Of a DNA stretch of 64,000 nucleotides, positions 1-64,000 are shown in pieces. Each line of letters starts with the position of its first letter. The stretch's first letter is position 1. The translations under genes and the position numbers were made by a program. The notes under the pieces were generated by a model. It was not told where the DNA came from and ran no database searches. It saw only the letters and a list, made by a program, of their open reading frames with translations. The DNA is from Leptolyngbyaceae cyanobacterium (lineage in GTDB: Bacteria > Cyanobacteriota > Cyanobacteriia > Phormidesmidales > Phormidesmidaceae): contig CBDHHL010000032.1 of assembly GCA_965263355.1 (NCBI GenBank), positions 160,001-224,000 of the forward strand, in the 5' to 3' direction.

Positions 1-139
1 TCTCCAAAAACAAAAATGTGTTGCTGTACCATCCTTCAGGTAATCTGCGCCGTCAAGCTGAAGCCAAATGGGGTGAACTGGCGCTTATAAATCCTCCAGA
101 AGCAGGGTTGTGGGGTGTTGTTAATAACACTCGAGATCG

Positions 140-2188
140 CTACTCTCCAACAAATTGACTATCAACTTGTTCATCAACAGTCTCGTCAGTATCTAGAAAC
201 ACTGGCTGGGCGTTGGGTTCAGTCAATTCGATTATGTCTACCTCTGGCGGTTGATTAGCGGCCTGCCAAGCCTGAATACGTGCTTGAGCTGTGGTGTGCG
301 CTTCGGCACCAGAAGGAATTTGTTCAGCCAGACTAATGGCACGGTCCAAACTACTGTTAGATTCACTTTCCGCTAAACTCAATAGGTCCCAGCTCCAGCG
401 ATTAATCTGCTGTGATGCATTTTCGTATTGACTACTGCTGGATGGAATTTGGTTAGCTGTAGAAATAGCCCGTGCTAAATCATTCGCAGTGCCAGAACGA
501 GCAATACTATTAGCCTCTTGCATCAAGGTTTGATTTTGTTGCTGGTCACGCCAGACTACTAAGTCGTTTTGGGCTTCTTGATACAAGGAACGACCTGGAG
601 AAATCCGAGAGGCGGTTGCGATCGCACCTGCCAAATCCCCTGTTGCTGCCAGCTGTCGGGACTGATCGATCAACGGTCGATCTTCAATCGCTTCAATCCG
701 CCCTTGCCAGCCATCAATCCGCCTTGACGCTTCACCAGCCAGGGCGCGACCAGGGCCAATTCTACGGGCTTCTAAAATTGCTTTTCGCAATGCCTGGGGG
801 GTGCCAGCTGCCGCCAGCTGCTCAGCTTGATTCAAAATTGGCCGATCTTCTGTCGTTTGAACCCGCTCTTCCCACTGATCAATTTGTTCAGATACTTCTT
901 GCCAGCGGGGATTACTGGTACTGACCTGTCTCGCCTCACTAATCGCCAAACGCAAATCCTTCACATTGCCCTGGGACGCAATTTGGCGCGCCACATCTAA
1001 CTGAGCTAACGCCTTAATTTCAGCCCGCCACTGCGCAATCAACGTCTGGGCCCGATCATACAGGGGGCGATCACGCCCCATACTTTGCAATCGGGTAATG
1101 GCAGAATCTAACCCCAGGGCATCCCCACTCCAGGCACGACGATAGGCCTCAGTAAATACTTGAAAATCAGCAATCTCTTCATCCAAGCCTTCATTTCTAG
1201 GGATCGCCGCCAGAATTTCCTCCGCCTGGGGCAGTTGCTTACGGGCCAAAGAAGTCTCTGCCATGTCAAGCATGTCCTTAGCCAGCTCTTTTTTCATAGC
1301 AGTGGCTTCGTCAAACAGCACACTTTCAGACTTGATCGATGCCAGCAGCTTCAGTGCCTCCTTAAAGCCACTGATGGTGCGCTTACCCGCCAAGCGCTTG
1401 ATTTTGCCAAGCTTGCGACTGTCTTCTCGGGCCAGACCAATGAGCTTAGTCAGTTCGTTGTACTTGGTTTTGGACCAATAGTCATTACTGATATCCAGTA
1501 ACTGCACCGATAGTCCAAAGGCATCTTTAAAGTTGCCGTCAACTAGCATGGTTTTGGCGTCTTCAAAGATATCTGACCCTTCACCCCAAATCTTTTGCCA
1601 ACGGCGAATGCTAGTTTCTACCTCATCAGCTGCCGCCGTATTGGGGGGAATTTTTTGGGCGGTTGCGATCGCATCTTCCAATTCCCCCTGGTGGAACATA
1701 GTGTCTGCGCTTGCCAAAATTTCCCTAGACCAGTTTTCCACCTTGGCATTAATCTCAGCCCGCAGCGGATGATCGTCGGGCAGCTGTTCCACCAGGGCAA
1801 TGGCCTCTAACAAAAAGTCAACACCACCTTGGGACGCATAGGATTCAGCACACTGTAGCCGCATGGCAGCAGACGCCGTCGGCCAAAAAATGGCCCGACA
1901 GTTGGGCAAGTTGGGCATCCGAAACAAACTAGTTACCGCAAACGCCAGGGTGCCTGTCAAAATAGCCAGGGTGGTCAGCAATAAGAATTGCCAGCTTCCC
2001 ATCCACCGAAAAAGCGCCAGCCCCTTAAATCTAGTTTGTTGGGGTGCAGGCTCTGCAGCTGCTATATCCGCTGCCACCCCAGCATAGGAAGGTGACGGAT
2101 GTGAGGACACTGATTGCATCTCCTGGGATCGACTACGCGGAACAGAAACGGGCTTAGACGGTTGGCGACGATTAGTGTTGGGGCTCAT
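140..2188 (-). CDS. Conserved cyanobacterial membrane-anchored alpha-helical repeat protein (often labelled 'chromosome segregation ATPase'; no P-loop seen)
   Basis: 682-aa ORF; one TM segment, then LPNCRAIFWP..A..RLQCA and repeated helical A..IP....Y..AQ..I..W units. Confidence 0.7.
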   Translation of the reverse strand: MSPNTNRRQPSKPVSVPRSRSQEMQSVSSHPSPSYAGVAADIAAAEPAPQQTRFKGLALFRWMGSWQFLLLTTLAILTGTLAFAVTSLFRMPNLPNCRAIFWPTASAAMRLQCAESYASQGGVDFLLEAIALVEQLPDDHPLRAEINAKVENWSREILASADTMFHQGELEDAIATAQKIPPNTAAADEVETSIRRWQKIWGEGSDIFEDAKTMLVDGNFKDAFGLSVQLLDISNDYWSKTKYNELTKLIGLAREDSRKLGKIKRLAGKRTISGFKEALKLLASIKSESVLFDEATAMKKELAKDMLDMAETSLARKQLPQAEEILAAIPRNEGLDEEIADFQVFTEAYRRAWSGDALGLDSAITRLQSMGRDRPLYDRAQTLIAQWRAEIKALAQLDVARQIASQGNVKDLRLAISEARQVSTSNPRWQEVSEQIDQWEERVQTTEDRPILNQAEQLAAAGTPQALRKAILEARRIGPGRALAGEASRRIDGWQGRIEAIEDRPLIDQSRQLAATGDLAGAIATASRISPGRSLYQEAQNDLVVWRDQQQNQTLMQEANSIARSGTANDLARAISTANQIPSSSSQYENASQQINRWSWDLLSLAESESNSSLDRAISLAEQIPSGAEAHTTAQARIQAWQAANQPPEVDIIELTEPNAQPVFLDTDETVDEQVDSQFVGE

Positions 2189-2371
2189 AAAAGTATCAGC
2201 CAGAGAAAATTAGTGCTGAATATGGCGCTACTTTAGCGTACTGAATCGGAAGTTTATACCACTAATTAGGTAAAAGTCATCAGCTAAAGCGATTTAGTGT
2301 TTAAGGATATAGGCGCAAATTACCTGTATTGGCCTTTATTCATCCCAAAAGCATAGTATCAAGACGATGCC

Positions 2372-3616
2372 TCAGATATGTACAGCCCCTAAAACTAGTG
2401 CTTTGATATCACTACCCGCTCGAATCATTGTTTCCCCCAGCGGTACCATGGCTAAGCCATTAGTTCGACTGAGGTTGACTAAATTGCCAGAACTATGGCC
2501 GCCAGCCGCCAGAGTAAAGCGATAACCATCATCACCCAGGGATAACTGTCCCCACAAATAGGTCTCCCGCTTGCCCCCCGCCTTTAAATCACTCCCAGTT
2601 TTAGCCGACACAAATGTCGGTGACCAGCCACCAGCCACCCCTGACAGCTTGCGCAATGCTGGCTGTACAAACCGCCAAAAGCTTACCAGCGAAGATACTG
2701 GATTACCCGGTAACCCAAAATATAGCTGTTGCCCCCTATCCGGCTGACTGCCAACTCTGTCAAAGGTAGCCACCGTAAGGGGTTTACCCGGTTTAACCGC
2801 CACCGCCCGAATGTGGATGGTCGCCCCCAGTTCTGCCAGAATCTGATCCACATAGTCATAGTCGCCCACGGATACTCCACCCGACGAAACCACCATATCT
2901 GCCTGACTCAGGGCATTGGCAATGGCCTGGCGCGTCGCTGACCTTTGGTCTGGCACAATCCCTAAAGGGACAGGGATCGCCCCTGTCTGAGAAATCAATG
3001 CGGCTAATGCATAGCGATTAGAATCCACAATTTGTCCTGGTGCTAAGGGTTGGCTAATATCCACCAGCTCATCCCCCGTCGACAAAATTGCCACCCGAGG
3101 CCGTCGATACACGGGCACCGAGACGCATTGCGCCGCTGCCAGCACAGCGATTTCGGCGGCCCCAATTTGAATACCAGGGGCTAATAACTCTGCCCCCGCC
3201 TGATAAAAACTACCCTGCTTACGGACAAACGCCTGAGCAGAGGGTGCCTCCAATACTTTTACCTGGGTGCCCTCTCGCTCCACAGTCTCTTGAATCACGA
3301 TGGTATCTGCCCCGGTCGGCAACATACCTCCAGTAAAAATGCGAGCAGCCTCACCGGGCTGTAGGGCGTATTTTGGTACCTGCCCCGCCTGGATCTCCTC
3401 CACAACGGTCAACGTTGCAGGTACGGTGACCACGTCCTCATAGCGCACCGCATACCCATCCATAGCTGAGTTATCCCAGTGGGGAAAATCCAGCTGACTA
3501 CGGGTCGGTTGCCCCAGCACCCGTCCCAAGCTATTCTCCACAGATACTTTCTCCAGACCATCAACCGGTGTGACCAGGTCTAAAATCAGCGTTTCCGCAT
3601 CGTTTGCAGGCACCAT
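2372..3616 (-). CDS. moeA: Molybdopterin molybdenumtransferase MoeA
   Basis: DNSAMDGYAV, ILSTGDEL, SSGGVSVGDYD, VKPGKP and GLPGNPVSS motifs. Confidence 0.95.
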   Translation of the reverse strand: MVPANDAETLILDLVTPVDGLEKVSVENSLGRVLGQPTRSQLDFPHWDNSAMDGYAVRYEDVVTVPATLTVVEEIQAGQVPKYALQPGEAARIFTGGMLPTGADTIVIQETVEREGTQVKVLEAPSAQAFVRKQGSFYQAGAELLAPGIQIGAAEIAVLAAAQCVSVPVYRRPRVAILSTGDELVDISQPLAPGQIVDSNRYALAALISQTGAIPVPLGIVPDQRSATRQAIANALSQADMVVSSGGVSVGDYDYVDQILAELGATIHIRAVAVKPGKPLTVATFDRVGSQPDRGQQLYFGLPGNPVSSLVSFWRFVQPALRKLSGVAGGWSPTFVSAKTGSDLKAGGKRETYLWGQLSLGDDGYRFTLAAGGHSSGNLVNLSRTNGLAMVPLGETMIRAGSDIKALVLGAVHI

Positions 3617-3741
3617 AGGCTTGGTTAAATTTTTAGTTAGACTCCTTAGTTTAGATTTTTAAGGGCAACTCGGTATCGGCCATACTTAACCATACCAAAG
3701 GCTCCGTTTACCATATTGGGCAGTTCTTACCTCTGAAAGAT

Positions 3742-5118
3742 ATGACCCTCGCCTCCACCCTTCAAAAACGCCGTCAGCAGCTAGCCCAGCAACTCGATAC
3801 CCCAGTGCTACTTTGGTCAGGCCAGGCCACACCCCGTAATTTTCCGGCGAACACCCACCCATTTCGGCCCAGCAGTCACTTTCTCTACTTCACTGGGCTG
3901 CCTTTGGAAAATGCGGCCATTTATATAGCCGATGGCCACCTTACCTTATTTATGGATGAAGCGACACCGGCTGAGGCGCTCTGGCACGGGCCTAGCCCAA
4001 CGCGGCAAGAACTGGCGCATAAAATTGGTGCTGGTGAGGCGCTACCGCTGGCAGACTTAAAACACTTTGTTAAGCATCAAGTGGCCACGCTCAAGGTGCA
4101 GGATAGTGCTACAGCAGCTCAACAGGAGCAGCTTTTGCAGCGTTCCATTTCGATTGCCAAACAAGCTCAGGAACAGGATCTGGCGTTGCTCCAGGCGATT
4201 GTGCGGTTACGCCTATGTCACGACGAGTATGCCCTGGGTGAAATTCGTCGGGCGGCTGGGGTGTCGGTAACTGCCCATAAGGCTGGCATGGCTGCAACTG
4301 CCTGGGGGCAAAACCTGACTGAGGCCCATATTCGTGCCGCCATGGAACAGGTGATTATGGCCCATGGTATGACCTGCGCTTACAACAGTATTGTTACAGT
4401 CCATGGTGAAGTGTTGCATAACCATCATTATCACCACCCTCTAGGAGAAAACGATCTGATTTTGGCGGATGTGGGGGCGGAAACTGAAACTGGCTGGGCG
4501 TCAGATATTACGCGTACCTGGCCAGTCAGCGGTAAATTTTCATCTACGCAGCGAGACCTTTACGATGTGGTTTTGGCGGCCCATGATGCTTGCATTGAGG
4601 CGGCTAAACCAGGATTGGAATACAAGGAGCTACATCTGCTGGCCTGTCGTACCCTGGCAGCCGGTTTGGTAGACCTGGGTATCCTTATCGGTCAGCCTGA
4701 TGATTTGGTAGAACAGGATGCCCATGCGTTGTTTTTTCCCCACGGCGTTGGTCATCTGTTGGGGTTAGATGTGCACGATATGGAGGATCTGGGGGATCTG
4801 GCGGGGTATGCTCCCGGTCGCAGCCGCAGCGAGCGATTTGGTCTCGGTTTTCTGCGTTTGGATCGGCCTTTGCAGACGGGTATGGTCGTCACTATCGAGC
4901 CTGGATTCTATCAGGTGCCGGGGATTTTAAAGGATCGGGAAAACTGCGATCGCTACGCCAACCTAGTCAACTGGGAGCGTCTCACCCAGTTTGCCGACGT
5001 GCGCGGCATCCGCATCGAAGATGATGTTTTAATTACGGACCAAGGATGTGAGGTGATTACCGCTGATTTACCCACAAACGCCAACGAAATTGAACAATTA
5101 GTAACCGGAAATAAGTAG
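3742..5118 (+). CDS. pepP: Xaa-Pro aminopeptidase (M24B)
   Basis: DVGAE..GWASDITRTWP, HGVGHLLGLDVHD, TIEPGFY and GIRIEDDVL metal-ligand motifs. Confidence 0.92.
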   Translation: MTLASTLQKRRQQLAQQLDTPVLLWSGQATPRNFPANTHPFRPSSHFLYFTGLPLENAAIYIADGHLTLFMDEATPAEALWHGPSPTRQELAHKIGAGEALPLADLKHFVKHQVATLKVQDSATAAQQEQLLQRSISIAKQAQEQDLALLQAIVRLRLCHDEYALGEIRRAAGVSVTAHKAGMAATAWGQNLTEAHIRAAMEQVIMAHGMTCAYNSIVTVHGEVLHNHHYHHPLGENDLILADVGAETETGWASDITRTWPVSGKFSSTQRDLYDVVLAAHDACIEAAKPGLEYKELHLLACRTLAAGLVDLGILIGQPDDLVEQDAHALFFPHGVGHLLGLDVHDMEDLGDLAGYAPGRSRSERFGLGFLRLDRPLQTGMVVTIEPGFYQVPGILKDRENCDRYANLVNWERLTQFADVRGIRIEDDVLITDQGCEVITADLPTNANEIEQLVTGNK

Positions 5119-5351
5119 GTGAACTAATCTTTACTCACTACTTGCCGTCCTACCCAACACTCAGAGCTTGACGCAATTCTAGGAAAATTTGCTACTGGTC
5201 CACGGGGTATGTGTGAAAACATTCTTGTTGAAGCACCAATCTGCAAATTGTTCAATCCAAACTGTCTACTAGTCAGCAATTTATCGCTAGATACACCCAG
5301 ATCCTCTCCATACAATAGGAAGTATCACCCCTATGCTTGGAGAAAAAACCT

Positions 5352-5693
5352 ATGACTTTCGCTCTCCTTAACAGTGATAAAAAACTGAAAACAAACCCAA
5401 AGAAGAATCGCAATGACTACAGCTCATTAGCCCTGATCGCAGGTATATCAGTCACTTTGCTTAGTGTTTGGCTGCTAACCCAGTTGCCCGGTGTATCCTT
5501 CTGGATAAACAATATTATGGGGCAAGCCGTCTTCACCTGGCTTTGGAGGGTAGGATGCCTCCTCACTGGTCTCACTGTCGCCATTGCCCTGATCAGGGCA
5601 TTCTTTGCACATACGCGTAAAGAGTTTGGCTTGGGGCCAGCTCCGATCTTTGCCTTTTTTCTACTTGGCCTTATTCTCTCACTAATCAGCTAA
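5352..5693 (+). CDS. Small hypothetical membrane protein (3 TM)
   Basis: Open frame from TTG 5337 or ATG 5352; three hydrophobic segments. Confidence 0.55.
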   Translation: MTFALLNSDKKLKTNPKKNRNDYSSLALIAGISVTLLSVWLLTQLPGVSFWINNIMGQAVFTWLWRVGCLLTGLTVAIALIRAFFAHTRKEFGLGPAPIFAFFLLGLILSLIS

Positions 5694-5716
5694 TAACGTA
5701 CCAGTTATCAACCAGT

Positions 5717-5838
5717 CTAGTCGTCTGTCAAGACTAAATTTTCGGGTAAAAACAATGGACTGAAACCAGGGCTACAGTTGACGCACTACTTACCACTCAC
5801 TGTCCTAACCCGAATTTTTAGCTTTGATATTGCCTTAG
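5717..5838. mobile_element. MITE-like element with imperfect terminal inverted repeats
   Basis: Left ctgtcaagactaaattttcgggtaaaaacaatg vs reverse complement of right atatcaaagctaaaaattcgggttaggacagtg; bounded by ctag/ttag. Confidence 0.5.
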
Positions 5839-5857
5839 TTCGTTAGTCCTCAGTCCT

Positions 5858-7198
5858 CTATCGCATTGTTACAAACTCTTCTGCAGAGCTGGGGTGAATC
5901 CCTACCGTAGCATCAAAATCGGCCTTAGTTGCTCCCATTTTCACCGCAACGGCTACCCCTTGAATAATCTCAGCCGCTGAATCCCCCACCATATGAGCCC
6001 CCAGAACCTTGTCAGTTTGCACATGGACAATTAGCTTCATTAAGGTTTTCTCTTCTAGTTTTGGCAGAGTGTAGTACATCGGTCTAAATCGGGACCGATA
6101 CACCCGGATTGCGGCTTCTCCATATTTTTCAACGGCGTCTACTTCAGTCATGCCAACGGTAGCTACCTCCGGTGTGGTAAATACCGCCGAGGGCACATTG
6201 TCATGGCTCATGACCCGACGCTTGCCACCATAGTAGGTATCTGCAAATGCACGCCCTTCATCAATGGCAACTGGGGTGAGGTTAATGCGGTTGGTGCAGT
6301 CACCGACTGCAAATATGTTGTACTCGCCTGTCTGGCTATGGGCATCGACAACAATTGCCCCATTCTTCACTTCAACCCGAGTATTTTCTAATCCTAGATT
6401 CTCTAAACGAGGGCTCCGACCAAGGGCAGACAAACCCACTACATCAGTCAGCATCAGGTTGTTATTTTTTAAGTTAACCTGCAACCCTTTATCTGTTTTT
6501 TCGAGACTGACTAGCTCATCGGTCAAAATGCGAATACCATGGCGCTGCATGGCATCATGCACCTCAGTACGAATATCTTCATCAAAGCCCCGCAAAATCT
6601 TGTCGCGACGAATGATCTGAGTGACTTCTGTACCCAGGGCATTGAGCACACAGGCAAACTCACAGCCGATATAGCCACCACCAAAGATAACCATCCGCTT
6701 TGGCTGCTGGGTTAAATGAAAAATCTCATCGGAGGTAATGGCGAGTTCAATACCTGGAATATCAGGCCTACTGGGCCTGCCACCCACAGCAATTAAAATT
6801 TTCTCCGCCGTAACTGTTTGCCCTACCACCTCAATGGTATGGGCATCGACAAGCCGCGCATGGCCCTTGTAGAGGGTAACCTCAGCATTATCGATCATCC
6901 GCTGGTAAATTCCATTTAGCCGAGTCACTTCATCATTGACCGCCTTAATCATTTGAGACCAGTCAAATTTGCCGGGGTCAAAGGTCCAACCATACCCCGC
7001 AGCCTCCTGTACATGGCTGGCAAAGTGAGAGGCGTAAACCATAAGTTTTTTAGGCACACAGCCTCGATTGACACAGGTCCCGCCTAAGCGATCAAATTCG
7101 GCGACTGCGACCTTGGCCCCATACTGGGCAGCCCGTCTTGCAGTCGCGATGCCACCCGAGCCAGCACCAATTGCAAACAGGTCAAAATCATAGGTCAT
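5858..7198 (-). CDS. gor: Glutathione-disulfide reductase
   Basis: GAGSGG, GGTCVNRGCVPKK redox disulfide, GGGYIG and HPSSAEEFVTMR. Confidence 0.96.
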   Translation of the reverse strand: MTYDFDLFAIGAGSGGIATARRAAQYGAKVAVAEFDRLGGTCVNRGCVPKKLMVYASHFASHVQEAAGYGWTFDPGKFDWSQMIKAVNDEVTRLNGIYQRMIDNAEVTLYKGHARLVDAHTIEVVGQTVTAEKILIAVGGRPSRPDIPGIELAITSDEIFHLTQQPKRMVIFGGGYIGCEFACVLNALGTEVTQIIRRDKILRGFDEDIRTEVHDAMQRHGIRILTDELVSLEKTDKGLQVNLKNNNLMLTDVVGLSALGRSPRLENLGLENTRVEVKNGAIVVDAHSQTGEYNIFAVGDCTNRINLTPVAIDEGRAFADTYYGGKRRVMSHDNVPSAVFTTPEVATVGMTEVDAVEKYGEAAIRVYRSRFRPMYYTLPKLEEKTLMKLIVHVQTDKVLGAHMVGDSAAEIIQGVAVAVKMGATKADFDATVGIHPSSAEEFVTMR

Positions 7199-7291
7199 GC
7201 TAACTCTCTATCTCCTCCAACAGCCATGCCATGCAATAGCTAATCCATCCTATCGTTTGTAACTCATATCGTTTGTAACTAATGGGCTTGA

Positions 7292-8689
7292 TTAACGGAT
7301 TATGACTTTTTTAAGCTTTTCGAGTTTCGATTGACTGTAAGGGGCATAGCGCCAATTCACATCAAACCAAAACGTTTTTTTGAGCACACTCTTGTAGTGG
7401 GAAAAGATGTCAAATGAGGCTTTGCCATGGTAACGGCCCATGCCGCTTTGTCCCACACCGCCAAAGGGGAGTTCAGGAATACAGATGTGTAGAATCGTAT
7501 CGTTCAAACAGATACCACCGGACGAGGTTTCTGTCAGGACTTGCTGCTGTTTAGCTGAATCACGAGAGAACAAGTACAGGGCTAAGGGTTTGGGGCGAGC
7601 GTTGATTTGGGCAATGGCCTGATCAAATTGCTGGTAGGTCAATACGGGCAAAATCGGACCAAAGATTTCATCCTGCATAATGGGTGAGTCCCAGGTCACG
7701 TTGTCGAGTACCGTGGGGGCAATATAACGGATTTGGGCATCGGTTTCACCACCTATGAGAACCGTGCCGCTATTGAGCAGCCCGAGTAGGCGATTAAACT
7801 GTCGCTGATTGATAATGCGGCCTAAATCTGGGCTTTGGGACGGATCATCGCCGAAAAACTCGCGAATAGACTGGGTCAGCTTGATGAGAAAGGCTTCTTT
7901 AATGGCGTGATCAATCAGTAAATAATCTGGTGCGAGGCAGGTTTGTCCGGCGTTGAGAAATTTGCCCCAGACAACCCGTCGGGCGGCATGGTCCAGGTTA
8001 ATGTCGGTATCAATGATGCAGGGGCTTTTGCCGCCCAGTTCTAGGGTTACTGGTGTGAGATGTTTGGCGGCGGCGGCCATAACGATGCGGCCAACGGTAC
8101 TGCCACCGGTAAAGAAGATATGGTCAAATTTCTCTGCTAGCAGTTGTTGACTAATATCAACTTCTCCTTCAAATAAGGCTATATAGCTTGGATCAAAGGT
8201 GTTGGCAATCAGGTCAGCGACGACTTGGGCGGTATGGGGAGCATGTTCAGAGGGTTTTAGAATGGCGCAGTTTCCTGCTGCGATCGCACCCACCAACGGT
8301 GATATGACTAATTGAAACGGATAATTCCAGGGCCCCATAATCAAGACTATCCCCTTGGGTTCGGGTTGTACCCATGCTGATGAGGGAAAATTTTCTAGGG
8401 TGGACCTGACTCGCTTAGGTTTTATCCACCGTTTGAGGTGTTTAAGCGCCCGGTTGATTTCTGAGAGGGTGATTACTTCATATTCAAAATAGGTTTCAGA
8501 ATCGGGTCGCCCGAGATCAGCGTTGATTGCTTTAAAGATAGCTGTCTGTCGATCAAGGACTGCCTGTTTTAATTTGGCTAATTGGGTCTGACGAAATTCA
8601 AACGGTTTGGTCTGCCCCGATGCAAAAAATGCTCGCTGCTGCCTAAGGACATCGGGAATCGACAAAGATTTCGTCAGTTGAGGGGGCAT
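7292..8689 (-). CDS. Aldehyde dehydrogenase (class 3-like)
   Basis: PWNYP, FTGG, LELGGKSP, NAGQTCLAPDY and EIFGP; ATG 8689 preferred over GTG 8716. Confidence 0.93.
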   Translation of the reverse strand: MPPQLTKSLSIPDVLRQQRAFFASGQTKPFEFRQTQLAKLKQAVLDRQTAIFKAINADLGRPDSETYFEYEVITLSEINRALKHLKRWIKPKRVRSTLENFPSSAWVQPEPKGIVLIMGPWNYPFQLVISPLVGAIAAGNCAILKPSEHAPHTAQVVADLIANTFDPSYIALFEGEVDISQQLLAEKFDHIFFTGGSTVGRIVMAAAAKHLTPVTLELGGKSPCIIDTDINLDHAARRVVWGKFLNAGQTCLAPDYLLIDHAIKEAFLIKLTQSIREFFGDDPSQSPDLGRIINQRQFNRLLGLLNSGTVLIGGETDAQIRYIAPTVLDNVTWDSPIMQDEIFGPILPVLTYQQFDQAIAQINARPKPLALYLFSRDSAKQQQVLTETSSGGICLNDTILHICIPELPFGGVGQSGMGRYHGKASFDIFSHYKSVLKKTFWFDVNWRYAPYSQSKLEKLKKVIIR

Positions 8690-8774
8690 AGATCGATATT
8701 GGGCAAGCGTACACAATTTATAATGTCGTGAACTTACGCATCTGACTAGCCCTGCGGGCTGGTGGGTGGGGTTA

Positions 8775-8841
8775 TGTTGGGTTTTGGGGCTCTACCCAAA
8801 CTACGGGTTTTCCCATTGGTGGTGGGCGGTGCCCACCCTAC
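8775..8841. repeat. Two GTAG-family REP-like hairpins
   Basis: tgttgggttttggggctctacccaaactac (8775-8804) and ggtgggcggtgcccaccctac (8821-8841). Confidence 0.7.
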
Positions 8842-8859
8842 ATGTTCGTCTCAATAATT

Positions 8860-10215
8860 ATGTTTCAAACGACTCGGCGGCGTCTGGCGTTGTGGTACAC
8901 CGCAATTACTGCTATTTTGCTGCTAATTTTTGCTAGTGGCGTGTATTTTTATGTGCGCAATACCCTGGTGGAGCGGGTGGATGACACCTTAAATCATGTG
9001 GTGGAGGTGGTCCAGCGGTCGTTGGTAATTGAAGCGGCGGAGCCATCGACGGGACGGGTTTTGACGGCTACGGGGGTGAAAGGTCAGGCTCCGCTGCAGG
9101 TCAATGTGGAGGCTAGTTTTCGGGATAATGCTCAAACTTTAGAGGATGATCATATTGATATCGAGTGGTTTGATCCCAACGGTCAGCTGCAGTGGAGCAC
9201 CCTATCGATCCCCAGTAACTTGCCTCTCCAAGTCAATGCTGCTGGGGAAACTGTTCATCTTAAGCATGGTTCAAATGGTGGTCAGAGTGATGAGAACGAT
9301 CAGGTGCTACGCCAAATTAGCCGTCGTGTTCAGATTAACCATCAGGTGTTGGGCTATTTACGGGTGAGTCATCCCTGGTTTGAAGTAAGCAAACCTAGTC
9401 ATCAGTTGGTCATTGACCTTAGCATTTGGTCTAGTCTGATCATTGTGGCCACTGGCACCATTGGCTGGTTATTGTCAGGATTGGCCATGGCACCGGTACG
9501 CCAGTCCTATCAACAACTCAAGCAATTTACAGCCGATGCATCCCATGAACTGCGTAATCCCATTGCTGTTATTCAAACCAATGTGCAGGTGGCTTTAGCC
9601 GATCCTGAGCCAGATACTGACTTTCAACATAGCCAATTGCAGGTGCTAGAGAGGCTTACGCGTCGTCTAGGTCGTCTAGTGGATAACCTGTTATTTCTAG
9701 CGCGGCAGGATGGTGGTCTGATTCCGATGCAGTCGGAAGATTTGGACCTTAATAAACTGCTATCAGAAGTGATTGAAGAACAAGGACTGGTGGCCCAGGG
9801 GCAAGGGTTAAGCCTGATTTATAATCCTCTGCTGCCTGAACTCCCTTTTAAGTTGAGAGGCGATCGCGACCAGCTGACTCGTTTGTTTACTAACCTGATT
9901 AGTAATGCCATCCAATACACGCCTGCAGGTACAGTCACCGTAACTGTGGAAAACAGTTCTTTACAAGGCCAGGATGCCTATAAGGTAGCGGTCTGTGATA
10001 CTGGTATCGGCATTTCTAAAACATTACAGTCCCAGGTATTTGACCGGTTTTATCGGGTTGATAAAGCTCGCAGTCGTCATGATAGGGGGGGGGCTGGATT
10101 GGGGTTAGCGATCGCAAAAGCTATCATCATCAACCACCAAGGGCGAATTCAGTTAGAAAGTCAGCTTGAAAAGGGAACAACGGTGATTGTGACGTTGCCG
10201 ATGAACAATACCTAG
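8860..10215 (+). CDS. Membrane sensor histidine kinase (HisKA-HATPase)
   Basis: Two TM segments; H-box FTADASHELRNP, N-box NLISNAIQYT, DTGIG, FYRVD and GAGLGLAI. Confidence 0.92.
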   Translation: MFQTTRRRLALWYTAITAILLLIFASGVYFYVRNTLVERVDDTLNHVVEVVQRSLVIEAAEPSTGRVLTATGVKGQAPLQVNVEASFRDNAQTLEDDHIDIEWFDPNGQLQWSTLSIPSNLPLQVNAAGETVHLKHGSNGGQSDENDQVLRQISRRVQINHQVLGYLRVSHPWFEVSKPSHQLVIDLSIWSSLIIVATGTIGWLLSGLAMAPVRQSYQQLKQFTADASHELRNPIAVIQTNVQVALADPEPDTDFQHSQLQVLERLTRRLGRLVDNLLFLARQDGGLIPMQSEDLDLNKLLSEVIEEQGLVAQGQGLSLIYNPLLPELPFKLRGDRDQLTRLFTNLISNAIQYTPAGTVTVTVENSSLQGQDAYKVAVCDTGIGISKTLQSQVFDRFYRVDKARSRHDRGGAGLGLAIAKAIIINHQGRIQLESQLEKGTTVIVTLPMNNT

Positions 10216-11012
10216 CGAGCTAAACTAGCCAGTTCACCAGGGGTACTCGGGGTAAAGGTTTGCTCTACCACAGTTCCTGGTTTACCCATGGGCTTAGCCT
10301 TTCCCTGGTTATAGGCCACAACCACACCCCCTGCATTGCCCGCCCGAATCGTTAGGGTTTCCTTGGCTGTCCATGAACGCTCAGTACCCTCTTGCAAAAT
10401 GCCTTCATAGGTCTGATCTCCATCGGCAACCACCCGCACCCAAGATTGCTGCACAAACTCAACATTCACTACGATCGGCTCCTTAGGAACCGGTTTAGCT
10501 TCAGGCTGCTCGGGTACTTGGGTGACAGGGGCTGATGCCGCCGACTGTCGTGGGGCTAACTGTTCCGCAGTGGCGGAATCCACAATTGGTTCAGCCGCAT
10601 CTTGGGGAATCGCCCGCTGCATCAAATAGGATAAGCCACTAACTGAAACTGCAATTAAGGCAACATAGGCTCCATATAAATGGTACGGACGTAGCTGTAC
10701 AGCAGCATCCTGCGACCAATTTCGCCCCGCCCCCTTAGACGTAGGAATCGCCACATAATGTCTAGATAGGGTGTCGCCATCTAGACCTAAAACGTCACCA
10801 TAGCGACGAATTAAACCACGTACGTAAACTGGCTCAGGCAATTCATTGGTGCGAGCCTCTTCTAAAGCCAACAGCAATCTAGGTCGGACTAAAACCTTAC
10901 TGGCCACTTCGTCCAATGTCTGGCCATTAGCTACACGAGCATCACGCAACGTTGACCCGAGGGCCAATAGCTGCTCCTGCTGCTGATTACTCGTATGGCC
11001 TTGACGTTTCAT
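10212..11012 (-). CDS. rodZ: RodZ-like protein (HTH_25 + TM + DUF4115)
   Basis: LPEPVYVRGLIRRYG HTH; C-terminal SWVRVVADG...IRAGNAGG. Confidence 0.8.
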   Translation of the reverse strand: MKRQGHTSNQQQEQLLALGSTLRDARVANGQTLDEVASKVLVRPRLLLALEEARTNELPEPVYVRGLIRRYGDVLGLDGDTLSRHYVAIPTSKGAGRNWSQDAAVQLRPYHLYGAYVALIAVSVSGLSYLMQRAIPQDAAEPIVDSATAEQLAPRQSAASAPVTQVPEQPEAKPVPKEPIVVNVEFVQQSWVRVVADGDQTYEGILQEGTERSWTAKETLTIRAGNAGGVVVAYNQGKAKPMGKPGTVVEQTFTPSTPGELASLAR

Positions 11013-11083
11013 AGGATCAAAATCTTTCTTAACAATTTAAGCACACTAATGCGATTCAAGCATACGTGCTACGAAACAGTACA

Positions 11084-11908
11084 TCAGAGAAGTGCCAGGA
11101 GTTTATCTGTCTCTTTAGACGTTAATTCACGACACTGCCCCGAGGGTAAATCGTCCAATTTAATAAAGCCGATAGCATCCCGGTGCAAACTGATGACGGG
11201 ATGGCCCAGTTGTTCGGCAACGCGACGAATCTGACGATTACGCCCCTCGCGCAGCAAAATCTCTAGCAAAGCCGGGGGACTGGACTGTAGGACGTTAACC
11301 TGAGCAGGGGCTGTTAATTTACCGGCCAAGCTAACACCACATCGCCACTTTTCTAAACAAGCGTTTGTAGGCGACCCCTGGACCCTGACTTTGTAGGTCT
11401 TGGGGATATGATGACGGGGATGGGTCAATGTTTGAGTTAGCTGCCCATGGTTGGTTAATAATAGCGCTCCAGTGGAGTCCGTATCTAAGCGCCCCACAGG
11501 GTGTAACCGGATATCGCCTTGACGTAGCTTAGGAGGAAGCAAATCAATAACGGTTTTTCGTCCCTGGGGATCATCACAGGTTGACACCACACCACGGGGT
11601 TTATTTAGCAATATGTAGTAATTGCCTGGACGGTTGTCTGGATTAAGCGCTCGTCCATCAATGCGAATATCGTCCACAGCTGGATTGGCACGTTGGCCAA
11701 TGTGGGCCTTAACACCGTTAACAGTAATATGCCCATTGGCAATTAGCAGCTCTGACTGACGCCGCGAGGCTACCCCCCACTGAGACAGAAGTTTCTGTAA
11801 TTTCTCGTCCGATGAGAAATGCTTTGACAGTGACTGCTTAGACAAAATGTTAGAAAATCTACAACTAAAGCACTTTTGAAAATAAACTTCGAGTGCATGG
11901 TACAGCAC
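11084..11908 (-). CDS. rRNA pseudouridine synthase (RsuA/RluB family); true start probably downstream of 11908
   Basis: S4-like ASRRQSE, LNKPRG, VGRLD catalytic Asp and EGRNRQIRR. Confidence 0.92.
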   Translation of the reverse strand: MLYHALEVYFQKCFSCRFSNILSKQSLSKHFSSDEKLQKLLSQWGVASRRQSELLIANGHITVNGVKAHIGQRANPAVDDIRIDGRALNPDNRPGNYYILLNKPRGVVSTCDDPQGRKTVIDLLPPKLRQGDIRLHPVGRLDTDSTGALLLTNHGQLTQTLTHPRHHIPKTYKVRVQGSPTNACLEKWRCGVSLAGKLTAPAQVNVLQSSPPALLEILLREGRNRQIRRVAEQLGHPVISLHRDAIGFIKLDDLPSGQCRELTSKETDKLLALL

Positions 11909-11980
11909 TGCTGCTAAAGGTGCTTAGGCTGCGTAGACACTTCCCCTAGTGTAGCTCAGTGATTTTACGTAGCCAGTTTT

Positions 11981-13270
11981 TTACCTGGAGATGGAATATT
12001 TTGTGTCTGCCCCGGTCAACGATTTTGGTAACCAAACCTGTAGCCAGGCTCCACCAGTGTCAGGATGATTTTTAGCTTTAACTGTTCCTTGATGGAATTC
12101 TACAATCTTTTGCACTATGGAGAGACCTAAGCCGGTGCTTTTTGAGAGTGCTTCATCTCCCGAGCGAGTTCGCGACATATCAGACCGATAAAACCGCTCA
12201 AATATGTAGGGTAAATCCTTTTCCAGAAACCCGGCACCCCAATCAAACACATCCAACAGTAAACCCATTTTTTCACCCTTCTCACAAAGCTTGAGATGGA
12301 CATGGATTGTCTGATGAGGGGGGCTATATTTCAATGCGTTATCGAGTAAGTTCAGCAACATACGATACACTAGGCCGCTGTTAACGGATGCGATCGCACC
12401 ATTAGGGCCTTGGTACTCAAACCGTTTGTCCTGCAGTTTTGCCTGGGGTTCCAAACTCTGCCATGCCTGATTTAATAAGGCAACCACATCGGCATCTTCT
12501 AACTGTTCCTGCGGTCGATGTTCTAAGTGACTCAGGCTCAGCATATCGTCCACTAAAGCACTGAGACGATTGACTTCCTGTAGCAACCGATCAGCCCAGC
12601 TGACCAGGCCAGGCGCAATGCGACTCCGTAAGGTCTCACCCACCAAACGAATAGACGTCAGCGGTGTTTTTAATTCATGGGCCACGTCCGATGTCCAGCG
12701 ATCTCGTTGCTGTGCCAGCATGACTGCTTCTTGGCGGTTTTCTAGAAACACGCCGACCTGACCATGACTTAAGGGAATACCGTAACCGCTCAGCGGATAG
12801 GCTGGGCCTTCCAAAATATTAGCTGGGTCAGGAGAAATAGACCTTAATGTCCATTCTTTTTTGCACTGAGTCTGACGCTCACGGGTTTGCTCGATCAAGT
12901 GATCTAGCTCGTAAGAACGTGCGATCGCTAGCAGTAGCCTAGGGGATGTGTAGTCAGTTTGCTCAATCCCTAAAAGCTCTCTGGCTTTAGCATTACACCA
13001 CAGCAAACGACTTTCTTCATCTACCCTTAAATAGCCCAGCGGAGCATGCTGCAGCACCCAGTTAGCTTCATCTAGCTCGGCCTGAAAATCACTCAAGACC
13101 TTACTCTGGCTTGCTATAGCGCTAGCAATCTGAGCTTCGTAGGAGAAAGATTGCGCCTCAGGTTGAATGTCAATTCGAGCAAACAGAGCCTTACGCCTGG
13201 CACCGGAACGAAGGCGATCCAATAAGAGAAGCAATAATCCTATTGATAAACCAGCCAAAAAATAAAGCAC
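11981..13270 (-). CDS. PAS-containing histidine kinase, SphS/PhoR-like
   Basis: SDVAHELKTPLTSI, NLLDNALKYSP, FERFYR and TGLGLSIV; RSYELD motif in the PAS region. Confidence 0.85.
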   Translation of the reverse strand: MLYFLAGLSIGLLLLLLDRLRSGARRKALFARIDIQPEAQSFSYEAQIASAIASQSKVLSDFQAELDEANWVLQHAPLGYLRVDEESRLLWCNAKARELLGIEQTDYTSPRLLLAIARSYELDHLIEQTRERQTQCKKEWTLRSISPDPANILEGPAYPLSGYGIPLSHGQVGVFLENRQEAVMLAQQRDRWTSDVAHELKTPLTSIRLVGETLRSRIAPGLVSWADRLLQEVNRLSALVDDMLSLSHLEHRPQEQLEDADVVALLNQAWQSLEPQAKLQDKRFEYQGPNGAIASVNSGLVYRMLLNLLDNALKYSPPHQTIHVHLKLCEKGEKMGLLLDVFDWGAGFLEKDLPYIFERFYRSDMSRTRSGDEALSKSTGLGLSIVQKIVEFHQGTVKAKNHPDTGGAWLQVWLPKSLTGADTKYSISR

Positions 13271-13417
13271 AGCAACCCAGCATCAATGCTCTCAGCATCA
13301 TAACTCAGGGGTATTCTCAAAAAATCCCGTCGGTTGGGTTGAGCCTACAAGACCTAATAGTTTTAAGGATTTTAGAACTACGAAATCCAGCCTAACCATA
13401 ACAGCAGAGTTGCCTAT

Positions 13418-13450
13418 AAAAAAGGCTCCTTCCCTACAGAAGGAACCCTT
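13418..13450 (-). terminator. Rho-independent terminator downstream of the DUF4278-like gene
   Basis: Minus strand aagggttccttc-tgtagg-gaaggagcc followed by a T-run. Confidence 0.6.
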
Positions 13451-13526
13451 ATGGCATAAAAAAAATTGAAATAACCAGCTTTACTGGCTTATACGTGCCC
13501 TTGAAACAAATGGGAAACGTTAGATG

Positions 13527-13697
13527 TTAACGGACTTGAGCACCGCGATACTTTAGACCATGTACACGACTATGGGCATGACCCGTAGCCTTTTTCACAC
13601 GATAAGATGCGCCCCGGTAACGAACAACATCACCATCTTCAACAGCGACATTACATTCGGGGACAGTATATTTAACTCCACGGTAAGACAGTTGCAT
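13527..13697 (-). CDS. DUF4278-like small protein, 56 aa, absent from the ORF track
   Basis: MQLSYRGVKYTVPECNVAVEDGDVVRYRGASYRVKKATGHAHSRVHGLKYRGAQVR; three YRG motifs; RBS aaggagg upstream. Confidence 0.88.
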   Translation of the reverse strand: MQLSYRGVKYTVPECNVAVEDGDVVRYRGASYRVKKATGHAHSRVHGLKYRGAQVR

Positions 13698-13742
13698 GGA
13701 TTTCGCCTCCTTAATATTTGAGAACGTAGAGAGTTAAGATGA

Positions 13743-13863
13743 GGCGCGTTCCTTCGGTTAGATAGCCAATGGCTGTAGAGTCAATTGCTATCTTTCCTAC
13801 TTCCGTCCCTATTGAAATCAAAGACACTAGTAGATGCAGTCAATCTCAATAGGAATGAACGTT
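13743..13863 (-). ncRNA. Glutamine riboswitch (glnA RNA motif)
   Basis: Minus strand CGTTCA-TTCCTATTGA..TCAATAGGGA-CGGAAGTAGG-AAAGATAGC..GCTATCT-AACCGAAGGAACGCGCC; P1 CGTTC/GAACG and E-loop AGTA/GAA. Confidence 0.88.
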
Positions 13864-13870
13864 TTGTTTC

Positions 13871-13908
13871 TGTATTCAAATATACAGAATGGTCGATCGT
13901 CTTGTCAA
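13871..13908 (-). promoter_or_regulatory. Sigma70-type promoter with an NtcA box over the -10
   Basis: TTGACA (13908-13903), 18 nt, TATATT (13884-13879); TGTA-TTCAAATA-TACA at 13871-13886 fits GTA-N8-TAC. Confidence 0.75.
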
Positions 13909-13983
13909 TATTTTTTTGTTTTTTTCCGGATGTTTACGCGTATTGACGGAGGTGCTTATATTTTGTGATGTAACCTGCGGTCT

Positions 13984-14070
13984 TGTTGGGTTTTGTGCCT
14001 CTACCCAACCTACGGCCTGCGGCCCTATGTCCATTGCCCATGTTGGGTTTCGTGCCTCTACCCAACCTAC
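13984..14070. repeat. Tandem pair of GTAG-family REP hairpins
   Basis: tgttgggttt(t/c)gtgcctctacccaacctac at 13984-14013 and 14041-14070. Confidence 0.85.
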
Positions 14071-14082
14071 AGACATGTCCCT

Positions 14083-14886
14083 ATGCATCAAACTATTCCG
14101 CCTGAGCGTTTTTACCCTTACCTCACTTGGCAAGATATTGACACCATGGCTGATAAAGATCAGGTGGTGATTATTCAGCCGGTGGGGGCGATTGAGCAAC
14201 ATGGTCCCCATTTGCCGATAGCGGTGGATACGGCGTTGGGTTTGGCCATTATTGGTAGGGCGTTGGAAAAATTAGCATCGTCAATTCCTGTCTATTGTTT
14301 GCCGCCGCTATGTTACGGCAAATCTAATGAGCACTGGGGATTTCCTGGCACGATTACCCTATCGGCTGCGACACTGATGGCGGTGCTGGCGGATGTGGCT
14401 GATAGCATTTATCGAGCTGGGTTTCGTAAGCTATTACTGCTTAACTCCCACGGTGGGCAACCCCAGGTGCTGGAGATTGTGGCCCGCGATGTGCATCAGC
14501 GTCAGCCTGATTTTTGGGTATTTCCCCACTTTGTTTGGCAGGTGCCTCATCAGGTCGACGATTTGCTCAGTCCTAAAGAACGTCAGGCAGGGATTCATGC
14601 TGGGGATGCGGAAACGAGTTTAATGCTGGCGATTTTGCCTGACCAAGTTCATATGGATCGGGCGGTTACGGAATATCCTCCAGACCATGATGGGGTGTTG
14701 AGTTTAGAAGGGGCCTTGCCCTTTAGTTGGACTACCCGTGATATTTCTAAAAGCGGTGTCGTGGGTGATGCGATCGCAGCAACGGCAGAAAAGGGTGAAA
14801 AAATTTTGGCGGATGTGGCAGCTGGCTGGGTCACCGTTTTGGAAGAAATTTATCGGTTTGAACCGCCCCAACGCTGGCGCGATTGA
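14083..14886 (+). CDS. Creatininase family protein
   Basis: GAIEQHGPHLP, SNEH, NSHGGQ and HAGDAETS; the upstream extension to 13993 is REP-derived. Confidence 0.9.
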   Translation: MHQTIPPERFYPYLTWQDIDTMADKDQVVIIQPVGAIEQHGPHLPIAVDTALGLAIIGRALEKLASSIPVYCLPPLCYGKSNEHWGFPGTITLSAATLMAVLADVADSIYRAGFRKLLLLNSHGGQPQVLEIVARDVHQRQPDFWVFPHFVWQVPHQVDDLLSPKERQAGIHAGDAETSLMLAILPDQVHMDRAVTEYPPDHDGVLSLEGALPFSWTTRDISKSGVVGDAIAATAEKGEKILADVAAGWVTVLEEIYRFEPPQRWRD

Positions 14887-15186
14887 TAGAGGGAAGTTGA
14901 TGGCTATCGCTATTGATGCCGTCCATTTAGCCATCAATTCGATTTAATAAAAGAGGGGGTATAACTGCTGGCTCATATGAATCCAGCGGGCAATATGTAT
15001 TAGAAAGTGAAGTCATACCTTGGGGCAGGGGGTTTTAATCCAGCTGTGTCAAGTGTGGATTGGGTATTACATCTAAACCACAGCCAAGTTGAAACCTATT
15101 GGTTCTTCTACGGAAAAATGACCGTTCTGGATGTGGACAAGGTCTATTTTGATTGCTAAGCACTGACCAACTAAGTAAATTTCAAT

Positions 15187-16704
15187 ATGAGTGGCCAGTT
15201 AAAGGATCCATCAAGGGAACACCACCAAATTTTTGGGTGTCCCACCCTTGCTTTATTTTTTGCTATTTGTCTGATTTATTTGGCGTTTCTAAAACCTGGG
15301 ATTTGGGGTGTGGATGGCAATGACATGCTGCACATGTCTCAATCCTTGATTCAGAAGGGTAATTTTTCGATTCCTGAGGGGACAGGGGGTATCCAGGGGC
15401 CGGATGGTCAGTTTTACTCTATCCGTTATCCCCTATTGCCAATTTTTGCCGTGCCGTTTGTATGGATTGGCACAACCCTGGGGGAAATTTTGAGCTTACC
15501 GGTGAGGTACACCTCTGCCACCTTTGGGCTGGTGCTCAATATTTTGCTCACGGCGGCAACTGCTGCTCTGGTTTATGGGTTAACCCTACGGCTGGGGGGA
15601 GCGCGTCGTGGAGCCTTTATTGCTGTAATTGGATATGCCTTTGGCACCACAGCCCTGGTTTATGCCCGTGAGTTTTTTGCCGAACCGCTGTTGGCATTTA
15701 TCATCACCTTGGCGTTATATCTGGCGTTTGGCAACTCGCGCTGGGGCCATTGGTCTGCCGGGTTACTGGCGGCGTTAGCGATCGCAGCTAAACCCGCTGG
15801 CGTCTTACTAGGTCCTGTACTGGCGCTTTATTTTTTACTGCGGCGCTGCAGTTGGGACCGGATTTTGGCCCCCTGCATCGGTACCGGCATTGGCATTGGC
15901 CTTTATCTGGCCTATAACTATATTCGGTTTGGTAGCCTGACTTCATCGGGACAGGACACCTCACAGCTAGGGTTTGACGGATTTTTTATGCGGGCGCTGG
16001 GGCAGTTAATTAGCCCTGGCAGTGGTGGTGGTTTATTTTGGTACTGTCCTCCGACCATTTTGGCCCTGGTTGGTTTTTGGGTACTGTGGCAGCGTCGCAA
16101 ACTAGAGTTTGTAGCGATATTTGGCATTGTGGCTAGTTTTTGGCTACTGCATAGCGGCTGGGACTTTAATGGTTGGAACTGGGGACCTCGGTTTTTAGTA
16201 CCGATTATTCCAGCGATGATGGTGACCGTCGGGCTATTGGATAAACGCTGGCGCGTACCGTTGATGGTACTGATTACCCTAGGTTTTTTGGCCAATGCCC
16301 CCATCTTGCTCACCTATTACCAACGCTATTTTGCCGAAGTATCTGACGAAAGTATGACGTTACTGATGCAAACGGTATCGCTATGGAGTGAGCCTTCCCA
16401 AGCGCCGATTTTTAATGTATGGGCGGCAGCGGGACGACAGTTAACCGATGCGTTTAATACCCCTGTGCAAGACATCATTAGCAATGTCGGTGAGCCACCG
16501 CCACGGGGAGAGTTTACTAAGGCTGAATTACTGAGAATTGTGGCCGTATGGTGGTGGTTTTTACCCGCCGTAGGGATTCCGATCTGGATTGGTGTGGCGA
16601 TCGCAATTGTCATGGTTAGCCTTGGCATTTGGCTATTGCGCCTCAGTTGGCTGATCGGTCTGAAGCCACCCATTCGGCTACAATCTAGCCAAATCCCCTT
16701 CTAG
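15187..16704 (+). CDS. Polytopic GT-C-fold (PMT/ArnT-like) glycosyltransferase
   Basis: About 12 TM; N-terminal loop with DG, FAEP, WGPRFLVP; adjacent to a GT2 gene. Confidence 0.7.
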   Translation: MSGQLKDPSREHHQIFGCPTLALFFAICLIYLAFLKPGIWGVDGNDMLHMSQSLIQKGNFSIPEGTGGIQGPDGQFYSIRYPLLPIFAVPFVWIGTTLGEILSLPVRYTSATFGLVLNILLTAATAALVYGLTLRLGGARRGAFIAVIGYAFGTTALVYAREFFAEPLLAFIITLALYLAFGNSRWGHWSAGLLAALAIAAKPAGVLLGPVLALYFLLRRCSWDRILAPCIGTGIGIGLYLAYNYIRFGSLTSSGQDTSQLGFDGFFMRALGQLISPGSGGGLFWYCPPTILALVGFWVLWQRRKLEFVAIFGIVASFWLLHSGWDFNGWNWGPRFLVPIIPAMMVTVGLLDKRWRVPLMVLITLGFLANAPILLTYYQRYFAEVSDESMTLLMQTVSLWSEPSQAPIFNVWAAAGRQLTDAFNTPVQDIISNVGEPPPRGEFTKAELLRIVAVWWWFLPAVGIPIWIGVAIAIVMVSLGIWLLRLSWLIGLKPPIRLQSSQIPF

Positions 16705-16726
16705 GAAAGCACCCCAGGCATCTCCA

Positions 16727-17710
16727 ATGAAACTAATTATTCAAATTCCTTGTTACAACGAAGAAAATACCCTGGGAGTAACCCTGTCAGAACTACCACG
16801 ACAGGTTCCAGGTGTGGACCAAGTTGAGTGGCTGATTATTAACGACGGTAGTGTAGATCGAACCGTTGATGTCGCTAAAGAATGGGGGGTAAACCACATC
16901 GTCAACTTTGACCATAACCAGGGGTTAGCCCGTGGGTTTATGGCTGGGTTAGATGCCTGTCTCAAGGCAGGTGCTGACATTATTGTCAATACCGACGCTG
17001 ATAATCAATATTGTGCAGCCGATATTCCTAAACTGATTGAGCCGATTATCCACGGCGATGCCGAAATTGTGGTTGGAGAACGGCCCATTATGGAAATCCA
17101 ACATTTTTCGCCGATCAAAAAGGTGCTGCAGCGTCTGGGTAGCTGGGCTGTGAGGGTTGCCAGCAATACGCCTGTGGCTGATGCTCCCAGTGGCTTTCGT
17201 GCCATCAGTCGTGATGCGGCGATGCAGCTCAATGTATTTAACGAATATACCTACACCTTAGAAACCATTATTCAAGCTGGCCAAAAGGGAATGGCGGTGG
17301 CATCAGTGCCGATTCGTACCAATGGCTATTTGCGGCCCTCCCGACTGGTCAAAAGTATTGCCTCCTACGTGCAGCGGTCTCTATTTACGATTCTGCGGAT
17401 TTTTATTACCTATCGCCCCCTGTCGTTTTTTACGATTCTGGGGGCGATTCCATTTGGGCTGGGTTTTTTGATTGGTGTGCGTTGGATTTGGCTGTTTGTG
17501 ACTACGTTTGAGCAGACACAGCGCAGCCATGTTCCTAGCTTGATTTTGTCGGCTATTTTGATTTTGATCGGGGTGCAATGTTGGATCTTTGGTCTGATTG
17601 CTGATTTGATGTCGGCTAATCGAAAGTTGCTGGAGGATATTCAGCTGCGGCTGCGGCGATCGGAAATCGAGGCTCATATGAAACGACATCGGGAGAAAGA
17701 GATGAGGTAA
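16727..17710 (+). CDS. GT2 glycosyltransferase (polyprenol-P-sugar synthase-like) with two C-terminal TM
   Basis: IPCYNEE, DGSVD, TDADNQY and DAPSGFRA. Confidence 0.9.
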   Translation: MKLIIQIPCYNEENTLGVTLSELPRQVPGVDQVEWLIINDGSVDRTVDVAKEWGVNHIVNFDHNQGLARGFMAGLDACLKAGADIIVNTDADNQYCAADIPKLIEPIIHGDAEIVVGERPIMEIQHFSPIKKVLQRLGSWAVRVASNTPVADAPSGFRAISRDAAMQLNVFNEYTYTLETIIQAGQKGMAVASVPIRTNGYLRPSRLVKSIASYVQRSLFTILRIFITYRPLSFFTILGAIPFGLGFLIGVRWIWLFVTTFEQTQRSHVPSLILSAILILIGVQCWIFGLIADLMSANRKLLEDIQLRLRRSEIEAHMKRHREKEMR

Positions 17711-17711
17711 A

Positions 17712-17848
17712 ACCTTACCCGCAACCTACGGTGCATTGTTGGGTTTCGTGCCTCAATTGCAACCTACGGCACATTGTTGGGTTTCGTGCCTCAACCACAA
17801 CCTACGATGGTCCATGTATGTTGGTTTTGTGCCTCAATCGCGACCTGC
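17712..17848. repeat. Tandem cluster of about 4 REP-like units
   Basis: tgttgggtttcgtgcctcaa..caacctac at 17737-17767 and 17775-17805, a diverged copy at 17819-17848 and a partial copy at 17712-17729. Confidence 0.85.
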
Positions 17849-17867
17849 AATTTATTTTCCCTGTTAT

Positions 17868-19466
17868 ATGAAAGATTTATTTGCTAAGGCTGCTCTGGCT
17901 GAAATTCCTAAAATTCTGACGCTGCAGGATCGTAACCTCCATAGCCCAAATTATGGTTGTTTTGATCGTAATTATTGGCAATATAAGATTATTGATTTTC
18001 CCAGTGGGATGTCCCAGGAGTTTGTATGGCCCCTGGCGTTGGTGTATGACATGCCGTTGCCGGATAATCCTTACTATCAGCAACCGAATATTAAGGCTTG
18101 GGTCGAAGCGGGGATTCTTTTTGCAGCGAAGAGTGCTCACCCGGATGGGTCCTGTGATGATTATTTCCCCTTTGAGAGGGCGGGTGGGGCAGCGGCGTTT
18201 TCGTTGTTGGCTTGTTTGGAAAGCTATCGGTTGTTGAAGCTAGAGAATCAGCAGGCACTGAAGTTTTTTGAAATTCGGGCGGATTGGTTGGCCCATCATC
18301 AGGAGAGTGGTCGGTTGACCAATCACCAGGCGCTGATTGTGCTGTGTTTGGAACTGGCGTCACGGGTGTTGAATACGCAAAAGTGGCAGCCTGCGATTCA
18401 GCAGCGGTTGGAACAGGTGCTGTCCTGGCAGGATTCGGAAGGTTGGTTTCAAGAGTATGAGGGCTGTGATCCGGGGTATCACACGCTGACGATTGCTTGT
18501 TTGGCACGGGTGTATGACCTGGGCGATCGCAACGATGAACGATTGCGGGATGCGATCGCAAACGGCGTTCGTCTCGCCAGTCATTTTGTCCACCCCGACG
18601 GCTCCTATGGTGGTGAGTATACCAGTCGCAATACCTACAACTATTTTCCCCACGGCTTTGAGCTGGTGGGCCGCTGGATGCCTGAAGCCCTGAGCATCAA
18701 CGACCAGTTTCTTAACGGTCTACAAAACGGCTGCGGCTCATGCTATGCCGATGACCACATTGTCGGTCACCATACCTGGAACTATCTACTCACCTGGAAA
18801 GACTTTGTGGATGAGCGACCGCCCACCCAGCCTCCCCATGAGGGTCGAGTCTGGTTCCCCAACGCCCGTATTCTAATTGACCAACGAGAGGATACTAAAC
18901 TCTATCTGGCCTTAAACAAAGGTGGAGCCTTTAAGTTTTTCCGCGATCGCAAACTAGTTCTATCAGATACTCAGTTTTCACTACAAGTCAAAGACGGCGG
19001 TAAAACCAAAAATGCTGTTGGTCATCTAGTGGGTGATTACCAATACGACATCACAGACGAGCAAATTACCATCGAAGGCCCCTTGGGCTGGGCAAAACAA
19101 AAACAAATGACGCCCTTGAATCTGATGATTTTGCGGGTGGTGATGCTAACCGTTGGTCGATTTTTCCCTAACTTAATCCGCAAACTGTTGCAAAAGATGC
19201 TGATCACTGGCAAAAATGACGCTCCATTTCGGTTTCAGCGAACGTTTGATTGGCAAGATAGCCATTGGACACTCCGGGACAAACTCATCGCTACAAGTGG
19301 TTGGAATAATGTTCTGACTGCCGGTATTGGGGGTGACCAAACCTCTATCTATGTTGTGATGAGTCGTACCTTTCAAGCGGGGCAGCTACAGCCTTGGAAA
19401 GATTTAACCAATGAGGTGCATGCTCTTTCGTCGGAACAACCTTTGGAGGTAGAACGACAGCTATAA
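17868..19466 (+). CDS. Conserved hypothetical protein, probable (alpha/alpha) toroid enzyme in the glycosylation operon
   Basis: Repeated HPDGSC, WQDSEGWF and HPDGSY turns; ATG 17868 preferred because the extension to 17736 is REP-derived. Confidence 0.7.
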   Translation: MKDLFAKAALAEIPKILTLQDRNLHSPNYGCFDRNYWQYKIIDFPSGMSQEFVWPLALVYDMPLPDNPYYQQPNIKAWVEAGILFAAKSAHPDGSCDDYFPFERAGGAAAFSLLACLESYRLLKLENQQALKFFEIRADWLAHHQESGRLTNHQALIVLCLELASRVLNTQKWQPAIQQRLEQVLSWQDSEGWFQEYEGCDPGYHTLTIACLARVYDLGDRNDERLRDAIANGVRLASHFVHPDGSYGGEYTSRNTYNYFPHGFELVGRWMPEALSINDQFLNGLQNGCGSCYADDHIVGHHTWNYLLTWKDFVDERPPTQPPHEGRVWFPNARILIDQREDTKLYLALNKGGAFKFFRDRKLVLSDTQFSLQVKDGGKTKNAVGHLVGDYQYDITDEQITIEGPLGWAKQKQMTPLNLMILRVVMLTVGRFFPNLIRKLLQKMLITGKNDAPFRFQRTFDWQDSHWTLRDKLIATSGWNNVLTAGIGGDQTSIYVVMSRTFQAGQLQPWKDLTNEVHALSSEQPLEVERQL

Positions 19467-19566
19467 ATTTTGTGGTGGTGGGTATTGCCCAGCCTACGGA
19501 ATTTTTCCCATTGCCTATTGCCCTTGTACAGACGTTCCATGGAACATCTCCACACCTAAAAAATAT

Positions 19567-20652
19567 ATGAAACGGTATATATCTATTTTTGTTAGCACCC
19601 TCATCCTGGTGATCTTATACAACAAGATCAATTTTCCAGAGTTGATTAAGGTTTTTCGCGAGTGTAATCCGGTTTGGATGGTGGTGAGTTTAGGGATGGT
19701 CATCCCCATTACATTTTTCACCGGTTGGCGTCTGAAGCAGCTGATTCCAGTGCAGGCAAAATTAAACATCTGGGAAGCCAATAAGCTAATTTTGGCGGCC
19801 AGTGTGCTAAACATGGTGCTGCCGTCAAAAATGGGAGACATCGCTAAGTCTTATTTTATGAAAGAGAGAGGAAATCTTAGCGGCACGCTGTCCCTGTCTA
19901 TTGTCATTTTTGAAAAAGCCTGCGATATGTTGTCGCTGCTGTTGTGGTGTGCTTTTGGTCTTATTCTTTACCCTCAAAAAGACGCTTTCTTCTGGACCAT
20001 GACGGCAGGGATTCTCGGCGGTTTAATTTTTGGTCTTTTAATGCTGGGATCTAAAGGGTTTGCCCGACTTGGGTTTACCACCATGCGTAAGATTGCCCCC
20101 GGCAAAATCGGTAAAAAGCTAGCTTCGTTTCAAGATTCCTGGGACGAAATGCATGATTACTTTTGGGGGAATCCAGCCCAGCTGACTCGCATCGCTGGCA
20201 TGTCAATTTTTGTATGGTTTCTGCACTTATTGCAGATTTGGCTATTTATTTTAGCCCTGAATGCTTGGGCTCCCCCTGTTATTAGCTTTGCCCTTTCGCC
20301 CTTGGCTATTTTGGCCGGTCTGTTGCCCCTTACCTTTGCCGGTGTGGGTACCCGTGATGCTGCCCTGGTTGCTCTTTATGCACCCTATTTTGCTGCCGCT
20401 GCATTAGTTGGTGCTCATATGCCAGATCTGATTCATACCTATGCTCCAGCGTTTTCAGCAGCCTTGATTGATCCATCTGTTGCAGTGGCAGACTTAACGC
20501 CTGAAGTGACTGCATCTTTGCTCAAACGAGCTGAGGCAGCTGGTGCTGCGTTAGGGGTATTATGCACTTCCCGTTATTTCCTCCCCGCTATTGGGGGATT
20601 GCCCTTTCTAAATCAGTATCTAAGCACCGTTAAACAATTCCAAAAAACTTAA
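19567..20652 (+). CDS. Lysylphosphatidylglycerol-synthase TM / UPF0104 flippase-like membrane protein
   Basis: N.VLPSKMGDIAK, FEKACD and PLTFAGVGTRDAA motifs. Confidence 0.85.
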   Translation: MKRYISIFVSTLILVILYNKINFPELIKVFRECNPVWMVVSLGMVIPITFFTGWRLKQLIPVQAKLNIWEANKLILAASVLNMVLPSKMGDIAKSYFMKERGNLSGTLSLSIVIFEKACDMLSLLLWCAFGLILYPQKDAFFWTMTAGILGGLIFGLLMLGSKGFARLGFTTMRKIAPGKIGKKLASFQDSWDEMHDYFWGNPAQLTRIAGMSIFVWFLHLLQIWLFILALNAWAPPVISFALSPLAILAGLLPLTFAGVGTRDAALVALYAPYFAAAALVGAHMPDLIHTYAPAFSAALIDPSVAVADLTPEVTASLLKRAEAAGAALGVLCTSRYFLPAIGGLPFLNQYLSTVKQFQKT

Positions 20653-21128
20653 GAGTCACCTAAAGCAAGTATTCAACCTCTAGGCAGCCATGGCTAGGTA
20701 TACTATAGCTTATAGTACAAATGATCTAATCTACCAAAATAGTAAAGTATACAACCGGATCAATCATTGTCTGGTAAGGCTCGTAAACTTTACAAAGCGC
20801 CTCAAAAAGGGAAAGGCTAAAAAAAGCTATTGAAGGAAGGATTTCACCCTGCTGATTTTCCCTATGCTTGCACCATATCTTGATGGGAATTGTTACGAGC
20901 TATAGCTTTTAGTGAATCTTTAGTATTCATGACTCGTAGAACACAAGTGGTTTGAATTTTTCCTAAGCTTACGTAGTACTTTTTGTCCATATAAATAAAA
21001 TTTTGGTGGGGATAAAAGCTGTACTCAATGTAGAAGCGAACTTGAGAAAAATCTCCTTGAGTGATTCAGTTGTATCCGTTTTTTTCAGATAGAACACACT
21101 ATTAACCTTTGTGTAGGAGTTAGATTTC

Positions 21129-21686
21129 ATGATTGGCGAACTTCAGCGACGAAAATTAGTCAAAGTGTTTAGCATGTATGACACCTGCAATAGCGGTGCT
21201 CTAACGTTTTCTGACTTTGAACGGGTTGTGCGATCCTTAGCTGACCTCAAAGGTTGGAAGCCCGAGTCTTCTGAATACACTCAGCTTTTAAGCAAGTTTA
21301 TGCACCGCTGGACCCACCTCAAGGGCAACATCCAGGATAATGTTGCTGCCCATGCCATCGGGAATGTGCAGCTAAAGGACTGGTTGCAATATTTTGAAGA
21401 TATGCTGGATAGTGATGCGCGCTATCAAGATGAAATCCATTCTCTGGGCGGCATGATCTTTGACGTTTGTGATGTGGACGACAGTGGTCATCTAGATCGT
21501 AACGAATGGTTCGCGTTATTTAAGGCGTATAACTTACCCGTTGTCTATGCGGACGAAGCCTTTGCCAAGCTGGATAAAAACCAGGATGGTATGTTGCAAA
21601 AGGATGAAGTGGTGCATGCTCTGAAGGACTTTTACTACAGTGAAGATCCAGAGGAGCCGGCTAATTTTATGTTTGGGCCGTATTAA
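21129..21686 (+). CDS. EF-hand calcium-binding protein (calerythrin/SCP-like)
   Basis: EF loops DTCNSGALTFSD, DVDDSGHLDRNE and DKNQDGMLQKDE; C-terminal FYYSEDP..P.NFMFGP; RBS aggag. Confidence 0.85.
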   Translation: MIGELQRRKLVKVFSMYDTCNSGALTFSDFERVVRSLADLKGWKPESSEYTQLLSKFMHRWTHLKGNIQDNVAAHAIGNVQLKDWLQYFEDMLDSDARYQDEIHSLGGMIFDVCDVDDSGHLDRNEWFALFKAYNLPVVYADEAFAKLDKNQDGMLQKDEVVHALKDFYYSEDPEEPANFMFGPY

Positions 21687-21688
21687 GC

Positions 21689-21784
21689 AAATCCTGACTG
21701 ATAGCCTGCGGTATCCCAGGGCTAGCACAAGGCACAGCCCCTACAGGATTATCCATTTTGAATCGGGATTAAGGAATTCAGATT
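21689..21784. repeat. About 96-bp dispersed repeat, copy A
   Basis: Aligns with 31495-31693 once the MITE there is removed; contains a REP hairpin ending gcccctac. Confidence 0.85.
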
Positions 21785-21799
21785 AGGAGAGGCTTCAGA

Positions 21800-22798
21800 T
21801 TACCATTCAACAATCATCAAGTTGTTGTCTACTTCTAGGAGAGGAGCTTCTCCTAACTCTTCTGCTAATCCAGTTTTAACGCCTTCAGCCAATGCTTCAA
21901 AGGTATCTGGCTCACTGAATTCAATAACCCAACGATGAGTTATATCTCCACGGCTATCTGTAATCACTCCGAGGGTATCTGTCACATAGTTGTTACCAAC
22001 GCTTTCTACTAGGGGGCGCGTTTCAGGCTGTCGGGCAAGCATTAATCGGACAGCATATTCCCCCCGTATAGTCTGGCTAGTGAGGGTTTCATCTACTTTA
22101 AGGGGAACCTCCGCTGGCTCAACAGTTCGCTCTCCAGCCAGATAGCGCTCTGGATGCAAAATCAATGTAGTTGCCTGGGGCGGATCGGCAAAGACTGCAT
22201 CGACCGCTGCCCAGCCACCGTCATCTCTGATTGTCTGGATAAACGTTAGTCCAGCACCATAGAGAAAAATATTTTCGAATAGTTGGTCATTGATAGGGCC
22301 GTCAGCGGGTAGCTTGGCGTGGGTAAGGAAGTCATAGTTCATTAGCTCGCTGACAGCTAACATTGCTTCGCCTTCAATGACAGCTGTAACGGCTTTGTCA
22401 TAGTCTGGTTTGTCTTGACTCTGTAGATGTAGATGGTAAAGGTCAAAATGCTGGTCCTGCAAAGCATGAAACATTTCGTGGAGCATCACACCCCGCCCCA
22501 GGTCATCAGAGCCTGAGGTGGCAACGACGAGCTGTTTGGTTTCTGAGTTATACCAGCCGTTGAGACTGGGGTCATTCTGGGGTTGAAAGGTGACCTGCAG
22601 GTTTTCTATAAAGTTTAGACCGCGCCACTGCTCTAGTTCTGTCATAACAGTACTGGCGGAGTCTGCCCAGGACGGGAGGTCACCTTCAAATGTAATGCGG
22701 TGTGGGGTGGTTGCTTCGACGAACGTAGTACAGCCTGCGGCACTAAAGCCGCAGGCTAAGACAAGTATTCCGGATATGACCATCTGCCAGCCGCGCAT
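21800..22798 (-). CDS. Putative lipoprotein with a zincin HExxH motif
   Basis: Signal ending AAGC; LHEMFHALQDQHF and a downstream IEGEA. Confidence 0.7.
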   Translation of the reverse strand: MRGWQMVISGILVLACGFSAAGCTTFVEATTPHRITFEGDLPSWADSASTVMTELEQWRGLNFIENLQVTFQPQNDPSLNGWYNSETKQLVVATSGSDDLGRGVMLHEMFHALQDQHFDLYHLHLQSQDKPDYDKAVTAVIEGEAMLAVSELMNYDFLTHAKLPADGPINDQLFENIFLYGAGLTFIQTIRDDGGWAAVDAVFADPPQATTLILHPERYLAGERTVEPAEVPLKVDETLTSQTIRGEYAVRLMLARQPETRPLVESVGNNYVTDTLGVITDSRGDITHRWVIEFSEPDTFEALAEGVKTGLAEELGEAPLLEVDNNLMIVEW

Positions 22799-22878
22799 GG
22801 GGAGTCCTCTTTTCCTACCACTGTAGCGATAATTTCAGAGACAGTCGTGGTGGTTGTTACAGACGATGACGTTTGTTT

Positions 22879-24261
22879 TTATCCCCCAGCGCCAAAGATA
22901 TATCGGAGGATGAAAATCGCTGCCAGAATCCACATGCCAAGGGTGGTTTCGTTGGCTTTGCCTTGGAATGCTTTGACCAGGGGATAGGCGATTAGTCCCA
23001 TGGCTAAGCCTTCGGCAATGGAGTAAGAGAGCGGCATCATAATGATGGTGAGGAAGGCCGCGATCGCAGCCGCCGGATCCTCCCAATCAATTAATCTGGC
23101 ACCAGACATCATCATCACCCCCACCATAATCAAGGCAGGAGCCGTTGCAAAGGACGGAATGCCTGAGAAGAGAGGAATAAACAACAACGCCAGGAGAAAA
23201 CAAATAGCGGCAACAATGGCGGTAAAGCCACTACGTCCCCCTTCAGAGATGCCCGACGCAGACTCAATGTAGGTGGTCACGGTAGAGGTACCGAGAATCG
23301 ACCCAGCCGTGGTCCCCACCGCATCCGCCATAAAGGCTTTCTCTACCCCAGGAAACTTACCCTCATGGTTGATATAACCTGCTTTTGCCCCTAACCCAGT
23401 TAACGTACCAATGGTGTCAAACAGGTCAACAAATAAAAACACAAATACAATGCCGATGACCTCTAGAAAATTGAGCTTAAACAACTCACCCAGACCAACA
23501 AAGGCCTGGCCAAACAGATGGGTAGGTGCGGCAGGAATTGCAACCACACCTTGGGGCCAGGGGGCCACACCAAACAACCAAGCCAACAAAGCAGTCCCGA
23601 TGATGCCCCACAGCAACGCACCGGTCACTCGACGCGCAAACAATAATGCCGTTATGCCCAAGCCTAATAGAGTCATGGCGGCCTGGGGTGATCTGAGATC
23701 CCCAAGGGTAGTTAATGTGGCGTCGGAAGGAGCAATGATGCCCGCACCCTTGAGGGCAATATAAGCAATAAATAAGCCAATACCTGCGGTGGTCGCATGC
23801 TTCACTGCATCGGGAATGGCGGCAACAATTTTGCTCCGCACATTGGTAAGGGTGAGAATAATAAAAATAATCCCCTCAATAAAGACGGCAGCCAAGGCCA
23901 CCCGCCAATCCACACCCATCCCCAGAACAACACTAAAGGCAAAGAATGCATTGATGCCCATGCCAGGGGCCAGGGCAAAGGGTAGCTTGGCATAGAAACC
24001 CATAATCAGTGTGGCGATCGCAGCTGAAATCCCAGTGGCCATGACCAGTTCCCCAAATAAATCTCCTGATTCACCCAGAAAAACAGCATTGGACAAAATG
24101 GCCGGATTGACAATGAGAATATAGGCCATGGTGACAAACGTCGTTGCCCCAGCCAAGATCTCGGTGGGTAGATCGGTACCTAGAGCGCTGAAGTTAAAAA
24201 AGTTAGCGATGGCCCGACTGAGTCCTGACGATTGTTGAATATTTCCCGATTGGTTAGACAT
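22879..24261 (-). CDS. NCS2/AzgA family nucleobase permease
   Basis: AGATTFVTMAYI..NP, APGMG.NAFF, DLFDTIGTL and ESASGISEGGRSG. Confidence 0.92.
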   Translation of the reverse strand: MSNQSGNIQQSSGLSRAIANFFNFSALGTDLPTEILAGATTFVTMAYILIVNPAILSNAVFLGESGDLFGELVMATGISAAIATLIMGFYAKLPFALAPGMGINAFFAFSVVLGMGVDWRVALAAVFIEGIIFIILTLTNVRSKIVAAIPDAVKHATTAGIGLFIAYIALKGAGIIAPSDATLTTLGDLRSPQAAMTLLGLGITALLFARRVTGALLWGIIGTALLAWLFGVAPWPQGVVAIPAAPTHLFGQAFVGLGELFKLNFLEVIGIVFVFLFVDLFDTIGTLTGLGAKAGYINHEGKFPGVEKAFMADAVGTTAGSILGTSTVTTYIESASGISEGGRSGFTAIVAAICFLLALLFIPLFSGIPSFATAPALIMVGVMMMSGARLIDWEDPAAAIAAFLTIIMMPLSYSIAEGLAMGLIAYPLVKAFQGKANETTLGMWILAAIFILRYIFGAGG

Positions 24262-24509
24262 AGCGGTAAGTGCGTAACTTACTCCTAGTGAAAAGCTTCA
24301 TTTTTACATCGTCTGTCTAGGGGGTTACCGATGCTGGGGATGTAATATTTATTTTTTATTTATGGGTATTAACATTACGCTGCCTAGTCGCGAATTTATG
24401 GGGCTGATAAGATAGCTAAACCTTGTCCACGTCCAGGACAGTCGTTTTTCCGTAGAAGAACCTACAGGTTCCAACTTGGACGTGGTTTAGCAAACTTCTA
24501 CACCTGAGA

Positions 24510-24914
24510 ATGGCCATGCGTGTTTATGTGGTTTTGTTTAATGCTCGTACTGAAAATGAGGGAATTCACTCCCTAAAGGTGGGCGATCGCAACATCGTGC
24601 TGATGTTTGAAGACGAAGACGATGCCGTACGCTTTGGTGGGTTGCTAGAAGCGCAGGATTTTCCGCCCTGTAGTGTAGAGGGATTTGAGTCGGACGAAAT
24701 TGAAGAGTTTTGTCGCGGTGCTGGCTATGAGGCAAAGCACGTAGAAACTGGCACCCTAGTGATGCCACCGGAGCAAACTTTGGAAACAACGGATTGGGAT
24801 CCAGAGTCATTGCCAGCAGAACGAGTAGACCCCACTGAACCTGACACATCGGCCCAGGATATGTCCCAGAATGATTTGGATCGGATTCGGCAGCAGTTGG
24901 AGAGGTTACTATGA
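24510..24914 (+). CDS. DUF3110 family protein
   Basis: VLFNARTENEGIH, MFEDEDDAVRF and IRQQLERLL; overlaps the murQ start. Confidence 0.8.
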   Translation: MAMRVYVVLFNARTENEGIHSLKVGDRNIVLMFEDEDDAVRFGGLLEAQDFPPCSVEGFESDEIEEFCRGAGYEAKHVETGTLVMPPEQTLETTDWDPESLPAERVDPTEPDTSAQDMSQNDLDRIRQQLERLL

Positions 24915-25831
24915 CTGAATCCCTACAAAATCGTGGTTACCTGCTTACCGAGCAGATTAACCCCAATAGCCAAAATCTGGACCAGCTATCCACACTGGAA
25001 ATGGTTCAGGTATTTAATCAAGAAGATCAGCGAACGGTGGATGCGATCGCCCAGGCAGCCCCTATGCTAGCGGTGGCCATTGACCGAACAGCGGCATCAC
25101 TGCGAGATGGCGGACGTCTATTTTATGTTGGGGCTGGTACCAGTGGACGGCTAGGGGTTTTAGATGCAGCGGAATGCCCACCGACATTTTGTACGCCACC
25201 GGAGTTGGTGCAGGGAATCTTAGCTGGTGGGGCCCCTGCATTGTTACGCAGTTCAGAAGCATTGGAAGACTTGCCCGAGGATGGGGCTGCCGCTATGGCA
25301 ACCCACCAGGTGTCTGCCCTGGATGTAGTGGTGGGAATTACAGCCGGTGGAACGACACCCTATGTCCATGGCGCGCTGAAAGAAGCCAACCTGCGAAGGG
25401 CCACTACAATTTTTATCGCCTGTGTCCCAGCGGACCAAGTGGACATTGAAGTAGACATTGATTTGCGGCTACCGGTGGGGCCAGAAGTGTTGGCTGGGTC
25501 AACCCGTTTAAAGTCCGGTACGGTAACCAAAATGGCCCTCAATATTTTGTCGACCGGGGTGATGGTAAAACTAGGCAAAGTCTATGGCAATCGCATGGTA
25601 GACGTGTCAGTGACCAACAGTAAGCTCCACGACCGCGCCCTCAGGATTATTGCTGCCCTGACCGATCTGTCCCGCCAGGACGCCGATCAGCTGCTGGACC
25701 AGAGTGATCAAAACGTCAAACTTGCCCTGTTAATGCACTGGGCTAATGTGGATAAAGAGACCGCCCAGGTTGCTTTGGAACAGAGTGCTGGTAATCTGCG
25801 GCAAGCACTGACTATGAAGGAAATTGGCTAG
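24911..25831 (+). CDS. murQ: N-acetylmuramic acid 6-phosphate etherase
   Basis: GAGTSGRLGVLDAAECPPTF, GPEVLAGSTRLKSGT and GKVYGNRMVD. Confidence 0.96.
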   Translation: MTESLQNRGYLLTEQINPNSQNLDQLSTLEMVQVFNQEDQRTVDAIAQAAPMLAVAIDRTAASLRDGGRLFYVGAGTSGRLGVLDAAECPPTFCTPPELVQGILAGGAPALLRSSEALEDLPEDGAAAMATHQVSALDVVVGITAGGTTPYVHGALKEANLRRATTIFIACVPADQVDIEVDIDLRLPVGPEVLAGSTRLKSGTVTKMALNILSTGVMVKLGKVYGNRMVDVSVTNSKLHDRALRIIAALTDLSRQDADQLLDQSDQNVKLALLMHWANVDKETAQVALEQSAGNLRQALTMKEIG

Positions 25832-25839
25832 GTAGGAAT

Positions 25840-26454
25840 TTGTCATTTATGCCCTACGTTTCCTTAAAAGACTATGTTGTAGCGGTTCGCTCCGGTCATA
25901 TTGTGGCCTTACCGACTGATACTGTTTTAGGGTTAGGGGTAGCGCCTGACCATAGTGCAAAACTGTATAAACTGAAACAGCGTAGCCTTGATAAACCGCT
26001 AATTTTAATGGGGGCCAACGCTGCTGACCTATGGCCCTATGTCCGTATGGATATGACTCAGTGGCAAACGATGACTGAGCGCTATTGGCCTGGACAACTC
26101 ACACTGGTAGTGCCCGCCAGTGCTAAAGTACCGCCAGTCATGCATCCCAAAACCCCTGATAGTATTGGGGTGCGTGTGCCAGACCATGCCATCGCCCGTC
26201 ACCTGATAGCATTGACGGGGCCATTAGCCACCACTAGTGCCAATCTATCGGGACAGCCCACCCTGATTAACGTTGAACAAGTCTTGGCCCAGTTTCCTCA
26301 GGTGTATGGACTCAGTAACCAAAGTCTACAAACGCTTTTGACCCATCTAGGCCCTGAAGCCGTCATGCCATTATCGTCTGGACTGCCTTCTACTGTTGTC
26401 CGCTGGCATTTTAATCATTGGCAGACGATACGTCAGGGAACCGTATATTTGTAG
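25840..26454 (+). CDS. tsaC: L-threonylcarbamoyladenylate synthase (Sua5/YrdC)
   Basis: PTDTVLG, KQR..DKPL, WPGQLT and TTSANLSG. Confidence 0.88.
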   Translation: MSFMPYVSLKDYVVAVRSGHIVALPTDTVLGLGVAPDHSAKLYKLKQRSLDKPLILMGANAADLWPYVRMDMTQWQTMTERYWPGQLTLVVPASAKVPPVMHPKTPDSIGVRVPDHAIARHLIALTGPLATTSANLSGQPTLINVEQVLAQFPQVYGLSNQSLQTLLTHLGPEAVMPLSSGLPSTVVRWHFNHWQTIRQGTVYL

Positions 26455-26521
26455 AGTATAAATAATGAGGATGCGCTCTAGTTACTCTTAATTACCGAAG
26501 TATTCATACATTAAAATTCCT

Positions 26522-27433
26522 ATGGATTGGCATACAGCGTTATTAATCGGTTTTGGCTTTTTAGGTGGAGTCGTGACCACCAGCCTCCGCCGAAAGCCTC
26601 AGGCTGAGGGTGCTGTTCCCACTTCTTCTTCCTCTATCCCGCCTGCTGACTCCTCCCTCACTGACGAAGCCCTCACCCCACCAACACCTACGCGTCAAGG
26701 TACGCCTCCCGACAACCCCCAAGCCCTTGCCTACGAGCGCTTAAGTCAGCTAGAACGCTTCAAAAGCGGTTTTCTTGCTCGTACAGCCCATGAGTTGCGA
26801 TCTCCCATCAACAGTGTCATTGGTTTACATCAACTGATTTTGGAAGGGCTGTGCGAAACCCCTGAGGAGGAAAAGCAATTTACAGCTGAGGCCAAAGAGG
26901 CTGCGTATAAAGTTTTACAGCTGTTTGATACCATCATTGCTGCATCCAAACTTGATATTGGTCGTGAAGTTCCCACTTTGGAGCCCATTGACTTAAAAAC
27001 GCTATTTAAAGCCTTGGAGGAACTCACCTGTTTACAAGCCGCAAATCAGAATGTAAGGCTAACGTTCAAACCCACCGATTTATCGGTGGCGAGTGATTTA
27101 AAGTGGTTGCAGATGATATTGATCAGTTTGATTGACGACGCCATTACGTCTACCAAGCTTGGTGATATTACGCTGGAAGCATTGGCCGATGGAGATCATG
27201 TATTATTGCGTCTAGAAGCGGATCGCCCAGTTAGTGATCTAAGTGTCAGATTAGATACTTCTCTCTATGGCCGTGAAGTTGATTTAAGTAATCTCTCCTC
27301 GGTTTATCTGTCTACAGGGTTAACCTTGGCCGTTGCCCAGGAAATGGTAAAAGCCCTTAATGGCAACCTGATTTTGCCAACACAAGAAGACATAATTCCT
27401 ATAATTACTGTGAAGCTACCGATGACTATATAG
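26522..27433 (+). CDS. Atypical histidine kinase (intact H-box, degenerate HATPase)
   Basis: FLARTAHELRSPINS; N-box reads SLIDDA and no DxGxG is present. Confidence 0.7.
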   Translation: MDWHTALLIGFGFLGGVVTTSLRRKPQAEGAVPTSSSSIPPADSSLTDEALTPPTPTRQGTPPDNPQALAYERLSQLERFKSGFLARTAHELRSPINSVIGLHQLILEGLCETPEEEKQFTAEAKEAAYKVLQLFDTIIAASKLDIGREVPTLEPIDLKTLFKALEELTCLQAANQNVRLTFKPTDLSVASDLKWLQMILISLIDDAITSTKLGDITLEALADGDHVLLRLEADRPVSDLSVRLDTSLYGREVDLSNLSSVYLSTGLTLAVAQEMVKALNGNLILPTQEDIIPIITVKLPMTI

Positions 27434-27574
27434 GTCTGGAGCAAAACTTAACGTTAATATGTATAAGGTGACGAACACATAAGGCTGTGGCAGTGGTTCA
27501 AAAACTGCTTTATGGCTATATCAGGGTAGCGCTGAATTTTATAGATAACAACTATACAAAAACGGTATATTCTT

Positions 27575-29509
27575 TTGCCCCGTACTCAAAACGCTAATCT
27601 CACTAAGACAGTCTGTCGTGAGCAAACCTGCAGGCCGTACAAGATTTTGATTGTTGATGACCTCCCCAGCAATCTACGATTGTTGTCAACAGCGTTAGCT
27701 GAAGCTGGATATTCTGTTCGTAATGCCATCAGTGGAACTGGAGCAATTATGGATATTGCGACAGAGCGGCCTGATCTAATTCTCTTAGATATCAAAATGC
27801 CAGGCTTAGATGGGTTTGACGTATGTCGTCATCTGCATGGAGATGCGGTCACGGCAGATATTCCGGTTATTTTTATGAGTGCCATGGATAATGTGCCTGA
27901 AAAACAAAAGGCATTTTCTCTGGGCGGCGTAGATTACATTACCAAACCATTTCAAATTGCTGAAGTACTTGTTCGAATCGAGCATCAGCTAGAGTTGCGG
28001 CGTCTTAAACAAACGTTGAAAACTCAAAATCAAAAGCTACGTATCATTTTGCAGCAGTATGAAAGGGCTGAAACGCAAATCTACCAAATTAATCAAGAGC
28101 TGGAGCGACGGGTTTTAGAGCGCACTAAGGAACTCCATGAGACAAATCAAGCCCTGCAACAGGAAATCCATGACCGTCAACAGGCTCAGTCGCAGCTGGT
28201 GTATTTGGCTATGTACGATTCGCTAACAGGATTACCGAATCGTACTCTGTTGCTAAGACGTCTAGATGAAACAGTGCAGGCCAGTCAGTCTATGGGTAAT
28301 CAGTGGTCAGCGTTGTTGATGCTAGATTGCGATCGCTTTAAAACAGTTAACGATACGCTTGGTCATTTACGGGGGGATCGATTACTAATTGAAATTGCCC
28401 ATCGCATTAGCGTAATTATTCCTGACAATAGCTTTGCTGCCAGATTAGCAGATGATAAATTTGCTGTCCTATTGCCCTCGATGTGTGAACCGACGATTAT
28501 TTCGCAATTGGTACAGAGACTGCAGCAGCGATTAGGAGAACCAATAGATTTAGAAGACCATGAAGTTACGGTTAGTGCCAATATCGGTATAGTTCTGGTT
28601 GACCCTAGCTACCGTCAGGCAGAGCATGTACTACGGGATGGTTCCCTGGCCTTGATCCAAGCTAAACAAAAACCCCAGGGTTGGTTAGCATTTCAACCCG
28701 AAATGCATGAGCAGGCATTGCACCGTCTAACTTTGGAAGGGAAGTTGCGTCAAGCATTGCGTCAGGAACAACTGCAAATTTTTTACCAACCGATTGTTGC
28801 TTTGGCAGCTACGGACGCTACGGACGCTATTGTGGGGTACGAAGCTCTGGTTCGTTGGCAACCTGAGGGGACATCTGACTTTCTGTCACCGGCAGATTTT
28901 ATTCCCCTAGCAGAAGAGAGCGATCTTATTTCCCAGCTGGGCAACTGGGTCTTTTTGACCGTATGTGAACAGCTGAGGCAATGGCATCAGAGCTGTTCAT
29001 CAGCGTCGGTTCCGTTTGTCAGTGTGAACTTCTCAGTGCGTCATTTACAAGACGAGCAGTTTGCTCAACAAATTCATGCTGTTTTGCAACAGACCCAGGT
29101 AAATCCGGCCTGGCTCAAATTTGAAATTACGGAAAATCTATTGATAGGAGATACTGATCCAGTCTTAAGGACATTAGAGCAGCTTAGACGTTGGGGGATT
29201 CAAATTAGTATTGATGACTTTGGCACCGGATATTCATCTCTAAGCTATCTCAAACAACTGCCTGTGGATATGCTTAAAATTGACCGTGCATTTATCAAGG
29301 ATATTGAATCCAACCACGATAATCTCAAAATTGTTGTAGCGATTATAAAATTGGCCCAAGCCTTAAAGTTGGAAGTAGTTGCCGAAGGCATTGAAACGGC
29401 ATGGCAAGCTCAACAATTGAACAATTTAGGCTGCAGTTATGGTCAAGGGTATTGGTTTTCACAGCCCTTAGATAGTCAAGCTGTGTGGAGTTTGCTAGAC
29501 CTGAATTGA
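27575..29509 (+). CDS. REC-GGDEF(degenerate)-EAL c-di-GMP phosphodiesterase
   Basis: REC DD/D/K residues; GGDEF position reads ADDKF; EALVRW, DDFGTGYSSL and AEGIET intact. Confidence 0.9.
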   Translation: MPRTQNANLTKTVCREQTCRPYKILIVDDLPSNLRLLSTALAEAGYSVRNAISGTGAIMDIATERPDLILLDIKMPGLDGFDVCRHLHGDAVTADIPVIFMSAMDNVPEKQKAFSLGGVDYITKPFQIAEVLVRIEHQLELRRLKQTLKTQNQKLRIILQQYERAETQIYQINQELERRVLERTKELHETNQALQQEIHDRQQAQSQLVYLAMYDSLTGLPNRTLLLRRLDETVQASQSMGNQWSALLMLDCDRFKTVNDTLGHLRGDRLLIEIAHRISVIIPDNSFAARLADDKFAVLLPSMCEPTIISQLVQRLQQRLGEPIDLEDHEVTVSANIGIVLVDPSYRQAEHVLRDGSLALIQAKQKPQGWLAFQPEMHEQALHRLTLEGKLRQALRQEQLQIFYQPIVALAATDATDAIVGYEALVRWQPEGTSDFLSPADFIPLAEESDLISQLGNWVFLTVCEQLRQWHQSCSSASVPFVSVNFSVRHLQDEQFAQQIHAVLQQTQVNPAWLKFEITENLLIGDTDPVLRTLEQLRRWGIQISIDDFGTGYSSLSYLKQLPVDMLKIDRAFIKDIESNHDNLKIVVAIIKLAQALKLEVVAEGIETAWQAQQLNNLGCSYGQGYWFSQPLDSQAVWSLLDLN

Positions 29510-29593
29510 GAATCGTTAAACTTACCTCTAAGCTGAAACCTGAAGTTTCCGCTACAGCAAAACGACAGGTTTGGGCGCGGGTTTATATCGGCT

Positions 29594-31318
29594 TTATCTA
29601 CCCCCACGAATACTTAGATAGCGATTATGCCGAATTGCCTCCATTGTTTCCTGAATATCTATCGGGGCATTGCCAAGAATTTTTAGTAGGTGAGAGCCTA
29701 ACTCCAGAGCTGCTTCAAATTCGGGTTGAACAACTTCTTGGGCACCGGCCTGGGTGAGGCTATCGATTTCAGCAGTGATGTGGGCCCTGGCGATGACAGC
29801 CAGATTTGGGGAGATCGCCAGGGCTCGCTTTAACAATAGTCGAGTACTGACTGGATCGGGCAAGGTAATGGCCAGGGCAATGGCCTTCTCTAGATGGGCT
29901 TTTTCTAAAATCTGTTCCGAGTCAGCATCGCCTAAGATATAGGGCAACTGGTGGTGGCGCAGGGTTTGGATGGCGGCCTCATTGTTTTCGAGCACTAAGA
30001 CAGGGTAATTGCCCTGTTGTTGCAAAATATTGACAACAACTTGCCCCACTCGACCATAGCCAGCTACCACAATATGATTAGTGAGTTCATCCTCAATCCA
30101 CAGGTCCTGAGGAGACTCCCAAATGGTTAGAAAGGGGTTGAGTTTGGGAGAAGATAGCAGAGCCTCGGCAATGGGTGTCGCAAACTTAAACAAAATCGGT
30201 GTGAACACCAGGGTGATGGCAGTTGTTCCCAACAAAAGTAGGTAGGTTTGTTCTGAAATTAAATTATTTTCTCGCCCCACCAGGGCCAAGACAAAGGAAA
30301 ATTCTCCAATTTGGTTAATGCCTAAACTGGCGCGAAGGGATGTTTTAAATGAATAGCCAAAGGATAACACCACTGGCAGCACAATCATGGCCTTGCCAAC
30401 CATCGCCAGGGCCACCAGGCCCAATATTATCCCCGCATTCTGGATCAAGATCTGCGGATCGACCAACATACCGATGGACGTAAAAAACAAACAGGCAAAG
30501 GTGTCTCTTAGGGGCAGAAACCGACTAAGGGCATGGTCGGCGTAGTCGATTTCGGCAATCATTAAACCAGCGGCAAAGGCTCCAATTTCAATGGAAAGGC
30601 CCAGGCGAGCGGTCACTAGGGCGACACTGAGACATAGGGCCAGCAATGTCAGTAAAAATAATTCGCTGCTTTCGGTCCGGGCAACGGCCCGGATCATGCG
30701 GGGAACAAACCAATAGCCAGCTGCGATCGCAACCCCGATAAATACCCCCACCTTTAGCAATGCCAGGCCTAAAATTGGCAGCATTGACCCTTGGGAGTTG
30801 AGGGAAGGAACAATGGCCAGCATCACACCCAGGGCCAGATCTTGGGCGATCAAAATCGCCAACATAATTTGACCATGGCGGGTATTGATTTCTCCTCGTT
30901 CTGTCAGGGTTTTGAGAACAACGGCAGTGGAGGATAGAGATAGAACCGCCCCCAGAAAGATACCCTGTACCCAATCGTTGGCCCAGCCCAACAGGCTGCT
31001 AATGGTAGCGACTGCAGCTGTGGTCAGCCCGATTTGAAGTAAACTCCCCTGCAGCGCTATGTTGCGGACCCGATTGAGTTCGGCTAGAGAAAACTGCACA
31101 CCTAAGGAAAAGAGTAAAAACGCTACCCCCAGTTCCGCCAGCCCCCGAATGGTATCGGTATCGTTGAGCAGTTGTAGGCCTAGGGGGCCGATTACCAGAC
31201 CGGCAAGCAAATAGCCCAGTAGCACCGGCTGACGTAATCGATTGGCCAGGTATCCCCCCATAGCAGATGCTCCGAGAGTCACCGTTAAGTCCAAAATAAA
31301 TCCATTGTCTGCCGCCAT
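29594..31318 (-). CDS. CPA2 cation:proton antiporter with TrkA-N (KefB/C-like)
   Basis: LSSTAVVLK, QDL, QIGEFSFVL and GYGRVG. Confidence 0.9.
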   Translation of the reverse strand: MAADNGFILDLTVTLGASAMGGYLANRLRQPVLLGYLLAGLVIGPLGLQLLNDTDTIRGLAELGVAFLLFSLGVQFSLAELNRVRNIALQGSLLQIGLTTAAVATISSLLGWANDWVQGIFLGAVLSLSSTAVVLKTLTERGEINTRHGQIMLAILIAQDLALGVMLAIVPSLNSQGSMLPILGLALLKVGVFIGVAIAAGYWFVPRMIRAVARTESSELFLLTLLALCLSVALVTARLGLSIEIGAFAAGLMIAEIDYADHALSRFLPLRDTFACLFFTSIGMLVDPQILIQNAGIILGLVALAMVGKAMIVLPVVLSFGYSFKTSLRASLGINQIGEFSFVLALVGRENNLISEQTYLLLLGTTAITLVFTPILFKFATPIAEALLSSPKLNPFLTIWESPQDLWIEDELTNHIVVAGYGRVGQVVVNILQQQGNYPVLVLENNEAAIQTLRHHQLPYILGDADSEQILEKAHLEKAIALAITLPDPVSTRLLLKRALAISPNLAVIARAHITAEIDSLTQAGAQEVVQPEFEAALELGSHLLKILGNAPIDIQETMEAIRHNRYLSIRGGR

Positions 31319-31494
31319 ATATGTCCTTGATAATCTAACCAATTTCTCTGACTTACTCTACTGGAGTTTGAGAAAACTGGGTTAATATGGTTGTTGTCGG
31401 TAGTGAAGACACCCCCTGGCAGGGAAAGTCTCTCAAGAATTTGAAACGGTTATTGCCTAGCTTGGAAATTGTTTTAACGTAGGGATATTATACG

Positions 31495-31693
31495 AAATCC
31501 TGCCTGATAGCGCCCGGTATCGAAGGGCATCCACAAGGGAGTGCCCCTACAGGATTGTCCATTTTGAATCGGGTTTAAGGGCACCTCTATTTATTCAGAT
31601 TCTGTTGAAATCACGAATGTATTTTCAAAGTTTTCAGCAGCTCAAATGGTGAGAATAGGTAATTAATCGAGGTGCCTTTAATGAATTCAGATT
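31495..31693. repeat. Dispersed repeat copy B, interrupted by a MITE
   Basis: Matches 21689-21784 on both sides of 31578-31678. Confidence 0.85.
31578..31678. mobile_element. 101-bp MITE with TA target duplication
   Basis: 18-bp TIRs agggcacctctatttatt / aattaatcgaggtgcctt (3 mismatches); TA at 31576-77 and 31679-80; empty site in copy A. Confidence 0.85.
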
Positions 31694-31722
31694 TGGTATT
31701 AGATAGGTAATGACATTACATG

Positions 31723-31751
31723 CGTAGGGGCATTGCGTGCAATGCCCCTAC
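31723..31751. repeat. GTAG REP palindrome
   Basis: cgtaggggcattgcgtgcaatgcccctac; related copies at about 36770-36798 and 56947-56976. Confidence 0.85.
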
Positions 31752-33004
31752 TTTCGGGTAAATGCCCAAACACCATCCCAGGGTTTGGGCATTGTCTCCT
31801 GGGCCAGTTGCTGAATACGCTCTATATAAAACTGTACGGTTTTATCATTGGGATTAATTTTTAGGATGGCTTCAAAGCATGCCATTGCCTTATTCCAGTC
31901 TCCTTCCTGGTAAAAATGTCGACCCTGCTGATACATGGGCAAGGTTTCTAATTTCAAACGACGCATTGTCTCAACATCGGCGTTGAGCACTTCATAGATG
32001 GTAAGCGGTTCTTGGCGGCCTTTGACGATAATGCGATCAAGTAGTCGCATCGAATATCGCTCTGGTCGATTTAGCTTTAAAATGACATCTTCTGAGATTA
32101 AAAGGGATGCACCGTAATACTTGGTCAGTCCCTCTAAACGAGCGGTGAGGTTCACATTGTCAGATACCGCATCTGCCTGCATACGGTTGGTTTCTCCCAC
32201 CATGCCTACCATCATATGGCCTGCATGGAGGCCAATTCCTACAGTCAATGGTGTATCGCCTGCCATCTGGCGATGTTGGTTATAGGTTCGTATTTGGTTG
32301 ACCTTTGCTATCCCTGCCTGCAAGCCATCATCGACGCCATCGGGAAAAACGGCCATCATGCCGTCACCCAGGTATTTGACGATGAAACCATTGTGTTTGC
32401 GAATTTCTGGACTGACCCGACGCAGATAGGCATTGACAAAATCAAAATTCTCCTGAGGCGTCATTTGCTCAGAAAGTGTGGTAAACGAGCGAATGTCCGA
32501 AAACATGATCGCCATTTCTTTACTGACATGGTCGCCCAGCTTAATGTCGAGAATACTGTCTCGTTTGAGAAAGGTTAAATATTCGGGCGGGATGAAGCGA
32601 CTGTAAGACTCCAATAGGGCAGAAAGATGGGCGTTGGCTTCGACTAGCTTTTGTTCGTGACGTTTTACAGACTGCACTGTTTCTGAGAATACCCGTGCTA
32701 GGTTGCCTAGTTCATCTGTGCGTAAGACCGTTGTTGCCAGACTATTGGGGCTGAAGGTATTGCTCTGAACAGCAATGGCAGCGGCGGTGATCTTTTTGAC
32801 CTGCTCAATGTAATCCGCCATTTCTTGATTTTGGGTTTCTAGGGCGTTTTCTAGGATCGTCGAATGTTCTGTGACGATATCTATCATCGATTGCAAATCC
32901 TTGTTATCTGCCTGAAGCGCTTCTTTCTGTGCCCGAAGTTTTACTAGCTCAGTGTCCTCTAGGTTTTGGATGCAGGACTTTGCAATTGATGACTTAAGGT
33001 TCAT
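31748..33004 (-). CDS. Soluble class III adenylate/guanylate cyclase with C-terminal TPR
   Basis: FSDIRSFT, VKYLGDG, DNVNLTARLEG and VKGR; N-terminal coiled coil/HAMP-like DELGNLAR. Confidence 0.9.
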   Translation of the reverse strand: MNLKSSIAKSCIQNLEDTELVKLRAQKEALQADNKDLQSMIDIVTEHSTILENALETQNQEMADYIEQVKKITAAAIAVQSNTFSPNSLATTVLRTDELGNLARVFSETVQSVKRHEQKLVEANAHLSALLESYSRFIPPEYLTFLKRDSILDIKLGDHVSKEMAIMFSDIRSFTTLSEQMTPQENFDFVNAYLRRVSPEIRKHNGFIVKYLGDGMMAVFPDGVDDGLQAGIAKVNQIRTYNQHRQMAGDTPLTVGIGLHAGHMMVGMVGETNRMQADAVSDNVNLTARLEGLTKYYGASLLISEDVILKLNRPERYSMRLLDRIIVKGRQEPLTIYEVLNADVETMRRLKLETLPMYQQGRHFYQEGDWNKAMACFEAILKINPNDKTVQFYIERIQQLAQETMPKPWDGVWAFTRK

Positions 33005-33292
33005 GTTGGAACGCGTAAATAGACTAAAGACTAACTAGCAAAGTAAACGCACCACCAGAGTTTTCGAACACTGTTCGTGACTATAGGCCGCAGCAGATTG
33101 TAATCTCCACAGACTATTATGGTTCTGGATCGGTATTGGCTATGGTCTTATCTACGTAACTTTGCGGATTCTACATCTAAATGTTCTTATTTCTCAGAAC
33201 CTGATCGGAGCATTTATTAGGGGAGATTAGGTTGGCTAAGGGGGCCTGGTTGCGATCGCCCATAAAGAGAACAAAACATCGACCATAAGATC

Positions 33293-34054
33293 ATGATTTT
33301 TCTAGGTATCGATTTAGGTTGGCAAACAGGGCCCAGTGGAGTTTGCTGTCTGAGCCTAGAGAAAACCAAACTATCCCTGATCGCCCTTGATCGGCTAGAT
33401 ACCCATACAGACGTATTAACTTGGATCGCCCATCAGGCATCAACGAAGCCAGCTATGGTAGCCGTCGATGCCCCAACAATTATCCCTAATCCAACCGGGA
33501 TGCGTGTCCCTGATCGTCTAGCCCACAAATACTTTGGCAAGTACCATGCCGGCTGCTATCCAGCCAACCAAGCATCAACCTTTGCCCCTCAGCTATTAGC
33601 CTTTAGCCAAGCATTAACCCATCAAGGGTTTATCCATGCACCCACACTAACGTCCCAGCAGCCGGGGCGCTATCAAATTGAGTTTTTTCCCCATCCGGCC
33701 ATGGTGCATTTGTTTGGACTGTCCCGTATCCTCAAATATAAAAAAGGGCGTATTGACCAACGTCGGCAAGAACTTGAACGATTACGGCTACTAATACTGC
33801 AGCATCTACCCAACCATACCCCTAGCTTTAGCACCCAAACCCTACCGAGTATTCCTGCCAGAGGGGCTGCCCTAAAAGCTGTAGAAGATCAGCTAGACAG
33901 CATTATCTGCGCCTATGGAGCTGCCCATTGGTGGTATTGGGGCCATAGCCGTAATCAGGTTTTAGGTAGTCTAGCCACAGGCTACATTGTCGTCCCCACA
34001 CCCTATGACGTACAAAACTACAGCCCAGCGTTAGCTCCATGTGGTGGTAGTTAA
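33293..34054 (+). CDS. DUF429 family protein (RNase H-like predicted nuclease)
   Basis: FLGIDLGW, VAVDAP, IEFFPHP and EDQLDSIICAY. Confidence 0.8.
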   Translation: MIFLGIDLGWQTGPSGVCCLSLEKTKLSLIALDRLDTHTDVLTWIAHQASTKPAMVAVDAPTIIPNPTGMRVPDRLAHKYFGKYHAGCYPANQASTFAPQLLAFSQALTHQGFIHAPTLTSQQPGRYQIEFFPHPAMVHLFGLSRILKYKKGRIDQRRQELERLRLLILQHLPNHTPSFSTQTLPSIPARGAALKAVEDQLDSIICAYGAAHWWYWGHSRNQVLGSLATGYIVVPTPYDVQNYSPALAPCGGS

Positions 34055-34106
34055 GCTGAACCAGATTTGTAGAGAGGAATGGATTAACGATGGGTAATCT
34101 AAATCT

Positions 34107-34216
34107 ATCAAAGGAACCAATATTGGAGCAGGTTTTTGGGGTTTGCTCTTGAGCAAATTACGAGACCAGTTTTTGTCCTCGAATCTCCTACGGGCTGCAT
34201 CAGCGGCCTTTTTTTT
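34107..34216 (+). ncRNA. Candidate sRNA, PsrR1 (SyR1)-like
   Basis: -10 TAATCT at 34095; 5' hairpin gagcagg..tttgctc; core gagaccagtttttgtcctcga resembles the PsrR1 core as I recall it; terminator ggctgc-atca-gcggcc-T8. Confidence 0.55.
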
Positions 34217-34563
34217 GCCTACGTTCCAAACCCAGAGATAACCAATGGCAAGACATCAACGGTGGCGGGTGAGAAAATGATCGGTTATCACCCTGGCAAT
34301 GAATACCATTGATTTAGTCGAGTTGATACCATGGTTCTATCTACCAACAGGCATCCATTATTCACACTCTCCAACACTTTAGACAGCCCTGTCCTAAGAA
34401 TTCAGGGAATGTGAATAATTTTGAAGTAATATATCTATTGCTTGGGGCAATCACCGGGTTGCCTCGCCTTGGCAAGTCTGCTTTAGCTCTAAATGGTCCC
34501 GAAACGGTCCTAAAAGGTGGTCAAAAACTGTTTGGAGACGTAGTTCAACCCTAGAAAATACCC

Positions 34564-36651
34564 ATGAAAGATCTCAGTAATTACCGAAATATTGGCATTT
34601 TCGCCCACGTAGACGCGGGTAAGACCACCACCACCGAGCGAATCTTGAAGTTGACCGGTAAGGTGCACAAGATTGGTGAGGTGCATGATGGTGCAGCTAC
34701 CACCGATTTCATGGACCAGGAGAAAGAGCGAGGCATTACGATTCAGTCTGCGGCAACCTCCTGTTTTTGGAATGACCACCAGCTAAATATTATTGATACC
34801 CCTGGTCACGTTGACTTCACCATTGAGGTATATCGTTCCCTAAAGGTATTGGACGGTGGCATTGGTGTATTCTGCGGTTCTGGTGGCGTAGAGCCCCAGT
34901 CTGAAACTAACTGGCGCTACGCTAATGACTCTGAAGTAGCTCGAATTATCTACGTCAATAAGTTAGACCGAACTGGCGCTGATTTCTATCGAGTGGTTAA
35001 GCAGGTTGAAGACGTACTGGGTGCTCAGCCCCTGGTTATGGTGCTGCCCATTGGTATCGAGAACGACTTTGTCGGTGTTGTTGACCTACTCACCGAAAAA
35101 GCTTGGATTTGGGATGATTCGGGAGATCCGATGAACTATGAACTCAAGGATGTACCCGAGGACATGGCTAGTGATGTGGCTGAGTGGCGCGAAAAGTTAA
35201 TCGAGACTGCTGTAGAGCAAGACGACGATATGATGGAGAAGTACCTCGAAGGTGAGGAAATCTCGGTCGATCAAGTCAAATCCTGCATCCGTAAGGGGAC
35301 TCGTGAGCTAGCCTTCTTCCCCACCTATTGCGGTTCTTCCTTCAAGAATAAGGGTGTGCAACTGGTTCTGGATGCAGTGGTTGACTATCTGCCTGCGCCA
35401 ACTGAAGTTAAGCCCCAGCCTGAGGTTGACCTAGAAGGTAACGAAACTGGCGAACTAGCTTACGTTGACCCTGAGAAACCATTGCGCGCGTTGGCGTTCA
35501 AGATTATGGATGACCGCTTTGGTGCCCTCACCTTTACTCGCATCTATTCCGGTACCCTTAAAAAGGGCGACACCATCTTGAATACAGCTACTGGCAAGAA
35601 TGAGCGCGTTAGCCGCATCGTAGAGATGCACGCTGACGACCGACAGGAAATGGATGCGGCTCAAGCGGGTGATATTGTGGCGCTATTGGGTATGAAGACC
35701 GTTCAAACCGGTCACACCCTCTGCGACCCCAAGAACCCGGCTACGCTGGAGCCCATGGTCTTCCCTGACCCTGTGATTTCCATTGCAGTTGAGGCCAAAA
35801 AGAAAGGGGAATCTGAGAAGTTGGGTATTGCCCTGAGCAAGATGGTTCAGGAAGATCCGTCCTTCCAGGTAGAAACCGATCAGGAAAGTGGTGAAACCAT
35901 TCTGAAAGGGATGGGTGAACTTCACCTGGATATTAAGGTGGACATCCTCAAGCGCACCCACGGTATTGAAGTAGAGGTGGGTAAGCCTCAGGTAGCCTAC
36001 CGCGAGTCCATTACGAAGGTGCTTACTGACAGCTACACCCACAAGAAACAGTCCGGTGGTTCTGGCCAGTACGGCAAGATCGACTACGTCATCGAGCCTA
36101 ACGAGGCTGGTGCTGGCTTTGAGTTTGAGTCTAAGGTGACTGGTGGTAACGTACCTCGTGAATTTTGGCCTGCGGTTGAAAAAGGCTTCGCCACTAGCAT
36201 GGACAAAGGCATGTTAGCTGGATTCCCAGTAGTAGACTTGAAAGTTACTTTGATGGACGGTGGGTTCCACCCGGTTGACTCCTCTGCTATTGCCTTTGAA
36301 ATTGCTGCTAAGGCTGGTTACCGTCAATCCTTTGTTAAGGCTGGCCCTCAGATTCTGGAGCCAATTATGAAGGTGGATGTGTTTGCGCCTGAAGACTATG
36401 TGGGTGATGTAATTGGTGACCTTAACCGTCGTCGCGGCATGATTCAGGGGCAGGACGTCGGCCCTACCGGTGTTCGCATTAAGGCCGATGTGCCCCTGAG
36501 CGAAATGTTTGGCTACATCGGTGACCTACGTACCATGACCTCTGGTCGGGGTCAGTTCTCCATGTCCTTTGAGAACTATGCACCTTGTCCTAAGAACGTG
36601 GCTGACGAGGTGATTAAGGAGGCTAAGGAGCGTCAGGAAGCCAAGGCATAG
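34564..36651 (+). CDS. fusA: Elongation factor G, stand-alone paralogue
   Basis: [25 protein letters not shown] and NKLD; not in an rpsL-rpsG-tuf operon. Confidence 0.95.
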
Positions 36652-36695
36652 AGATCGATCGATAAGATTCATCTCTTATTGAGCAATGAATGAGC

Positions 36696-36729
36696 AGTCC
36701 TCGGCTGATATCAGCCGAGGACTTTTTTT
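36696..36729 (+). terminator. Rho-independent terminator of fusA
   Basis: agtcctcggctgat/atcagccgaggact followed by a T-run. Confidence 0.9.
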
Positions 36730-36794
36730 GGGGAGGCTGCTACATTTCCTGATGCTGTAGGGGGGATATCGTAGGGGTGATGCATGCAATGCCC

Positions 36795-37619
36795 CTAGGG
36801 GTTAAATGCCGTTTTTTTCAAAACACGGTTTAATTTGCCGCTTTTGTATCCTTCCAAATCTAAAGTCACATAGGTAAACCCGTATTCCTGGAACGCTGTC
36901 ACCAACGTTTCTAGATCTACTGTGGCAACAAAGTTTTTAATCTCGTTGGGAAGGAGTTCAATCCGAGCAGTTTCCCCATCGGAGCGTACCCGCAGATTAC
37001 GTATACCTAGCTGTCGCAAATAGCGCTCGCACTGCCCTACCCGATGAAGCTTTTCCGTAGTAATTAACTCACCGTAGGGAAATCGTGAGCTGAGACAGGG
37101 CTGGGATGGTTTATCCCACCAGGGCAAACCCAGATATTTAGACATTTCCCGTACTTCTAGCTTGCTCAGGCCAACTTCTGCCAGTGGAGAACGCACTCCT
37201 CGCTCCTTGGCGGCCTGGATACCGGGGCGATAGTCCTGCAGGTCGTCAGCATTGAGACCATCGACTACGTAAGGATAGCCCTCAGCCAGAGCAAGCGGCT
37301 TTAGGGTGTCATGGAGTTCGCTTTTGCAAAAGTAGCAGCGGTTAGTGGGGTTGCTAGTGTAGTTTGGGTTATCCATTTCATGGGTTTGAACGATGCGATG
37401 GATTAGCCCCATAAACGCTGCTTGATTTTTGGCAGCTTCCAGGTCTTCTACCATTAGCGATGGCGATTCGGCAGTGACGGCTAAGGCTTTATCGCCAAGA
37501 ACATCATGGGCAACCTTAGCGACCAGGGTGCTGTCGATGCCACCAGAATAGGCTATCAGGGCACGGTCCATACTCTGGAAGATCGACTGAAGCTGTTGGA
37601 GTTTTTGGGTGATGGTCAT
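36795..37619 (-). CDS. larE: LarE-like PP-loop sulfur transferase
   Basis: AYSGGIDS, NRCYFCK, DYRPG, PCLSSRFPYG and LDLEGYKSG. Confidence 0.88.
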   Translation of the reverse strand: MTITQKLQQLQSIFQSMDRALIAYSGGIDSTLVAKVAHDVLGDKALAVTAESPSLMVEDLEAAKNQAAFMGLIHRIVQTHEMDNPNYTSNPTNRCYFCKSELHDTLKPLALAEGYPYVVDGLNADDLQDYRPGIQAAKERGVRSPLAEVGLSKLEVREMSKYLGLPWWDKPSQPCLSSRFPYGELITTEKLHRVGQCERYLRQLGIRNLRVRSDGETARIELLPNEIKNFVATVDLETLVTAFQEYGFTYVTLDLEGYKSGKLNRVLKKTAFNP

Positions 37620-37823
37620 GGTTTGGGATTCTGAATAGATCTTCAGTCGCACAGGGTGGCTACATTTAGCCTAGCTAAGGAATAAAGGTTTTATAAAGGG
37701 TTATTAACCCACCCGTCGCCCCTCCCAGGAAGGGAAGAAGATATCGGCTATGGCTTAAACGGTTAATTGAGGATTTAGGTTGGGTTACCATGGGCCTTAC
37801 TAATAAATGATTAGCAAGGGTTT

Positions 37824-38108
37824 ATGGCTGAGAAAAAAGAACTAGCGCACCCGCAGTACAAGGCAGATCGGGATGTGGTGACTAACCTGCTAAATGGTGA
37901 GGCGACGGATTTTAATTTGATTGAGCTGGCGCGGTTACGGATTCGCTATGACGGGTTTCCAGGGGCACGGGATATTCAGGCGGATCTGGATAAGGTCCTG
38001 GCTAACTGGTCGCTAACAGAGGATGAGCTAATGGCAAAAACTCGCGAGATTCATCAGACAGAGATGCTGTATAAGGCACAGCGGACGAAGAAGGAGGATT
38101 GGAGTTAA
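37824..38108 (+). CDS. DUF3288 family protein
   Basis: HPQY..DR and ELARLRIRYDGFPGARDIQ. Confidence 0.8.
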   Translation: MAEKKELAHPQYKADRDVVTNLLNGEATDFNLIELARLRIRYDGFPGARDIQADLDKVLANWSLTEDELMAKTREIHQTEMLYKAQRTKKEDWS

Positions 38109-38111
38109 GGC

Positions 38112-38150
38112 TCTCACCCTAAATCCCTCTCCTTGAGGAGAGGGACTTTG
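38112..38150. repeat. Short dispersed hairpin repeat
   Basis: caccctaaatccctctccttgaggagagggacttt; a related-style element at about 37706-37736. Confidence 0.55.
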
Positions 38151-38208
38151 AGATGGTTAGGAAAAATTGGGTTCACTGATGTAGGTATCAGTAATCACAC
38201 AGTAACCC

Positions 38209-39102
38209 ATGATTATGAAAAAGCTTGCAATTGCAGGAATCGGTATCGGCGTTCTTTCTGTTGGCCTATATTTCGGTGCGAATCTCTACGGGACTAAGGT
38301 GGCCGAGGCTAAGGTTAACAAACTGATTAGTGAGATGGAAGAGGACAACCTGGCGGTTGAGTATAAAGATATTAGTTACAAGCCGTTGGCCCAGGATGTT
38401 CACCTAAAAGATATTACGATTACGTCTAAGGATGATCCGGCTGAGGTAACAATTGAGCAGGTGATTATCCGTGAGATTGATGAGAAGTCGGAAGTACCTA
38501 CGGTGTTTGATGCGTCGGTGCAGGGGTTGGTGGTGGATTTAAACCAGCCGGAACAGTTGGAAATGGCTAACTTTTTGAAAGAGGCTGGCTACGATACTGA
38601 GCTGAAGTTCGATATTGATACGAAGTATCGGTATAACCCAACTAAGCAGGAGATGAGCGTTGATACCTTTAAGGTGAGTGCTGATCAGGTGGGAGACTTA
38701 AGTGTCAACATGAAGCTGGGCAATGTTGACATGGAGGATGTTGAGTCTAAAAATGTAGCACCCACTAGTATGGATACGATTTTCCATGGGTTTGAGATTA
38801 CCTATAAGGATAATTCGTTTGCTGATAAGTTTTTGGCGGCGATGGCGGCTGAACAAGGTGTCACTGTGGATGAGTTGAAGACTCAGATGACCAGTCAGCT
38901 GACGGGGGCAAGTGAGTTCTTTTTGTCGTCGGATAATCAGGTAGCGATGGATGCGGTAAATGAGGTTGTTGCGTTTATTGAAAATCCAGAGGGGTTTAGT
39001 GTTTCGGTGAAGCCGGAGAAGCCGGTGCAGTTGGCGAATTTGGTGAGTGAGAATCCGGATAATTGGGTGGAGATGCTTAATATTGAGATTAAGTCTTTTT
39101 AG
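38209..39102 (+). CDS. Hypothetical exported or membrane-anchored acidic protein
   Basis: 297-aa ORF with an N-terminal hydrophobic anchor. Confidence 0.75.
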   Translation: MIMKKLAIAGIGIGVLSVGLYFGANLYGTKVAEAKVNKLISEMEEDNLAVEYKDISYKPLAQDVHLKDITITSKDDPAEVTIEQVIIREIDEKSEVPTVFDASVQGLVVDLNQPEQLEMANFLKEAGYDTELKFDIDTKYRYNPTKQEMSVDTFKVSADQVGDLSVNMKLGNVDMEDVESKNVAPTSMDTIFHGFEITYKDNSFADKFLAAMAAEQGVTVDELKTQMTSQLTGASEFFLSSDNQVAMDAVNEVVAFIENPEGFSVSVKPEKPVQLANLVSENPDNWVEMLNIEIKSF

Positions 39103-39262
39103 ATGATTAATAGCCCCGTAAGGTGGGCAGGTCCCACCTTCTTAATGGCTTTGGCTACCCCACAAGTTGGCGTTTGTTGAACTTTTCGACAAATGTGTAA
39201 AACGATGTTGGTGTAGTCAATACGCCACTAGTTCCTGATGTCAATTTTTTAAGAAAACAGTA

Positions 39263-39682
39263 ATGCCCTACAACGGTTTTATTGAAGCTAACCATGATCG
39301 CTTAGACGATTTTATTAGCTCTATTGTCACTTGCTTTGCTAACCAGCAAACCCGATTAGCCCTATGGCTATATGAGGAGTTTGAGTTTGGTCAACTTTTA
39401 GTTACTCAGCTAAATGGGGCGGACTCACCGTTTGCTAGCGGTAGCCAACTAGCGGGCTATGGCTATCTTATAACTGTAGAATCTAACACTGTGGATGCTC
39501 TCGTTGATGTTCTGCTTGATTGCTGGATGACGCACTTAGAGATGGAAGTGGACGGTAACGTTGCGCTTGAAGCCTACGATAGCTTTGAACATGTCTTTTT
39601 CAGAGCCCCGATTACGGTAACTTTTCTGGAATCACTTAAACAGCAGGCCATTATTAATAATTATGGCCTGTATGAAGGCTAA
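39263..39682 (+). CDS. Hypothetical protein
   Basis: 139-aa ORF with ATG start; no motif recognised. Confidence 0.55.
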   Translation: MPYNGFIEANHDRLDDFISSIVTCFANQQTRLALWLYEEFEFGQLLVTQLNGADSPFASGSQLAGYGYLITVESNTVDALVDVLLDCWMTHLEMEVDGNVALEAYDSFEHVFFRAPITVTFLESLKQQAIINNYGLYEG

Positions 39683-39917
39683 GTAATGGCTAAGCTATTT
39701 GATGAATACATGCATCAAGTGCTGCATATGATGTTAGTCTGAAAGTAAAGTTAAAAGGCTTCCATGGCGAAAGACTCGAAACCTAAGACTCGTCTATGGT
39801 TGGTTGTAAACTAGCACGTACCGTTTTTGAGAAAATTGATAGATTGTAAATGGTTCGTTGCAACTACACCTTACGATGGAAAAGATTTCCCAACAACGTC
39901 GCGCCCAACAACGATGC

Positions 39918-40284
39918 GATAACCTAATTAATTGTCCCCGCCGTAACCCCTAATTTAATGCAATTGAGGACAACCTATTAGGCTGGGTTGTAGGGCGGCC
40001 TCCCGGCCCTGCCCAGGGGGTTTGGGGAACTCGAAGGGACCCCAAGCAACCGGTTTTGGTTCCCTCCGATCATAGCTCGGTTCAGACTTTGTAGGTGTAT
40101 GCCTGTCGTTAGATAACTGTTAAGGTTAATTATAAACCGGCACGCACCGTTTTTCGAAAATTGATAGCTGAACCCCCCTTTTCGTGGGGACCTAACTTCC
40201 CCACACCCCTCGAAAGTGGGGTGTTGTTTATAGCGAACATATTGGTGAGGCAGGGTTACGGCGGGGTCGATTAGTCAGGTTATC
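39918..40284. mobile_element. 367-bp non-autonomous element with 32-bp TIRs
   Basis: Left gataacctaattaattgtccccgccgtaaccc vs reverse complement of right gataacctgactaatcgaccccgccgtaaccc (28/32). Confidence 0.7.
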
Positions 40285-40770
40285 TCATTGGCATTTGGTA
40301 AGCCATTGTTGGAAAATCTCTTGTGATTCGTTTTTGTCGTCAGAGGCTAAGGATTGGAAGAATCTTTCAGCGTCAGGAGACTTTTCAATCTGTCGAATAA
40401 TCAGATTTATAAGAGTACTTTGAACTTGTTCGGCAATAGGAGAGCCTATGCGATTTAGGATAGTTATGGACTCTTGAAAATAGTTGACAGCTGTTGGAAT
40501 GTCTTGGCGGTGAGATTCCATTAGCTGGGCCAACATACCTAATGTAATGGCTTTGCCTTGGCATCCCCGATTTTTTCGTTGATCCCTAAGGACTGTTCGT
40601 AGAGTGCGATCGCACCGTCCACATCCCCCTGGTTTGCTTTGAGGCTGACCATTTCGTGCAGGGTGGCGGCTTTGCCTTGGCATCCCCGATTTTTTCGTTG
40701 ATCCCTAAGGACTGTTCGTAGAGTGCGATCGCACCGTCCACATCCCCCTGGTTCAATTTAATACAGGCTA
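40285..40770 (-). pseudogene. Frameshifted, 5'-truncated TPR-repeat gene
   Basis: NQGDVDGAIALYEQSLGINEKIGD..QGKA repeated; two identical 86-bp copies 119 bp apart. Confidence 0.8.
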
Positions 40771-40989
40771 TTCGATACGGAACAGTGTCTACATGGGATG
40801 AATCTGCTTTTCCAAGCAATTTTAATTAGTACAAATAACCTACCCAAATAATTGTGGCATCGTATCACCCAATCCCTTATAATAATGGGCCGGAATATTC
40901 CTAAACCACGTCTAGGGTTTAACCTGTAGGTATCTCTACAAAGAACTGTTCTGGGCGTGGGCGATATTAAAGTAGGAGACTAAACATCC

Positions 40990-41598
40990 ATGGCGCGATA
41001 TAGAGGTCCTCGCCTCCGCATCACACGCCGTTTGGGCGAACTGCCCGGTCTTACCCGGAAAGTTGCCCGAAAGGCTTATCCACCTGGCCAGCATGGTCAG
41101 GCGCGGAAGAAAAAATCTGAATACTGCGTTCGTCTAGAAGAGAAGCAAAAGCTTCGTTACAACTACGGTGTATCCGAGAAGCAACTACTGCGCTACGTCA
41201 AAAAAGCACGGCGTGCAGCTGGTTCTACTGGTCAGGTCATCCTGCAGCAGCTAGAAATGCGCCTGGATAACACCATATTCCGCCTGGGTATGGGGCCTAC
41301 AATCCCCGCCGCCCGTCAGGTCGTTAACCATGGCCACATTACCGTCAACGGTCGTGTTGTTAGTGTTCCTAGCTATCAGTGCCGCCCCGGTGATGTAATC
41401 GGCGTTCGACCTAAGGACGTTTCGAAAAGTCTGGTGGAATCCAACCTGGAATTTCCTGGTTTGGCCAACATCCCCACTCACCTGGAGTTTGATAAAAACA
41501 AGCTCGAAGCTAAGGTGAATGGCATCATCGATCGTGAATGGGTAGCCCTCAACATCAACGAACTACTCGTAGTTGAGTACTACTCTCGTAAAGCGTAG
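40990..41598 (+). CDS. rpsD: 30S ribosomal protein S4
   Basis: [18 protein letters not shown] and VVEYYSR; RBS aggag; -10 TATAAT at 40878. Confidence 0.98.
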
Positions 41599-41676
41599 AC
41601 CTACTGTCGCTCTACTTTTTGAATACGTTAGGCATACCTTTGCGTATTCTTACCGCGCTAGTTTAGTTATTTCCAT

Positions 41677-41713
41677 AAGCCCCTGGGGTCCGTCAGCCTT
41701 GGGGGCTTTATTT
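41677..41713 (+). terminator. Hairpin terminator after rpsD (possibly bidirectional)
   Basis: aagcccctgggg..ccttgggggcttta. Confidence 0.65.
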
Positions 41714-41753
41714 GGCTTTATTTGTCTATAGGCTTTCTGCCAGACCTTGACAC

Positions 41754-42011
41754 CTACAGGGGCATCCAGGATAAGACAATTAGCTCACCCTTAACGACGC
41801 CAATCCGAAGTTCATAGATAAACTCATAGCGATCTTCGTTTCTATCCCAGGCAGTAATCCATAGCTCATAAGCGCGAGTATCGCGTTCATGGCAGGGGAG
41901 CTGTCGTAAAATATCGATTTGATGGCCACGATAGCTTTGTAAAAGGTCAGCAACTGCAGCGGCCACTGCTGAGGTGTAATGTTGTTCTGAGTAAATTCTC
42001 GGAAATGCCAT
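41754..42011 (-). CDS. Hypothetical protein
   Basis: 85-aa ORF with ATG start. Confidence 0.5.
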   Translation of the reverse strand: MAFPRIYSEQHYTSAVAAAVADLLQSYRGHQIDILRQLPCHERDTRAYELWITAWDRNEDRYEFIYELRIGVVKGELIVLSWMPL

Positions 42012-42248
42012 GAATAAACGCCTAGAAGCGATTTTGGATGATATGCACTAGCTAAGTGACGTCACATAGAGTGAGAATGGTTTCGGGTAGAATGTAAAGT
42101 TTTTGAGAAAAACAGCTAGACCTGTGTCAAGGTATAACCCTTAACTAGGATAGTAAGCAACTGGTGGTTAGGGGTTTATAACTAAACGTCTCACCTATCA
42201 GATTAAGTTGTTGATTAAAGTACTTAAACTGGATGGGTATCTAGGTTA

Positions 42249-42605
42249 ATGAGTGTAACTACGGAACGACTTCAAACTTTATTGAATCGTGCTCAACAGC
42301 TGACCGAAGCAGAGGCCCTAGCGGATTTACCGACGGCTGTAGCTAAACGCTTAAAGACTGAAGCTGCCACGCCGTTAGTGGCGGCATTGGGTCTAAGTGA
42401 TGCCCTGTGGGTTGATAACCCTCACAAGGGTGAAAAAGGGGCTGCACGGGCTGCGCGAGTTATTCAGCGAGATGAGGCGTTGGTGCGGGCGTTGGCGTTT
42501 TATCGACTTAAGGGAGGAACAGAATTAGAAAAAACAGCGGCTTTTTTTGAGGAGACGTTTGCCGCAGCAAGCACCCATGATGGCCAGGTAAAACATTCAG
42601 AATAG
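42249..42605 (+). CDS. Hypothetical protein
   Basis: 118-aa ORF with helical composition. Confidence 0.6.
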   Translation: MSVTTERLQTLLNRAQQLTEAEALADLPTAVAKRLKTEAATPLVAALGLSDALWVDNPHKGEKGAARAARVIQRDEALVRALAFYRLKGGTELEKTAAFFEETFAAASTHDGQVKHSE

Positions 42606-42629
42606 TTGTTTTCTGAGGATTGTAGAGGT

Positions 42630-42673
42630 GTAGGCCTGTAGAGGCGTAACATGTTACGCCTCTACAGGCCTAC
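42630..42673. repeat. Perfect 44-bp palindrome (nested GTAG REP)
   Basis: gtaggcctgtagaggcgtaaca|tgttacgcctctacaggcctac between convergent genes. Confidence 0.9.
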
Positions 42674-43458
42674 GGGTGATGGTCGATGACGTGGGGAATT
42701 AATGAATGGGGTTTTTCTAAATCGTAGGTATTCATTAAGGTGTCGTTACCCATGATCTCTCGGGGGCAACCGTCGGCAACAATTTTGCCCTGGTACATAA
42801 CGAGGGCGCGATCGCAAACCTCCAGCAAGAATTCTAAATCATGGGATGCAATTACCATGGTTTGTTGCAACCCTTTCATAAAGGTAATTAACCGCCGTCG
42901 ACTGCGAATATCAAGACTGGCGGAGGGTTCATCATAGAGGACAATCTGGGGCTTCATGGCCAATAGTCCAGCAATGGCCACCATTTGTTTTTCACCGCCA
43001 GATAGGTGATGGGGAGGACGCTCTGCCAGAGGCTGTAAGCCGGTTAACGCCATCACTGCATCCACACGTTTCTCTACCTGGTGAGGCAACAACCCCATAT
43101 TGGCTGGCCCAAAGCGAATATCGTCGCGTACCGATGCTGAAAATAGCTGGTTATTAGGATTTTGAAACAACAGCCCAATTTGTGGGTTAAACCCACTGGC
43201 AACAACGGGTTTGTCCATCAGTCGGATAGTCCCTGCCGTTGGTATAAGCGCACCACACAGAGTCATAAACAAGGTTGTTTTACCACAGCCATTGTGGCCA
43301 ATAATGCCTACCCGTTCACCAGGGGCAATATGCAAACAAATATTGTCGAGCACCTGTAGCCGATCAGGATAGGAGAAACATAAATGGTCAGTGGCAATCG
43401 CAGCTACCGTCGGTTGAGGGATGGGTGCAATTGTTTTCTTGGGTAGTAGAGATGTCAT
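42670..43458 (-). CDS. cbiO: Co/Ni ECF transporter ATPase
   Basis: GHNGCGKTT, FQNPNNQL, LSGGEKQ, YDEP and SHDL. Confidence 0.88.
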   Translation of the reverse strand: MTSLLPKKTIAPIPQPTVAAIATDHLCFSYPDRLQVLDNICLHIAPGERVGIIGHNGCGKTTLFMTLCGALIPTAGTIRLMDKPVVASGFNPQIGLLFQNPNNQLFSASVRDDIRFGPANMGLLPHQVEKRVDAVMALTGLQPLAERPPHHLSGGEKQMVAIAGLLAMKPQIVLYDEPSASLDIRSRRRLITFMKGLQQTMVIASHDLEFLLEVCDRALVMYQGKIVADGCPREIMGNDTLMNTYDLEKPHSLIPHVIDHHP

Positions 43459-43517
43459 AGATACTACTCAGAGAGTGAATTAAGGGTGGATAGGAGAGAA
43501 TTGATAATGATTGATTG

Positions 43518-44285
43518 TTAATTGTTAATTGTCTGTAGACCGATTAAAGCCAGGGCAATGGCAGCGCATATACCCATGGCGGCTATGTCTGTGGGTTGCC
43601 CCCATCCCCTAAGTTTGGGTGATTGGTGGTAATGATTGCCATAACCCCGTAGTCGCATGGCTTTGTACACACGTTCTGATTGTTCATAGCTGCGCACGAG
43701 GAGGGTGCCCGTGACGGCAGCAAGTTGTTGCCAACTTTGGCGGTTTCCTTTGGGTTGAAACCCTCGCAATCGCATGGCCTGAAGCAGATGGGCTAGCTGC
43801 TCGGCAATGTCAAACAGGTAACGATAGGCAAGCAGGGTCATTTCTGCCATCAATGGGGGGAGACCCAGGGAGACTAACGTATCGATTAGGGTAAGCAGCG
43901 GTGTAGTACCGAGTAACACCATACCCAGGGTAACAATGGAGAGAAATCTTCCTGCAATTAGCCCCATGGCCAACAGTCCTTCCTGGCGAATGGCAATGGC
44001 TCCCCATTGCCAGAGAACGGTGCTGCCCGATAACAACGGTAAGGCAATCACCATACCGAGCAGAAATAGGCCAGGGTAGCGTAGGCGCGATCGCAAAAAC
44101 GACCAGGGCAACCCTGATAGTCCATATAGCACCGCCGTTACCAGCAAACAAACCGGCACTAGCTGAATTTGTTGGACACTGGCAAACCCCAGCATAATTA
44201 CCCCTAACCCGACTAGCTTGGCCCTGGGCCACCAGCGATGGAGAGGGGACTGCAGTGCCGTATAAGTATCAAGGGTTAATCGCAT
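43518..44285 (-). CDS. cbiQ: Co/Ni ECF transporter T component
   Basis: YRYLF, AMRLRGF and SERVYKAMRLRGY. Confidence 0.88.
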   Translation of the reverse strand: MRLTLDTYTALQSPLHRWWPRAKLVGLGVIMLGFASVQQIQLVPVCLLVTAVLYGLSGLPWSFLRSRLRYPGLFLLGMVIALPLLSGSTVLWQWGAIAIRQEGLLAMGLIAGRFLSIVTLGMVLLGTTPLLTLIDTLVSLGLPPLMAEMTLLAYRYLFDIAEQLAHLLQAMRLRGFQPKGNRQSWQQLAAVTGTLLVRSYEQSERVYKAMRLRGYGNHYHQSPKLRGWGQPTDIAAMGICAAIALALIGLQTINN

Positions 44286-44983
44286 AGTTGCTCTCCCGTT
44301 GGCCTGACCGGTTGACTCGATCTGACTGGCTTATTCCCTAAGCCGATTAATAATTCCGGTTTTGTACGCTGTAAAAATGTAACCAGCAACGCGGTAAATA
44401 GACCTTCGACGAGCACTAATGGACCATGGGCTAACCCAAGGGTCAGTAAGGCGATTCGTTCGGTGGCCACGTCAAAGTCTCCAGGAATAGTGAAGAGCAA
44501 CAGGCTAATAAACAGGGTAACGGCCAACGTCATGCCGATGGCTCCCGCTAAAAAACCGCTGACTCCAAAGCGAATTGACGGTTTGAGAGTCTGAGGTAGC
44601 CAGCGACGTAATTGAAAAATACCATGACCCACCAGAGCTGGAACGCCGATGATGACGGCATTAATTCCTAAGGTGGAGAAGCCTCCATGACCTAAAAATA
44701 AGGCCTGAAAAAACAGGCCAATCAAAATTGCTAAAAAGGCGTAATACCCTAGAACAGCTCCCATTAGTCCGCTTAATACCAGATGTAAACTCATGGGGGG
44801 GAGTGGAATCTGGATCGAGGAGGCAACAAAGAATGCCGCGCTCAGCAACGCTGCTTTGGGCATGTGGGTCGCTGGATCGGAATGGCGATTAATTTGTCGT
44901 AGACAGTGCCAGGTAACGACTCCGCTAAGACCATATCCAACGATACAAAGTTGGGGTGGCACAAAACCATCTGGAATATGCAC
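44276..44983 (-). CDS. cbiM: Co/Ni ECF S component CbiM/NikM
   Basis: N-terminal MHIPDG (GTG start overlapping the upstream stop) and GHGGFSTLG. Confidence 0.92.
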   Translation of the reverse strand: MHIPDGFVPPQLCIVGYGLSGVVTWHCLRQINRHSDPATHMPKAALLSAAFFVASSIQIPLPPMSLHLVLSGLMGAVLGYYAFLAILIGLFFQALFLGHGGFSTLGINAVIIGVPALVGHGIFQLRRWLPQTLKPSIRFGVSGFLAGAIGMTLAVTLFISLLLFTIPGDFDVATERIALLTLGLAHGPLVLVEGLFTALLVTFLQRTKPELLIGLGNKPVRSSQPVRPTGEQLCD

Positions 44984-45489
44984 TAGGAGTTTTTACCTCG
45001 CGAAAAAAATAAAACTGTTCCGATTAGTCCCCAGAGACCGGCACCAGCACTGGCCCAACGCTGGAAGGGGTTGGCTAAGGGTTCTGATGAAGACACAATT
45101 GCAGCGGTTGTTTTAGCTACAGTTTGTGAGTTGGCTGTGGTTGCCACTGGCACACTTACGGTTGTGCCATGACCTGCCTGACGAATAACGACGTCCCAAT
45201 TACCTGGGGTGTCGGGATTAAAGTCAAATTTTCCTTGATTATCGGTTTGTCCCGTTATCCAGGGTTGATCAGGATTATTAGGACTGTAGACCGCCACTTG
45301 GGCGGCGGCCATGGACTGCCCCGATGAATAGTTGGCTTCAACGGAAAACGTCTGGGTGACGGTTGCGATCGCACCATGACTCCAGCCAGGCTGACTCCAC
45401 AACAGCATCAATCCTAACGCATTCAGAACTGGACTCAACCCTTGCAAACGGGTCGACCTGCTCGCATATTCCCCAGTCAGGGCAACCAT
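44983..45489 (-). CDS. ECF accessory protein (NikL/CbiL-like, transthyretin-like periplasmic domain plus C-terminal TM)
   Basis: Signal ending WSHG; GQTDNQGKFDF.P..PG.W.V; QAGHG. Confidence 0.7.
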   Translation of the reverse strand: MVALTGEYASRSTRLQGLSPVLNALGLMLLWSQPGWSHGAIATVTQTFSVEANYSSGQSMAAAQVAVYSPNNPDQPWITGQTDNQGKFDFNPDTPGNWDVVIRQAGHGTTVSVPVATTANSQTVAKTTAAIVSSSEPLANPFQRWASAGAGLWGLIGTVLFFSRGKNS

Positions 45490-45717
45490 AGAGGCACCTT
45501 AGAAAATTTCCCCAATCAGTTAATCGCCTTAGTTCCGTTTGATTCAATGCCCCAGGGGGGGAAATGCTGTGGATAAATCTTTAAAAATATAAAGTCGCCG
45601 CTGCCCAATCAAGGACACCAGCGACTTCAGCGGAAATTGGAAGACTCAATTAACCCTGAAAAAGGGATAAAGAAGTTAACTGTAGGGTACGAGACGTAGC
45701 TTGAATTTGAAGCACTA

Positions 45718-47322
45718 CTAGCGAATGCTCGTTTCAGGTAGACGACTCGCGAGTAGTTCAGGAGCCGTTAGTACCTGGGCATAGAATGGACCATGGTCCG
45801 CATTTTGGGCCAGTCGAATATTTTGCACCCGATTGGCAAGTTCAGTGCTTTTCACATCGTAGGTTTGGGTGGCCAATTTAGGATAGAGGCCAATGCCGAT
45901 GATGGGCACTAGCAGACAAATTGCCACAAACGCTTCGCGAGGCTTAATGTCCCAGGAAGTGTTGTTGGGTACTTCTAGCTCACCAGGATTACCAAAGAAG
46001 ATACGACGTAGCATCGACAGCAGGTAAATCGGGGACAGAATGATACCAATGGCAGCCAAAATCACAATAATGGCCTTAAAGAACGTGCTGTAGGCATCGC
46101 TGGTGGAGAACCCTAAGAAAACGGCCAGCTCAGCAACAAAACCGCTCATGCCGGGGAGGGCTAGAGATGCCATAGCACCAGCGGTGAACATGCTGAACAC
46201 CACAGGCATGGCCTTACCCATACCACCCATTTTGTCCATTGCTAGGGTGTGGGTGCGCTCATAGGCAACACCAGACAAGAAGAACAACACCGCTGCAATC
46301 AGACCGTGGGAGATCATCTGCAGTAAAGCACCGCTGAGACCCAGGGTAGTGAATGCAGCTAAACCAATTAGGACAAATCCCATGTGAGCCACAGACGAAT
46401 AGGCCATGCGACGTTTGAGGTTATCCTGACCAAAGGCAGCTAACGAGGCGTACACGATATTAATAACACCGAGAACTGCCAGGATCGGTGCAAAGTACAC
46501 ATGGGCATCGGGGAGCATTTCGATGTTCATGCGAATTAGACCGTAGCCTGCCATCTTCAGCAGAACACCTGCCAGAATCATCGACACAGGAGCGGGTGCT
46601 TCACTGTGGGCATCGGGTAACCAGGTATGAAATGGAAATATCGGCAGCTTCACACCAAAGGCAATCAGGAAGCCGGTGTAGGTGAACAGCTGCATCGGTA
46701 ATGAATAATCCTTAGCGGCCAGTTCGCTAAAGTTGAAGGTGAGGGTATCACCGTAGAAGGCCATGGCCAATGCTGCCAGCAAAATAAAGATGGAACCGAT
46801 GGCCGTGTAAAGGATAAATTTAGTCGCCGCATAGAGGCGCTTTTGACCACCCCAGATGGAAATCAGCAAATAGACCGGCACCAGTTCTAGTTCCCACATG
46901 ATGAAGAACATCAGCATGTCTTGAGCTAGAAAAACACCGACCTGAGCGCTGTACATCAACAGCAGCAGTGAGAAATAGAGGCGAGGCTTCATGGTGATAT
47001 TCCAGGAAGCAACCACAGCCAGGGTAGTGACCAAACCACTCAAAATCACCAGCGGCATTGATAAACCGTCAGCTGCCAGTGACCACTCAAGACCAATTTG
47101 GGGCACCCAAGCAAAGTTATCAACTAGCTGCAAGCCGGTTTGATTGAGGTCGTAATAATTAGCAAACGTATAAAGAATTAGACTAAGTTCTGCTAAGCAA
47201 GCGCCAAGGGTATACCAGCGGATAGATTTGCCTTCGCTATCAGGGAGCAAAGGAATGGGAATAGCCGCCAGCAGAGGGAATATTACCAGCGCTGTTAGCC
47301 ACGGAAAGTGTTCAACAATCAT
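45718..47322 (-). CDS. ndhD: NAD(P)H-quinone oxidoreductase subunit 4 (NdhD1/D2 type)
   Basis: [32 protein letters not shown] and [10 protein letters not shown]. Confidence 0.95.
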
Positions 47323-47783
47323 GCCAACTCATGCGTACAACTCGTAGAGGCGCGGTTTGCCGAGAGGCAGTTGGTCTAGCTTGAAGCGAAAAAGCTTGTT
47401 CTCAGCAACGTACCCTATCAGGGAACTACTGTTTTCGCGGCGGCCTTAGTCAAGGAGGTCGGAGGAATTCAGGAGCACGGTGCTCTTAAAAAAACTAGGC
47501 TAACTAACCGGACGGCAATCAGGTAAAAATACCTATTGAATTACGCCCAATCACAGTATATGTAATTTGATTAACTTTTGATAAGGTCAAAGCGCCTAAA
47601 AATCTATTTGTTTTTCTTAATTACCCTCATATATAAAGCTCTTGGGAAGATGTCGGAAAATCACACATAGAAAACTGTTATGAAGGTAATTAATCTCATT
47701 TATGTAAATCTATGTGTATAAAAATACAATCGAATAATATTATGGCCAAGAGGATTAGGTTACAGCGTTTGTAGTGAAGCGAT

Positions 47784-48698
47784 TTAGCTGATTAATTGGC
47801 TTTGGGTTCCCCGGTCGTCAATGGCAAGTTGAAGGACTGTGTAGGGAATGTTGGCAGTTTCCCAAGGTTTGCCGATGGCTTCACAGATATTAGGGGCTGT
47901 TTTTTCGTTAGCTAAGACGCATAAAGTCGGCCCTGCACCGCTGATGACTAATCCCCAGGCTCCTGCTTTTAGGGCAGCGGCATGGATATCGTCGTAATTG
48001 GGAATTAGAGTTTTACGGTAGGGCTGGTGGATGCGATCGCACAAAGCCCTCATCAACCATTCACCATTACCACTGGCCAGGGCCTGGGTCAGCAATGCCA
48101 GATGAGCCGTATTAAAAATGGCATCGTTTCGGCTATAGCTATCGGGCAAAACCTGACGAGCAGCAGACGTGGCCAGTTCAAAGTCAGGAATAATCACAAT
48201 CGGGATAATGGACCCATGCCAGGGGATTTGGCAGAGAGTGAGGCCATCTTTGTCGCCATGGACAGCTAGACGGCAGCCCCCTAGCAGGGCAGGGACGACA
48301 TTATCTGGGTGTCCCTCTATGTCAGTAGCGAGAGCAGCAATTTCGCCTTGGCTGAGAGGATTATCGGCTAATAGGTTGGCCCCGACGAGGCCACCGACGA
48401 TGGCGGTAGAGGAACTGCCCAGACCACGGGATAGGGGGACGTGGAGGTCAATGTCAATGTGGACTGGCGGGGCAGGTTTATTCAGGTGGGCATAAAATGC
48501 TTCGTAGGCTTGATAAACCAGATTGTCAGATCCAGTACTCAAGCGGTCAGACTCTTTGCCCGTAATAGCAATGGTTAAGGCATCGGCAGGAGTGAATTTG
48601 AAGTAATTGTAGAGGGTGAGGGCTGCACCAAGGCAGTCGAAGCCGGGACCGATGTTAGCAGTAGTTGCAGGCACTGTGACTTGGGCAATGTGAGGCAT
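47784..48698 (-). CDS. thrB: Homoserine kinase
   Basis: PATTANIGPGFD, PLSRGLGSSS, EGHPDN and ISGAGPT. Confidence 0.96.
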   Translation of the reverse strand: MPHIAQVTVPATTANIGPGFDCLGAALTLYNYFKFTPADALTIAITGKESDRLSTGSDNLVYQAYEAFYAHLNKPAPPVHIDIDLHVPLSRGLGSSSTAIVGGLVGANLLADNPLSQGEIAALATDIEGHPDNVVPALLGGCRLAVHGDKDGLTLCQIPWHGSIIPIVIIPDFELATSAARQVLPDSYSRNDAIFNTAHLALLTQALASGNGEWLMRALCDRIHQPYRKTLIPNYDDIHAAALKAGAWGLVISGAGPTLCVLANEKTAPNICEAIGKPWETANIPYTVLQLAIDDRGTQSQLIS

Positions 48699-48880
48699 TA
48701 TTTATTGCTGAGGTTTCTGTTCATACTGGTACTCAAGGTCTCCCTGAGTACTCCCCTGAGCCTCCGACTCCTGAAATCGGGGTCCAAGCAATCAGTATTT
48801 CAGATCAGCAGCCTCCCTGGCTATTACTTACTGATCCCGCAAACAGTCCTACCTAACTGCTGAGGGAGAGGGGGAAACGA

Positions 48881-49579
48881 TTACCAAACCCTAGGTTCAA
48901 ACGCTTCATCATTATCAATTTGCACTGCATCTCCCGATTGCCGAATCACAAATAGCCCTTGCTTATAGGCATAGCGATCAGCACCCTTATCAATTTCGAT
49001 ACCCGCCACCGCTCCATAGATGTGGTAGTCCCGATACACCGGAAACGCCACCTTAAACTGCTGTAACGTCTGAATAAAATCGCTGACCGCTGTTTGAGTC
49101 AGGCGAGATTTTACCTCTACTGCCACTGCCTCCGTGTCATCCACCGCAAAGACATCTATTTCCATAGCAATAGCACCACGCTTTGCTTTCATCCGAGAAT
49201 GGACTTCCTTAACGTCGATCCCCTTCGCCTGAAACATCTGGACAACACCAGGGGCCACCAAGTTTTCAACAAATTGCCCCCAACGGCTAGTTAAACTACT
49301 GACTGCTCGGTTGGCTTGAGCTGCAATTTCCTCGGCTCTGGCCAATCTTGCCTCTGCTTCTGCCGCCCGTTGCTCGTCCACTGCTTTAGACTCAGCCATT
49401 CGTCGATCAAATTCGGCTCTTGACTCCGCCAGCTCTCGCTCAAATCGGGCACTCGCGTCTGCGGCCCGTCGATCCGCGTCTGCGGCCCGTCGATCCGCTT
49501 CTGCAAATCGCCGATCTGCTTCTGCTTGAGAGCGTTGAAAAAGCTTATAGATGTCTGCAATCGTAACTGGATCAGTCAT
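48881..49579 (-). CDS. Coiled-coil plus PD-(D/E)XK-like domain protein (DUF3782-like)
   Basis: Heptad ADRRAAD repeats; WGQFVE, EIDVF, VEVKS and GLFVI. Confidence 0.75.
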   Translation of the reverse strand: MTDPVTIADIYKLFQRSQAEADRRFAEADRRAADADRRAADASARFERELAESRAEFDRRMAESKAVDEQRAAEAEARLARAEEIAAQANRAVSSLTSRWGQFVENLVAPGVVQMFQAKGIDVKEVHSRMKAKRGAIAMEIDVFAVDDTEAVAVEVKSRLTQTAVSDFIQTLQQFKVAFPVYRDYHIYGAVAGIEIDKGADRYAYKQGLFVIRQSGDAVQIDNDEAFEPRVW

Positions 49580-49690
49580 TGATGGAACACATGTTCTTGT
49601 TGGTTAGTTCCATTATACAAATAGGTAAGGGCTCCCTTATGGGAACCCCCAATCTCAAAACCATCAATCCCAAAACCATCACCCAGGCAA

Positions 49691-51490
49691 TTAAAAATAC
49701 CCGTGGCTATCCAACACTGCCTTCAACCGAGCCATCACATCCGGCACTGAAATCGCACCCAGATCCCCCTCCTGCCGTGTCCGAATGCTCAGATTATTGT
49801 CCTCAACTTCTTTAGCACCAATCACGGCCATTACAGGAATTTTCGCCTTTTCAGAATTGCGCACCATCTTGCCCAGGCGCTCACCGCTGCGGTCAACTAC
49901 CACACGCACACCCAACTGCTGCATTTGCTCGGCCACCTGCTCAGCAAAGGGTAGCTGCTCCGCAGTCACAGGCATCAGCCGTACCTGCTCGGGGGCAAGC
50001 CAGAGGGGAAAGAGGCCGGCATATTCTTCAATCAAAATGCCGATCAAACGTTCCAACGACCCAAATGGAGCCCGGTGGATCATCACCGGACGCTGACGGG
50101 TACCATCTGCCGCTACATACTCCAAATCAAATCGCTCTGGTAGGTTGTAATCCACCTGGGTAGTTCCCAACTGCCATTCACGCCCCAGGGCATCGGTAAA
50201 TATAAAGTCCAGCTTTGGTCCATAGAAAGCAGCTTCACCAATACCTTCAAAGTGCTCCATACCCAGGGTCTCAACGGCACGGCGAATAGCATTTTGAGAT
50301 TTTTCCCAGACATCATCCGAGCCAATATATTTATCAGAGCTAGGATCGCGGAAGCTCAGACGAGCTTTAAAGTTTTCCAGCTGCAGGCTCTTAAATACAG
50401 CCAAAATCAGATCGACCACCTTGAGAAACTCGTCGTCCAGCTGATCAGGTGTCACGAACAGGTGCGCATCGTCTACAGTAAAGCCGCGCACACGAGTCAG
50501 ACCGCCCAGTTCACCGGACTGCTCATAACGATAGACGGTGCCAAATTCCGCCAGACGCATGGGCAGCTCTTTGTAGGACCGCAGTTCGTCTTTGTAAATC
50601 TGGATATGGAAGGGGCAGTTCATGGGTTTCATTACAAAGCCCATTTCATTGGCTTTGGCCTCTTCTGTTTCCGCCATCATCGGAAACATGTCTTCGCTGT
50701 ACTTTTGCCAGTGGCCAGATGTTTTGAACAGGTCTACCTTGGCAATATGGGGGGTCACCACAGGCAGATAGCCCCGCTTAACCTGTTCCTGTTTCAAAAA
50801 GTCCTCTAAGGTAGAGCGCAGCAGAGTCCCTTTGGGGGTCCACAGGGGCAGCCCCGGACCCACATCCTCAGAAAATAGAAATAGACCCAGCTCTTTACCC
50901 AATTTCCGGTGGTCACGCTTTTTAGCTTCCTCAATCCGGCGTTTGTATTCTTGTAGCTGTTCAGGTGTTTCCCAGGCTGTGCCGTAGATTCGCTGGAGCT
51001 GAGCCTTGGTTTCGTCACCGCGCCAGTAGGCCCCAGCCACACTTTCTAAATCAAACGCTTTAGGGTGTAATTTGCGAGTGCTTTCGACGTGGGGACCGGC
51101 ACAGAGATCCCACCACTGATCGCCCAGGTGATACAGGGTAATGGGTTCTTCGATGCTATCTAAAATTTCCAATTTGTAGGGTTCGCCTAGGGCCTCAATA
51201 CGCTGTTTGGCTTCTTCCCGTGATACTTCTTCCCGTTCGACCGGATAATCCTTTTTGATAATTTTGATCATCTCCTTTTTGATCGTTTTTAGATCCTTGT
51301 CAGAGAACGGTTCGGGATTATCAAAATCGTAGTAAAATCCATATTCGGTCCAGGGGCCAATGGTGACCTGAGCCTTAGGGAATAAGCGCTGCACGGCCAT
51401 TGCCATAACATGGGAGAAGGTGTGACGAATACGCTTAAGGTCGTCAGACTCGTCCGTTTTGGGAAGGTGGATGTTTTCAGACTCAGTCAT
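49691..51490 (-). CDS. thrS: Threonine-tRNA ligase
   Basis: DLCAGPH, RDHRKLG, KPMNCP, YRYEQSG and MIHRAPFGSLER. Confidence 0.97.
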   Translation of the reverse strand: MTESENIHLPKTDESDDLKRIRHTFSHVMAMAVQRLFPKAQVTIGPWTEYGFYYDFDNPEPFSDKDLKTIKKEMIKIIKKDYPVEREEVSREEAKQRIEALGEPYKLEILDSIEEPITLYHLGDQWWDLCAGPHVESTRKLHPKAFDLESVAGAYWRGDETKAQLQRIYGTAWETPEQLQEYKRRIEEAKKRDHRKLGKELGLFLFSEDVGPGLPLWTPKGTLLRSTLEDFLKQEQVKRGYLPVVTPHIAKVDLFKTSGHWQKYSEDMFPMMAETEEAKANEMGFVMKPMNCPFHIQIYKDELRSYKELPMRLAEFGTVYRYEQSGELGGLTRVRGFTVDDAHLFVTPDQLDDEFLKVVDLILAVFKSLQLENFKARLSFRDPSSDKYIGSDDVWEKSQNAIRRAVETLGMEHFEGIGEAAFYGPKLDFIFTDALGREWQLGTTQVDYNLPERFDLEYVAADGTRQRPVMIHRAPFGSLERLIGILIEEYAGLFPLWLAPEQVRLMPVTAEQLPFAEQVAEQMQQLGVRVVVDRSGERLGKMVRNSEKAKIPVMAVIGAKEVEDNNLSIRTRQEGDLGAISVPDVMARLKAVLDSHGYF

Positions 51491-51922
51491 GGGAACTGCC
51501 AAGGAAAATATATGTGCTCGCCTACTCTGTATAATCTGTATTGCGATATTAGCGGGAACCGCCGCATATTAGCTTAGACAGGCGCTATAGCTTTGGCAAT
51601 ATCTGATGATTCAAATTCAGTAAACCTGACTGATCGTTATGTAGGTTTATCAAGATATCAGGGTTTACTGCATTGATAGATCCTAATTTGAATTTGAAGT
51701 TCAATTCGTAGCTCCCCATATCGGGAAATGGCTCTATGGTTGATCTGTTATGATGAATCATGCCACGACCTTCTAAAATAATTGTGGTAAACGGAAACCA
51801 ATGTGGTACCTTGTATCATTGTGAAATTCAGCGTTTGTGATAAGAAGCGTTTGCTCCCCAATCGAGGGCCTGAATTTTTGATGTACGGCAAAGTTTTTTC
51901 GGAAAACTAAATCTTTTTGTTT

Positions 51923-52162
51923 ATGGCTAAAACAACAACGGCTGCTCCATTGGTGTTACACCCAATGGCCAAGTTTCAGCGCCAAGTTAAATCCCTTGTA
52001 GAGTCTGAAGTGATTAAACCAACTGACAAGCTCTGGAAAATAGCATTTCTCTTTAGAGATAGCTGGGAGCATTGGAAGCACGAGTTAGAAGAGTTCGAAT
52101 TTTCTATGCAAGACCCGATTAGCGATTTGTTAGCGGTAGAAAGCTGGGAAGAAGAACAATAG
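51923..52162 (+). CDS. DUF4327 family protein
   Basis: HPMAKFQRQVKSLV and LWKIAFLF..W..WK.ELEEFEF. Confidence 0.75.
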   Translation: MAKTTTAAPLVLHPMAKFQRQVKSLVESEVIKPTDKLWKIAFLFRDSWEHWKHELEEFEFSMQDPISDLLAVESWEEEQ

Positions 52163-52201
52163 TCCTTCCTTCGCTGGCGTATGGTTCTATCTTGGTCAAT
52201 C

Positions 52202-53419
52202 TCAGGCAACTACTGTCAAAGATAGCCACAATGCTAGAAATGGCAACAGAAAGAATAATCCAACCACATAAGCAATAGCTGCGATGCGATATTGCTGGGC
52301 GATTTCTGCTAGCTTCTTGGCCATAGCTAAGGGAACTGCCCGCAATTGAGGCAGGCCATAGATCAAGGCGACGGCTAGCAGGTTATAGCTTAAATGCACC
52401 AGGGCTAGCTGTAATGCAGCTGAGCTTTTAACAGCGAATGTGGCGATTAGGGCGGTAATACAGGTACCAATATTGGCCCCTAGCACAAAGGGGTAAATGT
52501 CTTGTAGTGTAACCAGGCCAGCACCTGCCAGGGGGACTGTCAGGCTGGTTGTCATTGAGGATGACTGCAAAAGTGCGGTGATACCAGCACCAGCGGCGAG
52601 GCTTCCTAGACTAGAGCCATGGCCAGTTGCCCAGTAGAGAATGTTTTGGGCTGGGGTGTTTAACCAACGTCGCATTAGCCAACCCAGTACGGTAACGGTG
52701 ACCATTAGCCCACCTACGCTGGTGCCAAATAGTAGCAGCGAATCCCAGGGGCCTGGCAGATGATTTACGCCATAGATCATTAGCCAGCGTGTTGGCTTTA
52801 GTAGCCAATCTAGGGGAGATATAAAAAAGTTGTTGGGAATGATGGGGGAGAGCCCACCACTTTGGCTAGATATCCATTGGCTTAGGTGCTCCAGTGGATG
52901 AAGTAGTAGCTCCAGGGGAAAGAAAATAGTCAGGGCGACTAAATTGAAACAATCATGGATGGTGGCGGCAGCAAATCCGCGCTCAAAGTCTTTGCCATTG
53001 TCGATGTAGCCCAAGCTAACCAAGGTATTGGTAATTGTAGTCCCCAGATTGGCCCCCATGACCATGGGAATGGCGGTAGCGATGGGTAACCCACCAGCCA
53101 CCAGACCCACTAGCAGCGTGGTAACAATGCTGGATGACTGTATTAAGGCAGTGGCTAAAATTCCCAATAGCAATCCCAGCCAGGGGTTGGCTGCCAGGGT
53201 GAGTAATCCTTCTGCGGTGGGACCGAGAATAGACTGAAACCCAACATTCAACAAATCAATAGAAACCAACAGACCATAAATAGCGCATAGAGATCCTCCT
53301 GCATAAAGCCAGGATTGGCTTAAACTAAGGGTCTGAGGCTCTGACGAGCTATTTTCTGCTGGATCCTGTAACTGATCAACAACGGGATTTGAGTCGCTTT
53401 GAGAAGAAGGAGTCACCAT
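52202..53419 (-). CDS. Na+/phosphate cotransporter family protein
   Basis: Two QSSS repeats with GANLGTT/GANIGTC; first ATG at 53419. Confidence 0.88.
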   Translation of the reverse strand: MVTPSSQSDSNPVVDQLQDPAENSSSEPQTLSLSQSWLYAGGSLCAIYGLLVSIDLLNVGFQSILGPTAEGLLTLAANPWLGLLLGILATALIQSSSIVTTLLVGLVAGGLPIATAIPMVMGANLGTTITNTLVSLGYIDNGKDFERGFAAATIHDCFNLVALTIFFPLELLLHPLEHLSQWISSQSGGLSPIIPNNFFISPLDWLLKPTRWLMIYGVNHLPGPWDSLLLFGTSVGGLMVTVTVLGWLMRRWLNTPAQNILYWATGHGSSLGSLAAGAGITALLQSSSMTTSLTVPLAGAGLVTLQDIYPFVLGANIGTCITALIATFAVKSSAALQLALVHLSYNLLAVALIYGLPQLRAVPLAMAKKLAEIAQQYRIAAIAYVVGLFFLLPFLALWLSLTVVA

Positions 53420-54218
53420 GAATGTTGAGGCACTAATTAACTGGGTTGAAACTTGGGCATCGCCTAACTGGCAGGAGTCTTGGGATAACTGTGGCTGGCA
53501 AATTGAGCCTGGTATCCGCTCCCAACCGGCAGGGGTATTGGTGTGTTTGACACCCACCCTGGCGGTGATGGCTGAGGCGATTCGGCTCAAACAGGAGGGT
53601 GCCCCAGTCAACCTGATCTTTGCGCACCATCCATTAATTTTTAGTCCGCTCAAGTCTGTAACAGCGGATGACTTTGTAGGGGATATGGTACGGCTGGGTA
53701 TTACCCATGGCATTGGTGTGTATAGTGCCCATACTAATTTTGATCAAGTAGCTGATGGCACTGCCGATGTGTTGGCCCAACTTTTAGGCTTGCATAATTC
53801 AGTCCCCGTAGTGCCTACCCAAAATGATTTGGGCTATGGTCGAGTGGGGGATTTACCGGATGCTCAGTCGTTGGATGAACTGCTAGCGGTGATTCAGAGG
53901 CAGCTCAATCCGCCAAATTTAATTCATTCGCCGACGGCAGACTTGCAACAGATGATTGATCGGGTAGCGGTATTGGGGGGTTCCGGTGCAAGTTTTATGG
54001 CAGCGGTGGCCAAGACAGGCGCTCAAGCGTATCTCACCTCTGATTGTAAGTTTCATCAGTTTCAAGAGGGCCGCGATCGCAACCTCATCCTGATTGATGC
54101 CGGACACTATGCCACCGAACGCCCTGCCTGTGCCAAGTTAGTCGAAAAATTCCAACAACAGGGGGTTGCCTGGACCCAACTCAGTACAGCAGACGAAGAC
54201 TTTCGACAGTTTTGGTAA
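53418..54218 (+). CDS. Nif3-like dinuclear metal protein (GTP cyclohydrolase 1 type 2 family)
   Basis: WDNCG, HHPLIF, HTNFD and DAGHYATE; RBS gaaggag. Confidence 0.93.
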   Translation: MNVEALINWVETWASPNWQESWDNCGWQIEPGIRSQPAGVLVCLTPTLAVMAEAIRLKQEGAPVNLIFAHHPLIFSPLKSVTADDFVGDMVRLGITHGIGVYSAHTNFDQVADGTADVLAQLLGLHNSVPVVPTQNDLGYGRVGDLPDAQSLDELLAVIQRQLNPPNLIHSPTADLQQMIDRVAVLGGSGASFMAAVAKTGAQAYLTSDCKFHQFQEGRDRNLILIDAGHYATERPACAKLVEKFQQQGVAWTQLSTADEDFRQFW

Positions 54219-54285
54219 GCCACAGGTAAACCACGAGTAAGCCACTGACTATAGCGTCAAGCTCAAATCACGCTCACCACTACTG

Positions 54286-56145
54286 TTAACTCCTTTTAAC
54301 AGGCGGCGTTACATTGTCAGGACCGCCGCCTAATCGATTAATATCATTTTCTAGCCTGCGTGCCGCCCGATCTTGTTGTTCTTCCTCCATGGCTTTGGTT
54401 AGATAACTGATGTAGTAAGACATACTATGGTCAGAAATTAGATCGAAGCCTGATTCAAACAAGCCTTTAACTAAACCGATGAGACCATCTAATACCCGAC
54501 TGAGGAACCTATAGTTAGCCACTAACAATCCCTTAGAATTAAAGTACTTGACGGTTCCCAAGTGAGCATACAGTCTGGTTGGATTATGTATTGAAAACGG
54601 CGGTGGGACATGGGGAACAACATCATTATTGTTGATAAAGCGAAAAACCTTATTTGCTAATGTAGTATTTAACTGACGCGTAAAGGAGAGATCGCCCACA
54701 CGGGGTTGGCCAAAAGTATATAGACCCGCCACATTCATATTGTTGTCCTGGAGAGAGGCTACTGCCATGGTGGCCAGGGCACCGCCAAGACTATGGCCGG
54801 TTACTAATAACGGTGGCAGTGTTTCTCCAGGTTGGAGTTGGCGTTGCCAATGTTTAATTTGTTTGAGCACGTCTTTCTCCACACTGGCCCAACCTAAGAA
54901 AAATCCTGTATGGACCCTACCCTTATAGGACGATATGGCGGTTTGCCCTTCTCGGCGAATGGTGAATTTCCGTAATTTCGTATTAAAGTTGGTGTACCAA
55001 TCCCGAATTTCTTGACTGCCTCGAAAGGTTAACACAATGCAATTATCGGTACGAAAAATAAATGCCTGGGTGTCATACTTTTTGTTATTAAAGTATTGAA
55101 AATCATCGCGGGTATCCTTAATCCCCCAAAGTTCCAATACTTCAAGTACATATCGGATGTCTTGATAAACCAGCATGGAGGCTTTAGCCAGACTTAATGC
55201 CAGGTTAGTACTGTAATGACTGACATCCTTCAGTTTTGTAAAATCATTGGCCTGGTAGGGAGTGCGTAAAATTCGATAGCCAAACCGTTCGAAGAGACGT
55301 TTAACCCCATTGAAGCCGTGATCGTGAATATAGTTATATAGCTGGTTATAAATCCGAGAATCGCTATGACGGCGGTACTTCTCATCAGCTATCAGGCGTA
55401 CCCAGTACAATAGCCAGGGTTTTACCTCTTTTACGGTAAATACCCGAGATTCTACCAGGTTGCTAAAATGCTCCAAAGAGTTGAGCATTTTGTTAAACCA
55501 GTCTCGGATTGTTGTTTCTGCATAGTAGTCATGCATTGCCGATTCATAGTTTTCGGCATCAGGCGAAAGTTTCTCAAGTAATGTTCGTTGGTATTGTCGG
55601 TACTCATCATCAGCAAGGGCATGACTCAGTAGATCGTCAGTAACGTTGAATTTAGCTGTTTCGTTAGCAATACCGTGATTACAGCCATCCTGGTACGAGC
55701 GATATTCTTCAAAGTCTAAAACCTTTAAAGCCTGGGCAATGTCAGGATCATTTTCAAACTCTCGTGTAATATTGCGCAGAAATTCAAGCCGTTGTTGTGT
55801 GTGCTGTCTGCTGTAGCTTCGTACTCCATAAACAAGGGCTAAAGAACTTAACCCAACGGCTGCCGCAAATAATCCTTGAATAAATAAGAATCGTTGACGT
55901 TGGCGGGTGACATCATCTGAACTAGCTGAATTTACCAGGGTCTTAATGTCATTTTCAATGCGGGGGGCAATTCCCTCCTCCAATGGTTCAGCTGGATTGA
56001 TGGCAATATTGGCTGTTGCCTTAGCCCCCTGGGCGGTGGCAGCTACTCCCATCAGCAGTACACTACCAATAAGCGATAGCACTACCTTTGTGCTAATTGA
56101 ACGAATACTGGCTGAAAAATGCACCATAGTCTCCTGATGAACCAA
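54286..56145 (-). CDS. Class 3 lipase fused to an N-terminal membrane-anchored domain
   Basis: FRGSQ, VHTGF, GHSLGGA, TFGQPRVG and DVVPHVPP. Confidence 0.85.
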   Translation of the reverse strand: MVHQETMVHFSASIRSISTKVVLSLIGSVLLMGVAATAQGAKATANIAINPAEPLEEGIAPRIENDIKTLVNSASSDDVTRQRQRFLFIQGLFAAAVGLSSLALVYGVRSYSRQHTQQRLEFLRNITREFENDPDIAQALKVLDFEEYRSYQDGCNHGIANETAKFNVTDDLLSHALADDEYRQYQRTLLEKLSPDAENYESAMHDYYAETTIRDWFNKMLNSLEHFSNLVESRVFTVKEVKPWLLYWVRLIADEKYRRHSDSRIYNQLYNYIHDHGFNGVKRLFERFGYRILRTPYQANDFTKLKDVSHYSTNLALSLAKASMLVYQDIRYVLEVLELWGIKDTRDDFQYFNNKKYDTQAFIFRTDNCIVLTFRGSQEIRDWYTNFNTKLRKFTIRREGQTAISSYKGRVHTGFFLGWASVEKDVLKQIKHWQRQLQPGETLPPLLVTGHSLGGALATMAVASLQDNNMNVAGLYTFGQPRVGDLSFTRQLNTTLANKVFRFINNNDVVPHVPPPFSIHNPTRLYAHLGTVKYFNSKGLLVANYRFLSRVLDGLIGLVKGLFESGFDLISDHSMSYYISYLTKAMEEEQQDRAARRLENDINRLGGGPDNVTPPVKRS

Positions 56146-56191
56146 ATCATTTTGATGCTAACGAAGCATACCCCGTTTGCTGCAAAGAATA

Positions 56192-56914
56192 ATGAAAATT
56201 GATGTACCTGAAACCTGGCCTACGGATGCGGCGAGTGCGATCGCAGTTCAAAACCGTCTACGCAATCAGGTGATCACCACTGATCAGTTTGCATCAATTA
56301 AAATCGTAGCCGGTATTGATGCTGGTTTTGAACAGGAAGGCACCATTATCCGGGCAGCTGTCGTCGTTTTACAGTTGCCAGAGTTGACCCTATTGGAGCA
56401 AGCGATTGCCTATCGCCCCACTATTTTTCCCTATGTACCTAGTCTGCTATCGTTTCGCGAAATGCCCACGGTATTAGATGCGCTAAAACAGCTTCAGTTA
56501 GACCCGGACTTAATCCTCTGTGATGGAGCAGGCATTGCGCACCCTCGACGATTAGGGATTGCCAGTCATCTAGGGGTGCTAATTGATAAACCCACCATTG
56601 GTGTCGCAAAGTCTCGTTTACTGGGCACCCATGATGAGTTGTCGCCCGACAAAGGAGCCTGGGTGCCGCTGATGGATAGCGGTGAGCGCATTGGTGCTGT
56701 GCTCAGAAGCCGGAGTGGGACCAAGCCTTTGTTTGTTTCTGCGGGACACCGCATTAGTTTAGAAACGGCAGTTGACTATGTGCTGCAGTGTACGCCAAAG
56801 TACCGATTACCAGAGACAACGCGACTAGCAGATCGGCTGGCGTCTAATCGAGGCCCCATGCCATCAGTGGGGACCTCTGCAAAAGAGGATGCAGGGCAAA
56901 TGCAACTATTTTGA
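56192..56914 (+). CDS. nfi: Endonuclease V
   Basis: PYVPSLLSFRE, DGAGIAHPRRLG, IGVAKS and RLPETTRLAD. Confidence 0.95.
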   Translation: MKIDVPETWPTDAASAIAVQNRLRNQVITTDQFASIKIVAGIDAGFEQEGTIIRAAVVVLQLPELTLLEQAIAYRPTIFPYVPSLLSFREMPTVLDALKQLQLDPDLILCDGAGIAHPRRLGIASHLGVLIDKPTIGVAKSRLLGTHDELSPDKGAWVPLMDSGERIGAVLRSRSGTKPLFVSAGHRISLETAVDYVLQCTPKYRLPETTRLADRLASNRGPMPSVGTSAKEDAGQMQLF

Positions 56915-57012
56915 TGGGCGTCACGGGGACATTTTTAATGGACAACCGTAGGGGCATTGCATGCAATGCCCCTACGGTCGATACGTTGATCGATTATCAA
57001 TACCGGTGAGAG

Positions 57013-57660
57013 TTAAATATGTTGCACCTTATCCTCAACGGGAAAACGTACCTTGGGTAGATGAATGTATTTATCCTCTTCCGACCGATAGCCAACAGCG
57101 CAAACTACCACTGAGTGATAGCCCATCTCTGGCAAGCCTAGAATTTCATCGTACTGATCAGGCATGAACCCTTCGATGGGGCAGGTGTCAATACCCAGCA
57201 TGGCGGCACTGACCATCAGCTGGCCCAGGGCAATGTAGGTCTGTCGTGTAGACCAACCATCGATGTCGGGAAGACCTTTCATAAAGCCTTTGATCACATT
57301 ACTAAAACCGTCCAAAGACTCCAGGGTCACATTGCGCACTTCTGAGGTACGGGCCATGGAACGATCTACATCAGCTTCGTTGATGCCAGTTTTGATGGCG
57401 AGCACAACCAGGTGAGATGCATCCACCACCTGAGACTGTTTCCAGGAGGCTTCTAGTAGTTTTGCGCGTACCGCTGCGTCATCCACTACAAAGAATTTCC
57501 AGGGTTCCAGACCAAAGGACGAAGGCGCTAAGACTAGACTTTGTTCTAACGTTGACCAGGTATCCGCAGGAATTTTTTTGCTGGCATCAAACATCTTAGT
57601 GGCGTAACGCCAGTTCAGTGCTTCGAGCACAGATTCACTTGAAAAATTTGGAGCAGTCAT
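57013..57660 (-). CDS. Nitroreductase family NAD(P)H-dependent oxidoreductase
   Basis: WRYATKMFD, APSSFGLEPW and IDTCPIEGF; ATG 57660 preferred. Confidence 0.9.
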   Translation of the reverse strand: MTAPNFSSESVLEALNWRYATKMFDASKKIPADTWSTLEQSLVLAPSSFGLEPWKFFVVDDAAVRAKLLEASWKQSQVVDASHLVVLAIKTGINEADVDRSMARTSEVRNVTLESLDGFSNVIKGFMKGLPDIDGWSTRQTYIALGQLMVSAAMLGIDTCPIEGFMPDQYDEILGLPEMGYHSVVVCAVGYRSEEDKYIHLPKVRFPVEDKVQHI

Positions 57661-57832
57661 GAAAGTCACCTGTTCAACATGGCTTTTATAGCAGTTATAA
57701 GGCTGAGTTAACATGCAACTGGTATACCTAACCAGGATTCCGGACGGATATCCCTCCAGATCTGGACGTTCCAATTATTGAAAGTTAGTCTATCGTAGTA
57801 AGTACATATTGTAAGTATTGGAGTTTAGTCCT

Positions 57833-58330
57833 ATTACTAAGAAGAAAAAGGCTCTCGTAAACCGCCACATTAAAGACCCTCAGGTCTTATTTATTGACCA
57901 CACTGGTCATAACCATGGTGTCATGGATACAGCCGACGCTATCAAAATGGCCAAGGAGCATAACCTGGATTTGGTAGTTGTCTCTCAGCCGCGTGAGGGC
58001 GTTGCTCCGGTTGCTAAAGCGCTAGACCAGGGTAAGCTGCAATATCAGCAAAGCAAACGTCAAAAGCAGACATCGCGTCCAACGGTCAAAGAGGTAAAGT
58101 TTCGACCTAATATTGGCGAGTCGGATTATCTGTTGCGCGTTAAGCGTGCGACTGAGTGGCTGAAAAAGGGTGATTCTGTAAAGTTTCTTGTACGTTTGCG
58201 GGGGCGAGAACATCAGCATCGCGATCGCGCCACTGACTTACTGCAAAGAGTAATTACCGACCTGGAAAGTGCAGGTAAGGTGCAATCGTTTGATCGTCGG
58301 TCATTAACGTTATTCCTATCACCGGCATAA
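57833..58330 (+). CDS. infC: Translation initiation factor IF-3 (probable ATT start)
   Basis: LDLVVVS, KEVKFRPNI, GDSVKF and LRGRE; GGAG 9 nt before the in-frame ATT at 57833. Confidence 0.88.
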   Translation: MTKKKKALVNRHIKDPQVLFIDHTGHNHGVMDTADAIKMAKEHNLDLVVVSQPREGVAPVAKALDQGKLQYQQSKRQKQTSRPTVKEVKFRPNIGESDYLLRVKRATEWLKKGDSVKFLVRLRGREHQHRDRATDLLQRVITDLESAGKVQSFDRRSLTLFLSPA

Positions 58331-58473
58331 ACCCATTTGACAACTGAATAAGTCAGCAGGGACTGCTTTGAGCATTACGGTGTGAGGAGCAGTCTCTACT
58401 TTTATGGAAAATTATGGAAAACTGAAAAAGTTGATGGAATTCTCTCTTTAGTTCATCAATATATCCCAACTCT

Positions 58474-58713
58474 AAAAAAAGCCTCCACCGTAATGGCGGA
58501 GGCTATAGAGGGTGAGAGAGAACCGCTTGAAAGCGAGTTGGGACGGCGAAAGGCAATAACGGCTTACCTCTGGCGCTGTTGGAACGAATACTTGCTGTTT
58601 CCGCTAGGAGTTCACGCTAAAAGCTTGGCCTTGTAAACACGTTTGCCGTCAGGGTAGCTACGACAAAGATTTACGGAAACTTAGTTTCTCCCCTCCCGAC
58701 ATGTTTGAGCCAC
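58474..58713 (-). ncRNA. Candidate ~240-nt structured ncRNA
   Basis: -10 TATAGT at 58725-58720; internal stems gtaaat/gtttac and ttgtcgt/acggcaa; terminator gcctccgcc-attac-ggtggaggc-T7; no credible ORF on this strand. Confidence 0.55.
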
Positions 58714-58722
58714 CTATTAACT

Positions 58723-58742
58723 ATACTACTAAATAGTTATAT
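58723..58742. promoter_or_regulatory. Putative ArsR operator 1
   Basis: ATACTACTA-AA-TAGTTATAT. Confidence 0.6.
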
Positions 58743-58830
58743 AATGCTATATATAGAATAAAATCTATGAATCCTCTCCGAAGATTGCTTTCTTGCTAGG
58801 CAATTAAAAACAAGAGACTGCTGGTATATC

Positions 58831-58850
58831 ATATTACTATATGGTCATAT
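58831..58850. promoter_or_regulatory. Putative ArsR operator 2
   Basis: ATATTACTA-TA-TGGTCATAT. Confidence 0.65.
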
Positions 58851-58936
58851 GTCGGGTAATAAGATTACTGGTAAAAGACCTGTCTACGTCAGATGGCGAT
58901 CTTTATTGACTGGCAGTTTACCTAACTCAAAACCAC

Positions 58937-58992
58937 TGAAACAAGCGGAGTTATGATTGATGTATGAAACAAGCGGAGTTATGATTGATGTA
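58937..58992. repeat. Exact 28-bp tandem duplication covering the RBS and start of the DUF302 gene
   Basis: tgaaacaagcggagttatgattgatgta x2. Confidence 0.95.
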
Positions 58993-59395
58993 TCACTTTA
59001 GTAAGGTTGTCAATGTCTCATTTGATGAGGCCATCACCCAGGTAACCGAAGCACTGCGGGAAGAGGGATTGGGGATTTTAACCGAGATTGGTGTCCAATC
59101 GGCCTTCAAAAAGAAGCTAGATACTGATTTTCGCAAATACACGATTCTCGGAGCCTGCCATCCATTAGTGGCTTATCAAATGCTACAAACAGACGACAAG
59201 GCTGGGGTGTTCTATCCCTGTAATGTTGTGGTGCAAGCACATAACGATGGTCGGGTAGAAGTGTCAGCGATCGATCCGCTGATGATGTTTTTAATGATTC
59301 ATAGCCCTAAAGCAAAAGAGATTGCGCTGGACGCCAGTCAAAGAATGCAGGCGGCGATGGATCGTCTACCAGCAGCGACGCCAGTTGTCGCGTGA
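58988..59395 (+). CDS. DUF302 family protein
   Basis: GLGILTEI, YTILGACHP, PCNVVV and VSAIDP. Confidence 0.85.
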   Translation: MYHFSKVVNVSFDEAITQVTEALREEGLGILTEIGVQSAFKKKLDTDFRKYTILGACHPLVAYQMLQTDDKAGVFYPCNVVVQAHNDGRVEVSAIDPLMMFLMIHSPKAKEIALDASQRMQAAMDRLPAATPVVA

Positions 59396-59453
59396 CGTTC
59401 CGTTACGTTTTTGCTCACTCGTAAATCACATTCAAAATTTGGAGGAAAGACCC

Positions 59454-59672
59454 ATGTTTAACAATGTTGGAACTGTAGATCGATCACTTCGATTATTAGT
59501 GGCCAGTATATTGCTTTATTTGGGATTATTCACCTACGCGGGCTCATCGTTAGGAATTGGCATGGATATTGCTGGAGGTCTAGCACTGCTCACTGGGCTG
59601 GTTGGCTCCTGTGCCTTGTATGGTTTGCTCGGTATCAATACCCGCAAGAGAGATCACTCCTCTCAAGCTTAG
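59454..59672 (+). CDS. DUF2892 (YgaP-like) membrane protein
   Basis: NVGTVDR.LR and G.CALYGLLGINT; RBS ggagg. Confidence 0.88.
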   Translation: MFNNVGTVDRSLRLLVASILLYLGLFTYAGSSLGIGMDIAGGLALLTGLVGSCALYGLLGINTRKRDHSSQA

Positions 59673-59820
59673 GGCTTGACGACACGGTATAGGTGGGGAG
59701 ATACCAAAACAATTAAAGGACAATCACAACAACAGTTTTTCTGTCTTTTTCTCATTCTCCCCATGCATTTCATCTATCGATTACTGAATGTTTTTGAAAT
59801 AACTGAATTCGAATTGAATC

Positions 59821-60354
59821 ATGGAAAATGCGATTCCTTATGAGGTACCGTCCTTATCGCGACGGCAACTACTCAACTTTTTGACGGGGGCAACGGTTGC
59901 TGCAACCGCTGGTTCAGCCCTTTACCCAGTCGCTAAGTTTTTCATACCGCCTCGGGAAGTGTCTGAGGGAGGCGGAATTCTCGCAAAAGATAAACTGGGT
60001 AATCCGATTCCGGCCAGTCAACTCCTCGCTAATCCCCCTGGAACTCGTGCCTTGATTGCAGGACTGGCAGGCGAACCAACTTATTTAATCGTTCAAGACG
60101 ATGGCTCACTGGGGGCTAGAGGTATTGTCGATAACTGCACTCACTTGGGATGTACCTTCCCCTGGAATGCGAATGCCCAACAGTTTCAATGCCCATGCCA
60201 CGGATCGCTCTACGACCCGGAGGGTAATGTTGTTCGCGGGCCTGCGCCCCTCCCCCTCAAGATTGTTCATGTAGCGGTCAAGGATGATGCTGTCTGGATC
60301 TACCCCTGGAACGAGACTGACCCGCGTACTGGCGAACAACCCTGGTGGGTGTGA
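59821..60354 (+). CDS. petC: Cytochrome b6f Rieske iron-sulfur subunit, orphan paralogue
   Basis: Tat SRRQLL, CTHLGC, CPCHGS, GPAPLPL and DPRTGEQPWW; no petA downstream. Confidence 0.93.
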   Translation: MENAIPYEVPSLSRRQLLNFLTGATVAATAGSALYPVAKFFIPPREVSEGGGILAKDKLGNPIPASQLLANPPGTRALIAGLAGEPTYLIVQDDGSLGARGIVDNCTHLGCTFPWNANAQQFQCPCHGSLYDPEGNVVRGPAPLPLKIVHVAVKDDAVWIYPWNETDPRTGEQPWWV

Positions 60355-60375
60355 TGAACTGAGAGGTTTTTACGA

Positions 60376-60539
60376 ATGCGTATTATTTTGATGACTGAAA
60401 AAGGGGGAGTGTGTAAGACCTCGGTTGCGGCAACAACTGCCCTGCGAACAGCAGAACTGGGATATCGCACTCTGGTATTGAGTAGCGACCAGCCCATTTC
60501 TTGGCAGATAGCTTTGATCTGGAATTGGTGCATGATCCA
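60376..60539 (+). pseudogene. ArsA/GET3-family ATPase 5' remnant
   Basis: [16 protein letters not shown] (degenerate P-loop); after a frameshift reads [18 protein letters not shown], then truncated. Confidence 0.85.
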
Positions 60540-60642
60540 GCCCTTTCAAGGTGCTTTTTTGGACTTTCTTTTTTGGGCAAGTAAGCGAGCAGTGGAAACA
60601 TGTGGCTTATTTTTAGAAGGTTTTGGTACTGAACCAGTATAT
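60538..60642 (-). mobile_element. Transposase C-terminal remnant with end, IS4-like
   Basis: Minus frame [30 protein letters not shown] followed by aagggctg at the arsA junction. Confidence 0.5.
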
Positions 60643-60643
60643 T

Positions 60644-61029
60644 CCCGAGATTCACCATTCAGACCAAGGGGTGCAATACGCTGCTAATGCTTATGTTCAT
60701 CTGTTGGAGGAGAATGAGATAGCGATTAGCATGGCGGGTGTCGGCAAAGCCTATGAGAATGGCTTTGCTGAACGACTGATGAGAACAATTAAAGAAGAGA
60801 AGGTTGACTTATCGGACTATCGCAACTTTAATGAGGTGTATAACAGAATAGAAGAGTTTTTAGATGAGGTATATATGAAGAAGAGAATTCACTCTTCTTT
60901 GGGCTATTTGACACCGAGTGAATTTGAAACGAAGTGGAGGAAGAAAACCTGAAGTGTCTCAGATTGATACATGTCAGTCTAGACTTGCTGCAAACTAATT
61001 TTACTGTCCAAGATTAGGGGTTCACTTCA
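60644..61029 (+). mobile_element. IS3-family remnant (integrase C-terminal part plus right end)
   Basis: [25 protein letters not shown] and RIHSSLGYLTP; end ctgtccaagattaggggttcacttca. Confidence 0.85.
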
Positions 61030-61068
61030 CTTTCAGGTTATTGAAAGTTTTGGTCAACTACTTATGCG

Positions 61069-61419
61069 CTACGCGAACTCATCTATCAATTTTGATAGCC
61101 GCGCCATAGTTGCCTGAATCTCTTCGGGGGGGGGGTTATATTCCATCCCCATAGCCACTAGTAACAGGCCCAAATCAACAGCATCGTCAAGTTTTAAGAT
61201 TAAACCTAAGTCTTCAGTATTGTCTAGCACCTCTGGCTGAGGACTCGGATTTGTAACTTTAAAGTCCACATGTACCATGGATGGGTTTTCTTGCTCGTGT
61301 CCTGGAATCTCTTCAACCCGAGCGACCTTAGTACCCGTAACCGTAACACTGGCATGGTTGCTGATTACGGTAATCTCGCTAGTTGCTAAATCTTGAGTCA
61401 AAAGCTGTTGCGTTTTCAT
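61069..61419 (-). CDS. Hypothetical protein
   Basis: ORF from ATG 61419 (or 61476); contains a G10 tract at 61126-61135; preceded by operator 3. Confidence 0.65.
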   Translation of the reverse strand: MKTQQLLTQDLATSEITVISNHASVTVTGTKVARVEEIPGHEQENPSMVHVDFKVTNPSPQPEVLDNTEDLGLILKLDDAVDLGLLLVAMGMEYNPPPEEIQATMARLSKLIDEFA

Positions 61420-61477
61420 AGCTACCCTATATCCGTATCGACTGTCAGCTGCATGGGTCTTATCCTTAATTTTCATT

Positions 61478-61497
61478 ATATGGCCAATTAGTTATAT
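61478..61497. promoter_or_regulatory. Putative ArsR operator 3
   Basis: ATATGGCCA-AT-TAGTTATAT. Confidence 0.6.
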
Positions 61498-61549
61498 TAA
61501 GTATATTAACAACACATTTTTTAATGTCTTTACAGATATAGAGAGACAT

Positions 61550-62014
61550 CTAAAGTCTTTTATTAGAAATACTTACGGAAACTAGCTTAGCGGTCAGAGA
61601 GCCTGCGATAAAGGCACCTAGGAAGAGTACAGGACTCCATGATTTTAAGACCAGGGCGACAATAGCAGGGCCTGGGCAATAGCCAGCAATTCCCCAACCG
61701 ATACCAAAAACAGCTGCCCCCAATACTAGGGGCAGACCAACATCTTTGCGAGTTGGCAATCTAAATTTAGTGGCAAAGACGGGCTGGGGTAACTGCAACA
61801 CAAATCGGAATGCAATCACGGTCACCGTTACGGCACCACCTAGAACAAACAACAACGTAGGATCCCAACGTCCTGTGACATCTAGAAAGTCCAGCACCCG
61901 CCCTCGGTCAATCATTTGCGATAGACCTAAGCCCAGACCAAACAGTAGACCAGATGCGATCGTAACCAAGTTCTGTCCAACTTTTAGGGTGTTATGGCTG
62001 ATTACTTTATACAT
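61550..62014 (-). CDS. YeeE/YedE-family sulfur transporter, second half (DUF6691-like)
   Basis: GLLFGLGL..SQM, FLDVTGRWDPTL and FGIGWGIAGYCPGP. Confidence 0.85.
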   Translation of the reverse strand: MYKVISHNTLKVGQNLVTIASGLLFGLGLGLSQMIDRGRVLDFLDVTGRWDPTLLFVLGGAVTVTVIAFRFVLQLPQPVFATKFRLPTRKDVGLPLVLGAAVFGIGWGIAGYCPGPAIVALVLKSWSPVLFLGAFIAGSLTAKLVSVSISNKRL

Positions 62015-62019
62015 ATCTG

Positions 62020-62436
62020 TTATCCAATCATTCCATGGCGGGTAATCCAGACGGTGACCATGGCCGTTGCAAGAAATGTGAGCACCGCAATTAGCGATCG
62101 CAACGACAGTCGCCCCAGACCGCAAACCCCATGTCCACTAGTACAGCCATTACCCAACCGGGTGCCAAATCCGACCAGAAAGCCACCAAGAATCATTATG
62201 CCAGGGGCAAGCTCAGGTCGAGGCGTCGGCTGGGTAGCCAAACCATACTCATAGAGAACACCCCCCAGGAGCATGCCAGCTAGAAACAGCCAGCGCCAAA
62301 CCTCATTTCCCTGGATCGCGCCGTTAACAATGCCGCTAATCCCTGCAATCCGACCATTAAGCGCCAGCAGTAGTGTGGCACTAAGTCCGATCAACACGCC
62401 ACCAAAGAGTGCTGTTTCCCAGGTCAGTTCTGCCAT
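62020..62436 (-). CDS. YeeE/YedE-family sulfur transporter, first half
   Basis: GRIAGISGI and GFGTRLGNGCTSGHGVCG. Confidence 0.9.
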   Translation of the reverse strand: MAELTWETALFGGVLIGLSATLLLALNGRIAGISGIVNGAIQGNEVWRWLFLAGMLLGGVLYEYGLATQPTPRPELAPGIMILGGFLVGFGTRLGNGCTSGHGVCGLGRLSLRSLIAVLTFLATAMVTVWITRHGMIG

Positions 62437-62459
62437 AAAACTATTCCAGTAAAAACTAT

Positions 62460-62479
62460 ACATGATTGCTTGGCTATAT
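62460..62479. promoter_or_regulatory. Putative ArsR operator 4
   Basis: ACATGATTG-CT-TGGCTATAT. Confidence 0.45.
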
Positions 62480-62512
62480 AGTATTATAATCCCTTTAGGC
62501 TGTAACCGGTCA

Positions 62513-62815
62513 ATGAACCAGCAACCCTGGCAATTCAAGGAAACGATTCTGTCCCTGCAAACAGGTTGGTTAACTGTGATTGGAGAAAAGCTTAAAACAC
62601 CCCAGGGCAGGCTACTGGACTATTGGCGTGTTGAAAAAGCAGATTCAGTGATTGTGTTACCGATTCACCGGCAACAACTGCTACTGCCACCACCGGTCTA
62701 TCGCCCTGGCGTGGACCAAGCCACCTGGGACTTTCCCGGAGGGCGATGCCCTGAAGGTCAGAGCCTCCATACGGCTGCAACAACAATTCTCCAACGGGAA
62801 CTTGGGATTGTTCAC
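62513..62815 (+). pseudogene. 3'-truncated NUDIX hydrolase
   Basis: LDYWRVEKADSVIVLP, YRPG and DFPGGR..E.....A...LQRELGI, then runs into the arsR promoter. Confidence 0.7.
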
Positions 62816-62825
62816 TCTGCGCTAT

Positions 62826-62845
62826 ATTCAACTCTATGGTAATAT
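62826..62845. promoter_or_regulatory. Putative ArsR operator 5 (autoregulatory)
   Basis: ATTCAACTC-TA-TGGTAATAT upstream of arsR. Confidence 0.5.
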
Positions 62846-62905
62846 GGTAAATGACCTATAAGTTGTTCTAATCCTTCACAGCTTCTGTAAATTTCATTAT
62901 CGGCT

Positions 62906-63328
62906 ATGCCTGCTGTCAAAAAGTCTAGAAAGAAAGCATCCAAAACCTCAACGGCTACAGTTGACTCATCAGACTGTGGTGTCATGCAGCTTTCGCCAGA
63001 AGCACTGGCATTAATGGCCGATTTCTTTAAAGTTTTGTCTGAGGTGAGTCGGCTACAGATTGTATGCGCTTTGAAATCAGGTGACAAAAATGTGACAGAA
63101 ATTATTGAGATTACCGGGTTAGGACAGGCCAATGTGTCCAAACATCTCAAGATGCTGGCCCAAGCCGGGGTGGTCAGCCGTCGTCAGGAAGGTGTTTGTG
63201 TCTATTATCAAATCGCCAATCCATTTTTGTTTGAGCTTTGCGATCTGGTTTGTAATGCCCTATCCATTCAGATCGAACAGCAGTCACAGCAGTTTGAAGA
63301 ATTAGGTGCCATACGACAATCTCGTTAG
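62906..63328 (+). CDS. ArsR/SmtB-family regulator, BigR/SqrR-like
   Basis: FKVLSEVSRLQIVCAL, NVSKHL HTH and ELCDLVC; Cys in alpha2 and alpha5. Confidence 0.88.
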   Translation: MPAVKKSRKKASKTSTATVDSSDCGVMQLSPEALALMADFFKVLSEVSRLQIVCALKSGDKNVTEIIEITGLGQANVSKHLKMLAQAGVVSRRQEGVCVYYQIANPFLFELCDLVCNALSIQIEQQSQQFEELGAIRQSR

Positions 63329-63341
63329 GAGCTAGCGATCT

Positions 63342-64000
63342 CAGATGGGTGACAAGTTAACCCCATTGCTCGGTTGTCAAGAGGTGTCAGGCAGGGCATG
63401 GAAATAGGGGCTGAAGTCAAGTGTTTTAGGTGGTTTACGAATCGTCTTAATAACACTTAGGTCACGGTTTTCAGGAGCCGCTAAATACGCAACTGGGTCG
63501 GTTGCTAACCCATTATTATAGGCATGATTGAAATGGTAGAGACCCCGCCAGACCATTTTCATTGAGATGCGCTCAAGGGGCAATTGGACGGCCTCAGCGA
63601 CCGCATCCGACAAATCCACTAAGACCGCATACATGAGCCAGGTGGCCCAGATTTGCAACTTAATGCCATTGAGCGACCCGGTCCAGAGATAGGCTAACCC
63701 CAACAACCGCTTGACCAGGTGAAAGGCATCTTCAATTCTCCACCTGCGAGCATAGAGGTCAGCGACAACGTAAGGAGGCAATCGCTCCGGTTCTAAGACT
63801 GAGGTGAGATATCGATACCAGCCCTTGCCCTTTTTAATTTCAATCAGTCTCACCCGAAGAAGAGACTTTCCCTGGGCATCTTTGCCAATCTCAATCAATT
63901 GGTCTTTTAACCGGGGGGTGAGACTGAATGGCGCAATGACGGTATAGGTCAAATTGGATTTAGTGGCACAGATAAAATCAACCTGTTTGACCACCAACTG
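63342..64000 (-). mobile_element. IS4-family element; transposase 3' part runs off the window
   Basis: LYARRWRIEDAFHLVK (Y-2-R-3-E-6-K signature); end cagatgggtgacaagttaa at 63342. Confidence 0.88.

Follow-up and report, generated by a model that had tools for sequence, protein, structure and literature searches.

Repression of sqr by SuoR and induction of petC2 by low oxygen are already known in cyanobacteria. The suo locus on plasmid pSYSM of Synechocystis sp. PCC 6803 has the layout suoT-suoC / suoS-suoR, and its suoC-suoS region is described in a review as bound and repressed by SuoR (PMC4307280). The low-oxygen psbA1-rhodanese-DUF2892-petC2 clusters, namely slr1181-slr1185 of Synechocystis and AM1_0449-0451 of Acaryochloris, are described as microoxia-induced, with psbA1 under the control of the MarR-type activator ChlR; induction of petC of the accessory class by low oxygen has been reported (PMC5295598, PMC9958174). 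A third related group is formed by BigR, SqrR, HlyU and YgaV (cluster 4 of the ArsR network). Sulfide-driven photosynthesis in cyanobacteria is described as needing a few hours' induction, and published papers point to the ArsR genes and the microoxic psbA found close to sqr as a target still to be studied. Neither an ATAYWAC-N6-GTWRTAT operator nor ArsR control of petC2 was found in the literature searched; a review from 2026 on redox regulators of cyanobacteria names RexT as the sole ArsR protein, and its main text contains neither 'sulfide' nor 'SuoR'.

The window (the whole 64-kb stretch of DNA that was analysed) contains a related island at 58474–63328. With a probability of about 0.58, we read it as a decayed sulfide/low-oxygen island under a SuoR-related ArsR, including a YeeE/YedE pair, DUF302, DUF2892 and an accessory petC. 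As in the suo locus, DUF302 and a type I sqr gene are divergently arranged in the lineage of the window, together with Tll0287-like and DUF3122 genes. However, the DUF302 gene of this lineage leads DUF2892-petC, the suo locus has a ChrA-type suoT, and the window copy has lost sqr.

Gene content of the island and loss of sqr

Every part named in an earlier note on this DNA was located by coordinates and domain matches. The DUF302 gene (58988–59395, plus strand; Pfam PF03625) is a homologue of suoC (slr5037); its product is 65% identical to that of the pSYSM DUF302 gene adjoining sqr, and C57 and C78 are invariant in 12/12 homologues. It is followed by a gene for a YgaP-like transmembrane protein (former DUF2892; 59454–59672, plus strand; PF11127) with C53 invariant in 33/33 homologues and by petC (59821–60354, plus strand). 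Next to petC lies what is left of an arsA/GET3-type ATPase gene, a broken 5' fragment (60376–60539, plus strand; PF02374, residues 1–38 only), which shares 87% DNA identity with the relative G001, has an altered P-loop and a frameshift, and ends at 60539. A conserved cyanobacterial hypothetical protein without cysteine residues is encoded at 61069–61419 (minus strand); the start of a 135-aa ORF overlaps the −10 element, hence the length of about 116 aa given here. This protein had no match in Pfam or NCBIfam, its top Atlas match was an unnamed cyanobacterial cluster (0.92), and its gene is present in 8/80 ArsR loci.

The genes of a YedE-like half transporter (DUF6691; 61550–62014, minus strand; PF20398, E=7e-38; start codon uncertain) and a YeeE-like half transporter (Sulf_transp; 62020–62436, minus strand; PF04143, E=3e-8) are adjacent. 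The conserved cysteine of the former was found in 15/15 homologues and both cysteines of the latter are kept in 17/17, so that domains and cysteine motifs place the pair in the sulfur-transporter family, with transport being putative. The earlier note had called the pair split; two half-size genes are indeed present, but the split is not recent, since relatives also have two genes. A truncated NUDIX hydrolase gene (62513–62842, plus strand; 75% identity to residues 5–112 of a 193-aa relative), at which sequencing run X4 carries 276 extra letters (62829/62830), precedes arsR (62906–63328, plus strand; PF01022, NF033788), whose product belongs to a SuoR-related clade of this repressor family. 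The IS scars also noted before were identified as remnants of an IS3-family transposase (60540–61020, plus strand; NF033516/rve_3; loose ends) and an IS4-family transposase (63344–64000, minus strand; NF033592/DDE_Tnp_1); in runs X1–X3 their depth was mostly 3–4 times that of the flanks, and both are therefore multi-copy.

The island carries a scar (58527–58714, plus strand) in the place that the beginning of sqr occupies in relatives. It comprises the final codons of an unrelated hypothetical gene (263 aa) and the sequence downstream of it, and is 89% identical to G002:C55. Contigs of runs X1–X3 span the junction. Likeness to the sqr/petC intergenic region begins only at 58717, and the control region (58717–58849) that once served the divergent sqr and (DUF302-DUF2892-)petC is 87% identical to that of G001. 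A rightward promoter TTAACT-17-TATAAT (58717–58745) was predicted from a consensus match only (promoter scan 10/12). The tblastn search agreed with the earlier statement that the 64-kb window contains no sqr or pdo (persulfide dioxygenase) gene; without sqr, the window does not show the suo layout, in which sqr and DUF302 diverge and suoR immediately follows sqr. The island is thus decayed, since the promoter that faces sqr in relatives faces a scar of an unrelated gene here, and arsA and the nudix gene are broken. The scar, the broken arsA/GET3 fragment, the truncated nudix gene and the operator-like palindromes at four promoters had been overlooked in the earlier note.

The accessory petC and gene neighbourhoods in relatives

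The petC product (NF045928, 298.8 bits, cut-off 250) has an intact twin-arginine signal, a TM anchor and both 2Fe-2S boxes (CxH, CxxH). It is 64–95% identical to an accessory clade versus 49–56% to PetC1, and this clade is split from the petA-linked PetC1 proteins with an SH-aLRT support of 100. Since petA was found near 0/41 accessory petC loci versus 19/19 for PetC1, clade and gene context assign the window gene to the accessory PetC2 class. Loci with the psbA1-rhodanese-DUF2892-petC2 gene order belong to the same PetC clade and share the association with DUF2892/rhodanese; the window petC is probably orthologous to slr1185, as judged by gene order and clade rather than by a named sequence.

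Among accessory petC loci, sqr was found within about 8 kb in 13/41 and psbA, acsF, hemN or ho in 12/41; therefore, the two signals, low oxygen and sulfide, fit about equally well. Type I-like sqr occurred in 22/38 genomes with accessory petC versus 11/97 without it (odds ratio 10.8, uncorrected for kinship), and 9/38 accessory-petC genomes had no window-type ArsR at E≤1e-30. On a plasmid of PCC 7002, sqr adjoins a truncated petC of the accessory clade. A report on this strain describes petC (paralogue not specified) as up about 5.6-fold on polysulfide and sqr as down, not up, under high polysulfide (PMC12466478).

At least one sulfur-handling gene was present in 53 of the 80 ArsR loci and the accessory petC type in 11, and the clustering is therefore not due to chance. 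The companions in relatives include sqr, pdo and microaerobic psbA; sqr or pdo was present in 41/80 loci and low-oxygen genes in 31/80.

A repeated palindrome in the island promoters

A 20-bp palindrome, ATAYWAC-N6-GTWRTAT, is repeated across the promoters of the island. The motif was learned de novo solely from the arsR promoters of relatives (70 non-redundant upstream regions, with the window outside the training set), and its log-likelihood was 474 versus 35.5 for shuffled sequence. The four best sites in the window, located in the DUF302-DUF2892-petC promoter (two), upstream of the hypothetical gene and upstream of arsR, are all inside the cluster and are the only ones of at least 14 bits, with a shuffled mean of 0.2 per 64 kb; three further sites (13–13.6 bits) are found in other parts of the window, where there is no sulfur context. 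Predicted operator 1 (58723–58742; 22.4 bits, the best in the window) overlaps the −10 element of the rightward promoter and is identical in G001. Predicted operator 2 (58831–58850; 22.0 bits, second best) is located 108 bp away, with equal spacing in G001. Predicted operators were also found upstream of the hypothetical gene (61478–61497; 15.5 bits) and, as a putative autoregulatory site, over the −10 of arsR (62826–62845; 15.6 bits), where relatives have it at the same position. A weak, degenerate site upstream of yeeE (62460–62479; 7.1 bits) is within background.

Sites of at least 10 bits within 300 bp upstream in relatives (shuffled fractions 0–0.05) were found for yeeE (16/17), DUF302 (11/12), pdo (23/28), type I-like sqr (17/27), second-type sqr (13/17), microaerobic psbA (11/19) and acsF (5/11). 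The psbA copies behind the motif are of the D1'/rogue type (G80A/F158L/T286A-type signature). The motif was present within 1.2 kb upstream of accessory petC at 25/41 loci versus 0/19 for the housekeeping petA-linked petC1; the other 16/41 accessory loci had no site within this distance, and a site so placed may serve a divergent gene. These sites point to a predicted ArsR operator that, unlike the ChlR control of psbA1, is common to sqr, pdo and yeeE. Among 21 ArsR-family loci in G001 and G002, the two with sites encode the window-type ArsR; a lone 11.9-bit site was seen at one further locus. A genome-wide search of G064 with the IUPAC motif and one mismatch allowed revealed no enrichment (7 sites versus 9 in the control).

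The earlier proposal of a shared ArsR regulon of accessory petC and sulfur genes is supported by the common motif, the neighbourhoods and the separation of the PetC clade from petA-linked PetC1. Sulfide or low oxygen is likely to turn on the sulfur-handling genes and petC together.

The ArsR protein and its possible signal

The ArsR protein carries C54 in alpha2 (RLQIVCAL) and C112 and C116 in alpha5 (ELCDLVC, a CxxxC motif), as noted before, and its alpha4 helix reads QANVSKHL. The AlphaFold2 model (pLDDT 82) has an ArsR fold and resembles SqrR (Z 13.8, rmsd 2.2, 95 aligned). Phylogenetic analysis revealed that the protein groups with Synechocystis SuoR (62-row clade with support of 100/97, 20-row clade with 99/95) and is its paralogue, with SuoR-like genes forming a separate subclade. 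Both proteins have the QANVSKHL helix and C112, and the region described as SuoR-bound holds the same palindrome; however, they are only 38% identical, SuoR lacks C54 and C116 in pairwise alignment, and the window ArsR has its own predicted operator, while relatives have this ArsR alongside SuoR-like paralogues. The earlier designation as a BigR/SqrR-type ArsR was not supported: the NF040642 BigR score was 44.7 bits (cut-off 155), and a tree joining the protein to YgaV-type proteins was rejected (AU p=0.006). This test concerned a clade shared with YgaV and four YgaV-like proteins from plasmids, in a tree that did not contain SqrR or BigR.

In the proposed mechanism, a dimer of the SuoR-related ArsR, acting as a repressor, likely occupies the palindrome at several promoters and is likely released from DNA once its cysteines react with sulfane sulfur, presumably produced by SQR. 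The sensor would be the alpha5 CxxxC (C112/C116, plus C54 in the subclade). Release would induce the expression of the YeeE/YedE pair, DUF302, DUF2892 and the accessory Rieske protein, which is predicted to take the place of PetC1 in cytochrome b6f. Through the PetC2-containing complex, photosystem I would then receive electrons from plastoquinol reduced by sulfide.

It is rather unlikely that the ArsR of the same regulon is itself a sensor of low oxygen or thiol redox, e.g., through a metal or Fe-S site made by the two alpha5 CxxxC motifs close to the dimer axis, the protein then being the repressor counterpart of ChlR. The motif does precede acsF-ho-hemN and cydA, as well as psbA, in relatives, and the family-wide cysteines are C112 (136/141) and C116 (130/139), with C54 in only 22/147. 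Three psbA-rhodanese-DUF2892-petC loci were found in genomes without a window-type ArsR, and they carry a ChlR-like box instead. The best PDB sequence match, Rv0081, was placed in a hypoxia-linked cluster by a published network, but it has no cysteine at the relevant positions and the cofactor is purely hypothetical. In addition, sulfur genes prevail over low-oxygen genes in the ArsR loci, and the only neighbour of a Rubrobacter homologue is a sulfurtransferase-TauE-MBL operon preceded by a site.

It is improbable that a paralogue (SuoR-like or psbA-adjacent ArsR) is the main reader of the motif, or that the window copy has decayed too far to function as a regulon, with petC as a stranded relic. 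The recognition helix is common to the paralogues, and the single site in the 11 kb of pSYSM scanned (L081; 20.2 bits at 4948) lies between suoC and suoS, in the region described as SuoR-bound; the loss of sqr, the broken arsA and nudix genes, the two IS scars and the weak yeeE site also fit a relic. Against this, the motif was learned from arsR's own promoter and lies over it in 67/75 loci (training set), operators 1 and 2 are conserved within a region otherwise 87% identical, and petC, DUF302, DUF2892, yeeE, yedE and arsR are intact with conserved cysteines. We infer that the window ArsR itself, rather than or besides a paralogue, binds the motif.

An arsenite or metalloid sensor using the alpha5 cysteines, with the sulfur genes as co-regulated passengers, seems more improbable still. 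An arsA-type gene lies 3' of petC, Acr3-like SBF genes occur in 5/80 ArsR loci and suo genes are reported as expressed during arsenite oxidation (PMC5061849), but the sequence has no alpha3 CxC and no alpha5 His/Asp metal site, in the trees the protein is separated from E. coli ArsR and from CadC/SmtB-like paralogues, and there is no arsC-like cluster among the families annotated near ArsR.

Resemblance to BigR, SqrR, HlyU and YgaV extends to the ArsR fold, to C54, which aligns to SqrR C41 and is kept in 77/77 subclade members, and to neighbourhoods with YeeE/YedE, DUF2892, rhodanese, TauE and MBL-fold genes. MAFFT places the YgaV-type alpha5 cysteine on C116 by opening a four-residue gap, and a C54–C116 pair may act like that of BigR. 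True membership with a canonical alpha2–alpha5 tetrasulfide is nevertheless very improbable, as, besides the score and AU test above, gapless sequence and structure alignments put Ser120 at the SqrR/HlyU alpha5 position (the alpha5 cysteines lying 4 and 8 residues before it), a cysteine at the SqrR C107 position, 66 residues after the alpha2 one, occurs in 0/77 and 0/138, the alpha4 motif is different, the operator differs from the ATTC-N8-GAAT sqr box, and five YgaV-type loci have no motif site of at least 9 bits.

This regulation can be tested through a predicted operator, a defined regulator clade and candidate sensor cysteines, and it provides a lead on how cyanobacteria retool photosynthesis for sulfidic habitats. 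If the proposed regulon is real, it would give a regulatory context to the poorly explained spare Rieske protein and possibly persulfide-sensor chemistry beyond BigR/SqrR. Tentatively, the ArsR clade could even be a separately evolved sensor of reactive sulfur or oxygen (alpha5 CxxxC) and a master switch from oxygenic to sulfide-fed photosynthesis in many cyanobacteria, including a PetC2 b6f dedicated to sulfide-derived plastoquinol; a single operator would then release SQR, PDO and sulfur transport at the same time as replacement D1 and Rieske isoforms and pigment enzymes that work without oxygen.

The predicted operator and the genes it precedes

In 70 non-redundant arsR upstream regions, an EM search found a strong palindrome, with a log-likelihood of 474 against 35.5 for shuffled regions; its right arm merges into a TATAAT-like -10 element. 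The operator matrix was built from 61 distinct sites, none of them from the window, and its consensus is ATA(T/C)TAC(T/C)-N4-(A/G)GTA(A/G)TAT. Four sites of at least 14 bits were predicted in the 64-kb window, all within the cluster, namely at 58723 (22.4 bits), 58831 (22.0 bits), 62826 (15.6 bits) and 61478 (15.5 bits), while shuffled sequences gave 0.2. The yeeE site in the window reached only 7.1 bits. Four further sites of 11–13.6 bits lie outside the cluster and are probably background: 27502 is near a GGDEF-EAL response regulator gene, 31826 is inside an adenylate/guanylate cyclase gene, 47724 is between GHMP kinase and antiporter/NDH subunit genes and 57102 is at the 3' end of a nitroreductase gene.

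Sites of at least 10 bits were counted in upstream regions that were 150 bp or longer, in two sets of loci from relatives, one around ArsR relatives and one around the accessory petC. They were found upstream of yeeE (16/17), DUF302 (11/12), pdo (23/28) and sqr (17/27 and 13/17 for two SQR groups). No such site was found upstream of tauE (0/24), yedE (0/15) or the housekeeping petC (0/21), and sites were rare ahead of rhodanese genes (3/57). The value for arsR, 67/75, is that of the training set. In Synechocystis plasmid pSYSM, a scan of 11 kb gave a single site, between suoC (DUF302) and suoS (sqr); this region is bound and repressed by the ArsR protein SuoR, according to a review (PMC4307280).

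Among 21 ArsR-family loci of two relatives' genomes (G001 and G002), sites were present at both loci of this ArsR, plus one elsewhere (11.9 bits); five YgaV-type loci had no operator site. A Rubrobacter homologue has a site ahead of a sulfurtransferase-TauE-MBL operon. Genome-wide, the exact pattern occurred three times in two of five genomes, at sqr, at arsR and between petC and sqr (control 0). With one mismatch allowed, G001 contained four sites, three of them in the island (control 0); another relative, G064, contained seven versus nine in the control, and the counts in G064 and G172 were near background. Extra sites in these searches were found upstream of cydA and of a rhodanese gene. 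In PCC 7002, a pAQ7 locus (85060-88935) has a 10.2-bit operator-like site upstream and contains sqr, an IS4 element, DUF2892 and an accessory petC that is truncated at its C-terminus.

Neighbourhoods of arsR and of the accessory petC

A total of 197 stretches with ArsR relatives were confirmed and the best 80, many on short contigs, were used; the nearest relatives (86–94% identity) belong to Leptolyngbyaceae-type cyanobacteria. Neighbouring ORFs were clustered and representatives then named. Among these best 80 of 197 loci, ETHE1-like MBL-fold genes, inferred to be pdo, were found in 25, TauE in 21, rhodanese in 20, yeeE in 17, yedE in 15, two SQR clades in 16 and 12, DUF2892 in 13, petC in 11, DUF302 in 8, acsF in 8, cydA in 7, hemN in 6, psbA in 4 and a Tll0287-like gene in 3. 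A tblastn match to petC (49%) inside a 519-aa ORF of one locus was left out of the petC count. At least one sulfur gene was present in 53/80 loci and sqr or pdo in 41/80; the grouping of petC and yeeE with arsR, proposed in the earlier note as a regulon, recurs in relatives. Four loci (L004, L009, L019 and L061) have petC-DUF2892-DUF302 in this order next to a divergently oriented type I-like sqr, a layout that mirrors pSYSM, where suoC faces away from suoS-suoR; the window DUF302 is 65% identical to pSYSM suoC. In five Planktothrix-type loci (L051, L054, L073, L079 and L080), ArsR adjoins divergent acsF and ho-hemN(-hemJ) genes, with operator sites within the acsF and ho-hemN promoter.

A petC survey covered 301 genomes sampled across the phylum, 135 of which had a match. 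Identities to the window gene fell into two bands, 64–95% (38 genomes, all of them with two or more matches) and 49–56%, and a quick tree separated accessory from control genes with an SH-aLRT of 100. We compared 41 accessory loci from 37 genomes with 19 control loci. A petA neighbour was found in 0/41 versus 19/19, sqr within about 8 kb in 13/41 versus 0/19, psbA within this distance in 12/41 versus 1/19, and an operator no more than 1.2 kb upstream of petC in 25/41 versus 0/19; rhodanese (20/41) and DUF2892 (18/41) also occurred within about 8 kb of the accessory petC. The operator preceded the accessory petC in 22/32 cases in genomes with this ArsR (E<=1e-30) and in 3/9 without it. At the genome level, type I-like sqr was present in 22/38 genomes with the accessory petC versus 11/97 without, counts that are uncorrected for kinship and may not cover all plasmids. 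By signatures that we take to be diagnostic, each of the 16 psbA genes beside ArsR or the accessory petC had the D1' substitutions or variants close to them, and in three of these genes Mn ligands were lacking as well.

High-potential Rieske proteins are marked by a Ser and a Tyr that follow the second box. Both are kept in the window PetC, which is therefore more likely to be an equivalent replacement than a variant of low potential.

Several accessory petC loci have other features. Heterodisulfide-reductase-like sets (CCG-domain, FAD and 4Fe-4S proteins) adjoin sqr and the accessory petC in 4/41 loci (L112, L114, L115 and L117). Rogue-type psbA genes without Mn ligands, with operator-like sites upstream, are found in islands of close relatives (L101, L102 and L108), in L102 together with a D1'-type psbA. 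A 400–440 aa ORF is fused to or precedes the accessory petC in L120 and L139 (a 582-aa frame in L139). Finally, three genomes without this ArsR (L128, L132 and L136) carry a psbA-rhodanese-DUF2892-petC cluster. What we take to be a ChlR-like box lies some 225 bp ahead of its psbA, and the 300 bp next to this gene contain no ArsR operator, which suggests that ChlR and ArsR could be two interchangeable regulators of this module.

State of the window copy

Sequence and profile checks found every part of the cluster placed by the earlier note at 58474–63328 to be present and intact there, including arsR at 62906–63328 (+). Pfam, NCBIfam and Atlas searches assigned no family to the hypothetical gene. 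The cluster also contains a truncated nudix gene and remnants of IS3- and IS4-family elements, which are multi-copy by contig depth. Counterparts of the window petC, 89–95% identical, are each divergent from sqr in three relatives (G001, G002 and G005), and window positions 58717–58849 are 87% identical to the intergenic region between sqr and petC in G001. Left of 58717, where sqr would be expected to start, there is instead the end of an unrelated gene of 263 aa. An assembly artefact at this junction was rejected, since it is bridged by contigs from three sequencing runs (X1–X3; two samples of one study, possibly including the source sample). Thus, sqr has been lost from its usual position, and it may lie elsewhere in the source genome; type I-like sqr was found in 5/5 closest relatives tested, from which nothing certain follows for the source strain. 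The window copy is a damaged example of the island.

Over the ribosome-binding site of DUF302, 28 nt are duplicated in tandem (58937–58992). The X1–X3 contigs have one copy, so either the duplication is an artefact of assembly or a repeat has been collapsed. A short multi-copy repeat, at which many contigs stop, lies between endonuclease V and nitroreductase genes (56946–56977). A small RNA ending at a terminator-like hairpin (58480–58504) was considered and rejected, since the 3' end of a protein gene takes up most of this sequence; it had no Rfam match at the gathering score (best weak match suhB, 31.8 versus 41 bits; fold z -2.5). Downstream of infC, at 58376–58428 (+), the sequence weakly resembles the start of a Cyano-1 RNA (20.2 bits against a cut-off of 41).

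Proposed regulation and the putative sensor

In the proposed mechanism, an ArsR dimer would block RNA polymerase at each -10 element, and sulfane sulfur from sulfide oxidation would modify the ArsR cysteines and release it, so that sulfur transport proteins, small Cys-containing carrier-like proteins and PetC2 would be made; in relatives with an intact island, SQR, PDO and an alternative D1 would be induced too. We give this mechanism as a whole a probability of about 58%.

Alternatively, the ArsR could sense oxygen directly, which we consider unlikely; operator sites of at least 10 bits were found upstream of psbA (11/19), acsF (5/11), ho (5/9) and cydA (1/10), in addition to those of the sulfur genes. 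In the subclade (77 rows), C54 is kept in 77, C112 in 77 and C116 in 70; in a wider family set of 149 representatives at 50% identity (the best 150, one long row dropped), the corresponding counts were 22/147, 136/141 and 130/139. From general ArsR geometry, C112 is presumably at the dimer axis.

Control by a paralogue, or a window copy that is a dead relic, appears improbable. The trees group the protein with SuoR and the 50%-identity representatives (support 100/97 and 99/95); SuoR is 38% identical to it, and both have C112 and the QANVSKHL helix, so paralogues may read the same operator. Arsenite sensing, in favour of which a broken arsA/GET3 fragment lies behind petC in the window, is quite improbable: E. 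coli ArsR, like the YgaV-type and CadC/SmtB-like proteins, falls apart from the clade of this protein. True membership of BigR, the type named in the earlier note, can be set aside as highly improbable, as the protein scored 44.7 against a cut-off of 155, a clade with YgaV and four YgaV-like proteins was rejected (AU p=0.006, on few columns and with SqrR and BigR absent) and C107 of SqrR corresponds to Ser120. The predicted model has an ArsR fold, and the fold search placed SmtB, CzrA, SqrR and HlyU within 1 Z unit, without subfamily resolution. Gapless sequence and structure alignments pair SqrR C41 with C54 and agree on Ser120; MAFFT reached C116 solely via a four-residue gap, which would still allow C54 and C116 to act as a pair in a shifted register.

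PMC5061849 describes arsR near 27 cyanobacterial sqr genes and microoxic psbA near sqr. The literature considered also includes PMC12466478, PMC8960804, PMC11304991, PMC5295598, PMC9958174, PMC7042703, PMC4500134, PMC13421787, PMC10054925 and bioRxiv 10.64898/2026.05.15.721447. In this literature, which mostly lies outside subscription journals, no description of the operator or of ArsR control of petC2 was found; the supplements or cluster logos of the bioRxiv preprint may already contain this ArsR clade. The SuoR-sqr pair and the low-oxygen petC2 are already known, and what was not found in the literature searched is an ArsR clade outside BigR that joins these known pieces through a single operator. 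Such joining is directly testable.
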